Assembly (NCBI GenBank): GCA_963733035.1
Contig: CAVTBU010000007.1
Location: 687,710-751,709, forward strand
From: Pirellulales bacterium
GTDB taxonomy: Bacteria; Planctomycetota; Planctomycetia; Pirellulales; PALSA-1355
Length of the DNA stretch: 64,000 bases
Direction of reading: 5' to 3'
The notes below the pieces were generated by a model that did not search any database, had not been told where the DNA came from, and saw only the letters and a list, made by a program, of their open reading frames with translations. The position numbers were made by a program, and so were the translations under genes. This document shows, piece after piece, positions 1 through 64,000 of the stretch (position 1 is its first letter; each line of letters begins with the position of its first letter).

Positions 1-217
1 CCGTGGGACCTAGCCCGCCCGTCGCAACGACAATGTCGGCACGGCCGGCAGCCGTTTGAAACACGTCAATATTCGCCTGGAGGTCATCGGCGACCGTCGT
101 GTGGTACAGGACGCGCACGCCGAGTTCACCAAGTCGTTCACTGATCCATTGACTGTTGGTGTCGAGGCGCTGTCCACTGGTAAGTTCGTCGCCAATTGAG
201 ATCACTTCGGCAATCAT
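1..217 (-). CDS. cinA: CinA family protein (molybdopterin-binding-like N-terminus), runs off the window start
   Basis: Not in the ORF track. Manual translation from ATG at 217 gives MIAEVISIGDELTSGQRLDTNSQWISERLGELG...VGDD-like (VADD)...ATGGLGPT, the typical CinA N-terminal motifs. Confidence 0.88.
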   Translation of the reverse strand, partial: MIAEVISIGDELTSGQRLDTNSQWISERLGELGVRVLYHTTVADDLQANIDVFQTAAGRADIVVATGGLGPT

Positions 218-251
218 GGAATGCTTTCACGTGAATAGATCGGATGATTTG

Positions 252-914
252 TCATGAGGTGTTGGACTTTGCCGCAATGGTATCCAGAAAGTCCTGGCCG
301 TGGGCGTATTGGGTGTTGATTGGCACGCCCGCCTTGCAGAGGGGGCAGTGGGCCGCGGGCCAGCTGGGAATGTCGTGTTCCAGTAGAAAAAGATAGCGCT
401 CGACTCCAAGGCTAGCGGCATCGACGTTTCCGCGGTCGACAATGGCGGCCGCCCCCACCACATTGCCACCGCACTGTTCGACTGCCTTCACGGTTTGACG
501 GATCGAGTAACCGGTGTTCACGACATCGTCGACGACGAGCACGTTTTTCCCTTTGATCATCTGATCGTATCCGCGATGCAACGCGAATCTTCCGCGCAAC
601 TCGCTTGGAGAGCGCGGAGAATTGTGCTCGGCAAACACGGCTGGCAAATGGAGTGCGTGCCCCGTCCACTGGGCCACGATGAGGCCGCCGGTCGCCGGAC
701 CGCAGAGCATGTCCGCGCCGAGATCCTGAACAGCACCGGCCAGCAGTTGCCCCAATCGTGCGGTGCGGGTCAAATCGACGAAGATCACGTCCTTGTCGAT
801 CCAGCCGCTGCCGTGGTCGCCGGAAACGTAAACAAAATGGTCGTTCGCCAGGATCGCCTCTGCCGTCGTAAGTATCTGGCGGGTTTCGTCGGCGGCTGAT
901 GAATTGGAAGGCAT
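252..914 (-). CDS. pyrE: Orotate phosphoribosyltransferase-like PRTase
   Basis: HFVYVSGDHG, PRPP-binding motif VLVVDDVVNTGYS, C-terminal CPLC. ATG at 914 has GGAG upstream (alternative start 941). Confidence 0.75.
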   Translation of the reverse strand: MPSNSSAADETRQILTTAEAILANDHFVYVSGDHGSGWIDKDVIFVDLTRTARLGQLLAGAVQDLGADMLCGPATGGLIVAQWTGHALHLPAVFAEHNSPRSPSELRGRFALHRGYDQMIKGKNVLVVDDVVNTGYSIRQTVKAVEQCGGNVVGAAAIVDRGNVDAASLGVERYLFLLEHDIPSWPAAHCPLCKAGVPINTQYAHGQDFLDTIAAKSNTS

Positions 915-1005
915 CGGCTTGCGGCTCCAGGAGTTCTCCATTGTGCCAAGTGCGGGTGTCGTTGGCCAAGGGGCTGCGGTGAAGCGGCCACCAGGCGTAT
1001 AACGC

Positions 1006-1035
1006 TTGCGCACACGGGGGGTGGGCCGGTATACT
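1006..1035 (+). promoter_or_regulatory. Putative sigma-70 promoter of copA with a G-tract spacer (CsoR/RcnR-type operator candidate)
   Basis: TTGCGC-N18-TATACT ending 21 bp upstream of the copA ATG. The spacer contains GGGGGGTGGG. Confidence 0.4.
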
Positions 1036-1056
1036 GTTGCGTAAAGGGCAAGGCGT

Positions 1057-3587
1057 ATGGCACGGGTCGAACTACCGATCGAAGGCATGACGTGCAGCCA
1101 CTGCGTGCGCACGGTGGTCGATGCCCTGCAGAAGGTGCCCGGCGTTCGCTCGGCCACCGTGAGCCTGGCGGATAAGAAAGCCGTTGTCGACGTGGAGAAC
1201 GGTCAGGTTTCTCGCGGCGATCTGGCTGCGGCCGTTGCCCTGGCCGGCTATCGAGTACGCGGCGCGCAGCCGCCGAGCACTGTGCAGATATCGAGTGGTC
1301 CACCCTCGCCGTCGGCCCTGGTGAAAGACATCGAACCACTGGCGGCGCCAGCGGCTTCGCCCAAACAAAGACGCCCGGCCGACGCCAACGAGCCTGGCGT
1401 GATGTTGAACATCGACGGAATGACGTGCGCGAGTTGCGTGGCAAGAGTCGAGAAAGCGCTCGCAGCGGTTTCTGGTGTCAGCGCCGCACGCGTCAATCTG
1501 GCGACCAACCAGGCTTCCGTCCAATTTGGCGACAAACCGGCCTCGCTGGCGGACTTGATATCCGCGGTGGAGCGGGTTGGCTATGAAGCCGCGCCGGCAG
1601 GCACGCCGGCGGACGCGGGGGCCGATCTGGCCGATCGCTCAGAACGTGAGCTCTTCCGTTGGCGCTGGCGCCTGTGGGTGGGTGCGGCATTGCTCCTTCC
1701 GCTCGTGGCGTTGCACTTTTGGAAACCGTCTGGCCCAGCGGCGACGTGGGTGCAGTTTGTTTGCGCCACCTTGCTGCAAGTGGTTGTCGGGTGGCCGTAT
1801 TATGTCGGCGCCCTCAAGCGGGCTCGATACCTGTCGACGAACATGGATACGCTGGTCACGATCGGCACGTTGGCCGCTTATGGAGCCGGGGTCTTTGGGC
1901 TGTTTGCATCTGAGCACGCGGCGCACGGCCGGCCGATGTATTTGATGGACGCTGGCATGATCCTTGTGTTCATTACGCTGGGCAAGTATCTCGAAGCCCG
2001 CGCCAAGGGACGTGCATCGGCGGCGATTCGCAAACTACTTGATCTCGCACCGCCCGAGGCATTCGTCAGGCGAGGCGGCCAACTTGTGGGCGTGACGCCC
2101 GCTCAGGTCCGCGTGGGTGAAATTCTCGTCGTGCGGCCGGGTGAAAAGGTACCGCTCGATGCCGAAGTGACCAGCGGCAGTTCGAGCGTCGACGAGTCGT
2201 GGTTGACGGGCGAGTCGTTGCCCGTCGACAAGAGCCCAGGCAGCGAAATCCTGGCGGGAACGATCAACGGACAAGGTTCGCTCACTGCCCGAGTTGTTAG
2301 GCCCGCAGGTAAGACGGCGCTGGCGCAAGTCATCGACCTGGTTCGCCGCGCGCAGGAATCGAAGACTGAAATCCAACGGCTGGCCGATCGTGTCGTAGCC
2401 GTGTTCGTGCCGTTTGTCCTGCTGGTCGCCGCGATTACGCTGTTGACCTGGGGATTGGCCGCCACCGATTGGTTCGGTGGCTTGAGTGCCATGGTCGCGG
2501 TACTCGTCGTGGCCTGTCCCTGCGCCTAGGGTTGGCAACGCCAACGGCGATTCTCGTGGCCAGCGGTCGCGGGGCCGAGATGGGAGTGCTCGTCAAAGAA
2601 GCCCACGCCCTGGAAATCGCCGGACGCGTGTCGACGGTCGTGCTCGATAAGACCGGCACGATCACAACGGGAAAACCGCAAGTGACACACGTTCTGGCTG
2701 CGAAGGGTGTGACTCCCGACCTTCTGCTGTCGACCGCCGCGGCGGCCGAACAACTCAGCCAGCATCCCTTGGCCGAACCGATCGTCGCGGCGGCCCGTCG
2801 CGAACGCCTGCAACTGCCTTCGGCCAGCGACCTGGAAGTCGTTCCGGGCCAAGGCATCCGGGTGCAAGGTCGCGACGAAATAATCTATGTGGGAAACGAA
2901 CAGCTGATGGCGCTGGCCGGTGTAAATCTGGGCGCTCAGCTTGCCCAATTGAAGACCGTTCGTGCCGGTGGCGAAACACCACTCGTAGTCGCGTCTGGCA
3001 AACGCTATCTGGGCATGCTCGTGGTGGCCGACGTCATTGCACCGCACAGTCAGGAAGCCGTCGCGCAGCTCAAGAAGTTGGGCGTCGAGGTCTGGCTGCT
3101 CTCGGGTGACCACCGGACAATTGCCGAACGTATTGCCCGCGAAGTCGGCATCGAACGGTTTCGCGCCGAGGTGTTGCCGCAGGACAAGCAGGCCATGGTC
3201 GCTCAGCTACAGTCGGCTGGGCACGTCGTGGCCATGGTCGGAGACGGCATCAACGATGCACCGGCCCTCGCGGCCGCGGACTTGGGAATTGCGGTCGGAA
3301 CGGGCTCCGACGTCGCGATTGAAGCCGCCGAGGTTGTCATCACGGGCGGAGATCTGCGCTCCGTGCCCAAAACGCTCCTGTTGGCCCGGGCAACGCTACG
3401 CACAATTCGACAGAACCTGGCCTGGGCCTTCCTTTACAACGTGCTGCTGATTCCGCTGGCGGCGGGAGTGTTGGTGCCGCTGGGCGGCTTTCAATTACCG
3501 AGCGTGGCCGCGGCGGGTGCGATGGCGCTATCGAGCGTTTCGGTCGTCACCAACAGCTTGTTGCTCAGAGCACGTAAGCTGAAGTAA
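1057..3587 (+). CDS. copA: Copper-translocating P1B-type ATPase (one frameshift at ~2525)
   Basis: Two HMA domains (GMTCSHC, GMTCASC), TGES, CPC(A)|LGLATP split across frames, DKTGT, GDGINDAP, YN and MALSS. Confidence 0.93.
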
Positions 3588-3595
3588 TTGCGAGA

Positions 3596-4828
3596 TCAGC
3601 CGATTAGCCGCGCGGCGGGGTTCTCGATCGCTTGCACGACAGCCTGCAGGAATCGCGCGGCCGGTCCGCCATCGACCAAGCGGTGGTCGAACGTCAGACT
3701 CAGCGTCAATTGCTCTCGCGGCTCGACCTTGCCGTTGACGCAGGCGGGAACCGATTGGATACGGCCCAAGCCGAGAATTGCACATTGTCGCCCGTTGATG
3801 ATTGGCGTGAAGGCGTCGATGCCGTAGGCTCCCAGGTTGCTGATGGTAAACGTGCCTCCCTGCATTTCATCGGCGGACACTTGTCGTGCAATTGCGCGAG
3901 TGACCAGATCTTTGGAACGGCGTGACAATTCGCGCAGCGACAGCTGATCTGCATTGTGAATCACCGGCACCATCAATCCTGCATCGGTATCGACGGCGAC
4001 GCCCAGGTGCACTTCCGCAAACTGCACGCTGCCGGTATCGTCCCAGCGCGCATTGAGCGCGGGAAACTCGACCAACACCAAGGCCGTGAGCTTGCCGATC
4101 AGATCCGTGTAAGTTGGCGCGGGGACATCGGCCGACGTCTGAGAGCGAAACTGCTTGCGCAGGTTGACCAGGTTCGTGGCATCTGCCGTCGTCGTCAACG
4201 TGACCGGAGCAGTCGTTTGCCGGCTTTCGAGCATTCGGGCGGCAATCGTGCGGCGCGTGGCGGAATGCGGGACGAGATTCTCGGTCGCCGCTGTCGGCTT
4301 GCCGTTTGGTTTGGCGGCCGCGACAACGTCGCGTTCGACGACGCGGCCTGATCGGCCGGTTCCCTCCAGCGAGGTCCAGTCGACGCCCAGTTCTTTCGCC
4401 CGACGTCGGGCTCGCGGCGAACTGGGGCCTTGGGTAACTCGCGGCATAAGCGGTTCAGTCGCTGCCGCGGCGACCGCTGCCTGCTGCTTCCGAGCTTGGC
4501 GGCGCGCACTAGGACTGGCGGCTGGCGTCATCGAGCGCTTTGCCGGTGGTTTGGGTTTAGGCGTTACTTCGGCCGGTGATTCGTTTTCAGCCACGAGCAG
4601 TGCGATGACCTGGCCAACCTTCACCGTGTCGCCAGGTTGCGGCCCATCGGGCAGAAACTGCAGGATGCCCTCATCGAAGCTCTCGATCTCCTGGGCCGCT
4701 TTGTCCCCTTCGAGGACGAACAGCAGGTCTCCCTTGTTGACGCGGTCGCCGGCGGCTTTGAGCCACTCGGTAAGAGTGCCCTCTTCCATCGACCAGCCCA
4801 GCCGCGGTACCGTTACTTCAATGGCCAT
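3596..4828 (-). CDS. 2-oxoacid/acetoin dehydrogenase E2 (dihydrolipoamide acyltransferase)
   Basis: Lipoyl domain (EGDKA), E3-binding-like repeats (ASPSARR, SSPRARR), catalytic DHRLVDG. Confidence 0.92.
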   Translation of the reverse strand: MAIEVTVPRLGWSMEEGTLTEWLKAAGDRVNKGDLLFVLEGDKAAQEIESFDEGILQFLPDGPQPGDTVKVGQVIALLVAENESPAEVTPKPKPPAKRSMTPAASPSARRQARKQQAAVAAAATEPLMPRVTQGPSSPRARRRAKELGVDWTSLEGTGRSGRVVERDVVAAAKPNGKPTAATENLVPHSATRRTIAARMLESRQTTAPVTLTTTADATNLVNLRKQFRSQTSADVPAPTYTDLIGKLTALVLVEFPALNARWDDTGSVQFAEVHLGVAVDTDAGLMVPVIHNADQLSLRELSRRSKDLVTRAIARQVSADEMQGGTFTISNLGAYGIDAFTPIINGRQCAILGLGRIQSVPACVNGKVEPREQLTLSLTFDHRLVDGGPAARFLQAVVQAIENPAARLIG

Positions 4829-4848
4829 CGCATTCGCTCCCGGGCGGC

Positions 4849-6917
4849 TTACTCTTTCAGCAATTCGGTGATGGCCGCTTGAATTTGCTCGACGCCGGGT
4901 ACGACGGCGGCCTCCAGGGTCGGGCTGTACGGTGTCGGCGAAAACGCGCCATTGAGACGCTTGATCGGAGCGTCGAGATCATTGAAGCCAAGGTCCACCA
5001 CGCGGGCCGCGATCTCCGCCCCCAGGCCAAACGGAGCGAAAGCTTCATCGACGACGAGCAGTCGGCCCGTCTTGTGGACCGATTGCAGGATCGTATCTTC
5101 GTCGAGCGGCGATACCGTACGCGGATCAATGACTTCGATGGATAAGCCGCCGCTTTCCATCGCTTGACAAGCGGCCAGTGCTTTGGGAACCATTGCTCCC
5201 AGAGCGACGATAGTTGCATCGCTTCCCTGTCGCAGAACCGCCGCGCGGCCGAACGGAATCTCGTAGTCTTCCTCAGGCACCGGACCGCTGAGCGCCAGCA
5301 GTTCCCGCGGTTCCAAGAACAACACCGGATCGTGTGAACGGAGGGCATGGGCCAGCAGTCCCTTGGCGTCGTAGGGCGTTGAAGGCACGACCACCCGCAG
5401 CCCCGGAAAATGGGCGTACATCGGGTAATAGTTACCCGAGTGATGCGTGGCGGCCGAATGGCCGATGCCAATGCAACCGCGAAGCAAAATCGGCATCGTA
5501 ATGCGACCGCTTGACATGTACTGGATCTTGGCGATCTGGTTGATGATCTCTCCAACGGCATCGAGGACGAAGTCAGCAAACATGAAGTCCACGACCGGCC
5601 GCGTGCCGGACATGGCGGCGCCGCCCGCCAGACCGACAAAACCGCGTTCGGCAATCGGCGTATCGCGGAGCCGTTCGGCGCCGTACAGGTCGAAAAGACC
5701 ATAGGTTGTCTTGAAGTTGCCGCCTCGTTTTCCGATGCCTTCGCCGAGGACGAAGATCGCCGGATCGCGCTGCATGGCCGATGAAAGCGCCTCCCACGTG
5801 GCTTGCATATAAGTAGCTTCACGCGGGCACGAATCGTGCGCGGGAGCGGCCGGCGGGACGCGCGGAGTCGCGTAGACGTGCGTCGTGGCGGAATCTGCCG
5901 TCGGCCACTGGCTCGCTTCCGCAAAGGCATGGGCTTCGGCCACTTCGACGGCAAGCTCGGCGTCGATGGCATCGAGCACGTCGACGTCGACCGTCGCCCC
6001 CTGCTCTGCTTGGGGACCAGTTAACTGCCGCCGCAACGCGGCGATCGGGCAGCGCTGCTTCCAGGCATCCACTTCTTCGCGTGTGCGATAGGTAAAATCG
6101 CCCATCCCTTCCGCGTGCGGTCGGGTGCGATATGTACGACACTCAATAAGCGTCGGCCCTTCGCCGGCGCGTGCGCGTCGCACTGCCTCGTCAGCCACAC
6201 GGTAAACGGCCGCCACATCGTTGCCGTCGACGGCAATGCCTGGCATGTTGTAGATGACGCCGCGAGACGCGACGTCAGGATTCGCCGCCGAATAGGAAAA
6301 CAGCACCTCGGTCGCCACCTGATTGTTTTCGCAGACGAACAAAACTGGCAGCTTCCAGATCGAGGCCAGATTCAGGCCCTCGTGGAAAGCCCCGTTGTTC
6401 GCGGCGCCATCGCCAAAAAACGCCACGGCCACGCGGTCCGTCTTCAAGAGCTGGAAACTATAGCCCGCCCCTGCCGCCTGCAAAATGCAGGGGCCGACGA
6501 TACCGCTGGTACCCATCATGCCGATCTCGGCGCGAACAGGTGCATACTGCCACCTCGGCCTCGCGAGCATCCGGTGTCGCGCCCGTAGAGTTCGGCGAAC
6601 AGTTCGCGCGGCGGCAGACCCTTGGCCAAAGCGTGTCCATGCCCGCGGTGCGTACTGAACACGGCGTCGTCGGTGTTGAGATGGGCACAGACGCCTGTGG
6701 CCACTGCTTCTTCGCCGACGTAGGTATGGCAAGCACCATGTACGAGTCCGCGGCCAAATGATTTGGCCAGTTGCTCCTCAGACAGACGAATACGCTGCAT
6801 CGTGCGGTAGAGCTCAATCAGCGTTTCGGCAGGCAGTTCGCCGGACGTCTGCGCAACGTGAGTGACGGCTGGGCCATGTGAATGTGCTTTGCGTGCGTCG
6901 GTTGTGGATTGAGACAT
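4849..6917 (-). CDS. ThDP-dependent dehydrogenase E1, fused alpha/beta subunits (frameshift at ~6530)
   Basis: STHRGHGH and GRGGSMH in one frame, then GDG...ENN ThDP motif, DTPIAE and transketolase C-terminal motifs in the other. Confidence 0.9.
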
Positions 6918-6919
6918 GG

Positions 6920-7729
6920 TCACTTTCCGGCGGAATCGAGAGGAGCGCGAATGGTGCCGCCTGCGTTGACGGCCAGGTTGCCGCCGTCCATGGGAATCAG
7001 GGCGCCAGTGATCCAAGACGACGCATCCGAGGCCAACAGCACGGCCAGGCCGCGAATATCGTCTGGATGTCCGAGCCGGCCGCGAGGGATGCCCGTGAGC
7101 CATTTGTCCTTGAGCGTGGGGTCGGCGGCCATTCTTTTTTCGAGCCCAGGATTCACGACTTGTGCCGGCAGGATGGCGTTCACGCGCACGCCGCGGCCGG
7201 CCCATTCGGTGCTTAGCTCGCGTGTCATCTGAGCGACCGACCCCATCGCCATGCTGTAGGCGATGTGCCCACGCCCGAGAGCGGTGATGCTGGCCAATGA
7301 GCCGATGTTGACAATACTGCCGCGGCCGGCCTTTAGCATTCGCCGGCCTGCTTCCTGGCACATGCAGAACCGTCCGAAGACAAGATTCTGAAACACCTGT
7401 TGCACTTGTTCGAGGGTGATCTCATCGGGTGGGCACAGGAACCCTTCGCCAGCGACATTGCCCAGGAAGTCGATCTGGCCAAATTCGCGATCCAGCGTTG
7501 CGAACAAACCGACAACCGCGGCCGGTTGCGAGACGTCGCATTGGTTCGCGATCGCGCGACGGCCCATTGATTCGACCTCGGCGGCCGTGCGTTTGGCGCC
7601 GTCAAGGTTCAAGTCGGCAAGTAGCAGGTCGGCGCCCTGTTCGGCGAGCGCAAGGGACATCGCGCGGCCCATCCCACTGGCGGCGCCGGAAACGAGCGCC
7701 ACGCGCCCGGCCAAATCAAACATGGACAT
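6920..7729 (-). CDS. SDR family oxidoreductase (atypical YxxxM)
   Basis: SGAASGMG Rossmann motif, IVNIGS, RVNAILP, DGG. The catalytic motif reads YSMAM. Confidence 0.9.
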   Translation of the reverse strand: MSMFDLAGRVALVSGAASGMGRAMSLALAEQGADLLLADLNLDGAKRTAAEVESMGRRAIANQCDVSQPAAVVGLFATLDREFGQIDFLGNVAGEGFLCPPDEITLEQVQQVFQNLVFGRFCMCQEAGRRMLKAGRGSIVNIGSLASITALGRGHIAYSMAMGSVAQMTRELSTEWAGRGVRVNAILPAQVVNPGLEKRMAADPTLKDKWLTGIPRGRLGHPDDIRGLAVLLASDASSWITGALIPMDGGNLAVNAGGTIRAPLDSAGK

Positions 7730-7837
7730 GCGAGAACTCGCTGCGCGCTGATGCTGAAAACGGTTGGCCTACTGAAGCGTACCCACAGCCCAACCCGTAA
7801 TAAATGACTTCGGGGGCTGCGCCTTGACGCCACTAGC

Positions 7838-7869
7838 TTGACGCTGCTAGATTGTCTGATAATCTAGCA
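7838..7869. promoter_or_regulatory. Palindromic operator overlapping a promoter in the SDR/FadR divergent intergenic region
   Basis: TGCTAGATT-GTCTGAT-AATCTAGCA (7845-7869, perfect 9-bp arms) overlapping TTGACG-N16-TAATCT. Confidence 0.7.
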
Positions 7870-7906
7870 AGGAGTTACCCTGCCTGCAACCCGCCTGGAA
7901 TTTTCC

Positions 7907-8593
7907 ATGTTGAAAACTGTCGCTCGCGCCAAAATCCGCGATGTCGTTGCCGCGCAGCTCAAGAGCTACATCGCCCGGGAAAATCTAAGACCTGGGGATC
8001 GCTTACCGACGGAAACGGAATTGGCCACGCGTTTCGGCGTCAATCGCCTCAGTCTTCGCGAGGCCACCAAGGCCCTCGAATTCCTAGGAATCGTCGAGGC
8101 CAAGCCCGGCCGCGGTCTGACGGTCGGGCAGATCGACATGCAGCGCGTGACCGACCACCTAGGGTTTCACCCCGCGCTGCACGACGTGGATCCGGGTGAA
8201 CTGATCGACACCCGGATCGTAATTGAAACCGGCGCATTGCCGTTCGCCGCTCGACGGATGCAGCGCGATTCCTCGATTTACGTCCGGCTCGATGCAATCA
8301 ACGCGGAGCTTCGTCAGGCCCGCAGCTTGCAGCGGTTTGTCGAACTGGACATCCGATTTCATCGCGAGTTGATTCAGGCCGGCGGATTGGCCCCGCTGAT
8401 GGCATTTAGCGATGTGCTGGTGGTTTTCTTTCGTCGGTTCCGCGAGAGTGTGAAGATGGCGGAATGGCAGGGTGGAATCGATGCCCATCAGCGGGTGATT
8501 GACGCCTTACGCGACGCTGATGTGAAAACGGCCGATTCGCTGTTACGAAGTCATATTGAGGTCCACCGAAAGCGCATGAACGTGGCGAAATAG
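7907..8593 (+). CDS. GntR/FadR family transcriptional regulator
   Basis: PGDRLPTETELATRFGVNRLSLREA winged HTH. C-terminal FCD-like motifs (LDIRFH, HQRV, SHI). Confidence 0.92.
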   Translation: MLKTVARAKIRDVVAAQLKSYIARENLRPGDRLPTETELATRFGVNRLSLREATKALEFLGIVEAKPGRGLTVGQIDMQRVTDHLGFHPALHDVDPGELIDTRIVIETGALPFAARRMQRDSSIYVRLDAINAELRQARSLQRFVELDIRFHRELIQAGGLAPLMAFSDVLVVFFRRFRESVKMAEWQGGIDAHQRVIDALRDADVKTADSLLRSHIEVHRKRMNVAK

Positions 8594-8624
8594 CGGCGTC
8601 CCGATTTTTAGGCCGGTAGGCGTT

Positions 8625-11600
8625 ATGGATCTCACCAAAGCACGCACGAGTCAGCGACGACGCACCTCGCGGCGACGGGGGTGGATGCTGCTGTTGCTGG
8701 TTGGGGCCTGTTGGTGGACGCTGCCCGAAAGTTGCGCTCGCGCCGAGGTCGATGAAGCCTTCTTTGAGCAACGAATCCGGCCCGTTTTGGCGGACGTGTG
8801 CTTCCGCTGCCACGGCGAGGCAAAAGCTTCGGGCGGGCTGCGGGTTGACTCCCGCGAGGCGCTTTTCCGCGGCGGCGACTCTGGCCCGGCGATCGTTCCG
8901 GGCAAGCCGGACGAGAGCCTGCTGGTACGTGCAATTCGACACGCCGACGATGTGTCAGCCATGCCTGTTGATGGCGAATTGGACGACGGGCAGATCGAGG
9001 CCATGGTTGCCTGGGTTTCCGACGGCGCGCCTTGGCCGGCGAAAACGGCACGCTTCGAAAGTGCCCGGCATTGGGCTTTCGAGCCAGTGCAAACAGTACC
9101 GGTGCCGACCGTTGCGGATCGGGCTTGGGTGAGAACGAGTGTGGACGCCTTCATTCGGGCGCAACAGGAATCGGCCGGATTGAACCCTGGCCCGGCGGCC
9201 GACCGGCGAGCGCTCATTCGCCGCGCAACTTTTGACTTGACGGGGCTGCCCCCGACTCCGGAAGAGGTGGCTGCGTTCGAAGCCGACGCTTCACCCACGG
9301 CCTTCGACAAAGTCGTTGAGCGACTCTTGCATTCGCCCCACTACGGCGAACAGTGGGGGCGTCACTGGCTCGACGTGGTGCGCTACGCCGACACGGCGGG
9401 CGAAAACACGGATCACCCGCTGCCGCATGCCTGGCGATATCGAAATTGGGTCCTCAATGCGTTCAATGCCAACTTGCCATACGACGCATTCATTCGCCAG
9501 CAAATTGCCGGTGACTTACTGGCGGCGAACGGACCGGCCGAACAATATGCGGATCGCGTCGTCGCCACGGGGTATTTAGCAATTGCTCGTCGGTTTGGAC
9601 ACGACATCGACCAAGACATTCACCTGACGATCGAAGACACGATCGACACGATGTGTAAGTCGGTGTTGGGGCTGACGGTTGCGTGCGCTCGTTGCCACGA
9701 TCACAAGTTCGACCCTCTGACCCGGGCCGACTATTACGGATTGTACGGCATTCTGGCCAGCACGAAGTTTGCCTTTCCTGGTTGCGAACCGAAGCAACAA
9801 CCGCGGGATCTGGTTCCGCTTGTCTCCGCTGCGGAATATGCGGAAAGGTTCAAGCCACTGGAAGACCAAATGGCCGCGCTTGATGCCGAGGTTGCGCGAC
9901 TGACGGCTGCTCAGCCCGAGCGCGCCGCGCATTGCAGCAGGCCGCACGTCGGCAAGCAGTCGTCCTTTCGGCAGGCGACCTGGCAGATGCGACCGCGACC
10001 GAACTTTCGGTTGGGGCCAAGGTACCGCTCGACCAAATCACCGTCCATCGTGGCGATGTCTTGCAATTGGCGATCGGCCCGCGTGGCAATCATGGTGCCG
10101 ATTCAACGCAAGTGGAACTTGGCATCGAGGAAGTTGGCGCGGGAGGCCGGCGCTGGAGTTCGAACGACCTGGTGAGCGGCTTTGCCGAAGGGCGTCCACA
10201 CGCTGACGCGTACGGTAACGACGTGGCCTGGTGTTTTCTGGACACGCGCGATGGTTTTGCCCTGCTTTCCGAGAACCTCGACATGGTCGATGGGCGGAGC
10301 GAACTCAAGGCATGCCGCGCAGGCGACACCCCCTCGGTGTTGGTTAATACGTCCGAGTACGCAGTCGACGTTTGGACCCGTCTGCCGGCCAGGTCGTTCT
10401 TCATGCACCCTGGGCCCGAAGGTCCAGTCGCCCTGGCGTGGCTGTGTCCGTTGGACGGCACGGTTCGCGTCTCGGGGCGCATTGCCGATGCGCATCCCGG
10501 TGGCGACGGCGTGTCGTGGACACTGGAACATTTTGCATCGAACTTGGAGGGGAGCGGTCTGGCGGCGCAATATGTTGCCGCCGAGCAAAGCATTGAAAGT
10601 GTGCAAGCGGCGATGGCGCGGAAGCGCGAGCTGGCCGGACAAGTCGTCGTTCCTGTGGGATACGCGGTTAGCGAGGGGGAGGCCCACGACGCGCGCATTC
10701 AAAAACGTGGCGATCCGGCCGACCTGGGGGGCGAGGTGCCGAGAAAGTTCCTGGATGTACTCGGCGGACAGCATGTGCAAAACACGGAGTCGAGCGGCCG
10801 GCTTGAACTCGCCAACTGGCTGACGCAGCCCGATAACCCCCTCACTGCCCGGGTATTCTCGAATCGCGTATGGCAGTGGCATTTCGGACGCGGCCTGGTG
10901 TCGACGCCAAACGACTTCGGTACGCGAGGTAGTCCTCCGACGCATCCCGAACTGCTTGACCATCTGGCAGCGGAATTCATCTCGAGCGGTTGGGATATTC
11001 GCGCGCTGCACCGGCTCATCATGCTCAGCGCGACCTACCAGCTGGCTTCACCGCAAACGGAGACTGCGTCGACCGCCACTTCTCCGGATGCGTATACGAC
11101 GTTTGCTCGCCGACGCCTGACCGCCGAGGAGTTACGCGATGCCTTGCTTGTCGCTAGCGGCGAGCTCGACCTAGCGCCCGGTGGTGCACATCCGTTTCCG
11201 CCGGAGTCCTCCTGGTCGTTCACGCAGCATAGTCCGTTTGCCGCTGAATACGAGACCTTCGGTCGGTCGGTCTACGTGATGCAAAAGCGAAATCGCCGGG
11301 GCCGTTTCTACCAGCTGTTTGACGGGGCCGATCCGAACGCCAGCACGCCACGTCGTGACATCACGACCGTGCCGACCCAAGCCTTGTATTTTCTCAACGA
11401 TCCGTTCGTACACGAACGTGCCGCGCGATTCGTTGAATTGCTCTTTAGTTGCCCTGGTGACGAGTCCGAACGATTGGATCTGGCCTACTGGCGATTGTTT
11501 GGCCGAAGTCCCAGTGAGGCGGAAACGAACGAAGCCGTTGCTTTCTTGAAAGACTACGCGTCCGGACTTTCCGCTGCGGACGCATCGCATCGTCAACAGC

Positions 11601-11662
11601 AGAGTTGGGCTGCCTTTGCCCGCGTGTTGATGAGCAGCAACGAATTCCTGTATGTAGATTGA
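8625..11662 (+). CDS. PSD1 and planctomycete cytochrome c domain protein (DUF1549/DUF1553), frameshift at ~9930
   Basis: Signal peptide, CFRCH, HWAF, YGEQWGRHWLDVVRYAD, CARCHDHKFDP, NPLTARV..NRVWQWHFGRGLV, SNEFLYVD. Confidence 0.9.
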
Positions 11663-11688
11663 GGTGGGCAGTCGATTGCCAGGCAGCC

Positions 11689-13101
11689 ATGAAACCAAAC
11701 GTTCTTCCAACGCGACGCAACTTCGTGCAGTCTGCCGTGGCGGGCTCGATGTTGATGCCCGGGATCTTGCATCGGCTGTTGGCCGAAGACGCGGCGCGAG
11801 CCGGCACCGTGGATCCGCTCGCACCCAGGCCGTCGCACTTTCCGGCAGCTGCCAAACACGTGATCTTTCTGTTCATGACGGGCGGAGTTTCGCACGTCGA
11901 TTCGTTCGATCACAAACCGCGGCTGTTTACGGACGTTGGAAAAGAGGTCAAGCTCGATCACCCGGAGATTCGAAATCGCCCCGGCTATGAGCGAATCTTT
12001 CTCAAGCGGCCGCAATGGGACTTCCACAAGCACGGCGCGTGTGGCACGGAAGTCAGCACGCTGTTTCCGCACCTTGCCGAGTGCGTAGACGATATTGCCG
12101 TGATCCGGTCGCTACATACCGACCACTCGAACCACTACAACGCCACGCTGGGCATGCACACGGGTTCGTTTGCCGCGGCGCGCCCCAGCATCGGATCGTG
12201 GGTGAGCTATGGTCTTGGAACCGAGAATCACAACCTGCCGTCGTTCATGACCATCGCGCCGGCTCAAACCTACGCAGGTACGCAGGTCTACGCAAGCGAC
12301 TTCCTCCCCGGAGCCCATCAAGGAACCTTGGTGGTTCCCGGCGATGAACCGATCGCCAACGTTCGGCCGCAAGTCACGCGCGATTCGCAACAACTCGAGT
12401 TGGCGGCGCTGGAACGCATGAACGGCCGGCATTTGGCGACTCGGGCGGCCGATCCGCAGTTGACGGCTCGCATCAAAACGTTCGAAACGGCATTTGGAAT
12501 GCAAACCGCCGTGCCGGAGTGCTTCGACCTGTCTCGCGAGTCCGGTGAGACATTGGCCATGTACGGACTCGAGCCGGGTAGCACGAGCGGGTTTGCCTGG
12601 CAATGCATGATGGCCCGGCGATTGGTCGAGCGCGGTGTGCGATTCGTCGAATTGATCGACACCGGCTCATCTGGGAATTGGGATTCCCATGGCGACATGA
12701 TGGACCATGGCCGATTGGCGAAAAATGTCGACCAGCCAATTGCGGCACTCCTAAAGGACCTCAAACAACGTGGCCTGTTTGACGAGACGCTGGTGGTCTG
12801 GACGACCGAGTTCGGCCGCACGCCGTTCAACAACCAGGCCGACGCCAAGGGTCGCGAGCACCATAACTGGGCGTTCAGTTCCTGGCTGGCTGGAGCCGGC
12901 GTGCGCCGCGGAGTCGTGCATGGCGAAACGGACGAGTACGGCATTCGCGTCGCGCGCGATCCGGTGCATGTGCACGATTTTCATGCCACGATTCTGCACC
13001 TGATGGGCCTCGATCACACGAGGCTTACTTATCGTCACAGCGGCCGCGATTTTCGCTTGACCGACGTGCACGGCAATGTCGTCCACGATATTCTGATATA
13101 A
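11689..13101 (+). CDS. DUF1501 domain protein
   Basis: Tat-like TRRNFV, IFLFMTGGVSHVDSFD, RPSIGSWVSYGLG, TEFGRTP, RLTDVHG. Usual partner of the PSD1 protein. Confidence 0.92.
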   Translation: MKPNVLPTRRNFVQSAVAGSMLMPGILHRLLAEDAARAGTVDPLAPRPSHFPAAAKHVIFLFMTGGVSHVDSFDHKPRLFTDVGKEVKLDHPEIRNRPGYERIFLKRPQWDFHKHGACGTEVSTLFPHLAECVDDIAVIRSLHTDHSNHYNATLGMHTGSFAAARPSIGSWVSYGLGTENHNLPSFMTIAPAQTYAGTQVYASDFLPGAHQGTLVVPGDEPIANVRPQVTRDSQQLELAALERMNGRHLATRAADPQLTARIKTFETAFGMQTAVPECFDLSRESGETLAMYGLEPGSTSGFAWQCMMARRLVERGVRFVELIDTGSSGNWDSHGDMMDHGRLAKNVDQPIAALLKDLKQRGLFDETLVVWTTEFGRTPFNNQADAKGREHHNWAFSSWLAGAGVRRGVVHGETDEYGIRVARDPVHVHDFHATILHLMGLDHTRLTYRHSGRDFRLTDVHGNVVHDILI

Positions 13102-13159
13102 GCCCTCCGATTGCATCCTGCCCCGCCAACCTACCTACAGTAAGCAGCGAGATTTTCCG

Positions 13160-16100
13160 ATGTCGAAGCAACTTTTAGCTGCCTGGATGTTCGTAATGGC
13201 GTGTGTCTCGGCGACTCGCGCGGACCAACCGGCCGCGGATGCCTTCGTGAAACTCGGCACCGAATACACCGAGCAAACGCACGCGCTGCTGGCGACATAC
13301 TGTCTCGATTGTCACGCCACGGCGAGTCCCGAAGGAGAACTGGACCTGGAGCAATTCGCAAGCCTGGGAGATGTCCGCCGGCAGACCAGGGTTTGGCTCA
13401 AAGTGGCAGAGATGCTCGACAATGGCGAAATGCCCCCCAAGGACGCCGAACAGCCATCGGCCGAACAAAGGCAGCAACTGCGCGGCTGGGTCAAGCGGTA
13501 TCTGGACGCCGAGGCGCTGGCCAGCGCCGGGGATCCTGGCCCGGTCGTGCTGCGGAGGTTGAACAATGCCCAATACACCTACACGGTTCGCGATCTGACC
13601 GGAGTCGCGCTCGACCCGGCGAAAGAGTTCCCGACCGACAGTGCCGCGGGCGAGGGCTTCACGAACACCGGCGCGGCGCTGGTTATGTCCCCTGCCCTGC
13701 TCACAAAGTATCTCGATGCCGGGAAAAAGATCGCCGAGCACGCGGTGCTCCTTCCAGATGGTTTCGGTTTTTCGCCCGCCACCTCCCGGCGCGACTGGAC
13801 TAATGAAAGGCTGGCGGGCATTCGAGAGATCTATCGTCGCTATACCGAAGACGCCGGCGCCACCGAGGTGCACTTACAGGGGCTGGCCTGGGAAACAAAC
13901 AAAGGCGGTCGCTTGCCGCTCGAAAAATATTTGAGCGCCACCCTTGCCGAACGCGAGGCGTTGGATGCCGGCAACAAGACGATTGCTGATGTCGCCAGCG
14001 CGCGGCCTGAATGCCAAGTACCTGGCGTCGCTATGGAATTTGCTGCACGCCGACGACGAGTCGCAACTCGTTGCCGCGATTCGCAAACGTTGGCGCACCG
14101 CTAAAGTCGAGGATGCCGGGGCACTGACGGCGGAGATTGCCCGTTGGCAGCAGGCGCTCGTCAACTTCCAAAGCGTGGGACACATGAAGTCGTGGATGCA
14201 CCCCGTCGACCCACTCGTCGGCCGGCAAGAGGTGCGCGTCAAGATTTCGCAGCCAGCCAATGGAAATGAGGTAACGCTGTACCTGGCCGCGGGTACGGCG
14301 GCTGACGGTTCCGAGTCGGATCTCGTCGTCTGGGAAAGCCCACGGCTGGTTGCACCGGGCAGGCCAGACCTGCTGCTCCGCGACGTACGGAGCGTGGCTC
14401 ACATCTTGGCTGGGCACCGCGAGCGTTTTTTTAAAGCGACCGCGCAAGCCCTGGTAGCCGTCGACGAGGTGGTTAGATCGAACGACGAGGCGAATGTCAG
14501 CGAATTGGCGAGGAAACACAAGGTTGACGACGATGTTCTCACCGCGTGGCTCAACTATCTGGGAGTCGGCGTGGTGGGTGAGTTGAAGCTCGAGCACTTG
14601 ACCGGTCGCATCGAATCGTCGGCCGGATATGAATTTGCCAAAGGCTGGGGATCCAACGCAACGCCAAATCTTGTGGCAAACTCGTCCGATCAGCACGTGC
14701 GGATTCCCGGCAACCTCAAGCCACACGGCGTCGTCGTGCATCCCTCGCCCACGCTCTATGTGGCGGCGGGCTGGCAGAGCCCGATCACCGACACGATCAA
14801 AATCGCCGGGCAAGTTACGCACGCCCATCCCGAGTGCGGCAATGGGGTTACCTGGACCCTGGAACTCATGCGCGGCCGCACTCGACAAACGCTGGCCAAT
14901 GGTGTCGCAGCTGGCGGAAAACCAGTCGACTTTGGGCCGATTGAAAACCTTGCCGTACGAACGGGCGATCTTGTGTCGCTGCTTATCGGGCCGCGCGACG
15001 GCAATCACTCCTGTGATTTGACTGACATCGAACTAACGCTCGCGAGCATCGACGGCCAGAAGGCGTGGAGTCTTGCCGAGGATGTTTCCGGCGACGTGCT
15101 CGCGGGCAACCCGCACGCTGACCGGCAGGGCAACGCGGGAGTGTGGCATTTCTACACGCGCGCCGTGCAAGGGGGTGATACCGGGGCGACGATCCCGGCC
15201 GGCTCACTCTTGGCACGGTGGCAAGCCGCGGCGTCGATCGCTGAAAAGCAAACGCTTGCCGAGCAGGTACAGACGCTTTTGACTGGAGGACCGCCCGCAG
15301 AGCCAGACCACCCTGACGCCCAACTCTACCGGCAGCTTACGTCTCTTGGGGGCCCCTTATTTGCCGAAGCTCTGGCGGAATCCGTTGCGTCGACAAGCGC
15401 AGCCCCACTTGCCGCGGACGCCACGTTCGGTCTCGATCCGCGAAAGTTTGGCCATCGCGACGACGGGTCCGCAATCGAGCCGGCGAGTCTTTCAATGCGA
15501 GCGCCTGACGTTCTGGAAATTAAACTCCCGGCCGACCTGGTGGCTGATTCGGAGTTTATTGCAACGGCGGTCATCGATCCCACCACGGCGGCCAATGGAG
15601 CCGTGCAAGTCGTGGCCAGCCTGACGAAACCAGAGGATTTGGACTCGCTTCGCCCGGACGCGCCGGTTCTGGCGGCCGACGGAACGCCGGCCCGCAAACG
15701 GTTTGAACAGGCGTTCGCCGATTTTCGCGAGTGGTTCCCGCGGGCACTTTGCTACGTGCAAATCGTACCCGTCGATGAAGTGATCACCCTCACGTTGTTC
15801 CATCGCGAGGACGAGCCGTTGCAACGGCTGATGTTGAGCGACGAGGAGCGGACGCAGCTCGATCGGCTGTGGACTGAGTTACACTTCGTCAGCCAGGATG
15901 CGTTTATGCGGGTGGATGCTTTTCAGCAACTTTTGGAATACGCCTCGCAAGACAGCGATCCGGGATTGTTCGAACAATACCGCAAGCCGATTTATGATCG
16001 AGCAGCCGCCTATCGGCAGGAACTGATCGACGCTGAACCGCGGCAGCTGGAAAAGCTGATCGAATTTGCCGCCCAAGCCTACCGGCGTCCGCTTTCCGAG

Positions 16101-17316
16101 CAAGAAACTGCCGAGTTTCGAGCGCTCTACAAGGAACTTCGCGAGGAGGAATTGCCGCACGACGAGGCGTTCCGCTTCCTGATGGCTCGAGTGTTTGTAT
16201 CGCCGGCATTTCTCTATCGATTGGAACAGGCCGCGCCGGGCACTGAGCCGGGACCGGTGTCTGACTGGGAACTGGCCAGTCGACTCAGCTATTTCCTTTG
16301 GTCGTCGCTCCCTGACGAGTCACTTCGCGCAGCGGCCGCGGCGGGCAACTTGAGCGAACCGGAAGTGCTTTTGTCGCAAACGCACCGGATGCTCGCCGAC
16401 GCGCGCGTTCGGCGAATGGCCAAAGAGTTCGCCTGCCAGTGGTTGCATATTTACGAATTCGACTCGCTCGACGAAAAGAGCGAAAGTCATTTTCCGGAGT
16501 TCGCCGGGCTGCGCAGATATGTATGAGGAAGCCATTCGCTTCTTCACCGATTTGTTTCAGAACGACGGATCGGTGCTCAGCATTCTGGATGCGGACTACG
16601 TCTTCGTGAACGAGCCCCTGGCCAGGTTTTACGGAATCCCTGGCGTGAGCGGTCCGGAGTGGCGCCGCGTTGACGGCGCGGGACAATATCAGCGCGGTGG
16701 CATCCTGGCCTTGGCCGCCACGTTGACGAAACATTCCGGCGCCTCGCGAACCAGCCCAACCCTGCGGGGTAATTGGGTTTCGGAGGTGCTGCTGGGCGAG
16801 AAGCTGCCCAAGCCGCCCAAGGACGTGCCCCAGTTGCCCGACGACGAGGCTGCGATCAAGGATCTGACGGTCCGTCAGCTGGTGGAAAAACATGCCAGCG
16901 ACGTTCGCTGCTCGGGCTGCCACGTGCGGGTCGATCCAATTGGTTTTTCGCTCGAGGCGTTCGATACCATCGGTCGCCATCGCGAGAAGGACCTGGCTGG
17001 TAGAACGATTGACGTGCACACCAAGCTTGCCGACGGCACGGAAATGGAAGGAGTCGCGGGCTTGAGAAACTACCTGCTCACCACGCGGCGAGAGGCCGTG
17101 TTACGTCAATTCTGTCGTAAGCTATTGGGCTATGCCTTAGGGCGTGGCGTGCAACTTTCCGACGAACCGCTCATCGACCAGATGCAGCAGGAGTTGGCTG
17201 CCCGCGATTACCATTTTTCGGCCGCCATCGAGGCGATCGTTCGCAGTCCGCAGTTCCTTGAGATTCGCGGCAGGGATGCCCAGTTTCCAGACAGCGTCGC
17301 AGCGGACTCGCACTAA
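13160..17316 (+). CDS. DUF1592/DUF1587/DUF1588/DUF1595/DUF1585 protein with N-terminal cytochrome c (frameshifts at ~14000 and ~16515)
   Basis: CLDCH, LRRLNNAQY, SPAFLYR, ELASRLSYFLWSSLPD, RTSPTLRGNW, CSGCH, KLLGYALGR across three frames. Confidence 0.88.
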
Positions 17317-17403
17317 ACAGTACGGACTTTTTGAAAACAGATTTCCCTGAACCAAGCAATTGATCCATAATAAAACCCAGTGCCGACCGGCAAACATGCG
17401 AGG

Positions 17404-18714
17404 ATGAAGATGAATATCCACCAACTATCGCGACGGACGTTTTTGCGGGGAATTGGCGTCAGCATGGCCCTGCCGTGGCTCGAATCGCTGCCGGTGTGGG
17501 GCGACGAGGTGACTGGGACCAGCGGCGGAAGCCAGGCGCCCGTGCGGTTCGCCGCCTTGTTTGCCGGCAATGGTTTTCACAGCCGCGAGTGGTGGGCCGA
17601 GGGCCAGGGTCGTGATCTGAAAGTCGGCAAGGTGCTCGAGCCGGTGGCCGACTTCCGCGAGAAGATGCTGTTCATTCGTGGGCTGTACAACGAAGAAGCC
17701 CTCAAGGGCAACATTCACAGTTCGCAAACAGGCAACTTGCTGTCCGGAGCGCCGTTGGCCTCGGGCGGCGAAATCCGTTCCGGCACGAGCATCGACCAGG
17801 TGATCGCGCAGCAGCAAGGGCGCGCGACCAAGGTGCCCAGCCTGGTCCTAGGGTGCGAAAAGTCGAATCCCTCGGTGCACAAGAATTACTCGATGCTCTA
17901 CAGCTCGCACATTTCGTGGAGCTCGCCAACGGCGCCGACGCCGCTGGAATTGTACCCGGCCTTGGCGTTCGATCGCTTGTTCAAAGATGAAATTCAACGC
18001 GGCGACCAAAGCGTGCTGGATGCGGTGATGGAAGACGCCCAAGACATCCGCCGCCAGATTAGCACGGCCGACCAGCGCAAGCTCGACGAGTATCTCGACT
18101 CGGTGCGCGAAGTGGAGCAGCGGATCGAGCAAGCCGGCGAAAAGGGGGAACTGCAAGGATGGCGACCGACACTCTCGGCGCCGAACATTCCTCGCCCGGC
18201 CGATGGCATTCCGCAGAACATTGCCGAGCATATGCGGCTGATGTGCGACATTCTGGTGTTGGGCTTCCAAACCGATACCACCCGGGTCTGCACGCTCAAG
18301 CTCAATAACGACCACAGTTCACTGCGATTCCCGCATCTGGGTGTGGACTACATGATCCACCACCTGCTGTCGCATTCCGACACAGCCGACTGGCTGAAGG
18401 TGAATCAGTTCTTCCTCGAGCAGTTGGGCTACATCGCTCGCAAGCTCGATGCGATTCAAGAAGGCGAGCGAACGGCGCTCGACAACTCGATGCTGCTGTT
18501 TTGTTCGAGCATGATGACCGGCGGTCACGATGCCACGAAGCTGCCGGTGGTCGTCTTGGGGCGCGGCGGCGGTAAGATGGAGACCGGCCGCGTGCTCGAC
18601 TATCTCGAGAAGCCGAACCGAAAGATGTGCAGCCTATACTTGTCGCTCCTCGACAAGGCGGGCATCCACCTCAAGCAATTCGGCGACTCCCAGGAACGCC
18701 TGGCCGAGGTGTAA
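17404..18714 (+). CDS. DUF1552 domain protein
   Basis: SRRTFLRGIGVSMALPWLES, SIDQVIA, ISWSS, KLDEYLDSVREVE, FGDS. Usual partner of DUF1592. Confidence 0.9.
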   Translation: MKMNIHQLSRRTFLRGIGVSMALPWLESLPVWGDEVTGTSGGSQAPVRFAALFAGNGFHSREWWAEGQGRDLKVGKVLEPVADFREKMLFIRGLYNEEALKGNIHSSQTGNLLSGAPLASGGEIRSGTSIDQVIAQQQGRATKVPSLVLGCEKSNPSVHKNYSMLYSSHISWSSPTAPTPLELYPALAFDRLFKDEIQRGDQSVLDAVMEDAQDIRRQISTADQRKLDEYLDSVREVEQRIEQAGEKGELQGWRPTLSAPNIPRPADGIPQNIAEHMRLMCDILVLGFQTDTTRVCTLKLNNDHSSLRFPHLGVDYMIHHLLSHSDTADWLKVNQFFLEQLGYIARKLDAIQEGERTALDNSMLLFCSSMMTGGHDATKLPVVVLGRGGGKMETGRVLDYLEKPNRKMCSLYLSLLDKAGIHLKQFGDSQERLAEV

Positions 18715-18836
18715 ATCGCGGATAGCGGATTTCAGCGTTTCCGCGAGCACAACCCGGCTCAGAAGAGATAGTTGGCCAACACCTGTTCGGCCTAGGAGGA
18801 GTCGTTGCAACGTTCCTTGCAATATGACACGCTAAC

Positions 18837-18909
18837 TGCTCCCTGATGGACTTGAACCATCAACCCTCTGATTAAGAGTCAGATGCTCTGCCAATTGAGC
18901 TAAGGGAGC
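18837..18909 (-). tRNA. tRNA-Lys(CTT)
   Basis: Reverse complement GCTCCCTTAGCTCAATTGGCAGAGCATCTGACTCTTAATCAGAGGGTTGATGGTTCAAGTCCATCAGGGAGCA folds as a 73-nt cloverleaf. CCA is not encoded. Confidence 0.95.
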
Positions 18910-19060
18910 TTGGGTGGGCACGAGCGCGGCGCTCACGTCCAAGGCTTATGGTACCTAACGTCGGCAGCCGGACAAGGGGGCAGCCGGGTTTTTGCCGCGT
19001 GGATGAACCCGAATGTCGAGCGTGGCGAGGACTCCAGTGGCACACGTCGAGTTGGTCTCG

Positions 19061-21004
19061 TCAGTCGGAAGCATCGCTGGTGGGCAGCCCAAGTTGGCGC
19101 ATTTTCCGATACAGGTTCGAACGGTGCAGCCCCATCCGATTGGCGGCCTCGCTCATATTGCCCCGGGCGCGCTGGATATTCTTCTTGATGTAATCGATTT
19201 GGAACTGATCGGTCGCCTCCGACAGTGGCAAATCAAGGTTCACCAGCGCCGGGCTCTCGCCAGCGGGGTTCAAAATGAAGGCCAGGTCTTCCGCCTCGAC
19301 ACGCTCGCCCGGTAGCAGATAGGCGAGACGCTCCATCAAGTTGCGCAGCTCGCGAACGTTGCCTGGCCACGAGTGCCCGGTAAGACGCGTGCGTGCGGCC
19401 GCCGAGAATTTCAATCGCCGGCGATGCGCCTTGCGGCAAAAGCCGTCGAGAAAGTGTTCGGCCAACAGCATCACGTCGTCGCCGCGCTCCCGCAGAGCCG
19501 GCAAGCCGAGCGTGACGACATTCAACCGGAAGTAGAGATCCTGGCGAAATCGCTTTTGACGGACCATCTCGGCGAGGTCCTGATTGGTTGCCGCGATGAC
19601 TCGGGCATCGGTATGGATCGGCCTTGATCCGCCGACTCGAACCACCACCTTTTCTTCCAGCACGCGGAGCAGCTTTGCCTGGCCACCGAGACTCAAGTCG
19701 CCGATCTCGTCCAGAAACAACGTGCCGCCGGAGGCCAATTCGAATTTACCGGCGTGACTCTCGTGGGCATCGGTAAAGGCTCCCTTTTCGTGGCCAAACA
19801 GCTCGCTTTCCAGCAGCGTTTCGGTGAGGGCCGCGCAATTGACCGCCACGAATGGCTCAGCACGGCGCTTGCTCAGGTAATGAATCGATTGAGCGACGAC
19901 TTCCTTGCCGGTGCCGTTTTCACCCAGAATCAGGACTGCGAGATCCGTTCCGGCCACGCGACTGATCGTCGAACGCAGGGCCTCGATCGCCGGACTTTGA
20001 CCGACCAACGACACGCTTTCAGCCGCCTGGTCGACGATGTGTTGATGCCGTGAAAGAAGCTGCCCAAAGTGCTGGGTGTTCTCCAGGGCGACGGCGGCAT
20101 GTGCGGCCAATTCGACGAGGTCCTCCTCGTCCGTGGCGGTGAATTCGCCAGAGTGCTTGTTGAGCACTTCGAATGCGCCGAGGATTTGCCCTTCGCTACC
20201 GTGAATGGGAACGCATAGTAGTGTGCGAGTTTGGTAATTCTGTGCGCGGTCGACGTGGCGATCGATCTCGGCGCCGTCGGTCAAACGAATGCGGCGCGTT
20301 TCGCCAGTTTGAACGACACTGCCAACGACACCCGCGTCGTCCGAAATACGAAGCTCATTGTCTTTCAGTCCCAGCGCAGGTCGTCCGACGAGCGTATGGT
20401 TCGGCCGATCCCACAGAAAAATGCTGGCCCGATCGGCGCGGAGCAACCGTGTCGCGGCTTCTGCCATTTGCACCAGCAACGGCTCCATGGCTCCGGCCTG
20501 GTTCCACGTGCCGGTGATTTGCACAATCGCCTCGAGGCGTTCCACGCGACGTCGGCATTGCTCGTTACGGCGTGCCATGGTCAAGGATTCGGCCAGCGCG
20601 GCTGACAGTAGGTTCAGTTCCGCAGGCGGTGATTCGGGCGCGTTGCTTCGCGAGAAGCAAAACGCAAGCACTTCGCTAGTGCTTGCTCGGGGTGCCAATG
20701 GCATGGCGACCCAAACGTCGTTGGATGTCAATTGTTCACGATCGAGCGCGTCGGCCAGCAGCGCGAACGGCAGCTTTCGCGGCCGGCCCGATTCGGCGAG
20801 TGTGGCCCAGTGGCCACCCTCGAACCGGATCAATGCGGCGAACTCAGCCACGGCGGTCTGCACGGCCACCGGCAGCGCCTGAGCCAGGAAGGCAGATGCC
20901 GTCTCAGCGACGTTTGCGCTGCGGAGCAGCTCAGCGACGACCCTATCTCCTTGTCTCATAATTGATTCAGAGATTCGTGACGCAGTGTCGGGAGTCGCCG
21001 GCAT
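19061..21004 (-). CDS. GAF-domain sigma-54-dependent Fis family activator
   Basis: GAF region, GENGTGKE, ESELFGHEKGAFTDA, FLDEIGD, WPGNVREL, C-terminal Fis HTH. Confidence 0.93.
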   Translation of the reverse strand: MPATPDTASRISESIMRQGDRVVAELLRSANVAETASAFLAQALPVAVQTAVAEFAALIRFEGGHWATLAESGRPRKLPFALLADALDREQLTSNDVWVAMPLAPRASTSEVLAFCFSRSNAPESPPAELNLLSAALAESLTMARRNEQCRRRVERLEAIVQITGTWNQAGAMEPLLVQMAEAATRLLRADRASIFLWDRPNHTLVGRPALGLKDNELRISDDAGVVGSVVQTGETRRIRLTDGAEIDRHVDRAQNYQTRTLLCVPIHGSEGQILGAFEVLNKHSGEFTATDEEDLVELAAHAAVALENTQHFGQLLSRHQHIVDQAAESVSLVGQSPAIEALRSTISRVAGTDLAVLILGENGTGKEVVAQSIHYLSKRRAEPFVAVNCAALTETLLESELFGHEKGAFTDAHESHAGKFELASGGTLFLDEIGDLSLGGQAKLLRVLEEKVVVRVGGSRPIHTDARVIAATNQDLAEMVRQKRFRQDLYFRLNVVTLGLPALRERGDDVMLLAEHFLDGFCRKAHRRRLKFSAAARTRLTGHSWPGNVRELRNLMERLAYLLPGERVEAEDLAFILNPAGESPALVNLDLPLSEATDQFQIDYIKKNIQRARGNMSEAANRMGLHRSNLYRKMRQLGLPTSDASD

Positions 21005-21290
21005 GACTCATTGTCCTCAGAGTGGGGCCAGTAATCTGCGGGAATGTGTATTCGTTTTAATATCTTCCTGGCGGAGAATGTCATCGATATGAAATAGTAA
21101 CGCCGGTCGCTCTGAAGTCAATTAGCTGCGAATTGCGAATCGTTTCGATTTCTTCCGCGCGACAAAATGTGCGCTGTAGGCGAAGTTGAGCGTTTAGCCT
21201 CAAAGCGTTATGTTTGGCGTCGTTCGACTTTGGACTTGCAACCAGCTTCGCATCCGGCCCGCTGCCGCCGGCCAGAATAAGGAGATTCGC

Positions 21291-22109
21291 ATGGGCGCGT
21301 TTGAGGGCAAAAAAGGTTTGATTCTCGGAGTGGCGAACGACCATTCGATCGCCTGGGCAATTGCCAAGTGTGTCATGGACCAGGGAGCCGTGTGTGGCTT
21401 TACTCACCTGCCTGACCGCCCGGACGACGAGCGCCAGCGGAATCGCCGCCGAGTGGCGATGCTCACGGACCCGACGCCAAGTGCCAAGTTCCTGGTCCCA
21501 CTCGACGTGCAAAACGACGACCAGATCAAGGAAGTGATGGCGACGGCTGGCAAAGAGTTCGGCAAGATCGACTTTTTGCTACACGCCATCGCATTTGCTT
21601 CCATGGAAGATCTGAAACGTGATACCGTCGAGACCAGCCGTAGCGGCTTTTTGATGGCGATGGAAATCAGCGCCTACAGTCTGCTTGCAGTAACCAATGC
21701 GGCCCGCGAGATTCTCAACGATGGGGCCGCGATTACCACGATGACCTACTTCGGCGGTGAAAAGGCTGTACCGGGTTACAACGTGATGGGCATTTGCAAG
21801 GCAGCGCTCGATTCTTCCGTAAAATACCTGGCGTACGACCTGGGACCGCGAGGGATTCGAGTTAACGCGCTTTCGGCCGGCCCGATACGGACGCTTGCCG
21901 GCCGCGGGGCCGGTGTCGAAGACATGCTGCAGTTCTACGAAAAAATGGCCCCCCTCGGACGCAACGTAACGCATGAAGAAGTCGGTCGGACCGGCGCGTT
22001 TCTGCTTTCGCCCGATTCAGATGGCATTACCGGCGAGATTCTGCACGTCGACTGTGGCTACAACATCATGGGCACTCCCGGCCGCTTGCTCGACGAGTTC
22101 AAGAAATGA
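21291..22109 (+). CDS. fabI: Enoyl-ACP reductase
   Basis: GVANDHSIAWAIA, YNVMGICK, SAGPIRTLA. AAGGAG RBS. Confidence 0.93.
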   Translation: MGAFEGKKGLILGVANDHSIAWAIAKCVMDQGAVCGFTHLPDRPDDERQRNRRRVAMLTDPTPSAKFLVPLDVQNDDQIKEVMATAGKEFGKIDFLLHAIAFASMEDLKRDTVETSRSGFLMAMEISAYSLLAVTNAAREILNDGAAITTMTYFGGEKAVPGYNVMGICKAALDSSVKYLAYDLGPRGIRVNALSAGPIRTLAGRGAGVEDMLQFYEKMAPLGRNVTHEEVGRTGAFLLSPDSDGITGEILHVDCGYNIMGTPGRLLDEFKK

Positions 22110-22522
22110 ACGTGCCGCCCGCTCCGGGAAGAGTGACACGCACCGAGATCGGCGTCGCGGTTGTTGAACACGAAGGCCGTTTTCTGATTGGGCTCAGACC
22201 CGCGGGTGGCCCACTCGCCGGATATTGGGAGTTCCCGGGCGGTAAATCTCGCGACGGTGAATCACCGCGGGACGCCGCCGTGCGCGAATGCCGCGAAGAG
22301 ACCGGTATTCGCGTGCGGGTCGTGGGGGAGTACCCGACGGCGAACTTTGACTACGACCACGGGGCCGTATGCTTGCATTTCTTTGCTTGCGAGCCGGTTG
22401 GTCCCAGCGCCAAATCGCTACCCGCGCGGCTGAAGTGGGTGACCCGCGAGGAACTTCGCGAACACACGTTTCCGCCAGCAAACGCGGCACTCCTCGAACA
22501 GTTGCATGCAACCGTTCGCTAG
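22106..22522 (+). CDS. MutT-like NUDIX hydrolase
   Basis: WEFPGGK...E....AAVRECREETG Nudix box, FPPAN. Overlaps the fabI stop (ATGA). Confidence 0.88.
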   Translation: MNVPPAPGRVTRTEIGVAVVEHEGRFLIGLRPAGGPLAGYWEFPGGKSRDGESPRDAAVRECREETGIRVRVVGEYPTANFDYDHGAVCLHFFACEPVGPSAKSLPARLKWVTREELREHTFPPANAALLEQLHATVR

Positions 22523-22693
22523 CGAGGCCGTTGGGAAGTGCCCTAGCAGCGTTTTCAAGAATTGGGGTAAAACTTGCAAAGTTTGATGGCTCGATTGCCG
22601 AGTCCGCGGCATCACCTTTGAACCCTCAATCCTCGGGCAAACAGCGCCCACCCAAGAGTTTAGGATTCGTTTTCCTTCCTGCCAGATGAACAA

Positions 22694-22709
22694 CGGCTCA
22701 GAACTTGCT
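22694..22709 (+). promoter_or_regulatory. Candidate sigma-54 promoter
   Basis: CGGCTCAGAACTTGCT (GG-N10-GC with TTGC) 70 bp upstream of the 22780 ATG. A second match, TGGGGTAAAACTTGCA, lies at 22563-22578. Confidence 0.4.
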
Positions 22710-22779
22710 TCCCCCCGGGCGCAGGCGGCTGCAGGGACGCAGCCAGAAGTTCTGACAGAGACTAAGGAGCTAGCCGAGC

Positions 22780-23946
22780 ATGGATGCTCTCGCAATCCGG
22801 TGCGCCATTCTGGTCGCCGCCGTGGCTTCGATGGGGGCCAGTTACCGATCGCCCAATTTCATCGTCGAGGCTCCCACCCCGCAAATGGCCGAGCAAATCG
22901 GTCAAGCTGCCGAAACGTACCGCCGCGAACTAGCCGTCGAGTGGCTCGGAAGTCCGATGCGAAACTGGGCGCAGCCCTGCCCCATCACGGCTCACGTTGG
23001 CAACCAGCTGGGGGCGGGTGGTGCGACGAGCTTCGTGTTCGAGCATGGCGAAGTATTCGGCTGGCAGATGACGATCCAGGGTTCGCTCGAGCGGATTCTT
23101 GACTCGGTGCTCCCGCACGAAGTCACGCACACGGTCTTTGCCACGCACTTTCGACAACCCCTGCCCCGCTGGGCCGATGAAGGCGCTTGCACCACGGTCG
23201 AGCATGAGAGTGAACGTGGCAAGCAGCAACGGATGCTTATCGAGTTTCTGCACACGAACCGGGGCATCGCCTTCAGCCGGATGTTTGCCATGCGAGAATA
23301 CCCACGGGATGTGATGCCACTGTACTCCCAGGGGTATTCGCTGGCGCGGTTCTTGATTTCCCAGGGCGGAAAGCGAAAGTTCCTCACCTACCTGGCCGAC
23401 GGCATGGGAGATGAGAACTGGTCGCGGGCCACGAAACAACACTACGCCTTTGACGACCTCTTGGAACTGCAGAACAACTGGCTGGCCTGGGTGAAACAAG
23501 GCAGCCCGTCGATTAACGCGCCCGACGAAACACCGGCTTTGGTGGCTGTGAACGCGCCGGCGCCGCGTGACGCAACGTCGCAGGCACGTACGGAAGCATT
23601 TCCGCCAGAAGATCAGCTCGCTGCCGCCGCGCCGAGTGCTGACGGCCGAAGCGTTTATGAAAGGACGGCTGGCGAGGGCGGCTTGACCAGCAATGCGGGC
23701 TCGGCGGAATCCTGGCAGCCGCGCGACGTTTCGTCGTCGGCTGATCCAGTGGCAAGCACAGCGCCGTCGAAAGCCGCGCCGGTACCGCGCGTGGAGGCCC
23801 CGCTGGATAAACTCCCCGGGCCTGCATATCAGGTCACGCGGCCACAAGAGATTCAACGACCGCGGCAAGTCATCCTCGAATGGAGCCGCCCGCCCGGTAG
23901 CGACTCGGCGATCATGGCATCGCGTGACATGCCGGGGCCACGGTAG
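22780..23946 (+). CDS. Secreted gluzincin-like (peptidase MA-like) protein with low-complexity tail
   Basis: Signal peptide, HEVTH followed by PRWADEG, Pro/Ala-rich C-terminus. Confidence 0.7.
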   Translation: MDALAIRCAILVAAVASMGASYRSPNFIVEAPTPQMAEQIGQAAETYRRELAVEWLGSPMRNWAQPCPITAHVGNQLGAGGATSFVFEHGEVFGWQMTIQGSLERILDSVLPHEVTHTVFATHFRQPLPRWADEGACTTVEHESERGKQQRMLIEFLHTNRGIAFSRMFAMREYPRDVMPLYSQGYSLARFLISQGGKRKFLTYLADGMGDENWSRATKQHYAFDDLLELQNNWLAWVKQGSPSINAPDETPALVAVNAPAPRDATSQARTEAFPPEDQLAAAAPSADGRSVYERTAGEGGLTSNAGSAESWQPRDVSSSADPVASTAPSKAAPVPRVEAPLDKLPGPAYQVTRPQEIQRPRQVILEWSRPPGSDSAIMASRDMPGPR

Positions 23947-24048
23947 GCAACCCTCCAGGTCGCAGCCTCACGGGCAGCGACCGACGACGCATGCCGGAAG
24001 AGGAGGCCGGGGCATGGCGCGAACCGGCAGCCCCTTCTCGTTGGCGCG

Positions 24049-25014
24049 CTACGCCAAGGGAACAAACAGGTATCTTGTCAGGTGGTAAAATACCGGTGCG
24101 GCGAAGCAGATGGAGTCGATGCGGTCGAGCACTCCGCCATGGCCAACGACCAGCGTGCCATAGTCCTTCACGCCGCGGTCGCGTTTGATGGCCGACATCG
24201 TCATCCCGCCGGCAAAACCCATCACGGCGATCACGGCCGACAGCCCGGCGGCTTGCCAGGGTTCGAACGGCGTAGCCCACCACAGTGCGGCGCCGATCAG
24301 AGAGGTGCTGGCAACGCCTCCGATAAAGCCTTCCCAGGTACGGCTAGGACTGATGGCCGGCGCGATAACCCTTCGGCCCAGCAGTTTTCCCCAGGCAAAC
24401 TGAAGCACGTCGTTGAGCTGCACCACCAGCACGAAAAAGAACAGCAGTCGCGAGTTCTGCCCCTCGAAGCCGGGAATCTTCAGACTCAGGATCGCCGGCG
24501 CGTAACTTAGGCAGTAGACGCAGATCATCAGGCCGGCCTGAATCTTGGCCACGCGTTCCAAAAACCGCTTGTAGTCGCCGGCCATTGCAACCCGGGCCGG
24601 AATAAAAAGGAACGCGTACACCGGAATCAACACCGTGAACAACAAGCCGTAGCGTTCGACGCCCAGGCCGACAATCAAGTACTGCAGCGGCGTGAACACG
24701 ATGAACACCCAAAACAGCGCTCGATGATCGCCCAACCGCGTGGGCGTCAGCGTGATGAATTCGCGCAGCGCCCAAAACGAGATCAGGAAGAACACGATCA
24801 CCGTGGCCACGCGAGAGGCTTGGCCCAGGAGGAAGGCGGCCGCCAGCACGGTGCACATCAGCCACCAGGCCCGGATGCGCAGATTGAAGGCGTCGACAAG
24901 CGCCGGATTGATGCCGATGTCGGACGAGTACTTGAGCCGCTGGCCGATCATTGTGGCCGTAGACAGAATCGCCAGCACGCCACCAACCAGGAATAAGGTT
25001 CTGGGATCGAACAT
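24049..25014 (-). CDS. Phosphatidate cytidylyltransferase
   Basis: Multi-TM, ISPSRTWEG, SAIKRDRGVKDYG..VVGHGGVLDRIDS signature. Confidence 0.92.
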   Translation of the reverse strand: MFDPRTLFLVGGVLAILSTATMIGQRLKYSSDIGINPALVDAFNLRIRAWWLMCTVLAAAFLLGQASRVATVIVFFLISFWALREFITLTPTRLGDHRALFWVFIVFTPLQYLIVGLGVERYGLLFTVLIPVYAFLFIPARVAMAGDYKRFLERVAKIQAGLMICVYCLSYAPAILSLKIPGFEGQNSRLLFFFVLVVQLNDVLQFAWGKLLGRRVIAPAISPSRTWEGFIGGVASTSLIGAALWWATPFEPWQAAGLSAVIAVMGFAGGMTMSAIKRDRGVKDYGTLVVGHGGVLDRIDSICFAAPVFYHLTRYLFVPLA

Positions 25015-25090
25015 CCGGCTTTTCTCTTAAATTCGCAATTGTCGCCGTCGTCGGCGGTTTGACCCGCCCGTGGCGAGAGTCTACCAAATT

Positions 25091-25691
25091 CTAAAGGTCC
25101 TTGAGACGCCTCACGGCCTCGCGGGCCCGGGTGAGGAACTCGGTCTTTGCCTCGCCTTGTTCCAGGTACATTGGCGGACCGAAGGTGACAAGACTCAACA
25201 GCGGCACCGGCAGGAACTCGCCACGCGGCAACACGCGGTTTAAATTGTCGATGTGCACGGGCACCAATTCCAGATCGGGTCGCTTCTTGGCCAAATAATA
25301 GAGGCCGCTCTTGAATTCCTGAATCCTGGACTCTGTGTTGCGGCTGCCCTCGGGAAAAACGATCAGCGACTGGTCGTCGCCAATCTCGCGCAACATCAGG
25401 TCGACCGGGCTTTGATGGACTTTGATATCCGTGCGGTCGATAAGCAAGGCATTGAACGTACGCGCCATGTACGCGCCGCACGGCCCCCTTTTCCCAATAG
25501 TCTTTCGCCGCCACCGGTCTCGTGACCGCGCGAACCGCCTGGGGCAGCGTCGACCAAAGCACGATCGCGTCCAGATGGCTCGTGTGGTTCGCAAAGTAGA
25601 CGCGCTGGCACGTGTCTGGCTGACAGTCGATCCAGCGCACGCTGGCACCGCTGAGAATGCGGGCGATCAGGGCCAGGAGTCGAGAGGTCAT
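25091..25691 (-). CDS. Lysophospholipid acyltransferase (frameshift at ~25475-25490)
   Basis: NHTSHLD in one frame, FPEGSR in the other. Confidence 0.88.
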
Positions 25692-25913
25692 GCTGCGTTT
25701 CGTCGGGTGGTTGCAGAGTGCGAGGCGGGACGGCCGCGGCGGCCATGCCCCTGGACGGGGTGAGGAGATGCCGGGCGCCTTGCCGGTCCGCCTGCGCACC
25801 GGTCAGTGGCATATTATCCTGGTCATCGAACGGGGCAAAGGCCCACACCGGCACTTCGGCTCGACGTTAGTTGCCGACAACAAGTGCGCGGCCACAAACG
25901 CGGGAAAACACCT

Positions 25914-27140
25914 TCAAGACGCGATGCCAGCGTGTGTCGGCGCCAGTTCCCTTGTGGAATTCGGAAGCGCGGTAGCCCTCGACTGGTTCGCTTTACGGTC
26001 ATAAATCTCGCTAAGAAGCTGTTGATATCCGTCCACCATCTGTTCGAGCGACCAACGCTCGGTAACTGTCTCGCGGCCTTTCTGTCCGATGCTTTCGGCC
26101 AGTGTGGGGTCGCGAAGTAATTGCACGATTCGGCTCACAACTTGAGCTTCGTCGCTGGGCTCAGTCAGAAAACCGGTTTCGCCGTTTGAAACCGTTTCGG
26201 CAATGGAACCCACGTTCGGTGCCACAACGGGCTTGCCACTGGCCATGGCTTCCAATATGGAAACGGGATTGGCTTCCATTTTCGACGTCAGCACAAACAC
26301 GTCGATGGCCGCAAGGATTTCTGGTATATCGGGGCGATTGCCGAGAAAATGCACGGCCTCGTCCAGACCCAGTTGAGAGGCGCGTTGCTCGAGATCGGCG
26401 CGCATTGGGCCATCGCCAACGATTAATAGCTCCGCGCCGGGAACTTGCCGTCGCACCTGGGCGATGGCGTTCAGCAACAGGGCATGGTTTTTTTCCGGAC
26501 GCAGCGCCGCAACAATCCCCACCAGCGGCGTGCACTGCGACACGCCCAACGCCCGACGGACCGCGGTCCTGTCGTGCGGTTCGCAAAAACGCGCGATGTC
26601 GACGCCGTTGGGAATGACGTGTACTTTCGCTGCCGGAAACCCTTCGCCGTCGATCAGGTGGCGTCCGTGTTGCGTGGCGACGCCGATAAACGCATCGGTC
26701 CACCAAGTCAACAATCGCCAGCGATTTGGGCGCTCGATCACGTCGGGCCAGCCAGTCGAATGTAGCGCCGAGCAAATTACTGGTACGCCGGCCATTCGTG
26801 CCGCGATGCGTCCCCAGAACATCTTGTCTCCGGCGCCGACCGTCACGACGGCATCGACTCGCTGCTGGCGATACAATCGCATCAGCCGGAGGAGTACGCC
26901 AGGGTCGTACTTGCCCCGGATCATGTTCGCGAACGTGGGGATTTCGGCCGAGAGGACTTCTCCCAGCGGGCCGAGCTCTTGCAGGCAACATACCTGTGGT
27001 GTGAATCTCTCGCGGTCCATTCGTCGCACGAGATTCACCAGCAGTGTTTCGGCGCCACCCACGGGCATCGAACTAAGAACGAACATCACGCGCAGCGGTC
27101 CGCGGTCGGCCAGAGGAACGAGCTTGGAGTGTTGGGACAT
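25914..27140 (-). CDS. Glycosyltransferase family 4
   Basis: GGAE, IPNGVD, RPEKN, EANPVSILEAMASG. Confidence 0.9.
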   Translation of the reverse strand: MSQHSKLVPLADRGPLRVMFVLSSMPVGGAETLLVNLVRRMDRERFTPQVCCLQELGPLGEVLSAEIPTFANMIRGKYDPGVLLRLMRLYRQQRVDAVVTVGAGDKMFWGRIAARMAGVPVICSALHSTGWPDVIERPNRWRLLTWWTDAFIGVATQHGRHLIDGEGFPAAKVHVIPNGVDIARFCEPHDRTAVRRALGVSQCTPLVGIVAALRPEKNHALLLNAIAQVRRQVPGAELLIVGDGPMRADLEQRASQLGLDEAVHFLGNRPDIPEILAAIDVFVLTSKMEANPVSILEAMASGKPVVAPNVGSIAETVSNGETGFLTEPSDEAQVVSRIVQLLRDPTLAESIGQKGRETVTERWSLEQMVDGYQQLLSEIYDRKANQSRATALPNSTRELAPTHAGIAS

Positions 27141-27159
27141 CAAACGAGCCTCGCGTTTG

Positions 27160-28719
27160 CTAGGTGTCGGAAGTCGCGGTGGTGGCAAACAGGCGTCGCT
27201 GCAAGCCACGGACGCGGACCAGTCCATCGGCAAGCGTTGCATGTAGCTCTTGCTTCTCATCGCGCGTTAGCAGGCGATCGCTAAACATTGCGGTCAGACC
27301 TACAACCGCGAGCGCTGCCAGTCCGACCCAGGGGCCGAAACACAACGCGGCGATTGCCAGCGAGAAGGCCCAGGTGCCCAGGTCGACCTGCATGCCGTGA
27401 CGCATGCTGAAACCAAATGTCAATCCGAGCGCGACGAGATTCGCCACGGTCGTGGCTGCCACGGCGCCAGGCAGACCATAGGTGGGCAACCAGAGTAAGT
27501 TCAGTCCGATGTTGAGGAGGAATCCCACAAACAGTGGCAAGCTGCTCAGCGCGGCTCGTTCTGCGCACCATAAGTAATTTTGCGCCACGGCGAAGATGCC
27601 GAACCACGCACAGTAGGCCAGCGTGCAGGGCAGGACCTCGAGACCTCCCTGAAATCGGTCTTTGAATCCGAAATGAAACAACAGCGGAGCTGCCAGCAGC
27701 ACGACGACCGACGCGGCGAGCATTGCGAGCGCGAGGAGCTTAAGCGCCATGTTCAGTCGCCGCACGACACGGTCGCGGCGGCCGAGTTCCCAGTCGGTCG
27801 TCAAATGCGGAGTGATCATGGAGGCCAACAGCGTGGCGACGCCTACGAACAGCAGCGGCAGGATCCGAGAGCTGTGGTAGAAGCCGACCTGCCGCAGTGC
27901 CTCGTCCGAACCCATGCCGCCGTGGTGCACGATCATGTAGCGGTCGATCATGTCAAACAGATTGGCCACCAGGTTGGTGACCCACATCCAAACGGCAAAC
28001 GGTACCAGGCGAGCCCAAAACGATCGCTGGGAAACGGACGCTGTCGAGTCGACCTCCGAGAGGGATAGCCGCGACAACCAGCCGATCGAGGCCAAGGCTG
28101 CAAGGAAGGTTGCCACCGTATAACCAATCACGATACTCGTGGCGGTATCGCGCCAGAACACCAGCAAGCAGATGCTGGCGACGGCGAAGCCCAAACCCTG
28201 TAGAAATTGCAGTGCCGTTACGACCCGATACATTCGCACGGCGATGAAGAGCGACGTCAGGAAGTTGTGTGCAATCACGACAGCCAGGCAAAGTGCCAGC
28301 CAGACGACCACTCCCGCTTCGCGTTCGGACCCAAAGATCAACTGCGAGAACCATTGGCGCTGAGAGATGATGACCACCATGGCCACCACCGATGCCGTCG
28401 CGGTCACAACGGCCGTCCGACGCAGAAACGCCTGGAATTGTCCGCGCTGGCGAAAGTATTCGACGTACCGGCCGAACGAGCCGGGCAGCCCCAACACGAC
28501 GAGCGGACCGGCCAGATTCAAGAACGCAAAAGCGACGTCCCACTGACCGAGTTGCTCTGGCGCGAGCCAGCGACAGAACAAGATTCCGCGGCCGAAGCCG
28601 ATGATCCGCTGCGCCACGGTCATGACCAGCAGAATCACAATGCTAGCGGCAAGCGTCTCGGCTCGCAGTGTTCGACCAGGCGGCGTGGCGGCAGCAGGTG
28701 GCTCTAGAACCGTGCTCAC
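27160..28719 (-). CDS. Wzx-like oligosaccharide flippase
   Basis: Many hydrophobic segments, DRYMI, VGFY, LLWLPTYGLPGAVAAT. Lies in a polysaccharide cluster. Confidence 0.8.
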   Translation of the reverse strand: MSTVLEPPAAATPPGRTLRAETLAASIVILLVMTVAQRIIGFGRGILFCRWLAPEQLGQWDVAFAFLNLAGPLVVLGLPGSFGRYVEYFRQRGQFQAFLRRTAVVTATASVVAMVVIISQRQWFSQLIFGSEREAGVVVWLALCLAVVIAHNFLTSLFIAVRMYRVVTALQFLQGLGFAVASICLLVFWRDTATSIVIGYTVATFLAALASIGWLSRLSLSEVDSTASVSQRSFWARLVPFAVWMWVTNLVANLFDMIDRYMIVHHGGMGSDEALRQVGFYHSSRILPLLFVGVATLLASMITPHLTTDWELGRRDRVVRRLNMALKLLALAMLAASVVVLLAAPLLFHFGFKDRFQGGLEVLPCTLAYCAWFGIFAVAQNYLWCAERAALSSLPLFVGFLLNIGLNLLWLPTYGLPGAVAATTVANLVALGLTFGFSMRHGMQVDLGTWAFSLAIAALCFGPWVGLAALAVVGLTAMFSDRLLTRDEKQELHATLADGLVRVRGLQRRLFATTATSDT

Positions 28720-29618
28720 GCGTCAGCTCCCACCAGCTCGATTTCCACGAGCTCCTCAGAACTGCTGGCCACCGGAGAACTCGGAGCGGAAGCCTGGTAG
28801 CGGTTTTTCCGGCTGGCTTGCAGCTTGCGGCGATCGAGCGTCACCCAGTTCTTCAGCCGAATAAGTTCGTCGTCAACGGCAATGCGCTGGAGATGAAACG
28901 GATCGTCGCCCGGAAAGTTGTAGCCCCCGTAAGCGGAACAGGCTCCGTCGTAGATCTGGCGGGCATAGTCAAACGCGGCGGGACTCAGGTTCTCGTGTTG
29001 TCCGTAGGGAAATGCGAAGTAGCGCACGGGCCTTCCCGTGACCTCCTGGAGCTCCTGTTGAGGGACCAGCAATTCATCACGCAGTACGCGGGCATCGGTG
29101 ACGCGGCCCAGATCGGCGTGGGTCCGCGTGTGGGCGCCAATGTCGATTCCCTGGTCGGCCAGTTCTCGAATTTGTTTGCTCGTGTTGGGCGCAAGCGGCC
29201 GACCGAGTTTCGCGTCGTGCGGAAATGGCCGCTGCGAGCGCATGTTGTGCGTGGTGACGAAATAGGTACAGGGAATGTCCAAGTCCACCAGGAGCGGTAG
29301 CGCGCGATGGCAATTGTCCGCGTACCCGTCGTCGAATGTGATCGTGACGCACGTGTCAGGGTTGTCGCCTGAATTGATGCGTCGTTGCCCTTCGGCCAAC
29401 GAAACCATGTCGAAGTTCCGGCGCAACCAGCGCATTTGCCGTTCGAAGGCCGTGTGTGAAATTGTCCAGGGATTCAGGCCATCGTCGGCGACGCGATGGT
29501 AGAAGAGCACCACGAACGGTGCCTGACCCAGCGTGCGCAATCGCAAACGAGCATACGCGCGGAGCGGAAATGTTCCGTGATAGTAAAGACCGAGCAGCAT
29601 GCGTTTCCAGGGTGGCAT
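28716..29618 (-). CDS. Polysaccharide deacetylase (NodB/CE4)
   Basis: VLFYHRV, ITFDDGY, HTRTH, FAFPYG. Confidence 0.9.
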   Translation of the reverse strand: MPPWKRMLLGLYYHGTFPLRAYARLRLRTLGQAPFVVLFYHRVADDGLNPWTISHTAFERQMRWLRRNFDMVSLAEGQRRINSGDNPDTCVTITFDDGYADNCHRALPLLVDLDIPCTYFVTTHNMRSQRPFPHDAKLGRPLAPNTSKQIRELADQGIDIGAHTRTHADLGRVTDARVLRDELLVPQQELQEVTGRPVRYFAFPYGQHENLSPAAFDYARQIYDGACSAYGGYNFPGDDPFHLQRIAVDDELIRLKNWVTLDRRKLQASRKNRYQASAPSSPVASSSEELVEIELVGADA

Positions 29619-29928
29619 CGCAAATCTCTCTCTCGGGACGACGAATTCGAACAGAGTAGTCCCAGCGTCGGCGCGGGGAGTCCGCACCGCTCCCGCCGAT
29701 CGGGACCATCCAACTCTCCCTTACGCCTGGGAAGATGCAAATGGGCTCCGCTAGCGAAGCTGCAGAATTGGTACGCCAGTTCGTGACGGACAAACGCAAC
29801 GCCGTGTTGCCAAAACGCATCGCGACTCGAGGTCGGTTGTGCCGAATGTGCAGGCTGCACATCTACTTTGAACACGGCGGCAAATCGTGTCGTAAGAGTT
29901 GAATACACATCGCAAGCGCGACTGGCAC

Positions 29929-29944
29929 GGGCACGACGTTTGCT
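29929..29944 (+). promoter_or_regulatory. Candidate sigma-54 promoter of the gumC-like operon
   Basis: GGGCACGACGTTTGCT, near-consensus -24/-12 element 52 bp upstream of ATG 29997. Confidence 0.6.
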
Positions 29945-29996
29945 TCCATCGCTCGTGTCCCCGTTCCGATCCACGAGAAGCGCACGAAGACCATTC

Positions 29997-31463
29997 ATGT
30001 CACACGGAATAATTCGTCCTCAGGACGTGCTCAAGATCGTCAGGCGACACTTGCTGTTGCTAGCCGCGCCGGTGGTCGTGTTGACCACGGCGGCGGTGTT
30101 GTATGCAGTGTTTCGTACGCCGACTTGGGAAGCCTCTCAGGCGCTCATCGTGCGAAACGAAGCTGGCGACGCCAACGCCAAGCCCGGCGCGATTTCGCAA
30201 CTTGAGGACATGAAGACCACGCAAGAAACAATTCTCGAACTGGCCAAAAACCGCGGCGTGCTGCTAAACGCCTTGTCTCAAGTGGGACGAGCGGCAAACG
30301 ACCAAACCGGTGGAGCGTGGCCGAATGAAAAGGCGCTCGAATCCCTGCAGGAAAGCGTCTCGGTTGTGCCCCCGAAAGGCGCCGAGTTCGGCAAGACCGA
30401 GGTGTTTTACCTCAAAGTAAAAGATGAGAGCCGTCAACGGGCCGTGGCGCTGGCCACCGCCATTTCCACGCAGCTGCAACAGCGCTTGTCGGCACTGCGG
30501 GAATCCACGTCACGCGGCTCGCTTGAAGAGCTTGAACATTCGGAAAAGCTGGCACGGGAAAAGCTGACCAGTGCCACCGAGGCACTCAGCTCAATGGAAC
30601 ACCGGGTAGGAAACGACCTGGCTGAACTGCGTATTCTGAGCGATTCTCCCTCGGGCGATAGCGATTTGCGGCGCAACCTTCTTGAGCTTGAAAAGGAACT
30701 GCGGTCGTATAAAGCCGCCCAGGTTGAAAACGAGGAATCGCTCAAAGTGTTAACGGCAGCGCAGGCCGATCCGCAGAAATTATTGGCCGCGCCGGGACTG
30801 CTGCTCAAGGCGCAGCCATCGCTAGCACGGTTGAAAGACGGACTCGTCGATGCGCAACTACGTACTGGCCAGGCGCTGGGTACGATGTCGGAAGATCATC
30901 CCATGGTTCTTGGTGCCCGCGAGGCCGAGCGGGTGATTCGCGCCCAGCTATATGACGAGATTGCGGTGGCCATCAAAGGCGCCGAGGCTGATCTGCACAT
31001 CGGCGCGGACCGCATCAGTGCGCTCGAGTCCCAGATTGACGCGATTCAAGCCCGGCTAACTCGGTTAGTCGACTTGCGAGCTGAATATGCCAATCTAACC
31101 GAGGCTGTCAAAAGCCGCACCGAGACGCTAAAGGGCGTCGAGCACCAGTTGGCCGAAGCCCAGGCCAGCCATGCTGCCGCCCAATCGACCAGCCGCATCA
31201 ACCTGGTCGACAAACCTGACGCCGGAACGCGGCCGATTGGCCCCGGCAAGACGATGATCGCCGCCGGCGGATTTGGCGGCGGGCTGCTCATGTCCGCCGC
31301 GATTTTGTTCCTGCTGATCCACCCGGTGCCCGTACATCATGTCGCGGTGGCCGAGGAACAGCCCGAACCGCAGACGCTTCCCATACAGAACAACGCTCCG
31401 GTGTCCACAAAACCGAGCGGTCCGCTGACGCTGACCCAAGCGCTGCAGCGGGTCGCGAGTTAA
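29997..31463 (+). CDS. Polysaccharide chain-length determinant (Wzz/GumC-like)
   Basis: N- and C-terminal TM helices around a long coiled coil, HP motif, VDKP..P before the last TM. No kinase domain. Confidence 0.8.
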   Translation: MSHGIIRPQDVLKIVRRHLLLLAAPVVVLTTAAVLYAVFRTPTWEASQALIVRNEAGDANAKPGAISQLEDMKTTQETILELAKNRGVLLNALSQVGRAANDQTGGAWPNEKALESLQESVSVVPPKGAEFGKTEVFYLKVKDESRQRAVALATAISTQLQQRLSALRESTSRGSLEELEHSEKLAREKLTSATEALSSMEHRVGNDLAELRILSDSPSGDSDLRRNLLELEKELRSYKAAQVENEESLKVLTAAQADPQKLLAAPGLLLKAQPSLARLKDGLVDAQLRTGQALGTMSEDHPMVLGAREAERVIRAQLYDEIAVAIKGAEADLHIGADRISALESQIDAIQARLTRLVDLRAEYANLTEAVKSRTETLKGVEHQLAEAQASHAAAQSTSRINLVDKPDAGTRPIGPGKTMIAAGGFGGGLLMSAAILFLLIHPVPVHHVAVAEEQPEPQTLPIQNNAPVSTKPSGPLTLTQALQRVAS

Positions 31464-31508
31464 CGGGTTTGTTCACTTCACTCGAAAAACGTCTTCCGAG
31501 ATAGTGCC

Positions 31509-32315
31509 ATGAATTCCGCCGTCATCAACCTCGCGAGCTTGGAAAGCGGCACCGACTTTACTGTCGTTTCCAATCTGTCTAACGATGAGCCCGTCGCGCC
31601 GAACGAACTAAACGACGCAGGGCCGGGCATCCGTCCGATCACGCAACCGACGGTTTCGTTAGCGCTCGAACGGTTTCGACAGGGGTTGCCAATCATCGAA
31701 CCCTTGGGCAACCAAAGCCGGGCCTACAACGCCGTTAAGCGAACGGCCGACGTCGTGGGCGCGCTGGCGCTGGTCTTGCTGCTTTCTCCGCTTTTGATTC
31801 TGACGTTTCTTTTGCTGGCCATCACGACCAAAGGACGGCCTTTGTTTGTACAAGAGCGGGTGGGTTACTGTGGACGGCGATTTCGAATGATCAAGTTTCG
31901 CACCATGCGCCTCGACGCCGACAAGCTACAACATCTCGTCAGCAACGAGAAAGACGGTCCGGTTTTCAAGAATCGCCGCGACCCTCGCATTACGCGTATT
32001 GGTCGTATCCTGCGGTCAACCAGCATCGACGAATTGCCACAACTGTTCAACGTGCTCGCCGGCAGCATGTCCTTGGTGGGTCCCCGACCGCCGCTTGCGA
32101 AGGAGGTCGAGCAATACGAACCCTGGCAGCGTCGCCGTCTGGCGGTCAAGCCGGGACTGACCTGCCTATGGCAAATCAGTGGCCGTAGCGAAGTTGGCTT
32201 TGAAGATTGGGTCCGTATGGACCTCTGGTACCTGAAAAACCAGAACCTTTCCACCGATGCCAAGCTTCTGGTCAAGACGCCTGGCAGCGTCGTAAGCGGC
32301 CGCGGCGCTTATTAA
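31509..32315 (+). CDS. Priming (undecaprenyl-phosphate) sugar transferase
   Basis: KRTAD, KFRTM, DPRITRIG, DELPQLFNVL.G.MSLVGPRP, KPGLT. Confidence 0.93.
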   Translation: MNSAVINLASLESGTDFTVVSNLSNDEPVAPNELNDAGPGIRPITQPTVSLALERFRQGLPIIEPLGNQSRAYNAVKRTADVVGALALVLLLSPLLILTFLLLAITTKGRPLFVQERVGYCGRRFRMIKFRTMRLDADKLQHLVSNEKDGPVFKNRRDPRITRIGRILRSTSIDELPQLFNVLAGSMSLVGPRPPLAKEVEQYEPWQRRRLAVKPGLTCLWQISGRSEVGFEDWVRMDLWYLKNQNLSTDAKLLVKTPGSVVSGRGAY

Positions 32316-32343
32316 AAGCTAGAGTTCCCCATAGGGGAATCTC

Positions 32344-33516
32344 ATGTCTAGCAGTCTCTGCGAAACTCCCGATGCGCTCGAAGTCGAACGTTCCACGTCG
32401 GGACGCCCGTCGAAACTCGTGCGCGCGCTGCACGTCATCAACGGCGAGCACTATTCCGGCGCCGAACGGGTGCAAGACTTGCTGGCCCTGAATCTCAAGG
32501 AGTTCGGATTCGAAGTCGGTTTTGCCTGTCTCAAGCCCGGCCGATTCGATGCACTCCGCAGCGCCAAAGAGGCGCCGTTGCGGCTGTTCGAAATGGGTTC
32601 GCGCCTCGACCTGCGGCCGGCCTGGAACTTGGCCCAGTGGGTCCGTAAGGATCGCTATGCACTGATTCATACGCATACCCCGCGGGCGGCGATGGTCGGC
32701 AGGTTGGCCGCTTGGATGGCGGGTGTACCGATGGTGCATCACGTACACAGCCCCACCGGTCGTGATTCGACGCGATCCTGGCAAGACCGCCTTAACTCGC
32801 AGATTGAGAATCTCAGCTTGACGAGGGTATCGGCCGTGATCGCGGTTTCCCGCAGCCTGGCGACCTACGTCGCCGAACAAGGAGTACCGCGACTGCGAAT
32901 CTACGTTGTCCCTAACGGTGTGCCCGTAGTGGGGCCACTCGCGACCAGGAGCCGGCCAAAGGGTGCCTGGGTGCTGGGAACCGTTGCGCTGTTTCGTCCT
33001 CGCAAAGGTTTGGAAGTGCTATTGCATTCACTCGCTCAGTTGCGCGCCGCCGGTCGAGACGTGCGGCTGCGGGCGATCGGCGACTTTGAAACGGCCCAGT
33101 ATCGCCGGCAGATTTTTGCATTGGTGGGGCGCCTGGCGCTTGAGTCTCACGTCGAGTGGACCGGCTTTACCAGCGACGTACCCGCGGAACTCGCACGGCT
33201 TGATCTGTTCGTGTTGCCCAGTTTGTTCGGCGAAGGGCTGCCCATGGTCGTTCTGGAAGCCATGGCGGCCGGCATCCCGGTCGTCGGAACGCGCGTCGAG
33301 GGAGTTCCTGAAGCGATTCGCGATGGGTGCGACGGCGTGCTGGCCGCGCCGAACGATTCGGCCGATCTGGCTCGGGCGATCGAAGCGTTCATCGATGGCT
33401 CGGTCAATTGGACCGCATGTCGCGAGCATGCGCATCGGCGGCAGGCCGAGATTTTTTCCGCCGAGAGCATGGCCCGGGGAGTGGCCGAGGTATATCGGGA
33501 GGTGCTGAAGAAATGA
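32344..33516 (+). CDS. Glycosyltransferase family 4
   Basis: SGAE, VPNGV, RKG, EGLPMVVLEAMAAG. Confidence 0.9.
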   Translation: MSSSLCETPDALEVERSTSGRPSKLVRALHVINGEHYSGAERVQDLLALNLKEFGFEVGFACLKPGRFDALRSAKEAPLRLFEMGSRLDLRPAWNLAQWVRKDRYALIHTHTPRAAMVGRLAAWMAGVPMVHHVHSPTGRDSTRSWQDRLNSQIENLSLTRVSAVIAVSRSLATYVAEQGVPRLRIYVVPNGVPVVGPLATRSRPKGAWVLGTVALFRPRKGLEVLLHSLAQLRAAGRDVRLRAIGDFETAQYRRQIFALVGRLALESHVEWTGFTSDVPAELARLDLFVLPSLFGEGLPMVVLEAMAAGIPVVGTRVEGVPEAIRDGCDGVLAAPNDSADLARAIEAFIDGSVNWTACREHAHRRQAEIFSAESMARGVAEVYREVLKK

Positions 33517-34346
33517 TGATAACGTTCGTTCGTTCCGACGATTCCGCAACGGCACGTCGGATATCGCTGTTCGGCTTTCAACTTGATGCGATCGGCTTGA
33601 ACGACGCGGTTGAGCAAATCTACCAGTGGGTTACGACGCGAACGCGCCGATGCCGGTTTGTCGTGACGCCAAACGTCGACCACGCGGTGCTTTATCAGGA
33701 GTGCGCTGCCCTGCGTTCGGCATATGCCAACGCATCGCTTGTATTGGCCGACGGCATGCCCGTGGTGGCGGCGGCCAGGATGCTGGGCCACGCCATTCCC
33801 GGACGCGTGGCTGGCAGCGATCTGGCGCCTGCCCTATTTTCCGCGGCCGGGCAGCACGGTGGCTTGCGCGTGTTTCTGCTGGGCGCGGCCCCGGGCGTAG
33901 GAGAGCGCGCGGCCCAAAATATTGAGCGTCAATGGCCTGGCGTGCAAGTTGTGGGCACCTACAGCCCGCCACTTGGATTTGAGAAGTCCCAACGCGAGAA
34001 CGACGTCATCTTGCAAATGATCGCCGCGGTACGCCCAGACGTCTTGCTGGTCGGCCTGGGAGCACCGAAACAGGAACTTTGGGTCAACGCTCACCGTGAG
34101 GAAATCGACGCGGCCGTGACGCTGTGCGTGGGAGCGACGATCGACTTCCTGGCGGGTGAAAAGAAGCGGGCGCCTCTGTGGATGCGTCGCGGTGGACTGG
34201 AATGGCTGCACCGGGTCGTCACGGAACCGCGCCGTTTACTCCGGCGCTACGCGCGCGATGCTTGGATTTTTCCACGATTGTTGTGGCACGAATGGCAGGC
34301 GTCGCATCGCGGGCGGTTCAGCCGCGGTTCCGTGCACCCTGGCTAA
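33513..34346 (+). CDS. WecB/TagA/CpsF family glycosyltransferase
   Basis: VVTPNVDH, ADGMP, RVAGSDL, GLGAPKQE, LEWLHR..EPRRL. Confidence 0.92.
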   Translation: MMITFVRSDDSATARRISLFGFQLDAIGLNDAVEQIYQWVTTRTRRCRFVVTPNVDHAVLYQECAALRSAYANASLVLADGMPVVAAARMLGHAIPGRVAGSDLAPALFSAAGQHGGLRVFLLGAAPGVGERAAQNIERQWPGVQVVGTYSPPLGFEKSQRENDVILQMIAAVRPDVLLVGLGAPKQELWVNAHREEIDAAVTLCVGATIDFLAGEKKRAPLWMRRGGLEWLHRVVTEPRRLLRRYARDAWIFPRLLWHEWQASHRGRFSRGSVHPG

Positions 34347-34417
34347 CGTAGTCGACCGCTAGCCGCTACAATTTCGGGGCGTGGCCAACAGCTCCTGCCC
34401 TTCGATTGAGACTAGCG

Positions 34418-35641
34418 GTGCCGGAAAAGAATCTGATCTGCCTTGTCGTCGAACGTTTGCATGCCGGCATGGTCGGCGCCTACGGCAATAGCTGGATCCG
34501 CACGGCCGCGATCGACAAGTTGGCCTGCGAGTCGATTGTTTTCGATCAGGCGTTTCTGGAAAGTCCGCTGCTCGAACAGACCTACCGGGCCTACTGGCAC
34601 GGCGTGCATCCCGCCGATGGCCGGTCCCGCGATGAACAAACCGCCAGCCTACCGCATCTACTTTCCAGCGCCGGCTGGCACACGGCACTCGTTACGGACT
34701 CAGCCGAGGTGGCTCGCCTGTTGTCGGCGGCCGAGTTTTCTGAACAAGTGCTCGTCGATTCGCCCACCGAATGCACAACCGCGGCTGATATATCTGAATC
34801 TGGGATGGCCCGCTTGTTTGGAGCGGCCACCGACTGGATCCAGACGGCACGCGAACCGTTTTGCCTCTGGGTGCATGCGCGCGGCCTCGCCGGCCCGTGG
34901 GATGCACCGCTGGAGATGCGCAATCAATTCGCCGAGGAAGACGATCCCGAGCCGCCAAAACTGGTCAAAGTCCCCAACCATTGGTTGCCGGACGAATTCG
35001 ACCCCGACGAGCCGCTGGGCATCAGACATGCCTATGCGGGGCAAGTCACGTTGCTCGACCTCTGCTTGGGAGCCTTCTTGGACGAACTGGACGCGGGTCC
35101 GCTAGCCAAACGGACGCAACTCACGTTTCTTTCCACAGCCGGCTTTCCGCTAGGCGAACACCGTCGAATTGGGCCCTGCGACGATGCGATGTATAACGAA
35201 ACCACACAACTCGTGTGGACCATGCGCTTTCCGGACGAGCTGGGAAAGTTGACACGGACTCAGGCACTCGCGCAGCCGTCAGACTTGCCTGGGACGCTGC
35301 TCGACTGGCTTGAACTTGACGTCGGACAACTCGGGCACGGGACTGCTAGCAGCCTACTGTCCCTGATTCGCGGAAGTCTGGATTTCGTTCGCGATCGTCT
35401 TCTGATGGTGGGGCGACATGATCGCGCACTTCGCACACCCGCCTGGCACCTGCGACAACCGCTGACCGGCGCGGCCGAACTCTACGCCAAACCGAGCGAT
35501 CGCTGGGAGGTGAACGAAGTGGCTAACCTGTTACCAGACATAGTTCTGGGGATGCAGGCCGCGCTCGAGGAGGTCCAGCAGTCAGGCCCCGCCGCTGATG
35601 CCGCTTCCCTCGACGAGTCGCTGACGTGTGAAATGGATTGA
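34418..35641 (+). CDS. Sulfatase-like (alkaline phosphatase superfamily) protein lacking CxPxR
   Basis: N-terminal LVVE.L...GAYGN..T..ID.LA pattern, YAGQV..LD, G..LGEH, LRT..W, ELY. Start codon uncertain. Confidence 0.65.
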   Translation: MPEKNLICLVVERLHAGMVGAYGNSWIRTAAIDKLACESIVFDQAFLESPLLEQTYRAYWHGVHPADGRSRDEQTASLPHLLSSAGWHTALVTDSAEVARLLSAAEFSEQVLVDSPTECTTAADISESGMARLFGAATDWIQTAREPFCLWVHARGLAGPWDAPLEMRNQFAEEDDPEPPKLVKVPNHWLPDEFDPDEPLGIRHAYAGQVTLLDLCLGAFLDELDAGPLAKRTQLTFLSTAGFPLGEHRRIGPCDDAMYNETTQLVWTMRFPDELGKLTRTQALAQPSDLPGTLLDWLELDVGQLGHGTASSLLSLIRGSLDFVRDRLLMVGRHDRALRTPAWHLRQPLTGAAELYAKPSDRWEVNEVANLLPDIVLGMQAALEEVQQSGPAADAASLDESLTCEMD

Positions 35642-35731
35642 AACGGTCAGCACGAACCCTCCTCGAACGGCGCGAGATGTCTCCTAGGTCATGCGGTCGC
35701 CGTAGTCTATTCAGACTTCCTGGTTTTCAGT

Positions 35732-35747
35732 TGGCAACACATCTGCT
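35732..35747 (+). promoter_or_regulatory. Candidate sigma-54 promoter
   Basis: TGGCAACACATCTGCT (GG-N10-GC) about 110 bp upstream of the 35856 ORF. Confidence 0.4.
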
Positions 35748-35855
35748 TGGACTCGTGACATTCCGGCATAGAGCCGACCGGGAGCGCTCGATATAATCCC
35801 GCTCCCTTCGTGGGGAAATCTCTGTAGAGACAACGACTTAACACGCTAGGCACCG

Positions 35856-38800
35856 ATGATCGGACAAGGAAGTCCGACAACGTCATCGCGCGCCCCGGTA
35901 GCGCGTCCTCCTCGCGCCATGTATTGGCTGCTTGGTGTGGCGCTCTTGCTGGCCGTGGCGATGACCGCCCATGGACAGGCCGCCGAGGTCGCGCTCAAGC
36001 TGCGCATTTCCTGGGGTGGCGGTGCCGAACATCTCTGGCGCGGATCGGTGCAATTCGCCGACGGTTCGCTTTCGGACCTCTGCGCGCTGGGTATCGAAGC
36101 CGATGAACCGTCGGCCATCTGGCTGCAAGATGGCAACCAGGTGATCATCCACGAGCCCAGCCCGCGGGGCTATGACGGTATCGACGTGCTGGTCCGCGGC
36201 GACGCGGCGGCGACAGTGATGATCGAATTGTCGTCAGATGCCAACCCAGAGCCGCGGCGTGTGGCGATTCCGCTTGGTGAGTTGATTGACGGTGTGCACA
36301 ACACGCCGCTCGACGACAGCGGCAATCGGCTGTCGCTGATGCGTGCACCGGGCGACCGGTTGCATGTCGATTTCGATCGTGCGCACCTGGTGTTTGCTCC
36401 TGGTGAGTCGTTCGCATTCCGCGTCGAGCCCCACCAGCTCGGCACGAGCACTACCGCGGCTCGACTACAGGCGTCCATCGCCTCGGCACACGGTGGGCAG
36501 CGTGTCTGGGCCGAGGAGTACACCACCGGGCCAGATGGCACGGCCACCACGATTTCTTTACCGGTCCCAAGGCACGAAGGCGTCTACGATTTGCGACTTG
36601 TGTTGGCTCCACCGTCGCGTTTTAAACAGAAACTGCGATTGGGACAGAAGCCGTTGGCCGAGCGGAAAGTACAATTCGTCGTACTCGATACGCAGCCCAC
36701 GGCGCGCAGCGGCGAAGCTCCCACGGCGAAAGTCCTGGAAATCAACCCGGTCAATCCTCGCTGGTGGGAACGGCTGGCGAGCCTACCGCCAATTCCCGGT
36801 TTTCGGCAGGGACCACTGGGCAATGGCGACGCCGCCACCTGGAACCATCCTAGCCTGGGCCCCATGATTCAGCTTGGACCTGGCGGCGCCGCACCAGACA
36901 TCAGCTGGGAGGCCTATCCACTTCCCATCTCGCACCCAGGCGAAGTTCATGTTTTGGAGATCGAGTACCCGACGGACGTGCCTCAGGCGATGGGCATCAG
37001 CTTGATCGAACCGAACGCCGCGGGCGCCGTCGTGCCGATTGGACTCGACTCGGGAGTTTATGTTTCCGACGAAGAGGCGGAGAATCCTGCCCGGATGGCG
37101 AAGCACCGCGTCGTATTTTGGCCCAAGACGAAGACGCCGCTCGTCTTAATCACGAATCGTCGTCCAGGCGCCTGCGCCGTGTATGGCAAGATTTCCGTGC
37201 TCAGCGCCCCGCAGAGTCAATTGGCGATGCTGACGCTGGGTCGGTTCGATAGCGGCAGTACGTTGCCGCCCGCGTTTGCAGACGATGATCGCGGCGAGCG
37301 GTTGTGGGCCGGCTACATGGATCGGCCACTCGTGCCGGAAAACTTTGGTGCTCCCGAAGCGTATGACGAGCAGAGCCGTCGCAGCATTGACGATTGGAAT
37401 ACGTTTCACCAAGGGGGGACGCGGCTGGTCAAGTATTTGCGTCATATTGGCTACAACGGCCTGATGCTCTCGGTACTGGCCGATGGCAGTACGATTTACC
37501 CCAGCGAGTTGGTTTCGCCCACGCCGCGTTACGATACGGGATCCTTTTTTGACACGGGCCAGGACCCCGTGCGCAAGGATGCGTTGGAGCTTTTCTTTCG
37601 GTTGTTTGATCGCGAACGGCTCGTGTTGATTCCGGCGCTGCAGTTTGCCGCGCCGCTGCCGGAATTGGAATCGATTAAACGTGCCGGCGGCGCCGAGGCC
37701 GAGGGTCTCGAGTGGATCGGAGGCGACGGTAAGCCCTGGCCCCAAGACGGCATACATCAGGGGCTCGGCCCGTACTACAACTTGCTCGATCCGCGCGTGC
37801 AAACTGCCATGGTCAACGTCGTGCGTGAGGTGGTTGCTCGCTATGGCGGACACGAGGCATTCGGCGGCGTGGCCCTGCAACTATCGCCCGAAAGCTATGC
37901 CGAGCTGCCGGGCGAAGCATGGGGTTTTGATGATCAAACGATTGCTCGCTTCGAACGCGAAACCAAAACCCATGTTCCTGGCACGGGGCCCCAGCGTTTT
38001 GGCGTCAGAGCGAAACATTTGACGGGACCAGGACGGTCGGCGTGGCTGAAATGGCGCGACGAGGTGGTCGCTCAGTTTCATCGAAGGCTCGAGCAAGAGA
38101 TCGCTACTGGTCATGACGGCGCCAAGTTATATCTGGCCGGCGGCACAATGCTCGAAAACCAGCAAACACAGGTTCGGCTTCGTCCCACCCTGTCACGGAA
38201 GGCGAAGATCGACGAAGCCTTCATGGATTTGGGCCTGCCCTTGCAGGACGACAGCCGCGAAACCGGGATCGTCGTTCTGCGGCCACAATTGGTGCGCCCC
38301 AATATTGCGCCGTCGCCGGCCGGCGCTGCCGAGTCGGAACTCTACCTCTCGCGTGAAATGGATATGCTATTCTCCGCCGCTGGCGGACGTAGCTCGCTGT
38401 TCTACCACGAACCGCAAAGGGCTCGACTAGCGAGCTTCGATGTGGAGAGCCCGTTTGGTGCATCAAATACATTCGCCTGGCTCGTCTCGCAAATGTCTCC
38501 CTCCGGCGATCGCAACCGTCGTCGCTTCGTGCATAGCCTGGCTGTCGCCGACACAGTCGAGATGTTCGACGGCGGTTGGATGTTGCCGCTGGGGCAAGAG
38601 GCGTCGATCAAGGACGTGATCAGCGCCTATCGCCAACTGCCCAAGGACCGGTTCAGAACGTATGACGGTGAAATTCAACCGGTGGTCGTTCGAACGCTGA
38701 CGCATGAAGGTCGCACCTACATCTACCTGGTCAACGATTCGCCTTGGCCCGCGGGCATCACCATGCAGATGGATATGCCATCGGTCTGCAATATGGAAAA

Positions 38801-39734
38801 GCTTGGTGCGAGTTCCGGCGTTGGACCGCTGAAACGTTCACCGAGTGGCACGACGTGGCAGGTGTCGCTCAAGCCCTTCGATTTGGCCGCCGCTCGGTTT
38901 TCATCCGATCAGGCCCGAATCTTGACTGCGGTTGTGTCGCTGCCGCCTAGTGTGCGCGAATCGCTCGAACGTCGCATCGAGGATTTGGTGACGCGCGTGC
39001 GAGCGCTAGGTAATCCCCTCCTCGAAAACCCAAGCTTCGAATCTCCCGTCGCGAACCAACAAATCGCGGGTTGGGCGGCTCGGGTGCCGGACGGTGGGCG
39101 GATTGCATTGGACTCGCGCTTCAAGAATTCCGGCTCGCGCTCCGTCTTGATGTCGACCAATGGACCGCCAGTCAGTATTTCGAGTGCGCCATTTTTACCC
39201 CCGCAAACCGGGCGGCTGACCGTGGGAGTGTCGTTGCGAGCTGCCGATGTCGATCGCTTACCGTCGCTGCGGATTGGCGTGGACGGAGAGAGCGACCAGG
39301 GCGGCTTCCATCCCCACGGCGTCATCGATCGCGTCGGTGCTTCAGCCGCTCATCCGGGCGATTGGGTGCGCTATACCTTCCCAATCGAAAACTTGCCGAC
39401 CGAGGGGCTGGCGAATCTGCGGGTTCGTTTTGAATTGCTGGGAGCCGGCGAAGTCTGGATCGACGACGTCCAAGTGCAGGCGTTCAACAGGGACGAGCTA
39501 ATCGAACTCTCCAAAATTAATACGATGGCCAGCCTCCACCTGGACAAACGCCAATACGCCGATTGCCAGCGGCTACTGGATAGTTATTGGCCCCGGTTCC
39601 TCGTGGCAAACGTTGCCCTCACGACGGCCGTGGCTCAACGGCCCAAGCCGCCCGAGCCACAACCGGCCGAGCCGGAAAAGAGCCCTTCGATGTTCGAGAC
39701 CATGAAAAGCTACCTGCCGCAAATCTTTCGTTGA
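35856..39734 (+). CDS. Large secreted glycosyl hydrolase-like (GHL10-type) protein with C-terminal CBM-like domain
   Basis: Signal peptide, GYNGLML...GSTIYPS, D.LE, YNLLDPRVQ...EVVARY; C-terminal NPSFE...VWIDDV. Confidence 0.6.
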   Translation: MIGQGSPTTSSRAPVARPPRAMYWLLGVALLLAVAMTAHGQAAEVALKLRISWGGGAEHLWRGSVQFADGSLSDLCALGIEADEPSAIWLQDGNQVIIHEPSPRGYDGIDVLVRGDAAATVMIELSSDANPEPRRVAIPLGELIDGVHNTPLDDSGNRLSLMRAPGDRLHVDFDRAHLVFAPGESFAFRVEPHQLGTSTTAARLQASIASAHGGQRVWAEEYTTGPDGTATTISLPVPRHEGVYDLRLVLAPPSRFKQKLRLGQKPLAERKVQFVVLDTQPTARSGEAPTAKVLEINPVNPRWWERLASLPPIPGFRQGPLGNGDAATWNHPSLGPMIQLGPGGAAPDISWEAYPLPISHPGEVHVLEIEYPTDVPQAMGISLIEPNAAGAVVPIGLDSGVYVSDEEAENPARMAKHRVVFWPKTKTPLVLITNRRPGACAVYGKISVLSAPQSQLAMLTLGRFDSGSTLPPAFADDDRGERLWAGYMDRPLVPENFGAPEAYDEQSRRSIDDWNTFHQGGTRLVKYLRHIGYNGLMLSVLADGSTIYPSELVSPTPRYDTGSFFDTGQDPVRKDALELFFRLFDRERLVLIPALQFAAPLPELESIKRAGGAEAEGLEWIGGDGKPWPQDGIHQGLGPYYNLLDPRVQTAMVNVVREVVARYGGHEAFGGVALQLSPESYAELPGEAWGFDDQTIARFERETKTHVPGTGPQRFGVRAKHLTGPGRSAWLKWRDEVVAQFHRRLEQEIATGHDGAKLYLAGGTMLENQQTQVRLRPTLSRKAKIDEAFMDLGLPLQDDSRETGIVVLRPQLVRPNIAPSPAGAAESELYLSREMDMLFSAAGGRSSLFYHEPQRARLASFDVESPFGASNTFAWLVSQMSPSGDRNRRRFVHSLAVADTVEMFDGGWMLPLGQEASIKDVISAYRQLPKDRFRTYDGEIQPVVVRTLTHEGRTYIYLVNDSPWPAGITMQMDMPSVCNMEKLGASSGVGPLKRSPSGTTWQVSLKPFDLAAARFSSDQARILTAVVSLPPSVRESLERRIEDLVTRVRALGNPLLENPSFESPVANQQIAGWAARVPDGGRIALDSRFKNSGSRSVLMSTNGPPVSISSAPFLPPQTGRLTVGVSLRAADVDRLPSLRIGVDGESDQGGFHPHGVIDRVGASAAHPGDWVRYTFPIENLPTEGLANLRVRFELLGAGEVWIDDVQVQAFNRDELIELSKINTMASLHLDKRQYADCQRLLDSYWPRFLVANVALTTAVAQRPKPPEPQPAEPEKSPSMFETMKSYLPQIFR

Positions 39735-39747
39735 GACCCAGCGGGCA

Positions 39748-40092
39748 TCAGCCCGGCGGCCAACTCAGCGGCCTGCCGCCCAGCAGATGGAAGTGCAAAT
39801 GGTCGACGGATTGTCCGGCATAGGGGCCGCAGTTGACCACGACACGGTAACCGTCGTCGAGTTGCAGTTGTTTGGCCAGTCTGCGAATGGTCACCATCAG
39901 GTGCCCTACGAGCGACGCATCTTCGTCGTCCACCTCGTTGAGTGAGGGGATTTCCTTTTTCGGAATGACGATCACGTGCGTTGGAGCCTGCGGAGCGATA
40001 TCAACAAAGGCCAGGCACTGGTCATCGTCGTGCACAATCCGTGCGGGAAGCTCACCATCGATGATCCGTTTGAAAATCGTTTTGCTCGACAT
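39748..40092 (-). CDS. Histidine triad (HIT) nucleotide-binding protein
   Basis: DIAPQAPTH, GQSVDHLHFHLLGGR..WPPG. Confidence 0.95.
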   Translation of the reverse strand: MSSKTIFKRIIDGELPARIVHDDDQCLAFVDIAPQAPTHVIVIPKKEIPSLNEVDDEDASLVGHLMVTIRRLAKQLQLDDGYRVVVNCGPYAGQSVDHLHFHLLGGRPLSWPPG

Positions 40093-40110
40093 CGCGATCC
40101 TCGCGGCAGG

Positions 40111-40377
40111 TTAGTTATTTAAAGCCGATTGGTCGAGTGGGATAGCTTCGTCGATGAGCATCATGGGAATGTCGTCGACGATCGGGTACAGCACGGCTCC
40201 ATCGGCGCGCAGCAGACCGCCGTCGAGCTGGCGGTCGAGCTTCTGCCCTGCCCGGTTGGTTAAATCTCCGACAGAAATGGCCTGATTGATCTGGGAGACC
40301 AACTCGCTTGGAGCGATGCTCAATGGGCTCCGCGTTTCAGGGCAGACCAACATTTTTAGTACTTCGGGACGCATCAT
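40111..40377 (-). CDS. Trm112 family protein
   Basis: LVCP..RSPL ... YPIVDDIPMML. Confidence 0.85.
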   Translation of the reverse strand: MMRPEVLKMLVCPETRSPLSIAPSELVSQINQAISVGDLTNRAGQKLDRQLDGGLLRADGAVLYPIVDDIPMMLIDEAIPLDQSALNN

Positions 40378-40658
40378 GGGTTGCCGATGCGGCTCTCGCC
40401 GTGCTCGGTCGTGGGGACATGGAAGCTGGCAGCGCAACATGCCGCGGCGCCTTGTCCCCAGAGTGCCGCATTCGTGCCAGCTTGGCAAGAGCCCCCCGTA
40501 CAGCTTTTCGGGCCAAACGGCCGGGTCACCTCAAGCGCGTGTGCCGGCGGCTCCGATAAATAGGGATGATGTGCCATTGCGGCAAAAAGGAATCCCCCCA
40601 GGGCGGCCGTGCATGGATTGCCAAGGGCTGCCATCGGAACACGGATGAGGGACCGATC

Positions 40659-41258
40659 ATGATCCGACGAAAGACAAGTTTTCTTGCACTGGCGGCCGTC
40701 GCGATGGCGGCGCCGGCTGCCTTGGCCCAGGATGTTCGCTATTACTCGGAGAACGGCATTCAGTACCGCGAAACCACTCACGTGTCGCAACGCCCGATTT
40801 CCGAGACCACCTACCAACCGCATGAGACCACCGGCGTCAGCCCGCGCTACACGACCGATATGCAGGAGTCGGTACGTACCTACCAGGTGCCCATTACCGA
40901 ACAGCAATGGGTGCCCGGCTTGCAGCGGACGTGGAACATCTTTGCCCCTCCTGTGCTCTCGTATCGCCTGATGCCGGTCACCCGCTGGGAAACGCGGACC
41001 GAGACGGTGCGTGTGCCGGTGACCAAGGTCGAATACGTGCCGACGAAACATGTACAGCACATTCCCGTCACCAATACGCGTATCGCCGAAGAGCGCGTTG
41101 TTCGCCGCGAAGCCATTGGCCCGGCCTCGAGTGGAGGGGGAACGGCCGTTGCCCAGCGGCAACCCGTCGAGACGGGCAGTTCGAGCTTCGATTCGGGCGC
41201 CCCGGCACAGGACCCCTATTCCACATCGACGCCCACAACGGTTGACCGCCGCAGATAA
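40659..41258 (+). CDS. Secreted hypothetical protein, Thr/Val/Pro/Tyr-rich
   Basis: Signal peptide ending ALA-Q, GAGG RBS, recurrent VP(I/V)T motifs, strong downstream terminator. Confidence 0.75.
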   Translation: MIRRKTSFLALAAVAMAAPAALAQDVRYYSENGIQYRETTHVSQRPISETTYQPHETTGVSPRYTTDMQESVRTYQVPITEQQWVPGLQRTWNIFAPPVLSYRLMPVTRWETRTETVRVPVTKVEYVPTKHVQHIPVTNTRIAEERVVRREAIGPASSGGGTAVAQRQPVETGSSSFDSGAPAQDPYSTSTPTTVDRRR

Positions 41259-41301
41259 GCCACGCGGTCGACGTTCGAGTTCGTCGGATCGTATGACAAG
41301 C

Positions 41302-41341
41302 AAAAGAGCGAGGAGTTCCGCTGGAACTCCTCGCTCTTTTT
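41302..41341. terminator. Bidirectional intrinsic terminator
   Basis: AAAAGAGCGAGGAGTTCC-GCT-GGAACTCCTCGCTCTTTT, perfect 18-bp arms between convergent genes. Confidence 0.9.
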
Positions 41342-41364
41342 GATTCGATCGCCAGAAGGACTGG

Positions 41365-41676
41365 CTACTTGGAAGCTCCCGCCATGTCGGGCGAGGGGCT
41401 GGTCTTTGAGCGCCGCGTGGTTTTCGCGGTGCCCCATTCCTTGGTCAGCGTCTCAAACACTTCGGGTGATTCGTAACGAATGACGTTCTTGCCCTCGGGC
41501 ATGGGGCCAATCAAGCCCCGCAAGACCGGCAGGCCCCGCAAGCCCAGGTCGGTGCTGCAATCGTCGACGCCGATCTGCGTGTGCGAACGAAGCAGCGATT
41601 CTCGCTTGGCGTAGTCGCGAATATGAAGTTGGCCATCCGTGCCGCGCGTCACAATCCGAAAAGTATCTTTGGCCAT
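41365..41676 (-). CDS. Small hypothetical protein
   Basis: 103-aa ORF MAKDTFRIVTRG... ending at the terminator, with normal codon style. Confidence 0.7.
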   Translation of the reverse strand: MAKDTFRIVTRGTDGQLHIRDYAKRESLLRSHTQIGVDDCSTDLGLRGLPVLRGLIGPMPEGKNVIRYESPEVFETLTKEWGTAKTTRRSKTSPSPDMAGASK

Positions 41677-42103
41677 TGAGCGTGAGTCCCCGGGGTGGCA
41701 GTGTTGGGAAGTTAGCAGGTCCGCCAGCAGTTCATCGGCCGCGTCGCAACACGCCTCCAAGGCATTCTATGGCGTGCCACACAGCAGGACAGACCGCAAG
41801 AACCCGCACAGCCCAGCCGCGGCGGAGTACCCGCTACGGACCGCAGCAGATGCGCGCAGGCCATGCCAACTGAAGCGGTCGCGAGGACCATTCGCCCGAG
41901 GGGCAAATTATCGTCACTCCGAATGTAACGGACGAAGTGGACCTGGCGACGTTTCACCGCGAAGCGATTGTGCGGGCGCGACGTGCACTCGGTTTTCCAG
42001 TATCTCAATGAACGCAGCTCGGGTCAGACGTCGTCCAGCTGCGTCCACGGCACGGAAACCCCCGTTGCCTACCGACCCCCAGCGGAGTAAATTCAAGAGA
42101 CCT

Positions 42104-42186
42104 GGAGGGTAAGCGAATTGGCCAGCGGCCTGACTCGAAATCAGGTGCCCCGCAAGGGGTTGTGGGTTCGAATCCCATGCCCTCCG
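42104..42186 (+). tRNA. tRNA-Ser(CGA)
   Basis: Acceptor GGAGGGT/GCCCTCC plus discriminator G, anticodon arm CCTGA-CTCGAAA-TCAGG, long variable arm CCCC-GCAA-GGGG, GTTCGAATC T-loop. The D-arm looks one base short. Confidence 0.9.
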
Positions 42187-42202
42187 CTTTCGTAGAACTC
42201 GT

Positions 42203-42234
42203 AGCCCCGCCTAGAGTTGCGGGGCTTTTCTTTT
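42203..42234 (+). terminator. Intrinsic terminator after tRNA-Ser
   Basis: AGCCCCGC-CTAGAGTT-GCGGGGCT followed by TTTCTTTT. Confidence 0.75.
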
Positions 42235-42274
42235 GCGCTCGCTAGGCCCCGAAATCGGCGCTCAGGGCGGCGCG

Positions 42275-42311
42275 ATGTAGCCAAAATGTAGCCAATCTCG
42301 GGACGGCTACA
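42275..42311. repeat. Integrase arm-type site candidates
   Basis: ATGTAGCCAA at 42275-42284 and 42286-42295 (11-bp period) plus inverted GGCTACA at 42305-42311. Confidence 0.65.
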
Positions 42312-42686
42312 CGATGGACGGCCGTGGACTTGCAAGAATGGCGTAGACGCCGACGCAGCGGATTTGTCCACACAGCGGTGGACGATCGCCAACGTTGACG
42401 GGCTGGATAACGGGGGCGCCGGCTGATATCGCAACTTCTTGGGACGATGCCGAGCCACTTAGGCATGGCGCGGGCTCGACCAACTGCCAACAACACTCGT
42501 CAATGTGATCGAAGCGCGGAAGTTTACCCGAATTATGCTCCGAACGGCGTTCCAAAGAACTGTCGATTTTTGCGAGTCTCACGCAGACATGAGTAAATGA
42601 CACTCAACCGCCGTCGGCACTCTCATTTCCGCCGGGGGGACGGACTCTGGATTGCAGACAACGACACGACTTTCGAGAATAGCTCC

Positions 42687-43415
42687 ATGGGAATTGAACT
42701 CGGTCGCATTAGTGCCATATTTCGTTATCCGATCAAATCGATGGCCGGTGAAAGGCTTGATTCCGCAAAAATGGGCTGGCATGGCATCGAAGGTGATCGG
42801 CGGTTGGCGTTTCGCCGACTTGCCGATCGCGGCGCGTTCCCCTGGTTAACAGCGAGCCGACTTCCCGAATTGCTTCTCTATCAGCCCTTCGGCCGCCAGG
42901 ACAAGACGGGGGAGCTGCTGCCGACCCACATCCGCACGCCCGACGGTAGGGAATACGGACTCACGGACAAAGCATTGCTAGAGGAAATCGCCACTCGTCA
43001 CCGAGGCGATGTGGAGCTGATGCAGCTTAGCCACGGCATCTTCGACGAGGCCGCAGTTTCCGCAATTGCCTCGGGGACGATACAGAGCATCGCGCGCGAA
43101 GCGGGCCACGTAGCCGATGTCCGTCGTTTCCGGGCGAACGTCGTGATCGACACCGCGGGCGCTCAGCCTTTCGAGGAAGATCGATGGGTGGGCAAGATCC
43201 TGGAATTTGGTTCCGAAGAGTCGGGTCCTGCCATCAGCGTCACCATGCGAGACAAGCGTTGCGTGATGATCAATCTCGACCCGGACACGGCCGAAGCAAA
43301 CGCCGAGGTAATGCAGACCGTAATCCGCATGAACGAAAATAACGCCGGCGTTTATGGGACCGTTGTCAGGACAGGGGAGCTTCGGGTCGGTCAGGTCGTA
43401 AGCTTGAGAGCGTAA
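42687..43415 (+). CDS. MOSC domain protein
   Basis: RYPIKSMAGE, GDR, RRFRANVV, ED.W, RC.MI, GVY..V...G.L.VG. Confidence 0.9.
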   Translation: MGIELGRISAIFRYPIKSMAGERLDSAKMGWHGIEGDRRLAFRRLADRGAFPWLTASRLPELLLYQPFGRQDKTGELLPTHIRTPDGREYGLTDKALLEEIATRHRGDVELMQLSHGIFDEAAVSAIASGTIQSIAREAGHVADVRRFRANVVIDTAGAQPFEEDRWVGKILEFGSEESGPAISVTMRDKRCVMINLDPDTAEANAEVMQTVIRMNENNAGVYGTVVRTGELRVGQVVSLRA

Positions 43416-43427
43416 CGGTTCCAGGTT

Positions 43428-43525
43428 CCGTCAAAGGCATGAGCATTTGACAAAGGCCAGAAGCGGTGTCGGAATATGGTGGTTTCCTCGTAGTCCAAGA
43501 GAACGGACTTAGAAAAGTCGGGACT
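43428..43525. repeat. res/hix-like site, copy B
   Basis: CCGTCAAAGGCA-TG-AGCATTTGACAA followed by about 30 bp alignable with 46187-46220, then TAGTCC...GGACTA. Confidence 0.55.
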
Positions 43526-43595
43526 AGAGGTTCAGTTCCCCGACCGCGGAATGGCGTTCGTACCGGCTGTCGCCATCGAAGGGCGGTTCGGGTGT

Positions 43596-44609
43596 CTAGT
43601 CTTCTCGGTCTTGGTTTTGAGCGAGAACACAGTCGCCCAATCGACCTTTGGTGCAAACGATAGTCACGGCCGAAACCGCAACGATCGGAACCAGCAGCGT
43701 AATCTCCGAAAGAACAAACACGCGGTCCGATTCCGACAGGAGCTGTCCTTGCAGTCCGAGTGAGTCGTTGTGTAGTCCGTGCATGGCGATTGCAATCAAA
43801 ATACTGCCGCCCACTCGGTTGAAGAAGAAAGCCATTATCACCGAAAGTCCGATCAATCGGACCGTAAAGATGCCAAATCCAAAAAAGAAGTACGCGGGAC
43901 CCTTCAGCAACAGGTCAGGCTTCGCTGGAATATGCCACAGCGACCAAAGCACACCTAGCCACATTGTGCCGATCATTGGTCCCATTGACCGTTGAAGCAA
44001 CGGCTGAGCGAAGCCTCGCCAGCCGGTTTCCTCGCCAACTGCTCCGCCGTCTAGGAACATCGCAACCAAAAACGAGGGCACGATCGCTATCGACAGGTCT
44101 CTCATACTCCAGACGTATTCCTTGTCGCTTAGCAATAGTCCGTTCAACACAGCAGTCGCGACCGACATCAAGGCAAATGCTCCGATGCAAATCCCCCACC
44201 ACCGCAATCCGTATCGCCAATCTATGTCGGCTCTCCAAGGCCGAAAGCGGGTAATCAGCTTTTTGAGACCTTTACGCTTCCAGGCCACAGCAGTGACAAC
44301 AACTGCGGCAAATGTTGGAGTCAGAGGCTGCAATACGACAAGCACGATGGACGGCAAAACACGGGGCACGGACCAGACGAGTTTGATTGCGGAGACATAA
44401 TCGGTCTTGAAGGGAAGTCCGGTGACAGTCAACGCTTCTGAGATTCGGGTATCGGCTTCGGCAACGACGAGCATCGCCATGACGAGTACTTCGCTCGCTA
44501 CCGCCAACGCGAAGAACCAGATTATCGGTCTGTTGGCAACCAGTCGGGTCAGCCATCCACTCGTCGCGGGAGAGTTTTCCATTCCTGTGCCCATTTCAAT
44601 GGCTCGCAT
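43596..44609 (-). CDS. CPBP (CAAX/Abi) family intramembrane metalloprotease
   Basis: EETGWRG, WSLWH, AMHGLHND, multi-TM. Start uncertain (44582-44708). Confidence 0.88.
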   Translation of the reverse strand: MRAIEMGTGMENSPATSGWLTRLVANRPIIWFFALAVASEVLVMAMLVVAEADTRISEALTVTGLPFKTDYVSAIKLVWSVPRVLPSIVLVVLQPLTPTFAAVVVTAVAWKRKGLKKLITRFRPWRADIDWRYGLRWWGICIGAFALMSVATAVLNGLLLSDKEYVWSMRDLSIAIVPSFLVAMFLDGGAVGEETGWRGFAQPLLQRSMGPMIGTMWLGVLWSLWHIPAKPDLLLKGPAYFFFGFGIFTVRLIGLSVIMAFFFNRVGGSILIAIAMHGLHNDSLGLQGQLLSESDRVFVLSEITLLVPIVAVSAVTIVCTKGRLGDCVLAQNQDRED

Positions 44610-44668
44610 ATTGGCCGTTGACGAGAATAGTTCGGCGACAACAAGGCGTTTTCGTTCCCCCGCCGGGC

Positions 44669-45883
44669 TCATTGACACGTATTCTCGGAACCAGGCCAGC
44701 TTGGCCATCCATACACTTCGGCAATTGCATTGAGCACCTCTCGCACAAGCTGACCACCTGTGTCTGAGTTGGTCATGACGACTGCTCCCTGTCCACGGTC
44801 TAAATATCCAACGAATTTGCAGACGAAGCCATCGTCTCCACCGTCGTGTTCAAAATACCGCGAGCTCCCCACCTCGTGTACGAATGGCCCGAGGCCGATT
44901 GGACCATCCGCCCCTTCTGCTTGCTTCGTGAGCATTTGCTTGACCATATTCTGCGAAAGCACTTTTTGCGACTTGCCCTCGTGTGTCAATTGAATCTCGA
45001 TCACGTACCGTGCTAAATCCGACGGCGTCGACCATAACCCGGCAGCGGCCATTTCGGGATAGACGTGCCAGCGACCGGAAACGGCTTTGCCAGATGGCCG
45101 ATAGCCAGTTGCGGCAGTCGATTCTAGTTCGTGCGGGAGAGGTTGTTGATAGGTGCTCGAAGTCATTTCCAAGGGCCTGAGCACCGTGTCGTGAAGCAAA
45201 TTAGGGAACGGCCGGCCGGTCACGTCGACAAGCAATTGCTGCATGACGGTCGTGCCGCCACCGGAATAGCGATAGTCTCGACCAGGCGTGCGGACAACTC
45301 GCACGGGTGCCGAATTGGCCGGCTTTGAACCATCCAGGATTTGAGGCACTGTTGGGAGCGACGTCCCCACGGCGTATCCAGAGAAGCCTTGCACGCTGAG
45401 GCCGGCGGTATGGCTCAATAGACCACGCAGCTCTACAGGATGCTGACGAGTGAATTCGTTTTCGGGCACCTTCCAGGCCTTGAGCCATCGATTGACATCT
45501 CCGTCGAGGTCGAGCACGCCTTGCTCAACAAGCCGCAGCGCGGCCAGTGCCGCGACCGGTTTGCTGACAGACCCGGCCTGAAAGAGCGTTTTGATAGTCA
45601 CGGGACGTTCATCCGCTACGTCGGCCAGACCGTAGCCCTTTGCCCACTCGATTCGATATTGTGTGATGACAGCCACACTTAAGCCGGGGACACGAATATC
45701 TCGCAGCCGTTCAGCAATAGTGTGAGGGGAGCCGTCTTGGCTCTGGGTCGCTGGAATCAGGCTACGTTCAACGGTTGCTATCCGCTGGGCGGTGCCACTC
45801 GGAAGCTCAGCTCCGAAGATAGAATCTGCAAGCCGAAAACAAATCAGTGAACAAACGAAGATGGGTCTATATAGCAATGACAT
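44669..45883 (-). CDS. Serine hydrolase, beta-lactamase class C-like
   Basis: FQAGSVSK (SxxK), LLSHTAG, YRYSGGG, HDG; probable signal peptide. Confidence 0.9.
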   Translation of the reverse strand: MSLLYRPIFVCSLICFRLADSIFGAELPSGTAQRIATVERSLIPATQSQDGSPHTIAERLRDIRVPGLSVAVITQYRIEWAKGYGLADVADERPVTIKTLFQAGSVSKPVAALAALRLVEQGVLDLDGDVNRWLKAWKVPENEFTRQHPVELRGLLSHTAGLSVQGFSGYAVGTSLPTVPQILDGSKPANSAPVRVVRTPGRDYRYSGGGTTVMQQLLVDVTGRPFPNLLHDTVLRPLEMTSSTYQQPLPHELESTAATGYRPSGKAVSGRWHVYPEMAAAGLWSTPSDLARYVIEIQLTHEGKSQKVLSQNMVKQMLTKQAEGADGPIGLGPFVHEVGSSRYFEHDGGDDGFVCKFVGYLDRGQGAVVMTNSDTGGQLVREVLNAIAEVYGWPSWPGSENTCQ

Positions 45884-46160
45884 CCGAAGTTGCTCCAGCC
45901 ATTTGAGTAGACTTTCCGCCCTAGTGACAAGCAAATCGCTGAGCACACTACGTCGAAAAGTCCCACAAACCACACGCAAGCCGCGGCCGCAGTTCGTAAG
46001 TGTTTGAACGAGTGACACGATTATCGCAGCGACGAACTGCCGGTCCAACTACACAGCCCACGTTCTGACAGCGGTGGCGTGTTCGACTTGGCAAAAATCC
46101 TTGGTTTGTCGGCACCGCCAACCGGACGATTCGCCCAAGAAACGCGACAAGCCAGCATTC

Positions 46161-46220
46161 TTATCAAAGGCATGAGTTTCCGGTAGGCCCAGGGGCGTGT
46201 CAGGAATCGGATTGGTTTAT
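46161..46220. repeat. res/hix-like site, copy C, overlapping the resolvase stop codon
   Basis: TTATCAAAGGCA-TG-AGTTTCCGGTAG shares an exact 13-mer (TCAAAGGCATGAG) and downstream similarity with copy B. Confidence 0.55.
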
Positions 46221-46826
46221 GGCGTTTGATGGGCCGTTTCTTTCGATTCCGACGTAGCGGTACAGCGTACTCTTCGAGATCTTTAAAGTTGCACAGATGT
46301 CGTCAAGGCTGATGGACTTGTCGTTGAAGAGCTTGTTGGCAAGTACGATCCGTCGGTCATCGGCCATTATCGGTGGTCGGCCGCCTTTTCGGCCTCTGGC
46401 GCGGGCGGCAGCCAGTCCAGCATTGGTCCGCTCTTGAATGAGACGGCGCTCGAATTGTGCCAGCGCCGAAAAGACAAGAAAGATCAACTCGCCTGAAGGT
46501 GTGGTCGTGTCAATCGCGCCGTCGCAGACCGAGCGGAAGCCAATCTGGCGATCGCGCAACTCATCGATCAGCTTCACGAGGTGGCGTACTGATCGGCCAA
46601 GCCGATCCAGTCGCCAGACGAGCAAGACATCACCCTCGCGAAGCTGCGCGAGGCAAGTATCGAGTCCGGGACGTTGGTGTTTTGCGCCCGAGGCCTTGTC
46701 GGTGAAGATCAGTTCCTTGGCGACGCCGTACTTCAAAAGAGCGTCGATTTGGAGCGCCAGGTCTTGATCCTGGGTACTGACGCGGGCATACCCGACAAGG
46801 CGAGCGCCGTCGGATGCGGCGATCAT
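46200..46826 (-). CDS. Small serine recombinase (resolvase/invertase, Pin/Hin-like)
   Basis: GYARVSTQDQ, VWRLDRLGRS, ERTNAGL.AARARGR.GGRP, C-terminal HTH ISKSTLYRY. Confidence 0.95.
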   Translation of the reverse strand: MIAASDGARLVGYARVSTQDQDLALQIDALLKYGVAKELIFTDKASGAKHQRPGLDTCLAQLREGDVLLVWRLDRLGRSVRHLVKLIDELRDRQIGFRSVCDGAIDTTTPSGELIFLVFSALAQFERRLIQERTNAGLAAARARGRKGGRPPIMADDRRIVLANKLFNDKSISLDDICATLKISKSTLYRYVGIERNGPSNAINQSDS

Positions 46827-47222
46827 GGGATTGCTCTGTTGTCAGCCTTGATTTGTGTCTGTTATTTCGACGCCGAAAGCCAGCCCATAGTTCCCAGACG
46901 CCGCTCCTTCAATTGATAGGGGCCTTTTGAGGATGGGTGATTAAATCGGATTCTCAAGAATCAAGGCGGTCCGCACGAGTTCTTGGGACTCAAAGTGCCG
47001 GTTACCTGATTCGGCAAGGATGGACCACCATTCGTTTTCACGCACCACTACCTGGCACGCAGGCAACCGTCCGTCTAAATGGCGGAGTTGCCGGCCTCAA
47101 GGCTCCGAGCACCCCGTGAGCGAGGGATACGGCATGGCCTCAAAGAATGCCTGCGTCTAAAGCCTTCATGAATCGGCTCTCGCCAATCGGTCCATCCCCT
47201 AAAATCGCAATGTAAAAACATT

Positions 47223-48713
47223 CTAGTGGCTGGGGTCACTTTTACGTAATTTGGCAATTCGCTCTGTCACTGACTTAATTCCACTTATTTCCTGCGGTGA
47301 TTTTGCCTTTGCGGCAAGGTCTTTAATCGCCCCTTCCGCTAAATCGATCGATTTGTTCGCAGCATCGAGCGCCCCTAATGCCTGCTGACTTTCGGCAATG
47401 TCGAGCCTCAAGCTCGCAGACGTCGGGTACAGCGTCAGCAATTCCTCATTCAATTCAATCGCCTGCTTGTGCTGGCCATCTTGCCGCAGTTCCGTTGCCA
47501 GAAATGCGGTTGCCTCTTTCCATTCCTCACTGGCGGCATCGGCTTCGGCGCGAAAGTCGCGCCAGGCAGCAATTTTCTGGGCTGGCTTGCCGCATGTTGA
47601 CACGAGTTGCGCCTTCCGCCAGAGCAATTGTTGGCGCTCGGTAGCCTGGCCCGCTGCGTCGTGTATTCGACGGTCATAGCTCTCGATCGCTTTTTCAACG
47701 GCGCCGAGGTTAGCAAGCTCGCCGGCCTCCATTTCGAGCACCTTCTCGCGATCTTGTTTCGAGATTTGCGGGTCGTTCAGCAGCTGTCGCGAATCCTCCA
47801 ATGCCTTTTCCCACTGCTGATCCCATTCCAAATAAACATGACGGGCGATCTTCAGGCGCCAGCGAACCGATTGATCCTTCACGTTCGGCAATGCCACTTC
47901 GATATAGGCGATTGCCGCAGGCCAGTTCTTATCCGCATTGAAGCGTTCTAGTTCCTTGGCGGCCAATGCCCATTCCCGCTCGTGCCATCTCTTGCGGGCA
48001 ACGACGCGATCATCATAGGCCTTCCTCAAGCCAGACGCATTATTCGCATCGAGTCGTTGGATTTCGCCGACGACGTCTCCGTAGAATACGAGCACAAAGT
48101 CATCGTCGTGTTCATCGAGCGTCCCGAGCAGCGGGCTCACAGCTTGAATTGCGGCGTGCAATTTCTGGGCGCGGGCAAGGCCCGTCAATTTTGCCGCATG
48201 GGAAAGCTCGCTATCACGAACCTCCCGAGCTGTTCGGAATGAACTCAGATTCTCAAGAAACTTCGACGCCGTGATGCCTTTTTCATAGCCCGTATACGCA
48301 TAAGGCCGGCCGCCGGAATCAACAATGACTACGGTCGGAATCCCTTGAACTTGATATTGCTTTTTCCATGCTGCATACAGGCTTTTCAGGTCCGTAGTTG
48401 GCTCGTCGTCTGCGGATGGAAAATCTAATTCAACGAGCACAAAGTTCTTTGCGGCGGCCGCGAATTCAGCATGGCTAAAAACCGCACGATCGAGAAGAGT
48501 GCAGTAGTAGCACCAACCATGACCCGTGAAATTGATCAGAATGTCTTTTTTCTGATCAACTGCAATCTTCTTCGCCACATCCAGGTTGTTGACCCATTTA
48601 ATTGTTGGCTCGTCGGCACGGGCGGGGGTGAGAGCCAAAGCGATACCAATGAGTAGCACCGCACAAAACCCGTTCGTTCGCCTGATTTCCACTTTCGAGT
48701 CTCCTGCCGACAA
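47223..48713 (-). CDS. Secreted thioredoxin-fold protein with helical/TPR-like C-terminus
   Basis: Signal peptide, FTGHGWCYYC, LVELDFP, GIPT; helical repeats. Visibly more AT-rich than the backbone. Start may be GTG 48692. Confidence 0.8.
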   Translation of the reverse strand: MSAGDSKVEIRRTNGFCAVLLIGIALALTPARADEPTIKWVNNLDVAKKIAVDQKKDILINFTGHGWCYYCTLLDRAVFSHAEFAAAAKNFVLVELDFPSADDEPTTDLKSLYAAWKKQYQVQGIPTVVIVDSGGRPYAYTGYEKGITASKFLENLSSFRTAREVRDSELSHAAKLTGLARAQKLHAAIQAVSPLLGTLDEHDDDFVLVFYGDVVGEIQRLDANNASGLRKAYDDRVVARKRWHEREWALAAKELERFNADKNWPAAIAYIEVALPNVKDQSVRWRLKIARHVYLEWDQQWEKALEDSRQLLNDPQISKQDREKVLEMEAGELANLGAVEKAIESYDRRIHDAAGQATERQQLLWRKAQLVSTCGKPAQKIAAWRDFRAEADAASEEWKEATAFLATELRQDGQHKQAIELNEELLTLYPTSASLRLDIAESQQALGALDAANKSIDLAEGAIKDLAAKAKSPQEISGIKSVTERIAKLRKSDPSH

Positions 48714-49203
48714 TCAAGAGCACGGAAGGTGCCCGAGCCGACATTTTCGATATGAGGTCAGCGTAAAACCGATCCCGACTCGGAACCCTCGTCATCTTAA
48801 CATACCACCCTGCTCCCGCGTCTAACGCGTGGTGCACTTTTCCACCTTTGCGCCCGAGGTCCGTTTGCTGGCTTTCGCTACCGGAAGCGTCATCCGCCAT
48901 GGTACTTGTCGGTGGGCTTAGATTTGGGCTTTCCCGGGCGCGGCTGTGTCGCAAAAACCGTTGGGTTTCCGGGCCATCCCCCAGCATCGGCGCTCCGCGG
49001 CGTTGTTTCCGATCGTGCCAGTCCAGGAAGCTCATCTCAGAAAACAAAGTCCCAAAAAACGTCGAACTCGGCGATTGACGGGACATCGAATCAGCCGCCA
49101 TAGCGGGCCAGACGTTTTGCAGATCAACCAACACGGATGTCGGTTGCGTTAGACCGACACGCTCGGGCTTTAGCCGGGATCCGGTCGCATGACAACGCTT
49201 GTG

Positions 49204-50361
49204 CTATGCCCGACGCCTCGAGCTCGCACGCTTTCGCGACGGCTGCATCATTGCGTCCAACTTACTGGCCGCTTCGAGCTGCATCGTTGGCACGACGTGG
49301 GAGTACGTGTCGAGCGTGATGCCGATTTGCGAGTGGCCAAGGCGTTCCTGAACGACCTTGGGGTGGACGCCGGCGGTGAGCAAGAGCGTAGCGGAGGTGT
49401 GCCGCAGGTCGTGAAAGCGGATGGCCGGCAGATCGGCCGAGGCGAGTAGCGGCTTGAAATGATTCACGTGGAAGTGGGTGCGCCGCAACGGGCCGCCCGT
49501 GGAATTGCAGAAGACCCACGTCTGTTTGGCGAAGCCTTCGCGCACCGATTGGGCCCGATGTTTCGTGAGGGCTTCGACCACGAACTGCGGCAGATCGACG
49601 CGCCGACGGCTCTTGGGCGTCTTGGGTTCGGCCAGGGAGAGCTTGCCGTTGATCTCGATCAGCGTGCTGCGGACGTTGATCGCGCGGCCCTTGAGGTCGA
49701 CGTCGGGCCACTGTAGCCCGAAGATCTCGCCCAGTCGCATCCCGGTTCCGATCGCCACGACGTACAGGGCGTGAAGGCGGTCGCCCTTGGCGGCCTCCAG
49801 GAGTTTTTGGGCCTGCTCCGCTGCGAGCGGCGCGATCTGGCGTTTGGGCACGCGCGGCGGATCAATCGCGTCACAGGGGTTGCGGGCAATCAAACCCCAG
49901 CGGAGCGCCTGTTTGAGAGCCCGGCGCAAAACGGCGTGAGTCAACTGGCGAACTCTGGGGCCAACGCCGTCCCGTTCCATATCGGCGTAGAGCCGCTGGA
50001 TGTGGACGGGGTTCAGGATGGCCAGGGTGGTGCCGCCGATCCGGGGATCGATGTGGTTCTTGATGATGCCTTTGTAGCTGTAGTAGGTCGTCTGGCGGAC
50101 CGACGGGCGGGCAGCATCCTCGACCCAGCGTTCCAGGAGGGTCGACAGTCGCATGCGGCTGGGCTCGACGAACGTGCCGTCCATCCGCGTCGCCTGGACC
50201 TTGCTCAGCTTCTTGGCGACCTCGTCCTTGGTGACGCCGAAGATCGTCTTGCGGATCCGCTTGCCGTTGGCTGCGTAGCCGGCACTATAGGTGGCACACC
50301 AGGTGCCGTCGGTCCGCTGGTAAATTGACCCTTCCCCACGTCCGCGCCGCGCGCGTGGCAT
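49204..50361 (-). CDS. Tyrosine integrase
   Basis: RGRGEGSIYQR arm domain, TGMRLGE, PKT, FHDLRHT, LGHS, TLDTYSH. Confidence 0.95.
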   Translation of the reverse strand: MPRARRGRGEGSIYQRTDGTWCATYSAGYAANGKRIRKTIFGVTKDEVAKKLSKVQATRMDGTFVEPSRMRLSTLLERWVEDAARPSVRQTTYYSYKGIIKNHIDPRIGGTTLAILNPVHIQRLYADMERDGVGPRVRQLTHAVLRRALKQALRWGLIARNPCDAIDPPRVPKRQIAPLAAEQAQKLLEAAKGDRLHALYVVAIGTGMRLGEIFGLQWPDVDLKGRAINVRSTLIEINGKLSLAEPKTPKSRRRVDLPQFVVEALTKHRAQSVREGFAKQTWVFCNSTGGPLRRTHFHVNHFKPLLASADLPAIRFHDLRHTSATLLLTAGVHPKVVQERLGHSQIGITLDTYSHVVPTMQLEAASKLDAMMQPSRKRASSRRRA

Positions 50362-50364
50362 TCC

Positions 50365-51315
50365 TCAATCCTCCCCAAGCCATTTTTTGATGGTGGGCAT
50401 ATCCGAGCCCGTTGCCTTGGCGATCTCTCGCAATGTTTTGCCCGATGCCCGCATTTCCGCGGCCTGCTTCTGACGGCGGCGAAGGGCCCGGCTGCGACAA
50501 GCATCGGAGCAGTACCGCCGGTCTGCCCGGTTTACGTCGGGCGACATCTCCATCGCCCGGCCGCAGACTTCGCAAGCTCGATAGCTCTTTTGACCCGCGA
50601 TCGAAGCGGCAAACTGGAACCAGAGGGCGCCCAGCAGGTTGTGCGGTACGGTGACGAGCTGAAAATGCCCGTTCGGCCGATCCAGCATCGTTTGCGCGCC
50701 CAGCACGGACAGCCGCGTATTGATCGCCTGCACCAAGTACGATTGGGCGGCTCGTAGCGGAGTCCCCTGGTGCCCGACGCCGTAGTCTCCCGTCTCAAGG
50801 GATACCTCGTCGCCAGTATGCTTGCCGATCCGCTGCCGTTTCCACAGCCATGGCGAGTACTGCAGAACCGTGTCGCCAAACGGGTAATGAACGAGCCCCT
50901 CTTTGTCGGCCTTGAAGTGCTCTTCGATGATCCCACTTCGCTTGCCGGCACGCACGGCGTCCCAAACCTCGATCAGGAAGCGCATCGTGCGAACCTCGAA
51001 CTCCCACTCCTCGAACCGCTCCCGGTCCTCTTTCCAGAGGAGGCCATAGCAGTGCACAAACTCGAGAACCTGCTCCGGGGTCGGTTCCATCGCCGCGAAG
51101 TTGCGGAATAGGGCCGGATCCTCCTGCGTGGGCACGACATGCCGGCGGTCCATCAGTTCGGGACGCTTGGCAATCAAGACCAGGCGGGGCGTATCTTCGC
51201 CCTGGGGATTCCAGGGCGGCCGGATGCGGCGCGCGTAGCGCTTCTGATCGGTGGCAATCAGCCAGGTGTATCCCTGGCCGTCAACGAAAGCGTCGTAGCT
51301 GGTCAAGTCGGTCAT
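50365..51315 (-). CDS. Hypothetical regulator with CGNR-like zinc finger and C-terminal HTH
   Basis: CEVCG...RRYCSDACR then GKTLREIAKATG..MPTIKKWL. Stop lies 3 bp from the integrase start. Confidence 0.7.
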   Translation of the reverse strand: MTDLTSYDAFVDGQGYTWLIATDQKRYARRIRPPWNPQGEDTPRLVLIAKRPELMDRRHVVPTQEDPALFRNFAAMEPTPEQVLEFVHCYGLLWKEDRERFEEWEFEVRTMRFLIEVWDAVRAGKRSGIIEEHFKADKEGLVHYPFGDTVLQYSPWLWKRQRIGKHTGDEVSLETGDYGVGHQGTPLRAAQSYLVQAINTRLSVLGAQTMLDRPNGHFQLVTVPHNLLGALWFQFAASIAGQKSYRACEVCGRAMEMSPDVNRADRRYCSDACRSRALRRRQKQAAEMRASGKTLREIAKATGSDMPTIKKWLGED

Positions 51316-51453
51316 GTGGGTACTCCAGGTACGTCACGGATATATTACGGATAACCGTGTTGAACGTCAAGGAGACGCCAATACAATTATTTTCGTGGTA
51401 GCCGTGATGGCGCCACGGCACACAGGACGCCCCAGTACCCCGAGAAGGAAGCC

Positions 51454-51654
51454 ATGAGCACCGCCAAGTTGTCCGCCGAAAGCCAGTTGATCCGCGTCAC
51501 TGAAGTCGCCCGTCATCTGAGCCTCAGCCGCAGCAAGATCTACCAGATGATGGATCGTGGAGAATTGCCCTACGTGAAACTCGGCAAGAGCCGCCGGGTC
51601 CGCTGGCCCGACGTCGAGCGGCTCGTTGAGCAGAACACGATCTCCCGGTCGTAG
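51454..51654 (+). CDS. Excisionase/AlpA-like HTH protein
   Basis: LIRVTEVARHLSLSRSKIYQMM..GELP.VKLG.SRRV; AAGGA RBS. Confidence 0.88.
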   Translation: MSTAKLSAESQLIRVTEVARHLSLSRSKIYQMMDRGELPYVKLGKSRRVRWPDVERLVEQNTISRS

Positions 51655-51732
51655 CCGCAGCCGACCATCCTGCGCGTGCTCCGCCATGCCGGCACGCGAT
51701 CCCTTTTCGGCTGTAGCTTGGGAGTCCCTTGC

Positions 51733-54054
51733 ATGGATGATGCACCCCGGGAAGATCATCGAAGTGACCAGAACGGCCCTTTGAGGCTGGCGGCGGAGCG
51801 TTATGCGCACCGGGGCTGGTCCGTCATTCCGATTCCCCACCGGAGCAAGAACCCAGGCTTCGATGGGTGGCAGCGGCTTCGCCTGACGACGAAGTCAATC
51901 CGCGACCACTTCAACGGCCAGCCCCAGAACATCGGCGTGCTGCTGGGCGAGCCCTCGGGCTGGCTTGTCGACGTCGACCTCGATCATCCGCGGGCCGTAG
52001 AACTGGCGGCCCAGTTTCTGCCGCCGACGCCGGCCGTTTTCGGACGAGCAGGTAAGGAGCGATCTCACTGGCTCTACCGGGCGAATGGGCGGGTTGCGAC
52101 CAAGAAGCACAGAAGCAAGTCGGCCGGCATGATCGTTGAGCTGCGATCGACGGGCGCACAGACGGTCTTACCGCCCAGCACGCACGAGAGCGGCGAGGCC
52201 ATTGCCTGGGTGGACGAGACAGCGGAGCCAGCATCGGTCGATCCCGATGAGCTGCTCGAGTGCGTCAAACGGCTGGCAGATGCGGTGCGTGTGGAATTGG
52301 GCGAGAAACGAGCCGCCGCTAGGAAAAAACGTGCCAAGACTCCCCCAGCCGAACTGCCGTCAACCAGCCCCGTCGAATCTACGGACAAGGCGTCACGTTG
52401 CTTGGCGGCCATGCTGCGGATCACTATTCAAGACCACCGTGATGGATCGCATCGGCTGTTTGTGTGCGCCTGCCGGGCCGTCGAGCATGATTTGGACGAC
52501 GCTACAGCGCTTGCCACGATCAGCCAGTACGCAAGTCAGCGGCCGTTTCCGCGTGGCTGGACCGACCAGGAAATCCTCCAGCGGCTGCGTGACGCTAAGA
52601 AACAATGTCGCCGAGGTGCGGCGCTGCAACTCGACGCTGAGGGCTGTGTGCCGCTCGGCCAGCGGGATCCACAAACCGGCAAATTGGTGCTCTCGCCAAG
52701 ACGCACCCTGCCCACGGCAGACGCCTACGTCCGAGATTTCCATCTCCATCCAGACATCCGTATGCTCCACTGCTACGCCGGCATGCTCATGGCCTGGCAC
52801 AACAACCGTTACGTGGAGATTGAGGACAATGCCGTCAAGAAGGACCTGCAGGCCTGGCTGCACGACTCGCTTCGCTACATTCTCAACCGCCAAACCGGGG
52901 AACTTGAGCTGGTGCAGTACGACTCGAACCCGAGCACGGTCAATGCGGCCCTCGACTCGATTCGCGCCTTTGCACACTTGCCTGTGACCGTTACTTCGCC
53001 ATCCTGGCTCGATGAGGGTGCTGATCGACCGCCGGCCAACGAGATCCTGTCTTGTCGCTCAGCGCTGGTGCATCTGCCTTCGATGCGACAACTTCCGCCG
53101 ACGCCGCTGTTCTTCTCCGTCAACGCACTCGACTTCGACCTCGACCCGCGTGCTCCGGAGCCAATGGCGTGGCACGGCTTCCTGCACCAGCTTTTCGACG
53201 GAGATCTCGAGTCGCTCGAGCTGCTACAAGAATGGTTCGGCTACTGCCTTACCGGCGATACGTCCCAGCAGAAAATGATGCTTATCGTCGGGCCACGACG
53301 AAGCGGCAAGGGCACGATCGCCCGCGTGCTTAGCCGGCTGATCGGCATCGGCAACGTGTGTGGGCCCACTACTTCCAGCTTGGCCAGCCACTTCGGCCTG
53401 CAGCCTTTGATCGGCAAGACGCTGGCCATCGTCAGCGATGCCCGCTTCCACGGCGAGAACATCCCGATCGTGGTCGAACGCCTGCTATGCATCAGCGGCG
53501 AGGACTTGGCGACCGTGGATCGAAAGTTTCTCGGCAGCATCACGATGAAGCTGCCCACGCGGTTCATGTTCTTGACCAACGAACTACCCAGATTGACGGA
53601 TGCCAGCGGAGCCCTGGCCGGTCGCTTCGTAACGTTGCGTCTGACCGAGAGCTTCTACGGCAAGGAGGATACCGGTCTCACAGACCGTCTGCTGGATGAG
53701 CTTCCCGGTATTCTGAACTGGGCGATCGAAGGATGGCGTCGCCTGCACGAGCGGGGCCACTTCCTGATTCCGACGAGCGTGAAGGATGTTGTGCAGGAGA
53801 TCGAGGATCTCTCATCGCCTGTATCAGCATTCGTGCGCGACGAATGTGTTGTCGGGCCCGGACACCGCATTCCAGTGGACGATCTCTACGATGCGTGGCG
53901 GCGATGGTGCGAACAGGAAGGTCGACAGATCGTCACGACCAAGCAGACCTTTGGCCGAGATCTTGCTGCCGCTGTGGCCGGTGTTACACGTCGTCGCGGC
54001 ACCGCCATGCAGCCGTTCTACGAAGGAATCGCGCTGAAATGGTCTCAATCATGA
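51733..54054 (+). CDS. Bifunctional primase-polymerase fused to P4/D5-type SF3 helicase
   Basis: GWSVIP...K.P, NIG, VDVDLD, H.LY, TVLPPS.H (Prim-Pol); LQEWFGY, GPRRSGKGT Walker A, TNELP. GGAG RBS. Confidence 0.9.
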   Translation: MDDAPREDHRSDQNGPLRLAAERYAHRGWSVIPIPHRSKNPGFDGWQRLRLTTKSIRDHFNGQPQNIGVLLGEPSGWLVDVDLDHPRAVELAAQFLPPTPAVFGRAGKERSHWLYRANGRVATKKHRSKSAGMIVELRSTGAQTVLPPSTHESGEAIAWVDETAEPASVDPDELLECVKRLADAVRVELGEKRAAARKKRAKTPPAELPSTSPVESTDKASRCLAAMLRITIQDHRDGSHRLFVCACRAVEHDLDDATALATISQYASQRPFPRGWTDQEILQRLRDAKKQCRRGAALQLDAEGCVPLGQRDPQTGKLVLSPRRTLPTADAYVRDFHLHPDIRMLHCYAGMLMAWHNNRYVEIEDNAVKKDLQAWLHDSLRYILNRQTGELELVQYDSNPSTVNAALDSIRAFAHLPVTVTSPSWLDEGADRPPANEILSCRSALVHLPSMRQLPPTPLFFSVNALDFDLDPRAPEPMAWHGFLHQLFDGDLESLELLQEWFGYCLTGDTSQQKMMLIVGPRRSGKGTIARVLSRLIGIGNVCGPTTSSLASHFGLQPLIGKTLAIVSDARFHGENIPIVVERLLCISGEDLATVDRKFLGSITMKLPTRFMFLTNELPRLTDASGALAGRFVTLRLTESFYGKEDTGLTDRLLDELPGILNWAIEGWRRLHERGHFLIPTSVKDVVQEIEDLSSPVSAFVRDECVVGPGHRIPVDDLYDAWRRWCEQEGRQIVTTKQTFGRDLAAAVAGVTRRRGTAMQPFYEGIALKWSQS

Positions 54055-54099
54055 GAAGCCAGCGAAGTGGCGCGGGCCAGAGAACGCATTTGAAGGGTT

Positions 54100-54209
54100 T
54101 ACTGCCGCGCACTGTCGCGACAGTTTGCATTGCACGCGTGCGCAGGCGCGCGTGCGCGCGGGAGAAACGTAGGGTGCAATGGCGACTGTCGCGACAGTCT
54201 GCGGCAGTA
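54100..54209. repeat. Nested inverted repeat, putative replication origin
   Basis: 36-bp arms (31/36 complementary), each containing the palindrome ACTGTCGCGACAGT, around a 38-nt CG-alternating loop. Confidence 0.75.
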
Positions 54210-54853
54210 GCTGGGCAGGAGACTTCAGGGCAGCCGAAAACTTCCACGAGTTCGAGCCGCTGCCCCAGCCGCCCCACTTGCCTGAGTTTCGGTGAGATAC
54301 ACCCCGACCCAGGAGCGTTTTTGGCGGTACGCCACCTGGGCAGACACGTCCGCCGACGTTGGCCCAGGTTTGCATCCTCTTGTACCAGGGCCCCGTTCGT
54401 CCACCTGGCGCACAGTCGCGGCGAGTGGCCAAACGTCGCGACCAGCCCCCCCGGGGGAACTTAGGTACTTTTTTCGCCGACGGAGATGGTTTCCCACCCC
54501 CACCACGGCCGCGGGAGACAAAGTCCGTCCAGTCGTTGAAGCTGTTTGCCGCGATTTCCTGCCGGTGTCTGCGAAGCGGCCGAACCAGCCGGTCCGTCCT
54601 GGGCTTTTGCATGTGTCCGATTGGGCAAGAGTGGCACGCTGGACGAACGACCTGACTAAGTCGTCGGCCTGACTGATGTCCACAGCATTTTCTACGTCCA
54701 CACAAAAGTCACCCGCCATGTACAAACTCGCTGTTTGGATCGCTACGCAGTGCGGTTGAACCCACTTTAATAGCGGAATGCTCCCGATTTCTGTACAGAT
54801 TTCCCGCGACACCTGCCTCGCTCGCCAAAGTGCACCTTCGAACTGGCTTGGGC

Positions 54854-55549
54854 TTACACCACTGCTCCGAACAGAGCTCCGACTCCCGCCGTGAGCGCCA
54901 TAGCAAGTGCACCCCAAAACGTAACTCGCACGGCGGCTCTCGTCATGGGTGCACCGCCGGCGTGCGCACCGAACGCGCCCAGGAGTGCAAGGACAAAGAT
55001 GGATGTTGTTACCACGACGGGAATCAGTGCCGTCTTGGGCGCGACGAGAACGGACGCCAGAGGCATGGCGGCGCCGATTGCAAAAGTCCCCGCTGAGGCC
55101 AAAGCGGCCTGAACCGGCCGGGCACTCAGCATTTCCGAGATACCCAGCTCGTCGCGGGCGTGAGCGGCCAGCGCATCGTGAGCCATTAGTTGATCCGCGA
55201 CCTGATTCGCCAAGGCAGCATCGAGACCGCGCTTGACGTAGATTGCGGCTAGTTCCGCATGCTCGTCCTCGTCATCGGTGGCGAGCTCTTTGCGTTCTCG
55301 ATTGATGTCGGCTTGCTCAGTATCCGCTTGCGAACTGACGGACACATACTCGCCGGCCGCCATCGACATCGCCCCGGCGACCAGGCCGGCGACTCCCGCG
55401 ACCAAGACATCACTGCCGGCGGCATTTGCCGCTGCAACTCCGACGACGAGACTTGCCGTCGATACGATGCCGTCATTCGCACCCAGCACCGCAGCGCGTA
55501 GCCAGCCGATGCGTTCTGTGCGGTGTCTTTCGATATGGATCGACCTCAT
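54854..55549 (-). CDS. VIT1/CCC1 family transporter
   Basis: LRAAVLGANDGIVS, AGAMSMAAGEYVSVSSQ. Confidence 0.93.
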   Translation of the reverse strand: MRSIHIERHRTERIGWLRAAVLGANDGIVSTASLVVGVAAANAAGSDVLVAGVAGLVAGAMSMAAGEYVSVSSQADTEQADINRERKELATDDEDEHAELAAIYVKRGLDAALANQVADQLMAHDALAAHARDELGISEMLSARPVQAALASAGTFAIGAAMPLASVLVAPKTALIPVVVTTSIFVLALLGAFGAHAGGAPMTRAAVRVTFWGALAMALTAGVGALFGAVV

Positions 55550-55707
55550 GTTTTCGCTCGCCTCGATTGACACCGCGCTGCGCTGCTAATCGCCGACCGC
55601 GACTCAAGCACGTTCACCGCACACTGTGGCAACTTCCATCGCGTGATTACACTTTCTGGAGTTTCAGGCTTTTGTCTGCAGTTCTTAACCTGCTATTTGC
55701 CTAATCA

Positions 55708-55734
55708 CCTCGATTTCATGCGCAGAAATCGAGG
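55708..55734. terminator. Hairpin downstream of the cupin gene
   Basis: CCTCGATTTC-ATGCGCA-GAAATCGAGG, 10-bp perfect stem with no clear U-tail. Confidence 0.4.
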
Positions 55735-55744
55735 CCCATGCCGA

Positions 55745-56167
55745 CTATGGACGAGGGTTCGACTTCATTATGGCGGGCGAGTCGCTGGCCGGAAACGACT
55801 CCTCGCCGGCTTCCTGCACCCTGTCGAGCTGTTCAGGCTCCTTCTTCGGCAACCAAATTGTGATCAACAGTGATGAGTCCTCGATTCCGCTAAACGAATG
55901 TGGCTCATCCGCATCCAAATAGAGGTATTGTCCGGCAATAAGTTCGTGGCTTCTACCGTGGGCGGTAAACCGCACTCGGCCCATCAAGCATTGGACAGTA
56001 ATTGGCCCTGGAGCCTTGTGGGTTGGGGTTTCGTGCCCGGAGACAACCACCAGCTTGACGACTTTGAGGCCGTCAGCCATTACCAGTGTGGCTGTCTTCG
56101 TCGATGGCAGCATTTCTGTGACGAAGAGCTGAACGATATCACCTGATTTTAGATGCGGGATCGACAT
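55745..56167 (-). CDS. Cupin domain protein
   Basis: HKAPGPITVQC..G.V.F, EPHS; AGGAGG RBS. Confidence 0.85.
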   Translation of the reverse strand: MSIPHLKSGDIVQLFVTEMLPSTKTATLVMADGLKVVKLVVVSGHETPTHKAPGPITVQCLMGRVRFTAHGRSHELIAGQYLYLDADEPHSFSGIEDSSLLITIWLPKKEPEQLDRVQEAGEESFPASDSPAIMKSNPRP

Positions 56168-56303
56168 GGGATCCTCCTAGTCAGGGGGCGAGTTGTGCAC
56201 GATCTTCTGCACCTGGTCGCAAGTTTTCCAAGGCGTGCGGTCATTGCGTGTGCTTCGTGAACTGCCAGTGTCGATCGTACTCCCGTCGCATTCCGTTTCT
56301 CCG

Positions 56304-57653
56304 TCAACTGCGATTCACTTGAGTGCGATTTGTATGCGCCGGCAACAACATCAGCAGCGTGACGCCCGCCACCGCGGATACGACTGACGCTAAAAAGATG
56401 CCCAATTTGGCGCTGTCAATCAGGCTCTTGCTGAAGGACAGGTTGGCAATGAACAGTGCCATCGTGAAGCCGATGCCGGCAAGCAGCCCACCCCCAGCTA
56501 GTAACGTCCAGCGAAGCTCCGGGGGGCGTATCGCGATGCCTGACCGCACTGCCAGCCAGCTGAACGTCAGAATTCCAATGGGTTTACCGAGAGCGAATCC
56601 TGCAAACACGGCTATCGTGACGGAATCGGTAAATTCGCCCAAAGACAGCGTCATCCCGGCATTAGCAAACGCAAACAGCGGCATGATCACGAAGCCAACT
56701 AATGGGTGGAGCATCATCTCCAACCGTTCGACTGGCGACAGCGATTCGTGCGCCGCGATCTCGGCCACCTGCAACGTCCTCCGATCCTTTGTGGCACCAC
56801 TCCCCTCGTGACTGGTTGGGTGGGCGATGACTCGGTCCAAAATGGCATACAAACGGTCGTCGCTGATCCATCTGCGGGCCGGTGTCAGTAGCCCGAGTAT
56901 CACGCCAGTGATCGTTGCGTGAATTCCGGACGCATCCACGGCAAGCCAGACCAAGCCGCCTACCACAAAGTATATTGGAACATTTCGGATGCCGACCTGC
57001 GCCATTGCGCGTACGATGGCGATGCCAAGTGCACCCAAGGCGAGCGCACCCCAAGCAATGTGACTGCTGTAGCCAATTGCCACGACCAAAATGGCACCAA
57101 TGTCGTCAACAATCGCCAACGATAGCATGAACACACGCAGGCTTTGGTGAATGCGCGATCCCAGAACGGCCAGGCAACCGATGACAAAGGCGGTGTCGGT
57201 TGCCATCACGGTGCCCCAACCATGCTGGCCGGGATGACCCATTTGCAGTAGCAGATACAACGCGACTGGCACGAGCATGCCACCTAAGGCAGCCGCAATC
57301 GACAATGCTGCCATGCGAGGGTTACGCAGTTCGCCAAGTACAAGTTCTCGCTTTAGTTCCAGGGCGACAAGGAAAAAGAACAAGGTCATTAGGGCGTCGT
57401 TGATCCACTCACGCAGCGAACGAGTGAATTCCAACGAGCCGACCTGTATGCCAACCGGCGTCTCCCAGGCATTCAAAAAAGCGTTGGCCCACGGGGAGTT
57501 GGATAGAGCGAGGGCGGCAACCGTGAAAAACAGAAGAACGACGCCACCGGCGGTCTCGATGTGCAAGAAACGCGCGAACGGTTTTGACACCCGATCAACG
57601 AGTTCCCTCGGTAGCCGAGAGAACTCTGTGTTGGCCTGCAGATCATCACTCAT
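56304..57653 (-). CDS. nhaA: Na+/H+ antiporter NhaA
   Basis: WINDALM, ELKRE, ATDTAF, LAIVDD, FANAG, GKPIG, GIGFTMALFI. Confidence 0.93.
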   Translation of the reverse strand: MSDDLQANTEFSRLPRELVDRVSKPFARFLHIETAGGVVLLFFTVAALALSNSPWANAFLNAWETPVGIQVGSLEFTRSLREWINDALMTLFFFLVALELKRELVLGELRNPRMAALSIAAALGGMLVPVALYLLLQMGHPGQHGWGTVMATDTAFVIGCLAVLGSRIHQSLRVFMLSLAIVDDIGAILVVAIGYSSHIAWGALALGALGIAIVRAMAQVGIRNVPIYFVVGGLVWLAVDASGIHATITGVILGLLTPARRWISDDRLYAILDRVIAHPTSHEGSGATKDRRTLQVAEIAAHESLSPVERLEMMLHPLVGFVIMPLFAFANAGMTLSLGEFTDSVTIAVFAGFALGKPIGILTFSWLAVRSGIAIRPPELRWTLLAGGGLLAGIGFTMALFIANLSFSKSLIDSAKLGIFLASVVSAVAGVTLLMLLPAHTNRTQVNRS

Positions 57654-57841
57654 GGAGAGAGAGGCTCAATGGCTTTTTAGGGATATGTCTGATGGGCGCG
57701 AGACCTTGAGTTGCTCGAACTGTATGCGGGATGCCGGACCGCTGCAAGCAGTAGTTCGGTAGCTTGGCGGCGCAGGCATGCCGCGTCTCAACCCGACGAA
57801 TGGCGTGAAACAAATGACAGGATCGATACGGCCGAGACGAT

Positions 57842-60584
57842 TCAGTCGTGGCGGATCTCTCGCTCGGCCTGAAGCCAGTCCTGATCCGCGTGACCATCGT
57901 GGCGACCTTGCTGCTCGTAGAGTTCATAGGCTCGCTTGGAGATCTGCGGCGTCACATCGGACGATGTCTCGGTTTTACATGCATCAGGCGTCGCCTCGAC
58001 ATTGGTTCCGGGCTTAGGATCGACCTTGGCTTCAGGCTTAGCCCCAGTTTTGACATCGGGCCCCCGCTGGGGTCTGGCTTCCCGTGCGGCCCCAGCTTTG
58101 GCGGGATCCAAAATCCAGTACGCGAGCAGTTTCAGGCGGTCATTCACAAGGAACCACGCGAGAGCATACCCCCAAACGAACAGCGCCCAGCCCCAGCCGA
58201 GCGGCGCCATGAACAACCCATAGACCGCGATCAGCGTTGCCACGATTTGCGTGCCGAGCACGGCTCCAAGAAGTACGCGCGCAGGACGAATCGACCAGAA
58301 CGGGCCGCGTGTGCGGGTTAGAAAAATAGTAAGATGTCCGGCAACGGACAGTTTCAGGTACATCAACGTCTGGATGACCGCGCGGTCGAGTTCAAATACC
58401 ACTTGGCCAAGAAAGAATAGGCCAAATGCAGCCACTACCCCGATGGCACCCAGCACCGTGGAGATGCCCAGCACCAGACGCATATTCCAGGCCTCCGGCT
58501 GATCCCTGTAATGAACGTTGTCGTAGGCGATGGACAGGATGGCGCCATCATTGAGCAACGCGATCATCACAATCATTACCGCGGTCACCGGGTAGAACTT
58601 GAAGATCAGGATCGCTAGTGTCATGAGGAACAGCACGCGCAGCGTCTCGGTGATGCGGTAGATGGCGTAACTGTTCATCCGCTGGAAGATTTTCCGGCTC
58701 TCTTTGATCGCGTCGATGATCACCGACAGGCCGGGCGCTACCAGCACAATGGACGCCGCCGCGCGTGCCGCATCTGTCGCACCCGAAACGGCGATGCCGC
58801 AGTCGGCTTTCTTCAGTGCGGGGGCATCGTTCACCCCGTCGCCCGTCATACCGACGATGTGGCCGCGCTGCTGCAGGACGTCGACAATGTGGAACTTGTG
58901 CTCGGGGAACACCTGGGCGAAACCGTCGGCCTTCTCGATGGACTCGGATACCTCTGCGGTCTCTTGCCTATTCGAGTCACCCAAACTGCTGGCATCAAGG
59001 ATATTGGCGCCCATGCCTAACTTTTTGGCGGTCTCAATGGCGATGGCCAGTGCATCGCCCGTAACCATCTTGATCTTCACTCCCATCTTGCCCGCAGTTG
59101 CGACGGTTGCCTGGGCATCGTCCCTCGGCGGATCGAACAAGGGCAACACACCGATAAGTTGCCATGGCCCGTCTCCGTCGGCCCGCGCTACGCCCAAGGA
59201 ACGAAAACCCCGCGCCGCAAATTCATTGACCGCCTTGTCGACAGCCGACTTCACCTGCCCGGCATTAGCCGACATTGCCACAATCACCTGTGGGGCACCC
59301 TTCGTCACCTTGAACTCATGTCCGTCCGCACCCTTGACCATGGCCTCGGTACGTTTATGCACCGCGTCGAACGGCAGGAAATGGATCGCTTGGTAGCTCT
59401 GTAAGGCTTTGTCGTCCTTCACGCCGCCAAGGACGGCAAGATCAATCGTGTCGTTGTCTTCCGCGCGAAGCCAGCGCACCTGCAAGGATGACCTCGTCGG
59501 CAGGGATACCGTTGACTGTGAATGGATCGCCCAGCGTCAGCTTGTTCTGGGTCAGGGTGCCGGTCTTGTCCGCGCACAGTACATCCACGCCCGCCAATTC
59601 TTCGATGGCCACCAACCGGCTCACGATCGCTTGTTTCTTGGCAAGCAGGCGCGCACCGACGGCCATCGTCACCGACAACACCGTCGGCATGGCCACCGGA
59701 ATGGCCGCGACCGTGAGAATGAGGGCGAATAAGAGGACAGGATCCCTGGGAGGTTTCGCGTAGAGCATCGGTTCGCCGCGGAAAAACCCGACGGTAACAA
59801 TCACCGCCACCAGAACCAGCGCGAGGATGATCAGGTACTTGCCGATCTTCAGTACGGCCTGTTGAAAATGGCTGACGGTGTGCGCCTCCTGTACGAGTTG
59901 CGCCGTCTTGCCGAAGTAGGTGTTGGTGCCCGTGGCAAAGACGAGTGCGCCGATTTCACCCCGACGCATGATCGAGCCGGAGAATACTGCTTCACCGGGC
60001 TTGCGCGTGGCGGGCAGTGACTCTCCCGTCAGCGCGGACTGATCCACCGATACCTCGTCGCCGTCCAGCAAGCGGGCATCCGCTGGAACAATGTCTCCCA
60101 GCCGTAAGCGGATGACGTCGCCCGGCACCAACTCACGCGCCGCAGGGTTGACCCACTTCCCATCCCGCTTCACCCGGGCCTTGATCGCCAAGCTGGCCTT
60201 CAGGGCCGCGATGGCATTGCCCGCCTGGTGTTCTTCCCAGAAGCCGACCACGGCGTTGCAAACGAGCAAAAAGAGGATGATGCCAAAATCTTCCCAGTGC
60301 CCAACCGCGGCCGACAGAATCACTGCCACTTCAATCATCCACGGGATGGGGCCCCAGAAATAGGTGAGGAATTTGAGAATCGGATTGATCTTCTCTTCTT
60401 TAATCTCATTGGGCCCATATTGAGTCAACCGTTTTTGCGCCTCGGCGTGAGTAAGGCCATCCGGCGACGACCCCAGTTTCTTCTCCACATCCGGCATGGG
60501 CAGGTTTTGCAGGTCGTCCTTGGCCGCGGACTTCGATCCTGACTTCGCATCGGGAGCCACAGGCTCGTCGGCAGTAGATTTCAT
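57842..60584 (-). CDS. Plasma-membrane-type proton-efflux P-type ATPase (frameshift at ~59465) with C-terminal DUF2934-like tail
   Basis: TGES, IPVAMPTV, DKTGTLTQN, KGAPQ, TGDGVNDAPALK, LNDGA...YD. Confidence 0.9.
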
Positions 60585-60596
60585 AAGTGTTACCCT

Positions 60597-61601
60597 TCAG
60601 TCCTTTTGTAGCAGCAGGACCAAGCCGACCAATGCAGCCAGCAATGCCCCCCACAGGCCGATGGCGATGCGCGTGGCTTTCGTGGCCCGGTCTTTCTCCC
60701 ACCAGGTCACGGGTCGAATGCCCTGCACTAGAAACGTTGTCACGCCGGCCAGGTTCACGCAAATCAGATTCATCAGAAACAGCAACAACGCACCCATAGC
60801 CAAGGACGCTTGCCCGTCGCCCAGCAGTAGCCCAAACGTCACTAGGGGCGGCAATAGCGCCACGGCCACCATCACCCCGATTAGCGTTGCTGACACGCCC
60901 GTGGTAAACGCCAACGCGCCCGCGCAACCGGACGCCAATGCCACCGCGATGTCGCCCAACCCCACTTGGGTCCGCGACGCCACTTCGGGCGATGCTGGGT
61001 CGATGTGCATCATCACGCCAATGAGCACCGACAACACCATCGCCGTTGCAATCCCGGCCAGATTCGTCAACAGCGCGCGCCGCAGCAGCGACAGGTCACC
61101 CAAGGTCGTGGCGAGCGCAAATGCCACGTTTGGTCCGAGCAGCGGCGCAATCACCATCGCCCCGATGATGATGGCCACGCTGTTGTGCTGCAAACCGATG
61201 GCCGCTACGACGGTGGACAATACCCCCATCGCCAGATAGACCCACGAAAACCGCGCGGCGTCCTTGATGTCCTCGTACAACTCTTCTCGGCCGATCCGCT
61301 CCGGCGATTTTACCTCCGGCGGCGGTTGTCCGGACGCGGCGGCCGGCTCCGGTTCGGCACGCGGCAATGTTGCTTCGACAGGCAGAATCACCACCCGGTT
61401 GCCCTCGCGGCCGGCGTACTCCTGTTCCAACAAATCCAGCACCGCCTCGCACTGTTCCGCATCCAACAGAATCCGCACCAGCACTTCCCCGTCCGATAAC
61501 TGGACCTGCCGGTGTTCGAGCACTTTGTGCTCCTTGAGAAGCTCGCGAACTTTTCCGCCGTCCTTCTCCTTGAGCACCATCTCAATCAAGCGCAGCGCCA
61601 T
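60597..61601 (-). CDS. TIGR00341/DUF389 family membrane protein
   Basis: IIGAMVIAPLLGP, GVMVAVALLPP. Confidence 0.85.
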   Translation of the reverse strand: MALRLIEMVLKEKDGGKVRELLKEHKVLEHRQVQLSDGEVLVRILLDAEQCEAVLDLLEQEYAGREGNRVVILPVEATLPRAEPEPAAASGQPPPEVKSPERIGREELYEDIKDAARFSWVYLAMGVLSTVVAAIGLQHNSVAIIIGAMVIAPLLGPNVAFALATTLGDLSLLRRALLTNLAGIATAMVLSVLIGVMMHIDPASPEVASRTQVGLGDIAVALASGCAGALAFTTGVSATLIGVMVAVALLPPLVTFGLLLGDGQASLAMGALLLFLMNLICVNLAGVTTFLVQGIRPVTWWEKDRATKATRIAIGLWGALLAALVGLVLLLQKD

Positions 61602-61608
61602 CGCGGTG

Positions 61609-63973
61609 TCATGCCTCCCATTTCCAATTCCGGATTTCCGGCATGTCTTGGCCGTACTTGTCGATGTATTGCTTGTGCTCGATCAGCTTATCTTTGAGTT
61701 GCTGCTTGAGGTAGATGCCCTTGTCGCCGGTCTGCGGCAGGCGGTCGATAGTGTCCATCACGAGATGAAAACGGTCCAGATCATTCAACACCGTCATGTC
61801 GAACGGAGTGGTAATGGTGCCCTCTTCTTTGTAGCCGCGAACGTGGATGTTGTCGTGGTTGGTACGACGATAGGTCAGCCGGTGTATCAACCACGGGTAG
61901 GCATGGAAGGCGAAGATGACCGGCTTGTCCTTGGTGAAGAGATCGTCGAAATCCATGTCACTCAACCCATGCGGGTGCTCAGTTTGCGGCTGCAGCTTCA
62001 TGAGGTCGACAACGTTGACCACCCGGATTTTCAGGTCGGGCAGATGCTCGCGCATGATGGAAACGGCGGCAAGCGTCTCCAGCGTGGGCACGTCGCCACA
62101 GCAGGCCATGACCACGTCGGCGCGCGACCGCTTGGTCGTTGCTGGCCCATTGCCAGATGCCGATGCCCTCGGTGCAATGTTTGAAGGCCGCGTCCATCGT
62201 CAGCCACTGGGGTGCCGGGTGTTTGCCCGCTATCACGACGTTGACGTAATGGCGGCTGCGCAAGCAGTGGTCCATAACCGACAGGAGACAGTTGGCATCC
62301 GGAGGTAGGTAGACCCGCACGACCTCGGCCTTCTTGTTCACGACGTGGTCGATGAAACCGGGATCTTGGTGCGTGAAACCGTTGTGGTCCTGGCGCCAGA
62401 CGTGGGACGCCAGCAGGTAGTTGAGCGACGCGATCTTCCGCCGCCATGGCAAGTCCGACGTGACCTTCAGCCACTTGGCATGCTGGTTGAACATCGAATC
62501 GATGATGTGGATGAACGCCTCGTAACAATTGAAGAGGCCATGTCGCCCGGTAAGCAGGTAGCCTTCGAGCCAGCCCTCGCATTGGTGCTCGCTAAGCATT
62601 TCCATCACGCGCCCGGTGGGCGTAAGGAATTCGTCGTTTGGCACGGTGGCTGCGTCCCATTGACGGTTGGTCACATCAAAGAGTGCCTCCAGGCCGTTGG
62701 AGAGCGTCTCGTCAGGGCCAAAGACCCGGAAGTTTCGTTGCTCACTGTTCAGCTTCGAAACATCGCGGAGGAAGCGCCCCAGCACATGCGTGTCGCCGAT
62801 GCCGCGCACCCCCGGCGCCGGCACATCGACTGCGTAGTCGCGGAAATCCGGCATCCGCAGGTCGCGCAGCAGAATGCCGCCGTTGGCGTGGGGATTCGCG
62901 CCCATCCGTCGCTCGCCCTTGGGCGCAAGTTCGGCCAGTTCCGGTTTCAGACGCCCCTGCTCGTCGAACAGCTCATCCGGCCGGTAGCTCTTCAGCCAGT
63001 CTTCCAACAGCTTAAGGTGTTCGGGATGGGTGGCCGGGTCGGAGAGGGGCACTTGGTGCGAACGGAAGGTGCCTTCAATCTGCAGGCCATCGACCACCTT
63101 TGGCCCCGTCCAGCCCTTGGGTGAATTGAGGACAATCATCGGCCAGCGCGGACGCGCCAAGTTGCCGTGGACACGCGCTTCCTGCTGGATTCCTTTGATT
63201 TGCTCGACCGCCTTGTCGAGCGTCGCCGCCATCGCCTCATGCATCAAGTGGGGTTCGTGCCCTTCGACGAAGTAGGGCGTCCACCCATAGCCGCGGAGCA
63301 ACTGCTCCAATTCCTCATGTTCAATGCGGGCGAGTATGGTCGGATTAGAAATCTTGTAGCCGTTAAGATGCAGGATCGGCAGCACCGCGCCGTCGGTTGC
63401 TGGATCGAGGAATTTGTTGGAATGCCACGCCGTGGCCAGCGGCCCCGTCTCCGCCTCCCCGTCGCCGACGACGCAGGCCACGATCAGATCGGGATTGTCG
63501 AACACCGCCCCGAACGAATGGCTGAGCGAATAACCCAACTCGCCCCCCTCGTGAATTGAACCCGGGCACTCCGGCGATGCGTGGCTGGGAATCCCGCCGG
63601 GAAACGAGAACTGGAGAAAGAGTTTCTGCAGCCCGGCCTCATCCTGGCTGATATTGGGATAGATCTCGCTGTAAGTGCCCTCGAGATACGTGTTGCCCAC
63701 AACGGCCGGGCCGCCGTGTCCGGGGCCGGAGACGTAAATCATATCGAGGTCGTATTTTTTTATGAGCCGGTTCAAGTGCACATAAATGAAGTTCTGCCCG
63801 GGGGTCGTGCCCCAGTGTCCCAGCAGCATGTGCTTTACATCCGCGAGCTTCAACGGTCGCTTCAGCAGCGGATTGTCGAAAAGATAAATCTGGCCGACCG
63901 CCAGATAGTTGGCGGCCCGCCAGTAGGCGTCCATCTTGTGAAGTAGTTCCGGGGTGAGCGTCTTTGTTGTCAT
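61609..63973 (-). CDS. xfp: Phosphoketolase (frameshift at ~62122)
   Basis: [49 protein letters not shown]-terminal [14 protein letters not shown] in the second frame. Confidence 0.93.
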
Positions 63974-64000
63974 GTTTTGCATTGAAATCACAGTCTCGCT

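Follow-up and report, generated by a model that had tools for sequence, protein, structure and literature searches.

Gene modules separated by same-orientation copies of a composite repeat beside a Gin-like serine recombinase gene in a planctomycete tRNA-Ser island

Analysis of a 64,000-nt stretch of DNA from a Pirellulales bacterium (the window) revealed, as the preliminary description had proposed, unrelated gene modules separated by related sites of one orientation beside a Hin/Gin-like recombinase gene. As judged from matches to a family model, the separating sequences are one full and three partial copies of a composite element of about 125 nt, termed E3. In related genomes E3 elements are linked to homologous recombinase genes and form arrays, and homology between genomes breaks at motifs resembling their units. 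We give about even weight to the reading that the modules are exchanged at E3 sites by site-specific recombination, with this recombinase as the likely but unproven enzyme.

The island and its recombinase gene

The region of approximately 42.58–48.97 kb is the low-GC cargo (0.54–0.57, compared to 0.60–0.64 in the flanks) of a tRNA-Ser integrative island, whose features are listed in Table 1. The 3′ part of the tRNA gene (from position 42132), together with ~230–450 nt of downstream DNA, recurs with a tyrosine integrase in relatives. The DNA of the tyrosine integrase gene is 80–86% identical to integrase genes of relatives' islands carrying other cargo, and relatives also contain islands without E3 that are served by the same tyrosine integrase. 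This protein reaches 46.1 bits with the integron integrase model TIGR02249 (cut-off 265). No transposase was found in the 38–54 kb part of the window, nor was a plasmid backbone detected nearby.

The cargo comprises four gene modules: (i) a MOSC-domain gene, (ii) genes for a CPBP protease and a hydrolase, (iii) the recombinase gene and (iv) a gene for a thioredoxin-like protein. With the NCBIfam model for class C beta-lactamases the hydrolase scores 73.7 bits, far from the cut-off of 415. The recombinase has the architecture of small serine recombinases, i.e. an N-terminal Resolvase domain with the catalytic serine (PF00239, E = 2.9e-49) followed by a C-terminal HTH (PF02796, E = 1.3e-5). Its closest solved relative is the Gin invertase (PDB 4m6f, E = 8e-45, residues 10–190); in the alignment, which spans Gin residues 2–177, Ser17 is placed opposite the catalytic Ser9 of Gin. 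Assignment to the IS607-type serine transposases, in which a MerR-like HTH precedes the catalytic domain, was rejected, as the domain order is the opposite one and the score with NF033518 is 36.7 bits (cut-off 110).

Table 1. Features of the tRNA-Ser island (window coordinates).
Feature	Position	Strand	Remarks
tRNA-Ser (CGA)	42104–42187	+	attachment side of island
J1	42553–42575	+	U-like motif at left edge of variable cargo
E1	42566–42618	+	conserved element holding site 1 (42578–42603); 87–89% identity in two other genomes
Module 1, MOSC-domain gene	42597–43415	+	likely true start 42688
Partial E3 copy	43424–43485	+	site 2; model positions 64–124 (U1, spacer, U2)
Module 2	43596–46048	−	two genes, listed below
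CPBP/Rce1-like intramembrane protease	43596–44708	−	part of module 2
Beta-lactamase-fold serine hydrolase	44669–46048	−	part of module 2
Full E3 (~125 nt)	46095–46223	+	overlaps last codons and stop codon of recombinase gene; site 3 is its core
Module 3, small serine recombinase	46200–46826	−	208 aa; Resolvase + HTH_7
J4 + E4	46931–46995	+	breakpoint interval 46933–46945, then conserved element
Weak partial E3-like match	47045–47095	+	model positions 42–92; E = 0.081
Module 4, thioredoxin-like (DsbH-like) protein	47223–48713	−	496 aa
Partial E3-like right end	48927–48975	+	U-like site at 48953 (matrix score 13.1); right cargo edge
Tyrosine integrase of tRNA-Ser island	49204–50361	−	island backbone, outside array

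The E3 element and its copies in the window

Three 26-mers starting at positions 42578, 43428 and 46161 (sites 1–3, all on the + strand) had been described as related sites, bracketing the MOSC gene and then the CPBP–hydrolase pair, with the third at the 3′ end of the Hin/Pin-like recombinase gene. Their positions and gene context were confirmed; a distance of 14 nt separates site 3 from the recombinase stop codon. Of the three, sites 2 and 3 proved to be truly related, while site 1 belongs to a different conserved element (E1). The only sequence that site 1 has in register with the other two is the hexamer CATGAG (ungapped identity 36/122 and 37/122), which occurs 10 times in forward and 9 times in reverse orientation in the window, and site 1 is absent from the 25 best window matches of the U1 weight matrix described below.

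Sites 2 and 3 have in common the exact 13-mer TCAAAGGCATGAG, present twice in the window and twice in the 6.6-Mb genome, both times inside the island; about one exact 13-mer repeat is expected by chance in 11 kb. Their gapped local alignment (43431–43486 with 46164–46219) scores 28, a value that random 241-nt pieces of the window also attained in 5 of 2944 and 5 of 2950 cases, and the pair is not among the 20 direct repeat families listed, the largest of 59. Taken alone, this resemblance appears marginal; it becomes convincing only because the E3 family model and the unit matrix also score site 2.

The full E3 element consists of three direct units of ~22 nt, U0 (46093–46115), U1 (46164–46186, corresponding to site 3) and U2 (46203–46225), among which the spacing from A-run to T-run varies. 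The resemblance of site 2 to E3 begins at its U1. No clear dyad of the serine-recombinase kind was found in E3 and conservation around the U1 core is asymmetric, so that the 12-TG-12 dyad suggested earlier lacks support; the 26-mers of sites 2 and 3 are parts of the longer composite element.

The sequence model of E3 (R1) was built from 25 copies, one of them the window's own. Its four best window matches, starting at 46095, 43424, 47045 and 48927, lie without exception on the + strand of the cargo; the second is site 2 (E = 0.013, filters off). With default filters site 2 and the 48927 match were not reported, and site 2 was lost by an iterated HMM. A weight matrix for U1, derived from 32 copies outside the window, ranks site 2 second of about 128,000 window positions and places six of its seven best matches in the 64-kb window at 43338–48953, all on the + strand. 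Outside E3, the cargo contains three U1 matches scoring at least 11, compared to 0.073 expected on a single strand over 6.5 kb at the genome-wide rate (149 matches in 13.28 million positions). This clustering has a probability of ~6e-5, or 5e-4 when both strands are counted. The series of sites extends beyond the one first described, to about 47045 and 48927.

Linkage, arrays and breakpoints in related genomes

Examination of 80 loci with homologues of the recombinase revealed that in 17 of them an E3 match starts no more than ~320 nt after the recombinase gene; seven of these linked loci had not been used in building the E3 model. Nearly all E3 matches in recombinase loci (32 of 34) are on the same relative strand, and the order of recombinase gene, then E3, as well as their orientation, is kept across clades of 63–97% protein identity. 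E3 is present in 20 of the 33 genomes of the family, four of which carry 34, 21, 15 and 9 copies. In six relatives (G211, G019, G279, G257, G012 and G024) the copies form arrays of one orientation, placed 1–5 kb apart around varied accessory genes.

The recombinase gene itself appears to behave as a module, an approximately 0.85-kb unit moving together with E3. An 844-bp unit (46096–46939) containing both is 93–94% identical at two different loci of G024, and similar units of 850–902 bp are common to unrelated contexts in other clades (locus pairs L036/L041 and L048/L051).

Homology between islands breaks at U-like motifs located at 42577, 46096–46101, ~46214, 46933–46945 and ~48950–48960. The homology with the G009 island ends at the first of these, where the U-like motif of G009 is the better of the two; at 46933–46945 homology with G024 stops and that with G023 and X3 starts, and homology with the island of G024:C25 (96%) resumes at 48960. 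One metagenome contig (X2 record 7) is identical from 46101 onward and has a different left flank; the metagenome contigs with breakpoints are single ones of depth 2–4.5 and could be chimeric. In this island family U-like sites lie on both edges of the variable cargo. The preliminary description had placed the crossover at the central TG (46173). Breaks did emerge from the comparison of homologous islands, but not there: none lies at this position of site 3, and they occur at the ends of the elements (U0, U2/J3 and J4).

Two further conserved elements adjoin these breaks. E1 has 8-bp inverted arms centred at 42589/42590 and follows an E3-type right end in other genomes. E4 contains the palindrome GATTCT-CA-AGAATC and is directly joined to E3, with the recombinase gene absent between them, in G205, in G012:C2 and in an X3 contig. 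E1 and E4 are probably alternative right-hand partners of E3. In addition, G279 carries a 1449-bp PQQ-propeller module twice (98.8% identity). Its right end coincides with the centre of a U-like motif, and its left end adjoins the right end of E3 in one copy and the recombinase-upstream junction in the other.

Possible mechanism and comparison with known systems

An E3/recombinase system is supported by (i) the clustering of sites, (ii) the linkage, (iii) the mobile unit, (iv) the occupied and empty forms, (v) the arrays, (vi) the duplicated module, (vii) the U-like sites at the island's cargo boundaries, and (viii) the enzyme family. In such a system the U units would be the crossover sites of a conservative site-specific recombination that may have produced the observed breakpoints. 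Recombination between two sites in direct repeat would free a module in circular form, and the circle could re-enter at any other such site; repeated release and re-entry over time would give rise to arrays and mosaics across related planctomycetes. The most likely catalyst would be the Gin-like small serine recombinase whose gene lies against E3. Arrays exist in G019 and G257, where no close homologue was found, and the circular junctions, deletion alleles and joints that were sought were not seen in the metagenome runs, whose contigs are short and of low depth. A further point against this mechanism is that small serine recombinases having accessory sites usually prefer deletion to insertion.

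It is rather unlikely that the E3/U units are real cassette junctions on which another enzyme acts, the Gin-like recombinase either travelling with them frequently or being just a resolvase that has E3 for its res site. Such a role would fit the arrays of G019 (21 copies) and G257 (5 copies), where no recombinase homologue was found at E ≤ 1e-10, and that of G012 (9 copies), where the recombinase is a 49-residue fragment only; it would also fit the location of most E3 copies away from a recombinase gene and the lack of a clear dyad. However, a scan of 70 and 74 ORFs beside the arrays gave no alternative recombinase family that recurs there, the only finds being IS66 elements and one large serine recombinase, and the conserved order and orientation of recombinase gene and E3 speak against such a role. 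Moreover, the assemblies are 70–96% complete and consist of hundreds of contigs, so the gene may simply be missed.

We also consider it improbable that E3 serves as a regulatory or structural repeat between genes (a promoter, an insulator or a REP- or MITE-like element), carried along with accessory genes and prone to insertions, in which case the mosaics would stem from insertion hot spots and ordinary homologous exchange between repeats instead of a dedicated site-specific system. Like REP/BIME, ERIC- and MITE-like repeats, E3 is ~125 nt long, intergenic, present in up to 34 copies per genome and oriented with transcription: its direction matches that of the upstream gene in 34 of 44 cases and that of the downstream gene in 33 of 46, as would also hold for a transcription-linked element, and a gene usually starts 20–300 nt downstream. 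In G024 two IS66 insertions sit precisely at an E3 right end, and in G279 one lies ~30 nt from such an end. Unlike such repeats, E3 has neither a palindromic fold nor terminal inverted repeats, and target duplications were not seen. Its copies within a genome are diverged (20–60 bits), which speaks against a recent burst, and they are tightly linked to one recombinase family and lie at homology breakpoints. A structured RNA was rejected: no conserved fold emerged (consensus energies of −4.41 and −2.48 kcal/mol; compensated pairs, 2 of 13 and 3 of 11, respectively), and no Rfam match was obtained at E ≤ 1 except for the tRNA and two far below gathering scores. The genome of the window carries a single full copy, and E3 is therefore not a house-keeping signal. 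Finally, DNA of 98.8–100% identity breaks to unrelated DNA inside 22-nt motifs, and ordinary homologous exchange is disfavoured because such motifs are too short for it to be efficient.

There is little probability that E3 is a classical res site, at which the recombinase resolves cointegrates or multimers of its carrier element, the partial copies being degraded leftovers that play no part in moving modules. In length E3 is close to known res sites (roughly 90–130 bp), it is a multi-unit site, its direct repeats imply deletion, its one full copy lies beside the gene, and the protein belongs to the superfamily of the Tn3 and gamma-delta resolvases (E ~1e-32 to 1e-34; 2e-34 for Tn3 resolvase). 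In contrast to res, E3 lies on the 3′ side of the gene, whose end it overlaps, is built of direct units instead of three dyad subsites, occurs in many arrayed copies and has no Tn3-type transposase or plasmid nearby; arrays around unrelated genes and the gene-less junctions of E3 with E4 would be left unexplained. Chance resemblance among the three 26-mers, suggested by the weak pairwise score of sites 2 and 3 and the 19 window occurrences of the site 1 hexamer, is highly improbable for sites 2 and 3 given the family-based scores, the clustering and the fact that other genomes conserve E3, E1 and E4; as regards counting site 1 in the same class, it stands.

Returning to exchange at E3 sites by a Gin-like enzyme, the protein resembles Hin, Gin, Pin and Cin in its catalytic serine and C-terminal HTH_7. 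The U0 core, like the gix sites of phage SfMu, consists of an A-run, a short centre and a T-run. Against this similarity, a U0 matrix ranks only one of the two SfMu gix sites, and no higher than sixth of about 12,200 positions. Hin-family crossover sites are 26-bp dyads (12-2-12) inverted around an invertible segment, whereas E3 is a 125-nt composite with units in direct order. An inversion system was rejected, as all E3/U matches in the island are on the + strand and no invertible segment is present.

Integrons and CALINs are similar in their same-orientation arrays (found here in six relatives and in the four modules of the window) of mostly single-gene modules of 1–2 kb, in repeats of ~125 nt, in clusters that lack a recombinase gene and in IS elements inserted at the repeat. 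They differ in that E3 has no single-strand hairpin and that the linked enzyme is a serine recombinase. Identity with attC was rejected on ten single-strand DNA folds of five E3 copies (z from +0.69 to −1.85) and on the ends of E3, which are direct, not inverted. The pdif modules of Acinetobacter plasmids (XerC/XerD) are likewise bounded by short sites and occur in more than one context; with 28 bp, however, their sites are shorter than those described here, and they alternate in orientation, whereas the present sites have a single orientation and are linked to a serine recombinase.

To our knowledge, the known routes by which bacteria gather and rearrange individual genes are integrons and Xer/dif modules, both of which rely on tyrosine recombinases. 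The result listings of literature searches contained no description of an E3-type system. We tentatively put forward, as a possibility held with distinctly less than even confidence, that planctomycetes of the Pirellulales type possess a cassette system resembling integrons in which a Gin-like small serine recombinase takes the place of a tyrosine integrase. E3 would be a double-stranded analogue of attC made of direct U units, cassettes would enter and leave at U centres, and the recombinase gene would be a self-carried cassette that seeds new arrays, e.g. in tRNA-Ser islands. The claim is directly testable with one protein and a 125-bp site. If it is true, the E3 model would be a practical marker for accessory-gene arrays in planctomycete genomes and metagenomes, and a small recombinase with natural insertion activity might serve genome engineering. 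E3-linked module arrays may be a new way of shuffling gene cassettes; a serine-recombinase cassette system with a double-stranded composite site would, if confirmed, mean that cassette genetics arose independently in a phylum that has received little study.

Island setting of the cargo region

The DNA region at 42.5–49 kb has a GC content of 0.54–0.57, compared with approximately 0.61 before it. The 3′ part of the tRNA-Ser gene recurs in 41 relatives, together with 230–450 nt of downstream sequence and the same integrase (80–86% DNA identity), around different cargo, e.g. an ars operon (G024:C25), KaiC with a histidine kinase (G009) or a beta-lactamase-fold gene (G024:C11); no serine recombinase is present in these last three islands. 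Since the same tRNA gene and integrase surround differing cargo, the site array falls where a tRNA-Ser integrative island keeps its variable cargo. The island backbone (49204–54054) consists of the tyrosine integrase, an unknown 316-aa ORF and a PrimPol/D5 helicase. Partial backbone relatives (tRNA 3′ half and integrase fragments) are found in contig C8 of the same genome (G000:C8:499577–503709).

Features of the window and of related loci (matrix, U1 weight matrix; R1, model of 25 E3 copies, filters off)
Feature	Position	Strand	Score or E	Remark
tRNA-Ser (CGA) gene	42104–42187			
MOSC gene	42597–43415	+		between/beside sites
CPBP/Rce1-like protease gene	43596–44708	−		
Beta-lactamase-fold hydrolase gene	44669–46048	−		
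Recombinase gene	46200–46826	−		208 aa, Resolvase+HTH_7
Tyrosine integrase gene	49204–50361			
PrimPol/D5-type gene	51676–54054			
U1, matrix match	46164		27.1	site 3; best-conserved part of E3
Matrix match	43431		14.4	site 2
Matrix match	48953		13.1	new site, right cargo edge
Matrix match	43338–43360		12.7	within MOSC coding region, 93 nt before site 2; possibly chance
Matrix match	5921		12.5	outside island
U2, matrix match	46203		11.4	
U0, matrix match	46093		9.5	
R1 match	46095–46223	+	1e-24	
R1 match	43424–43485	+	0.013	
R1 match	47045–47095	+	0.081	
R1 match	48927–48972	+	0.27	
Breakpoint	42577			vs G009 island; U-like motif J1 just before, clearer one in G009
Breakpoint	46095–46101			vs G024 and X2 contig; inside U0
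Breakpoint	~46214–46220			vs E3 forms without recombinase gene
Breakpoint	46933–46945			end of G024 homology; start of G023 and X3 homology
Breakpoint	48948–48960			G024:C25 homology (96%) resumes, at U-like site
Tandem partial E3 duplications	L018 9373–9527; L019 10469–10630; L133 3014–3177; L134 10403–10560; L136 9114–9278; L139 7478–7638			
IS66 insertions	L018 ~9527 (G024:C21); L019 ~2605 (G024:C20); L137 4857 (G279)			
PQQ_2 modules	L061 770–2059; L137 15229–16683; L131 6061–7440; L128 6010–7383; L132 6018–7283			

The E3 units and the proposed recombination sites

The conserved non-coding 3′ flank of the recombinase gene constitutes the element E3 (46095–46223). The region 46096–46939 is 93–94% identical to two distinct G024 loci, with sharp homology ends on both sides. 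E3 copies with no recombinase gene are additionally present in G012 (two loci), G205, G234 (two loci), G143 and G077. Iterated HMM searches over fetched loci yielded 33 E3 copies, whose alignment revealed a composite repeat family with three direct units (U0, U1 and U2) of approximately 22 nt each; many copies carry an inverted pair, GGCAC...GTGCC, between U1 and U2. When the window was scanned with a weight matrix for U1, derived from the 32 copies lying elsewhere, six of the seven best matches fell in the cargo, all on the + strand. The same location and strand were found for all four best window matches of R1 (a sequence-only model of 25 E3 copies, one of them from the window) with filters off; with default filters, the full copy alone was reported.

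The preliminary description had proposed three related 12-TG-12 sites with a CATGAG core. The three 26-mers are indeed located at 42578, 43428 and 46161 (sites 1, 2 and 3), but only sites 2 and 3 are related: they share an exact 13-mer with just two occurrences in the 6.6-Mb genome, both in the island, while site 1 has only CATGAG in common with them, a motif occurring 19 times in the window. In a ranking of direct repeats, the pair of sites 2 and 3 was outside the 20 largest families. The 12-TG-12 dyad is unsupported, because conservation around U1 is asymmetric, and crossover at the TG of site 3 was not borne out, since no breakpoint was seen there and homology breaks instead at U-like motifs. 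The hix-like left half of site 3 is confined to the window and the G024 copies and is not conserved elsewhere in the family; this likeness was therefore treated as coincidence.

The resemblance of site 2 to E3 begins at its U1. In the first HMM search site 2 scored E=0.38, yet was the best non-self match in the genome, and it was dropped upon iteration. Given these weak, partial model scores, site 2 is a degenerate partial E3 copy, extending from U1 to U2. The idea that site 2 is the remnant of another recombinase gene was rejected, as tblastn with the recombinase identified four places in the genome, none of them at 43.4–43.6 kb, and the end of the site 2 alignment at the U2 motif likewise counts against it.

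Searches for the 21-mer core in metagenomes gave two matches (22–26 nt in agreement with the window, 28–34 nt with the model), both apparently chance matches in coding sequence, with likeness limited to the core.

Partner elements, homology breakpoints and arrays in related genomes

Site 1 lies within a separate conserved element, E1 (~42566–42618), which is 87–89% identical in G002 and in the L061 contig, the latter also carrying an 89%-identical recombinase. In other genomes, E1 comes directly after a right end of E3 type (near 10469 in L019, in L048 and L025, and in an X5 metagenome contig). The probable start codon of the MOSC gene is the ATG at 42688 (product beginning MGIELGRISAIFRYPIKS), and E1 would therefore sit upstream of this gene, without overlap; the Pfam MOSC_N match starts at residue 36 of the longer MOSC ORF. 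On the upstream side of the recombinase gene lies a further element, E4 (46940–46995), with additional copies in L061, G024:C21 and G023; in G205, G012:C2 and an X3 contig it is directly abutted by E3. Relative to these E3|E4 forms, the recombinase gene segment (~46215–46940) is an insertion between E3 and E4. Forms both with and without the recombinase gene thus exist.

Homology breaks at U-like motifs (see table). To the right of 46101, one X2 contig matches at 100% identity, and its left flank is unrelated. The metagenome contigs behind the breakpoints are single records with a depth of 2–4.5; the contigs obtained from X1, X2, X3 and X5 are short, of low depth and free of joints, which counts neither for nor against circles or deletions, and each read run contained at most 0.19 of the sampled words. 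G279 has two copies (98.8% identical) of a 1449-bp PQQ-propeller module. At its right end, near-perfect identity breaks off in the middle of a U-like motif, beyond which the copies are merely similar; at its left end, one copy adjoins an E3 right end and the other a recombinase-upstream junction.

R1 matches (E≤0.01) were detected in 20 of the 33 genomes of the window's family, with copy numbers of 34 (G211), 21 (G019), 15 (G279), 9 (G012), 6 (G023), 5 (G024) and 5 (G257). The copies form same-orientation arrays around accessory genes, 1–5 kb apart and often with a single gene between them, the cargo including dehydrogenases, hydrolases, PQQ propellers, a sulfatase and regulators. PQQ_2 beta-propeller genes are recurring modules flanked by E3. 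Several genomes contain tandem partial duplications (model positions ~1–105 immediately followed by ~62–127), which look as if two E3 copies had been joined at U-type units.

In G024, the right ends of two different E3-like copies each coincide exactly with the insertion point of an IS66-family element (tnpA/tnpB/tnpC; terminus beginning GTAAGCG), and in G279 such an element lies ~30 nt from an E3-like copy; this end of E3 resembles a hot spot for insertion.

Link to the recombinase gene and candidate mechanisms

The recombinase is most similar to the Gin invertase (E=8e-45), followed by the Tn3 and gamma-delta resolvases; an NCBIfam search gave no match above any cut-off. Among the 80 best loci encoding its homologues (including several contigs that end at the gene), R1 at E≤0.05 gave 34 matches, 32 of which have the relative orientation seen in the window. 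E3 begins within ~320 nt after the recombinase gene in 17 of the 80 loci, seven of which were unused in model building. Units of 850–902 bp (~130 nt upstream, gene and E3) are common to otherwise unrelated contexts in other clades. The linkage of the repeat to the Gin-like gene is fixed. In L018 (3298–4014; G024:C21), a copy of the gene is apparently frameshifted, its 623-nt match being broken into two ORFs (141 and 174 aa).

Several known systems were considered. An attC/integron reading was rejected, as single-strand folds are no better than those of shuffled sequences (z +0.69 to −1.85), the E3 ends are direct rather than inverted repeats, and there is no IntI. E3 is neither a known RNA nor convincing as a new one (no Rfam family; weak consensus folds on both strands). 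The E3 sites are in direct orientation, and hence do not form an inversion switch. Likeness to gix of SfMu is weak, one of the two sites ranking 6th.

We propose, with about an even chance of being correct, that modules are exchanged as follows: (i) the U units would be crossover sites, (ii) direct copies would recombine, freeing a module as a circle, (iii) circles would re-enter at other E3 copies, and (iv) the Gin-like recombinase, bearing its own site, would catalyse these steps.

It is possible, albeit unlikely, that a different enzyme acts on the E3 sites. A close recombinase homologue is present in G279 and G211, G012 contains only a fragment, and none was found at E≤1e-10 in G019 or G257. 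Equally doubtful is a regulatory or REP-like repeat combined with an insertion hot spot. Taken on its reverse strand, E3 points the same way as 34 of 44 upstream genes and 33 of 46 downstream genes. A dispersed repeat of the window's own genome was rejected, since BLAST places E3, E1 and E4 there once each; a further R1 match is weak (E=2.4e-4) and lies outside the window (G000:C6:1054937–1055048). That E3 is a plain res site is very improbable, as it differs from Tn3-type res in position and architecture. Chance resemblance of the sites is scarcely credible. In its favour, the gapped alignment of sites 2 and 3 (~55 nt, score 28, also attained by 5 of 2944 and 5 of 2950 pieces drawn at random from the window) is of marginal significance for a post-hoc match; against it, three matrix matches outside E3 were observed where 0.073 were expected from the genome background of 149 matches scoring at least 11 in 13.28 million positions (P ~6e-5 for one strand, 5e-4 for both).

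Searches of the full-text literature available without subscription brought up no description of a serine-recombinase cassette array or of an E3-type repeat, and within that range E3 arrays are classed as a new variant among cassette systems. If the recombinase proves to act on E3 sites, they would represent a new kind of system.
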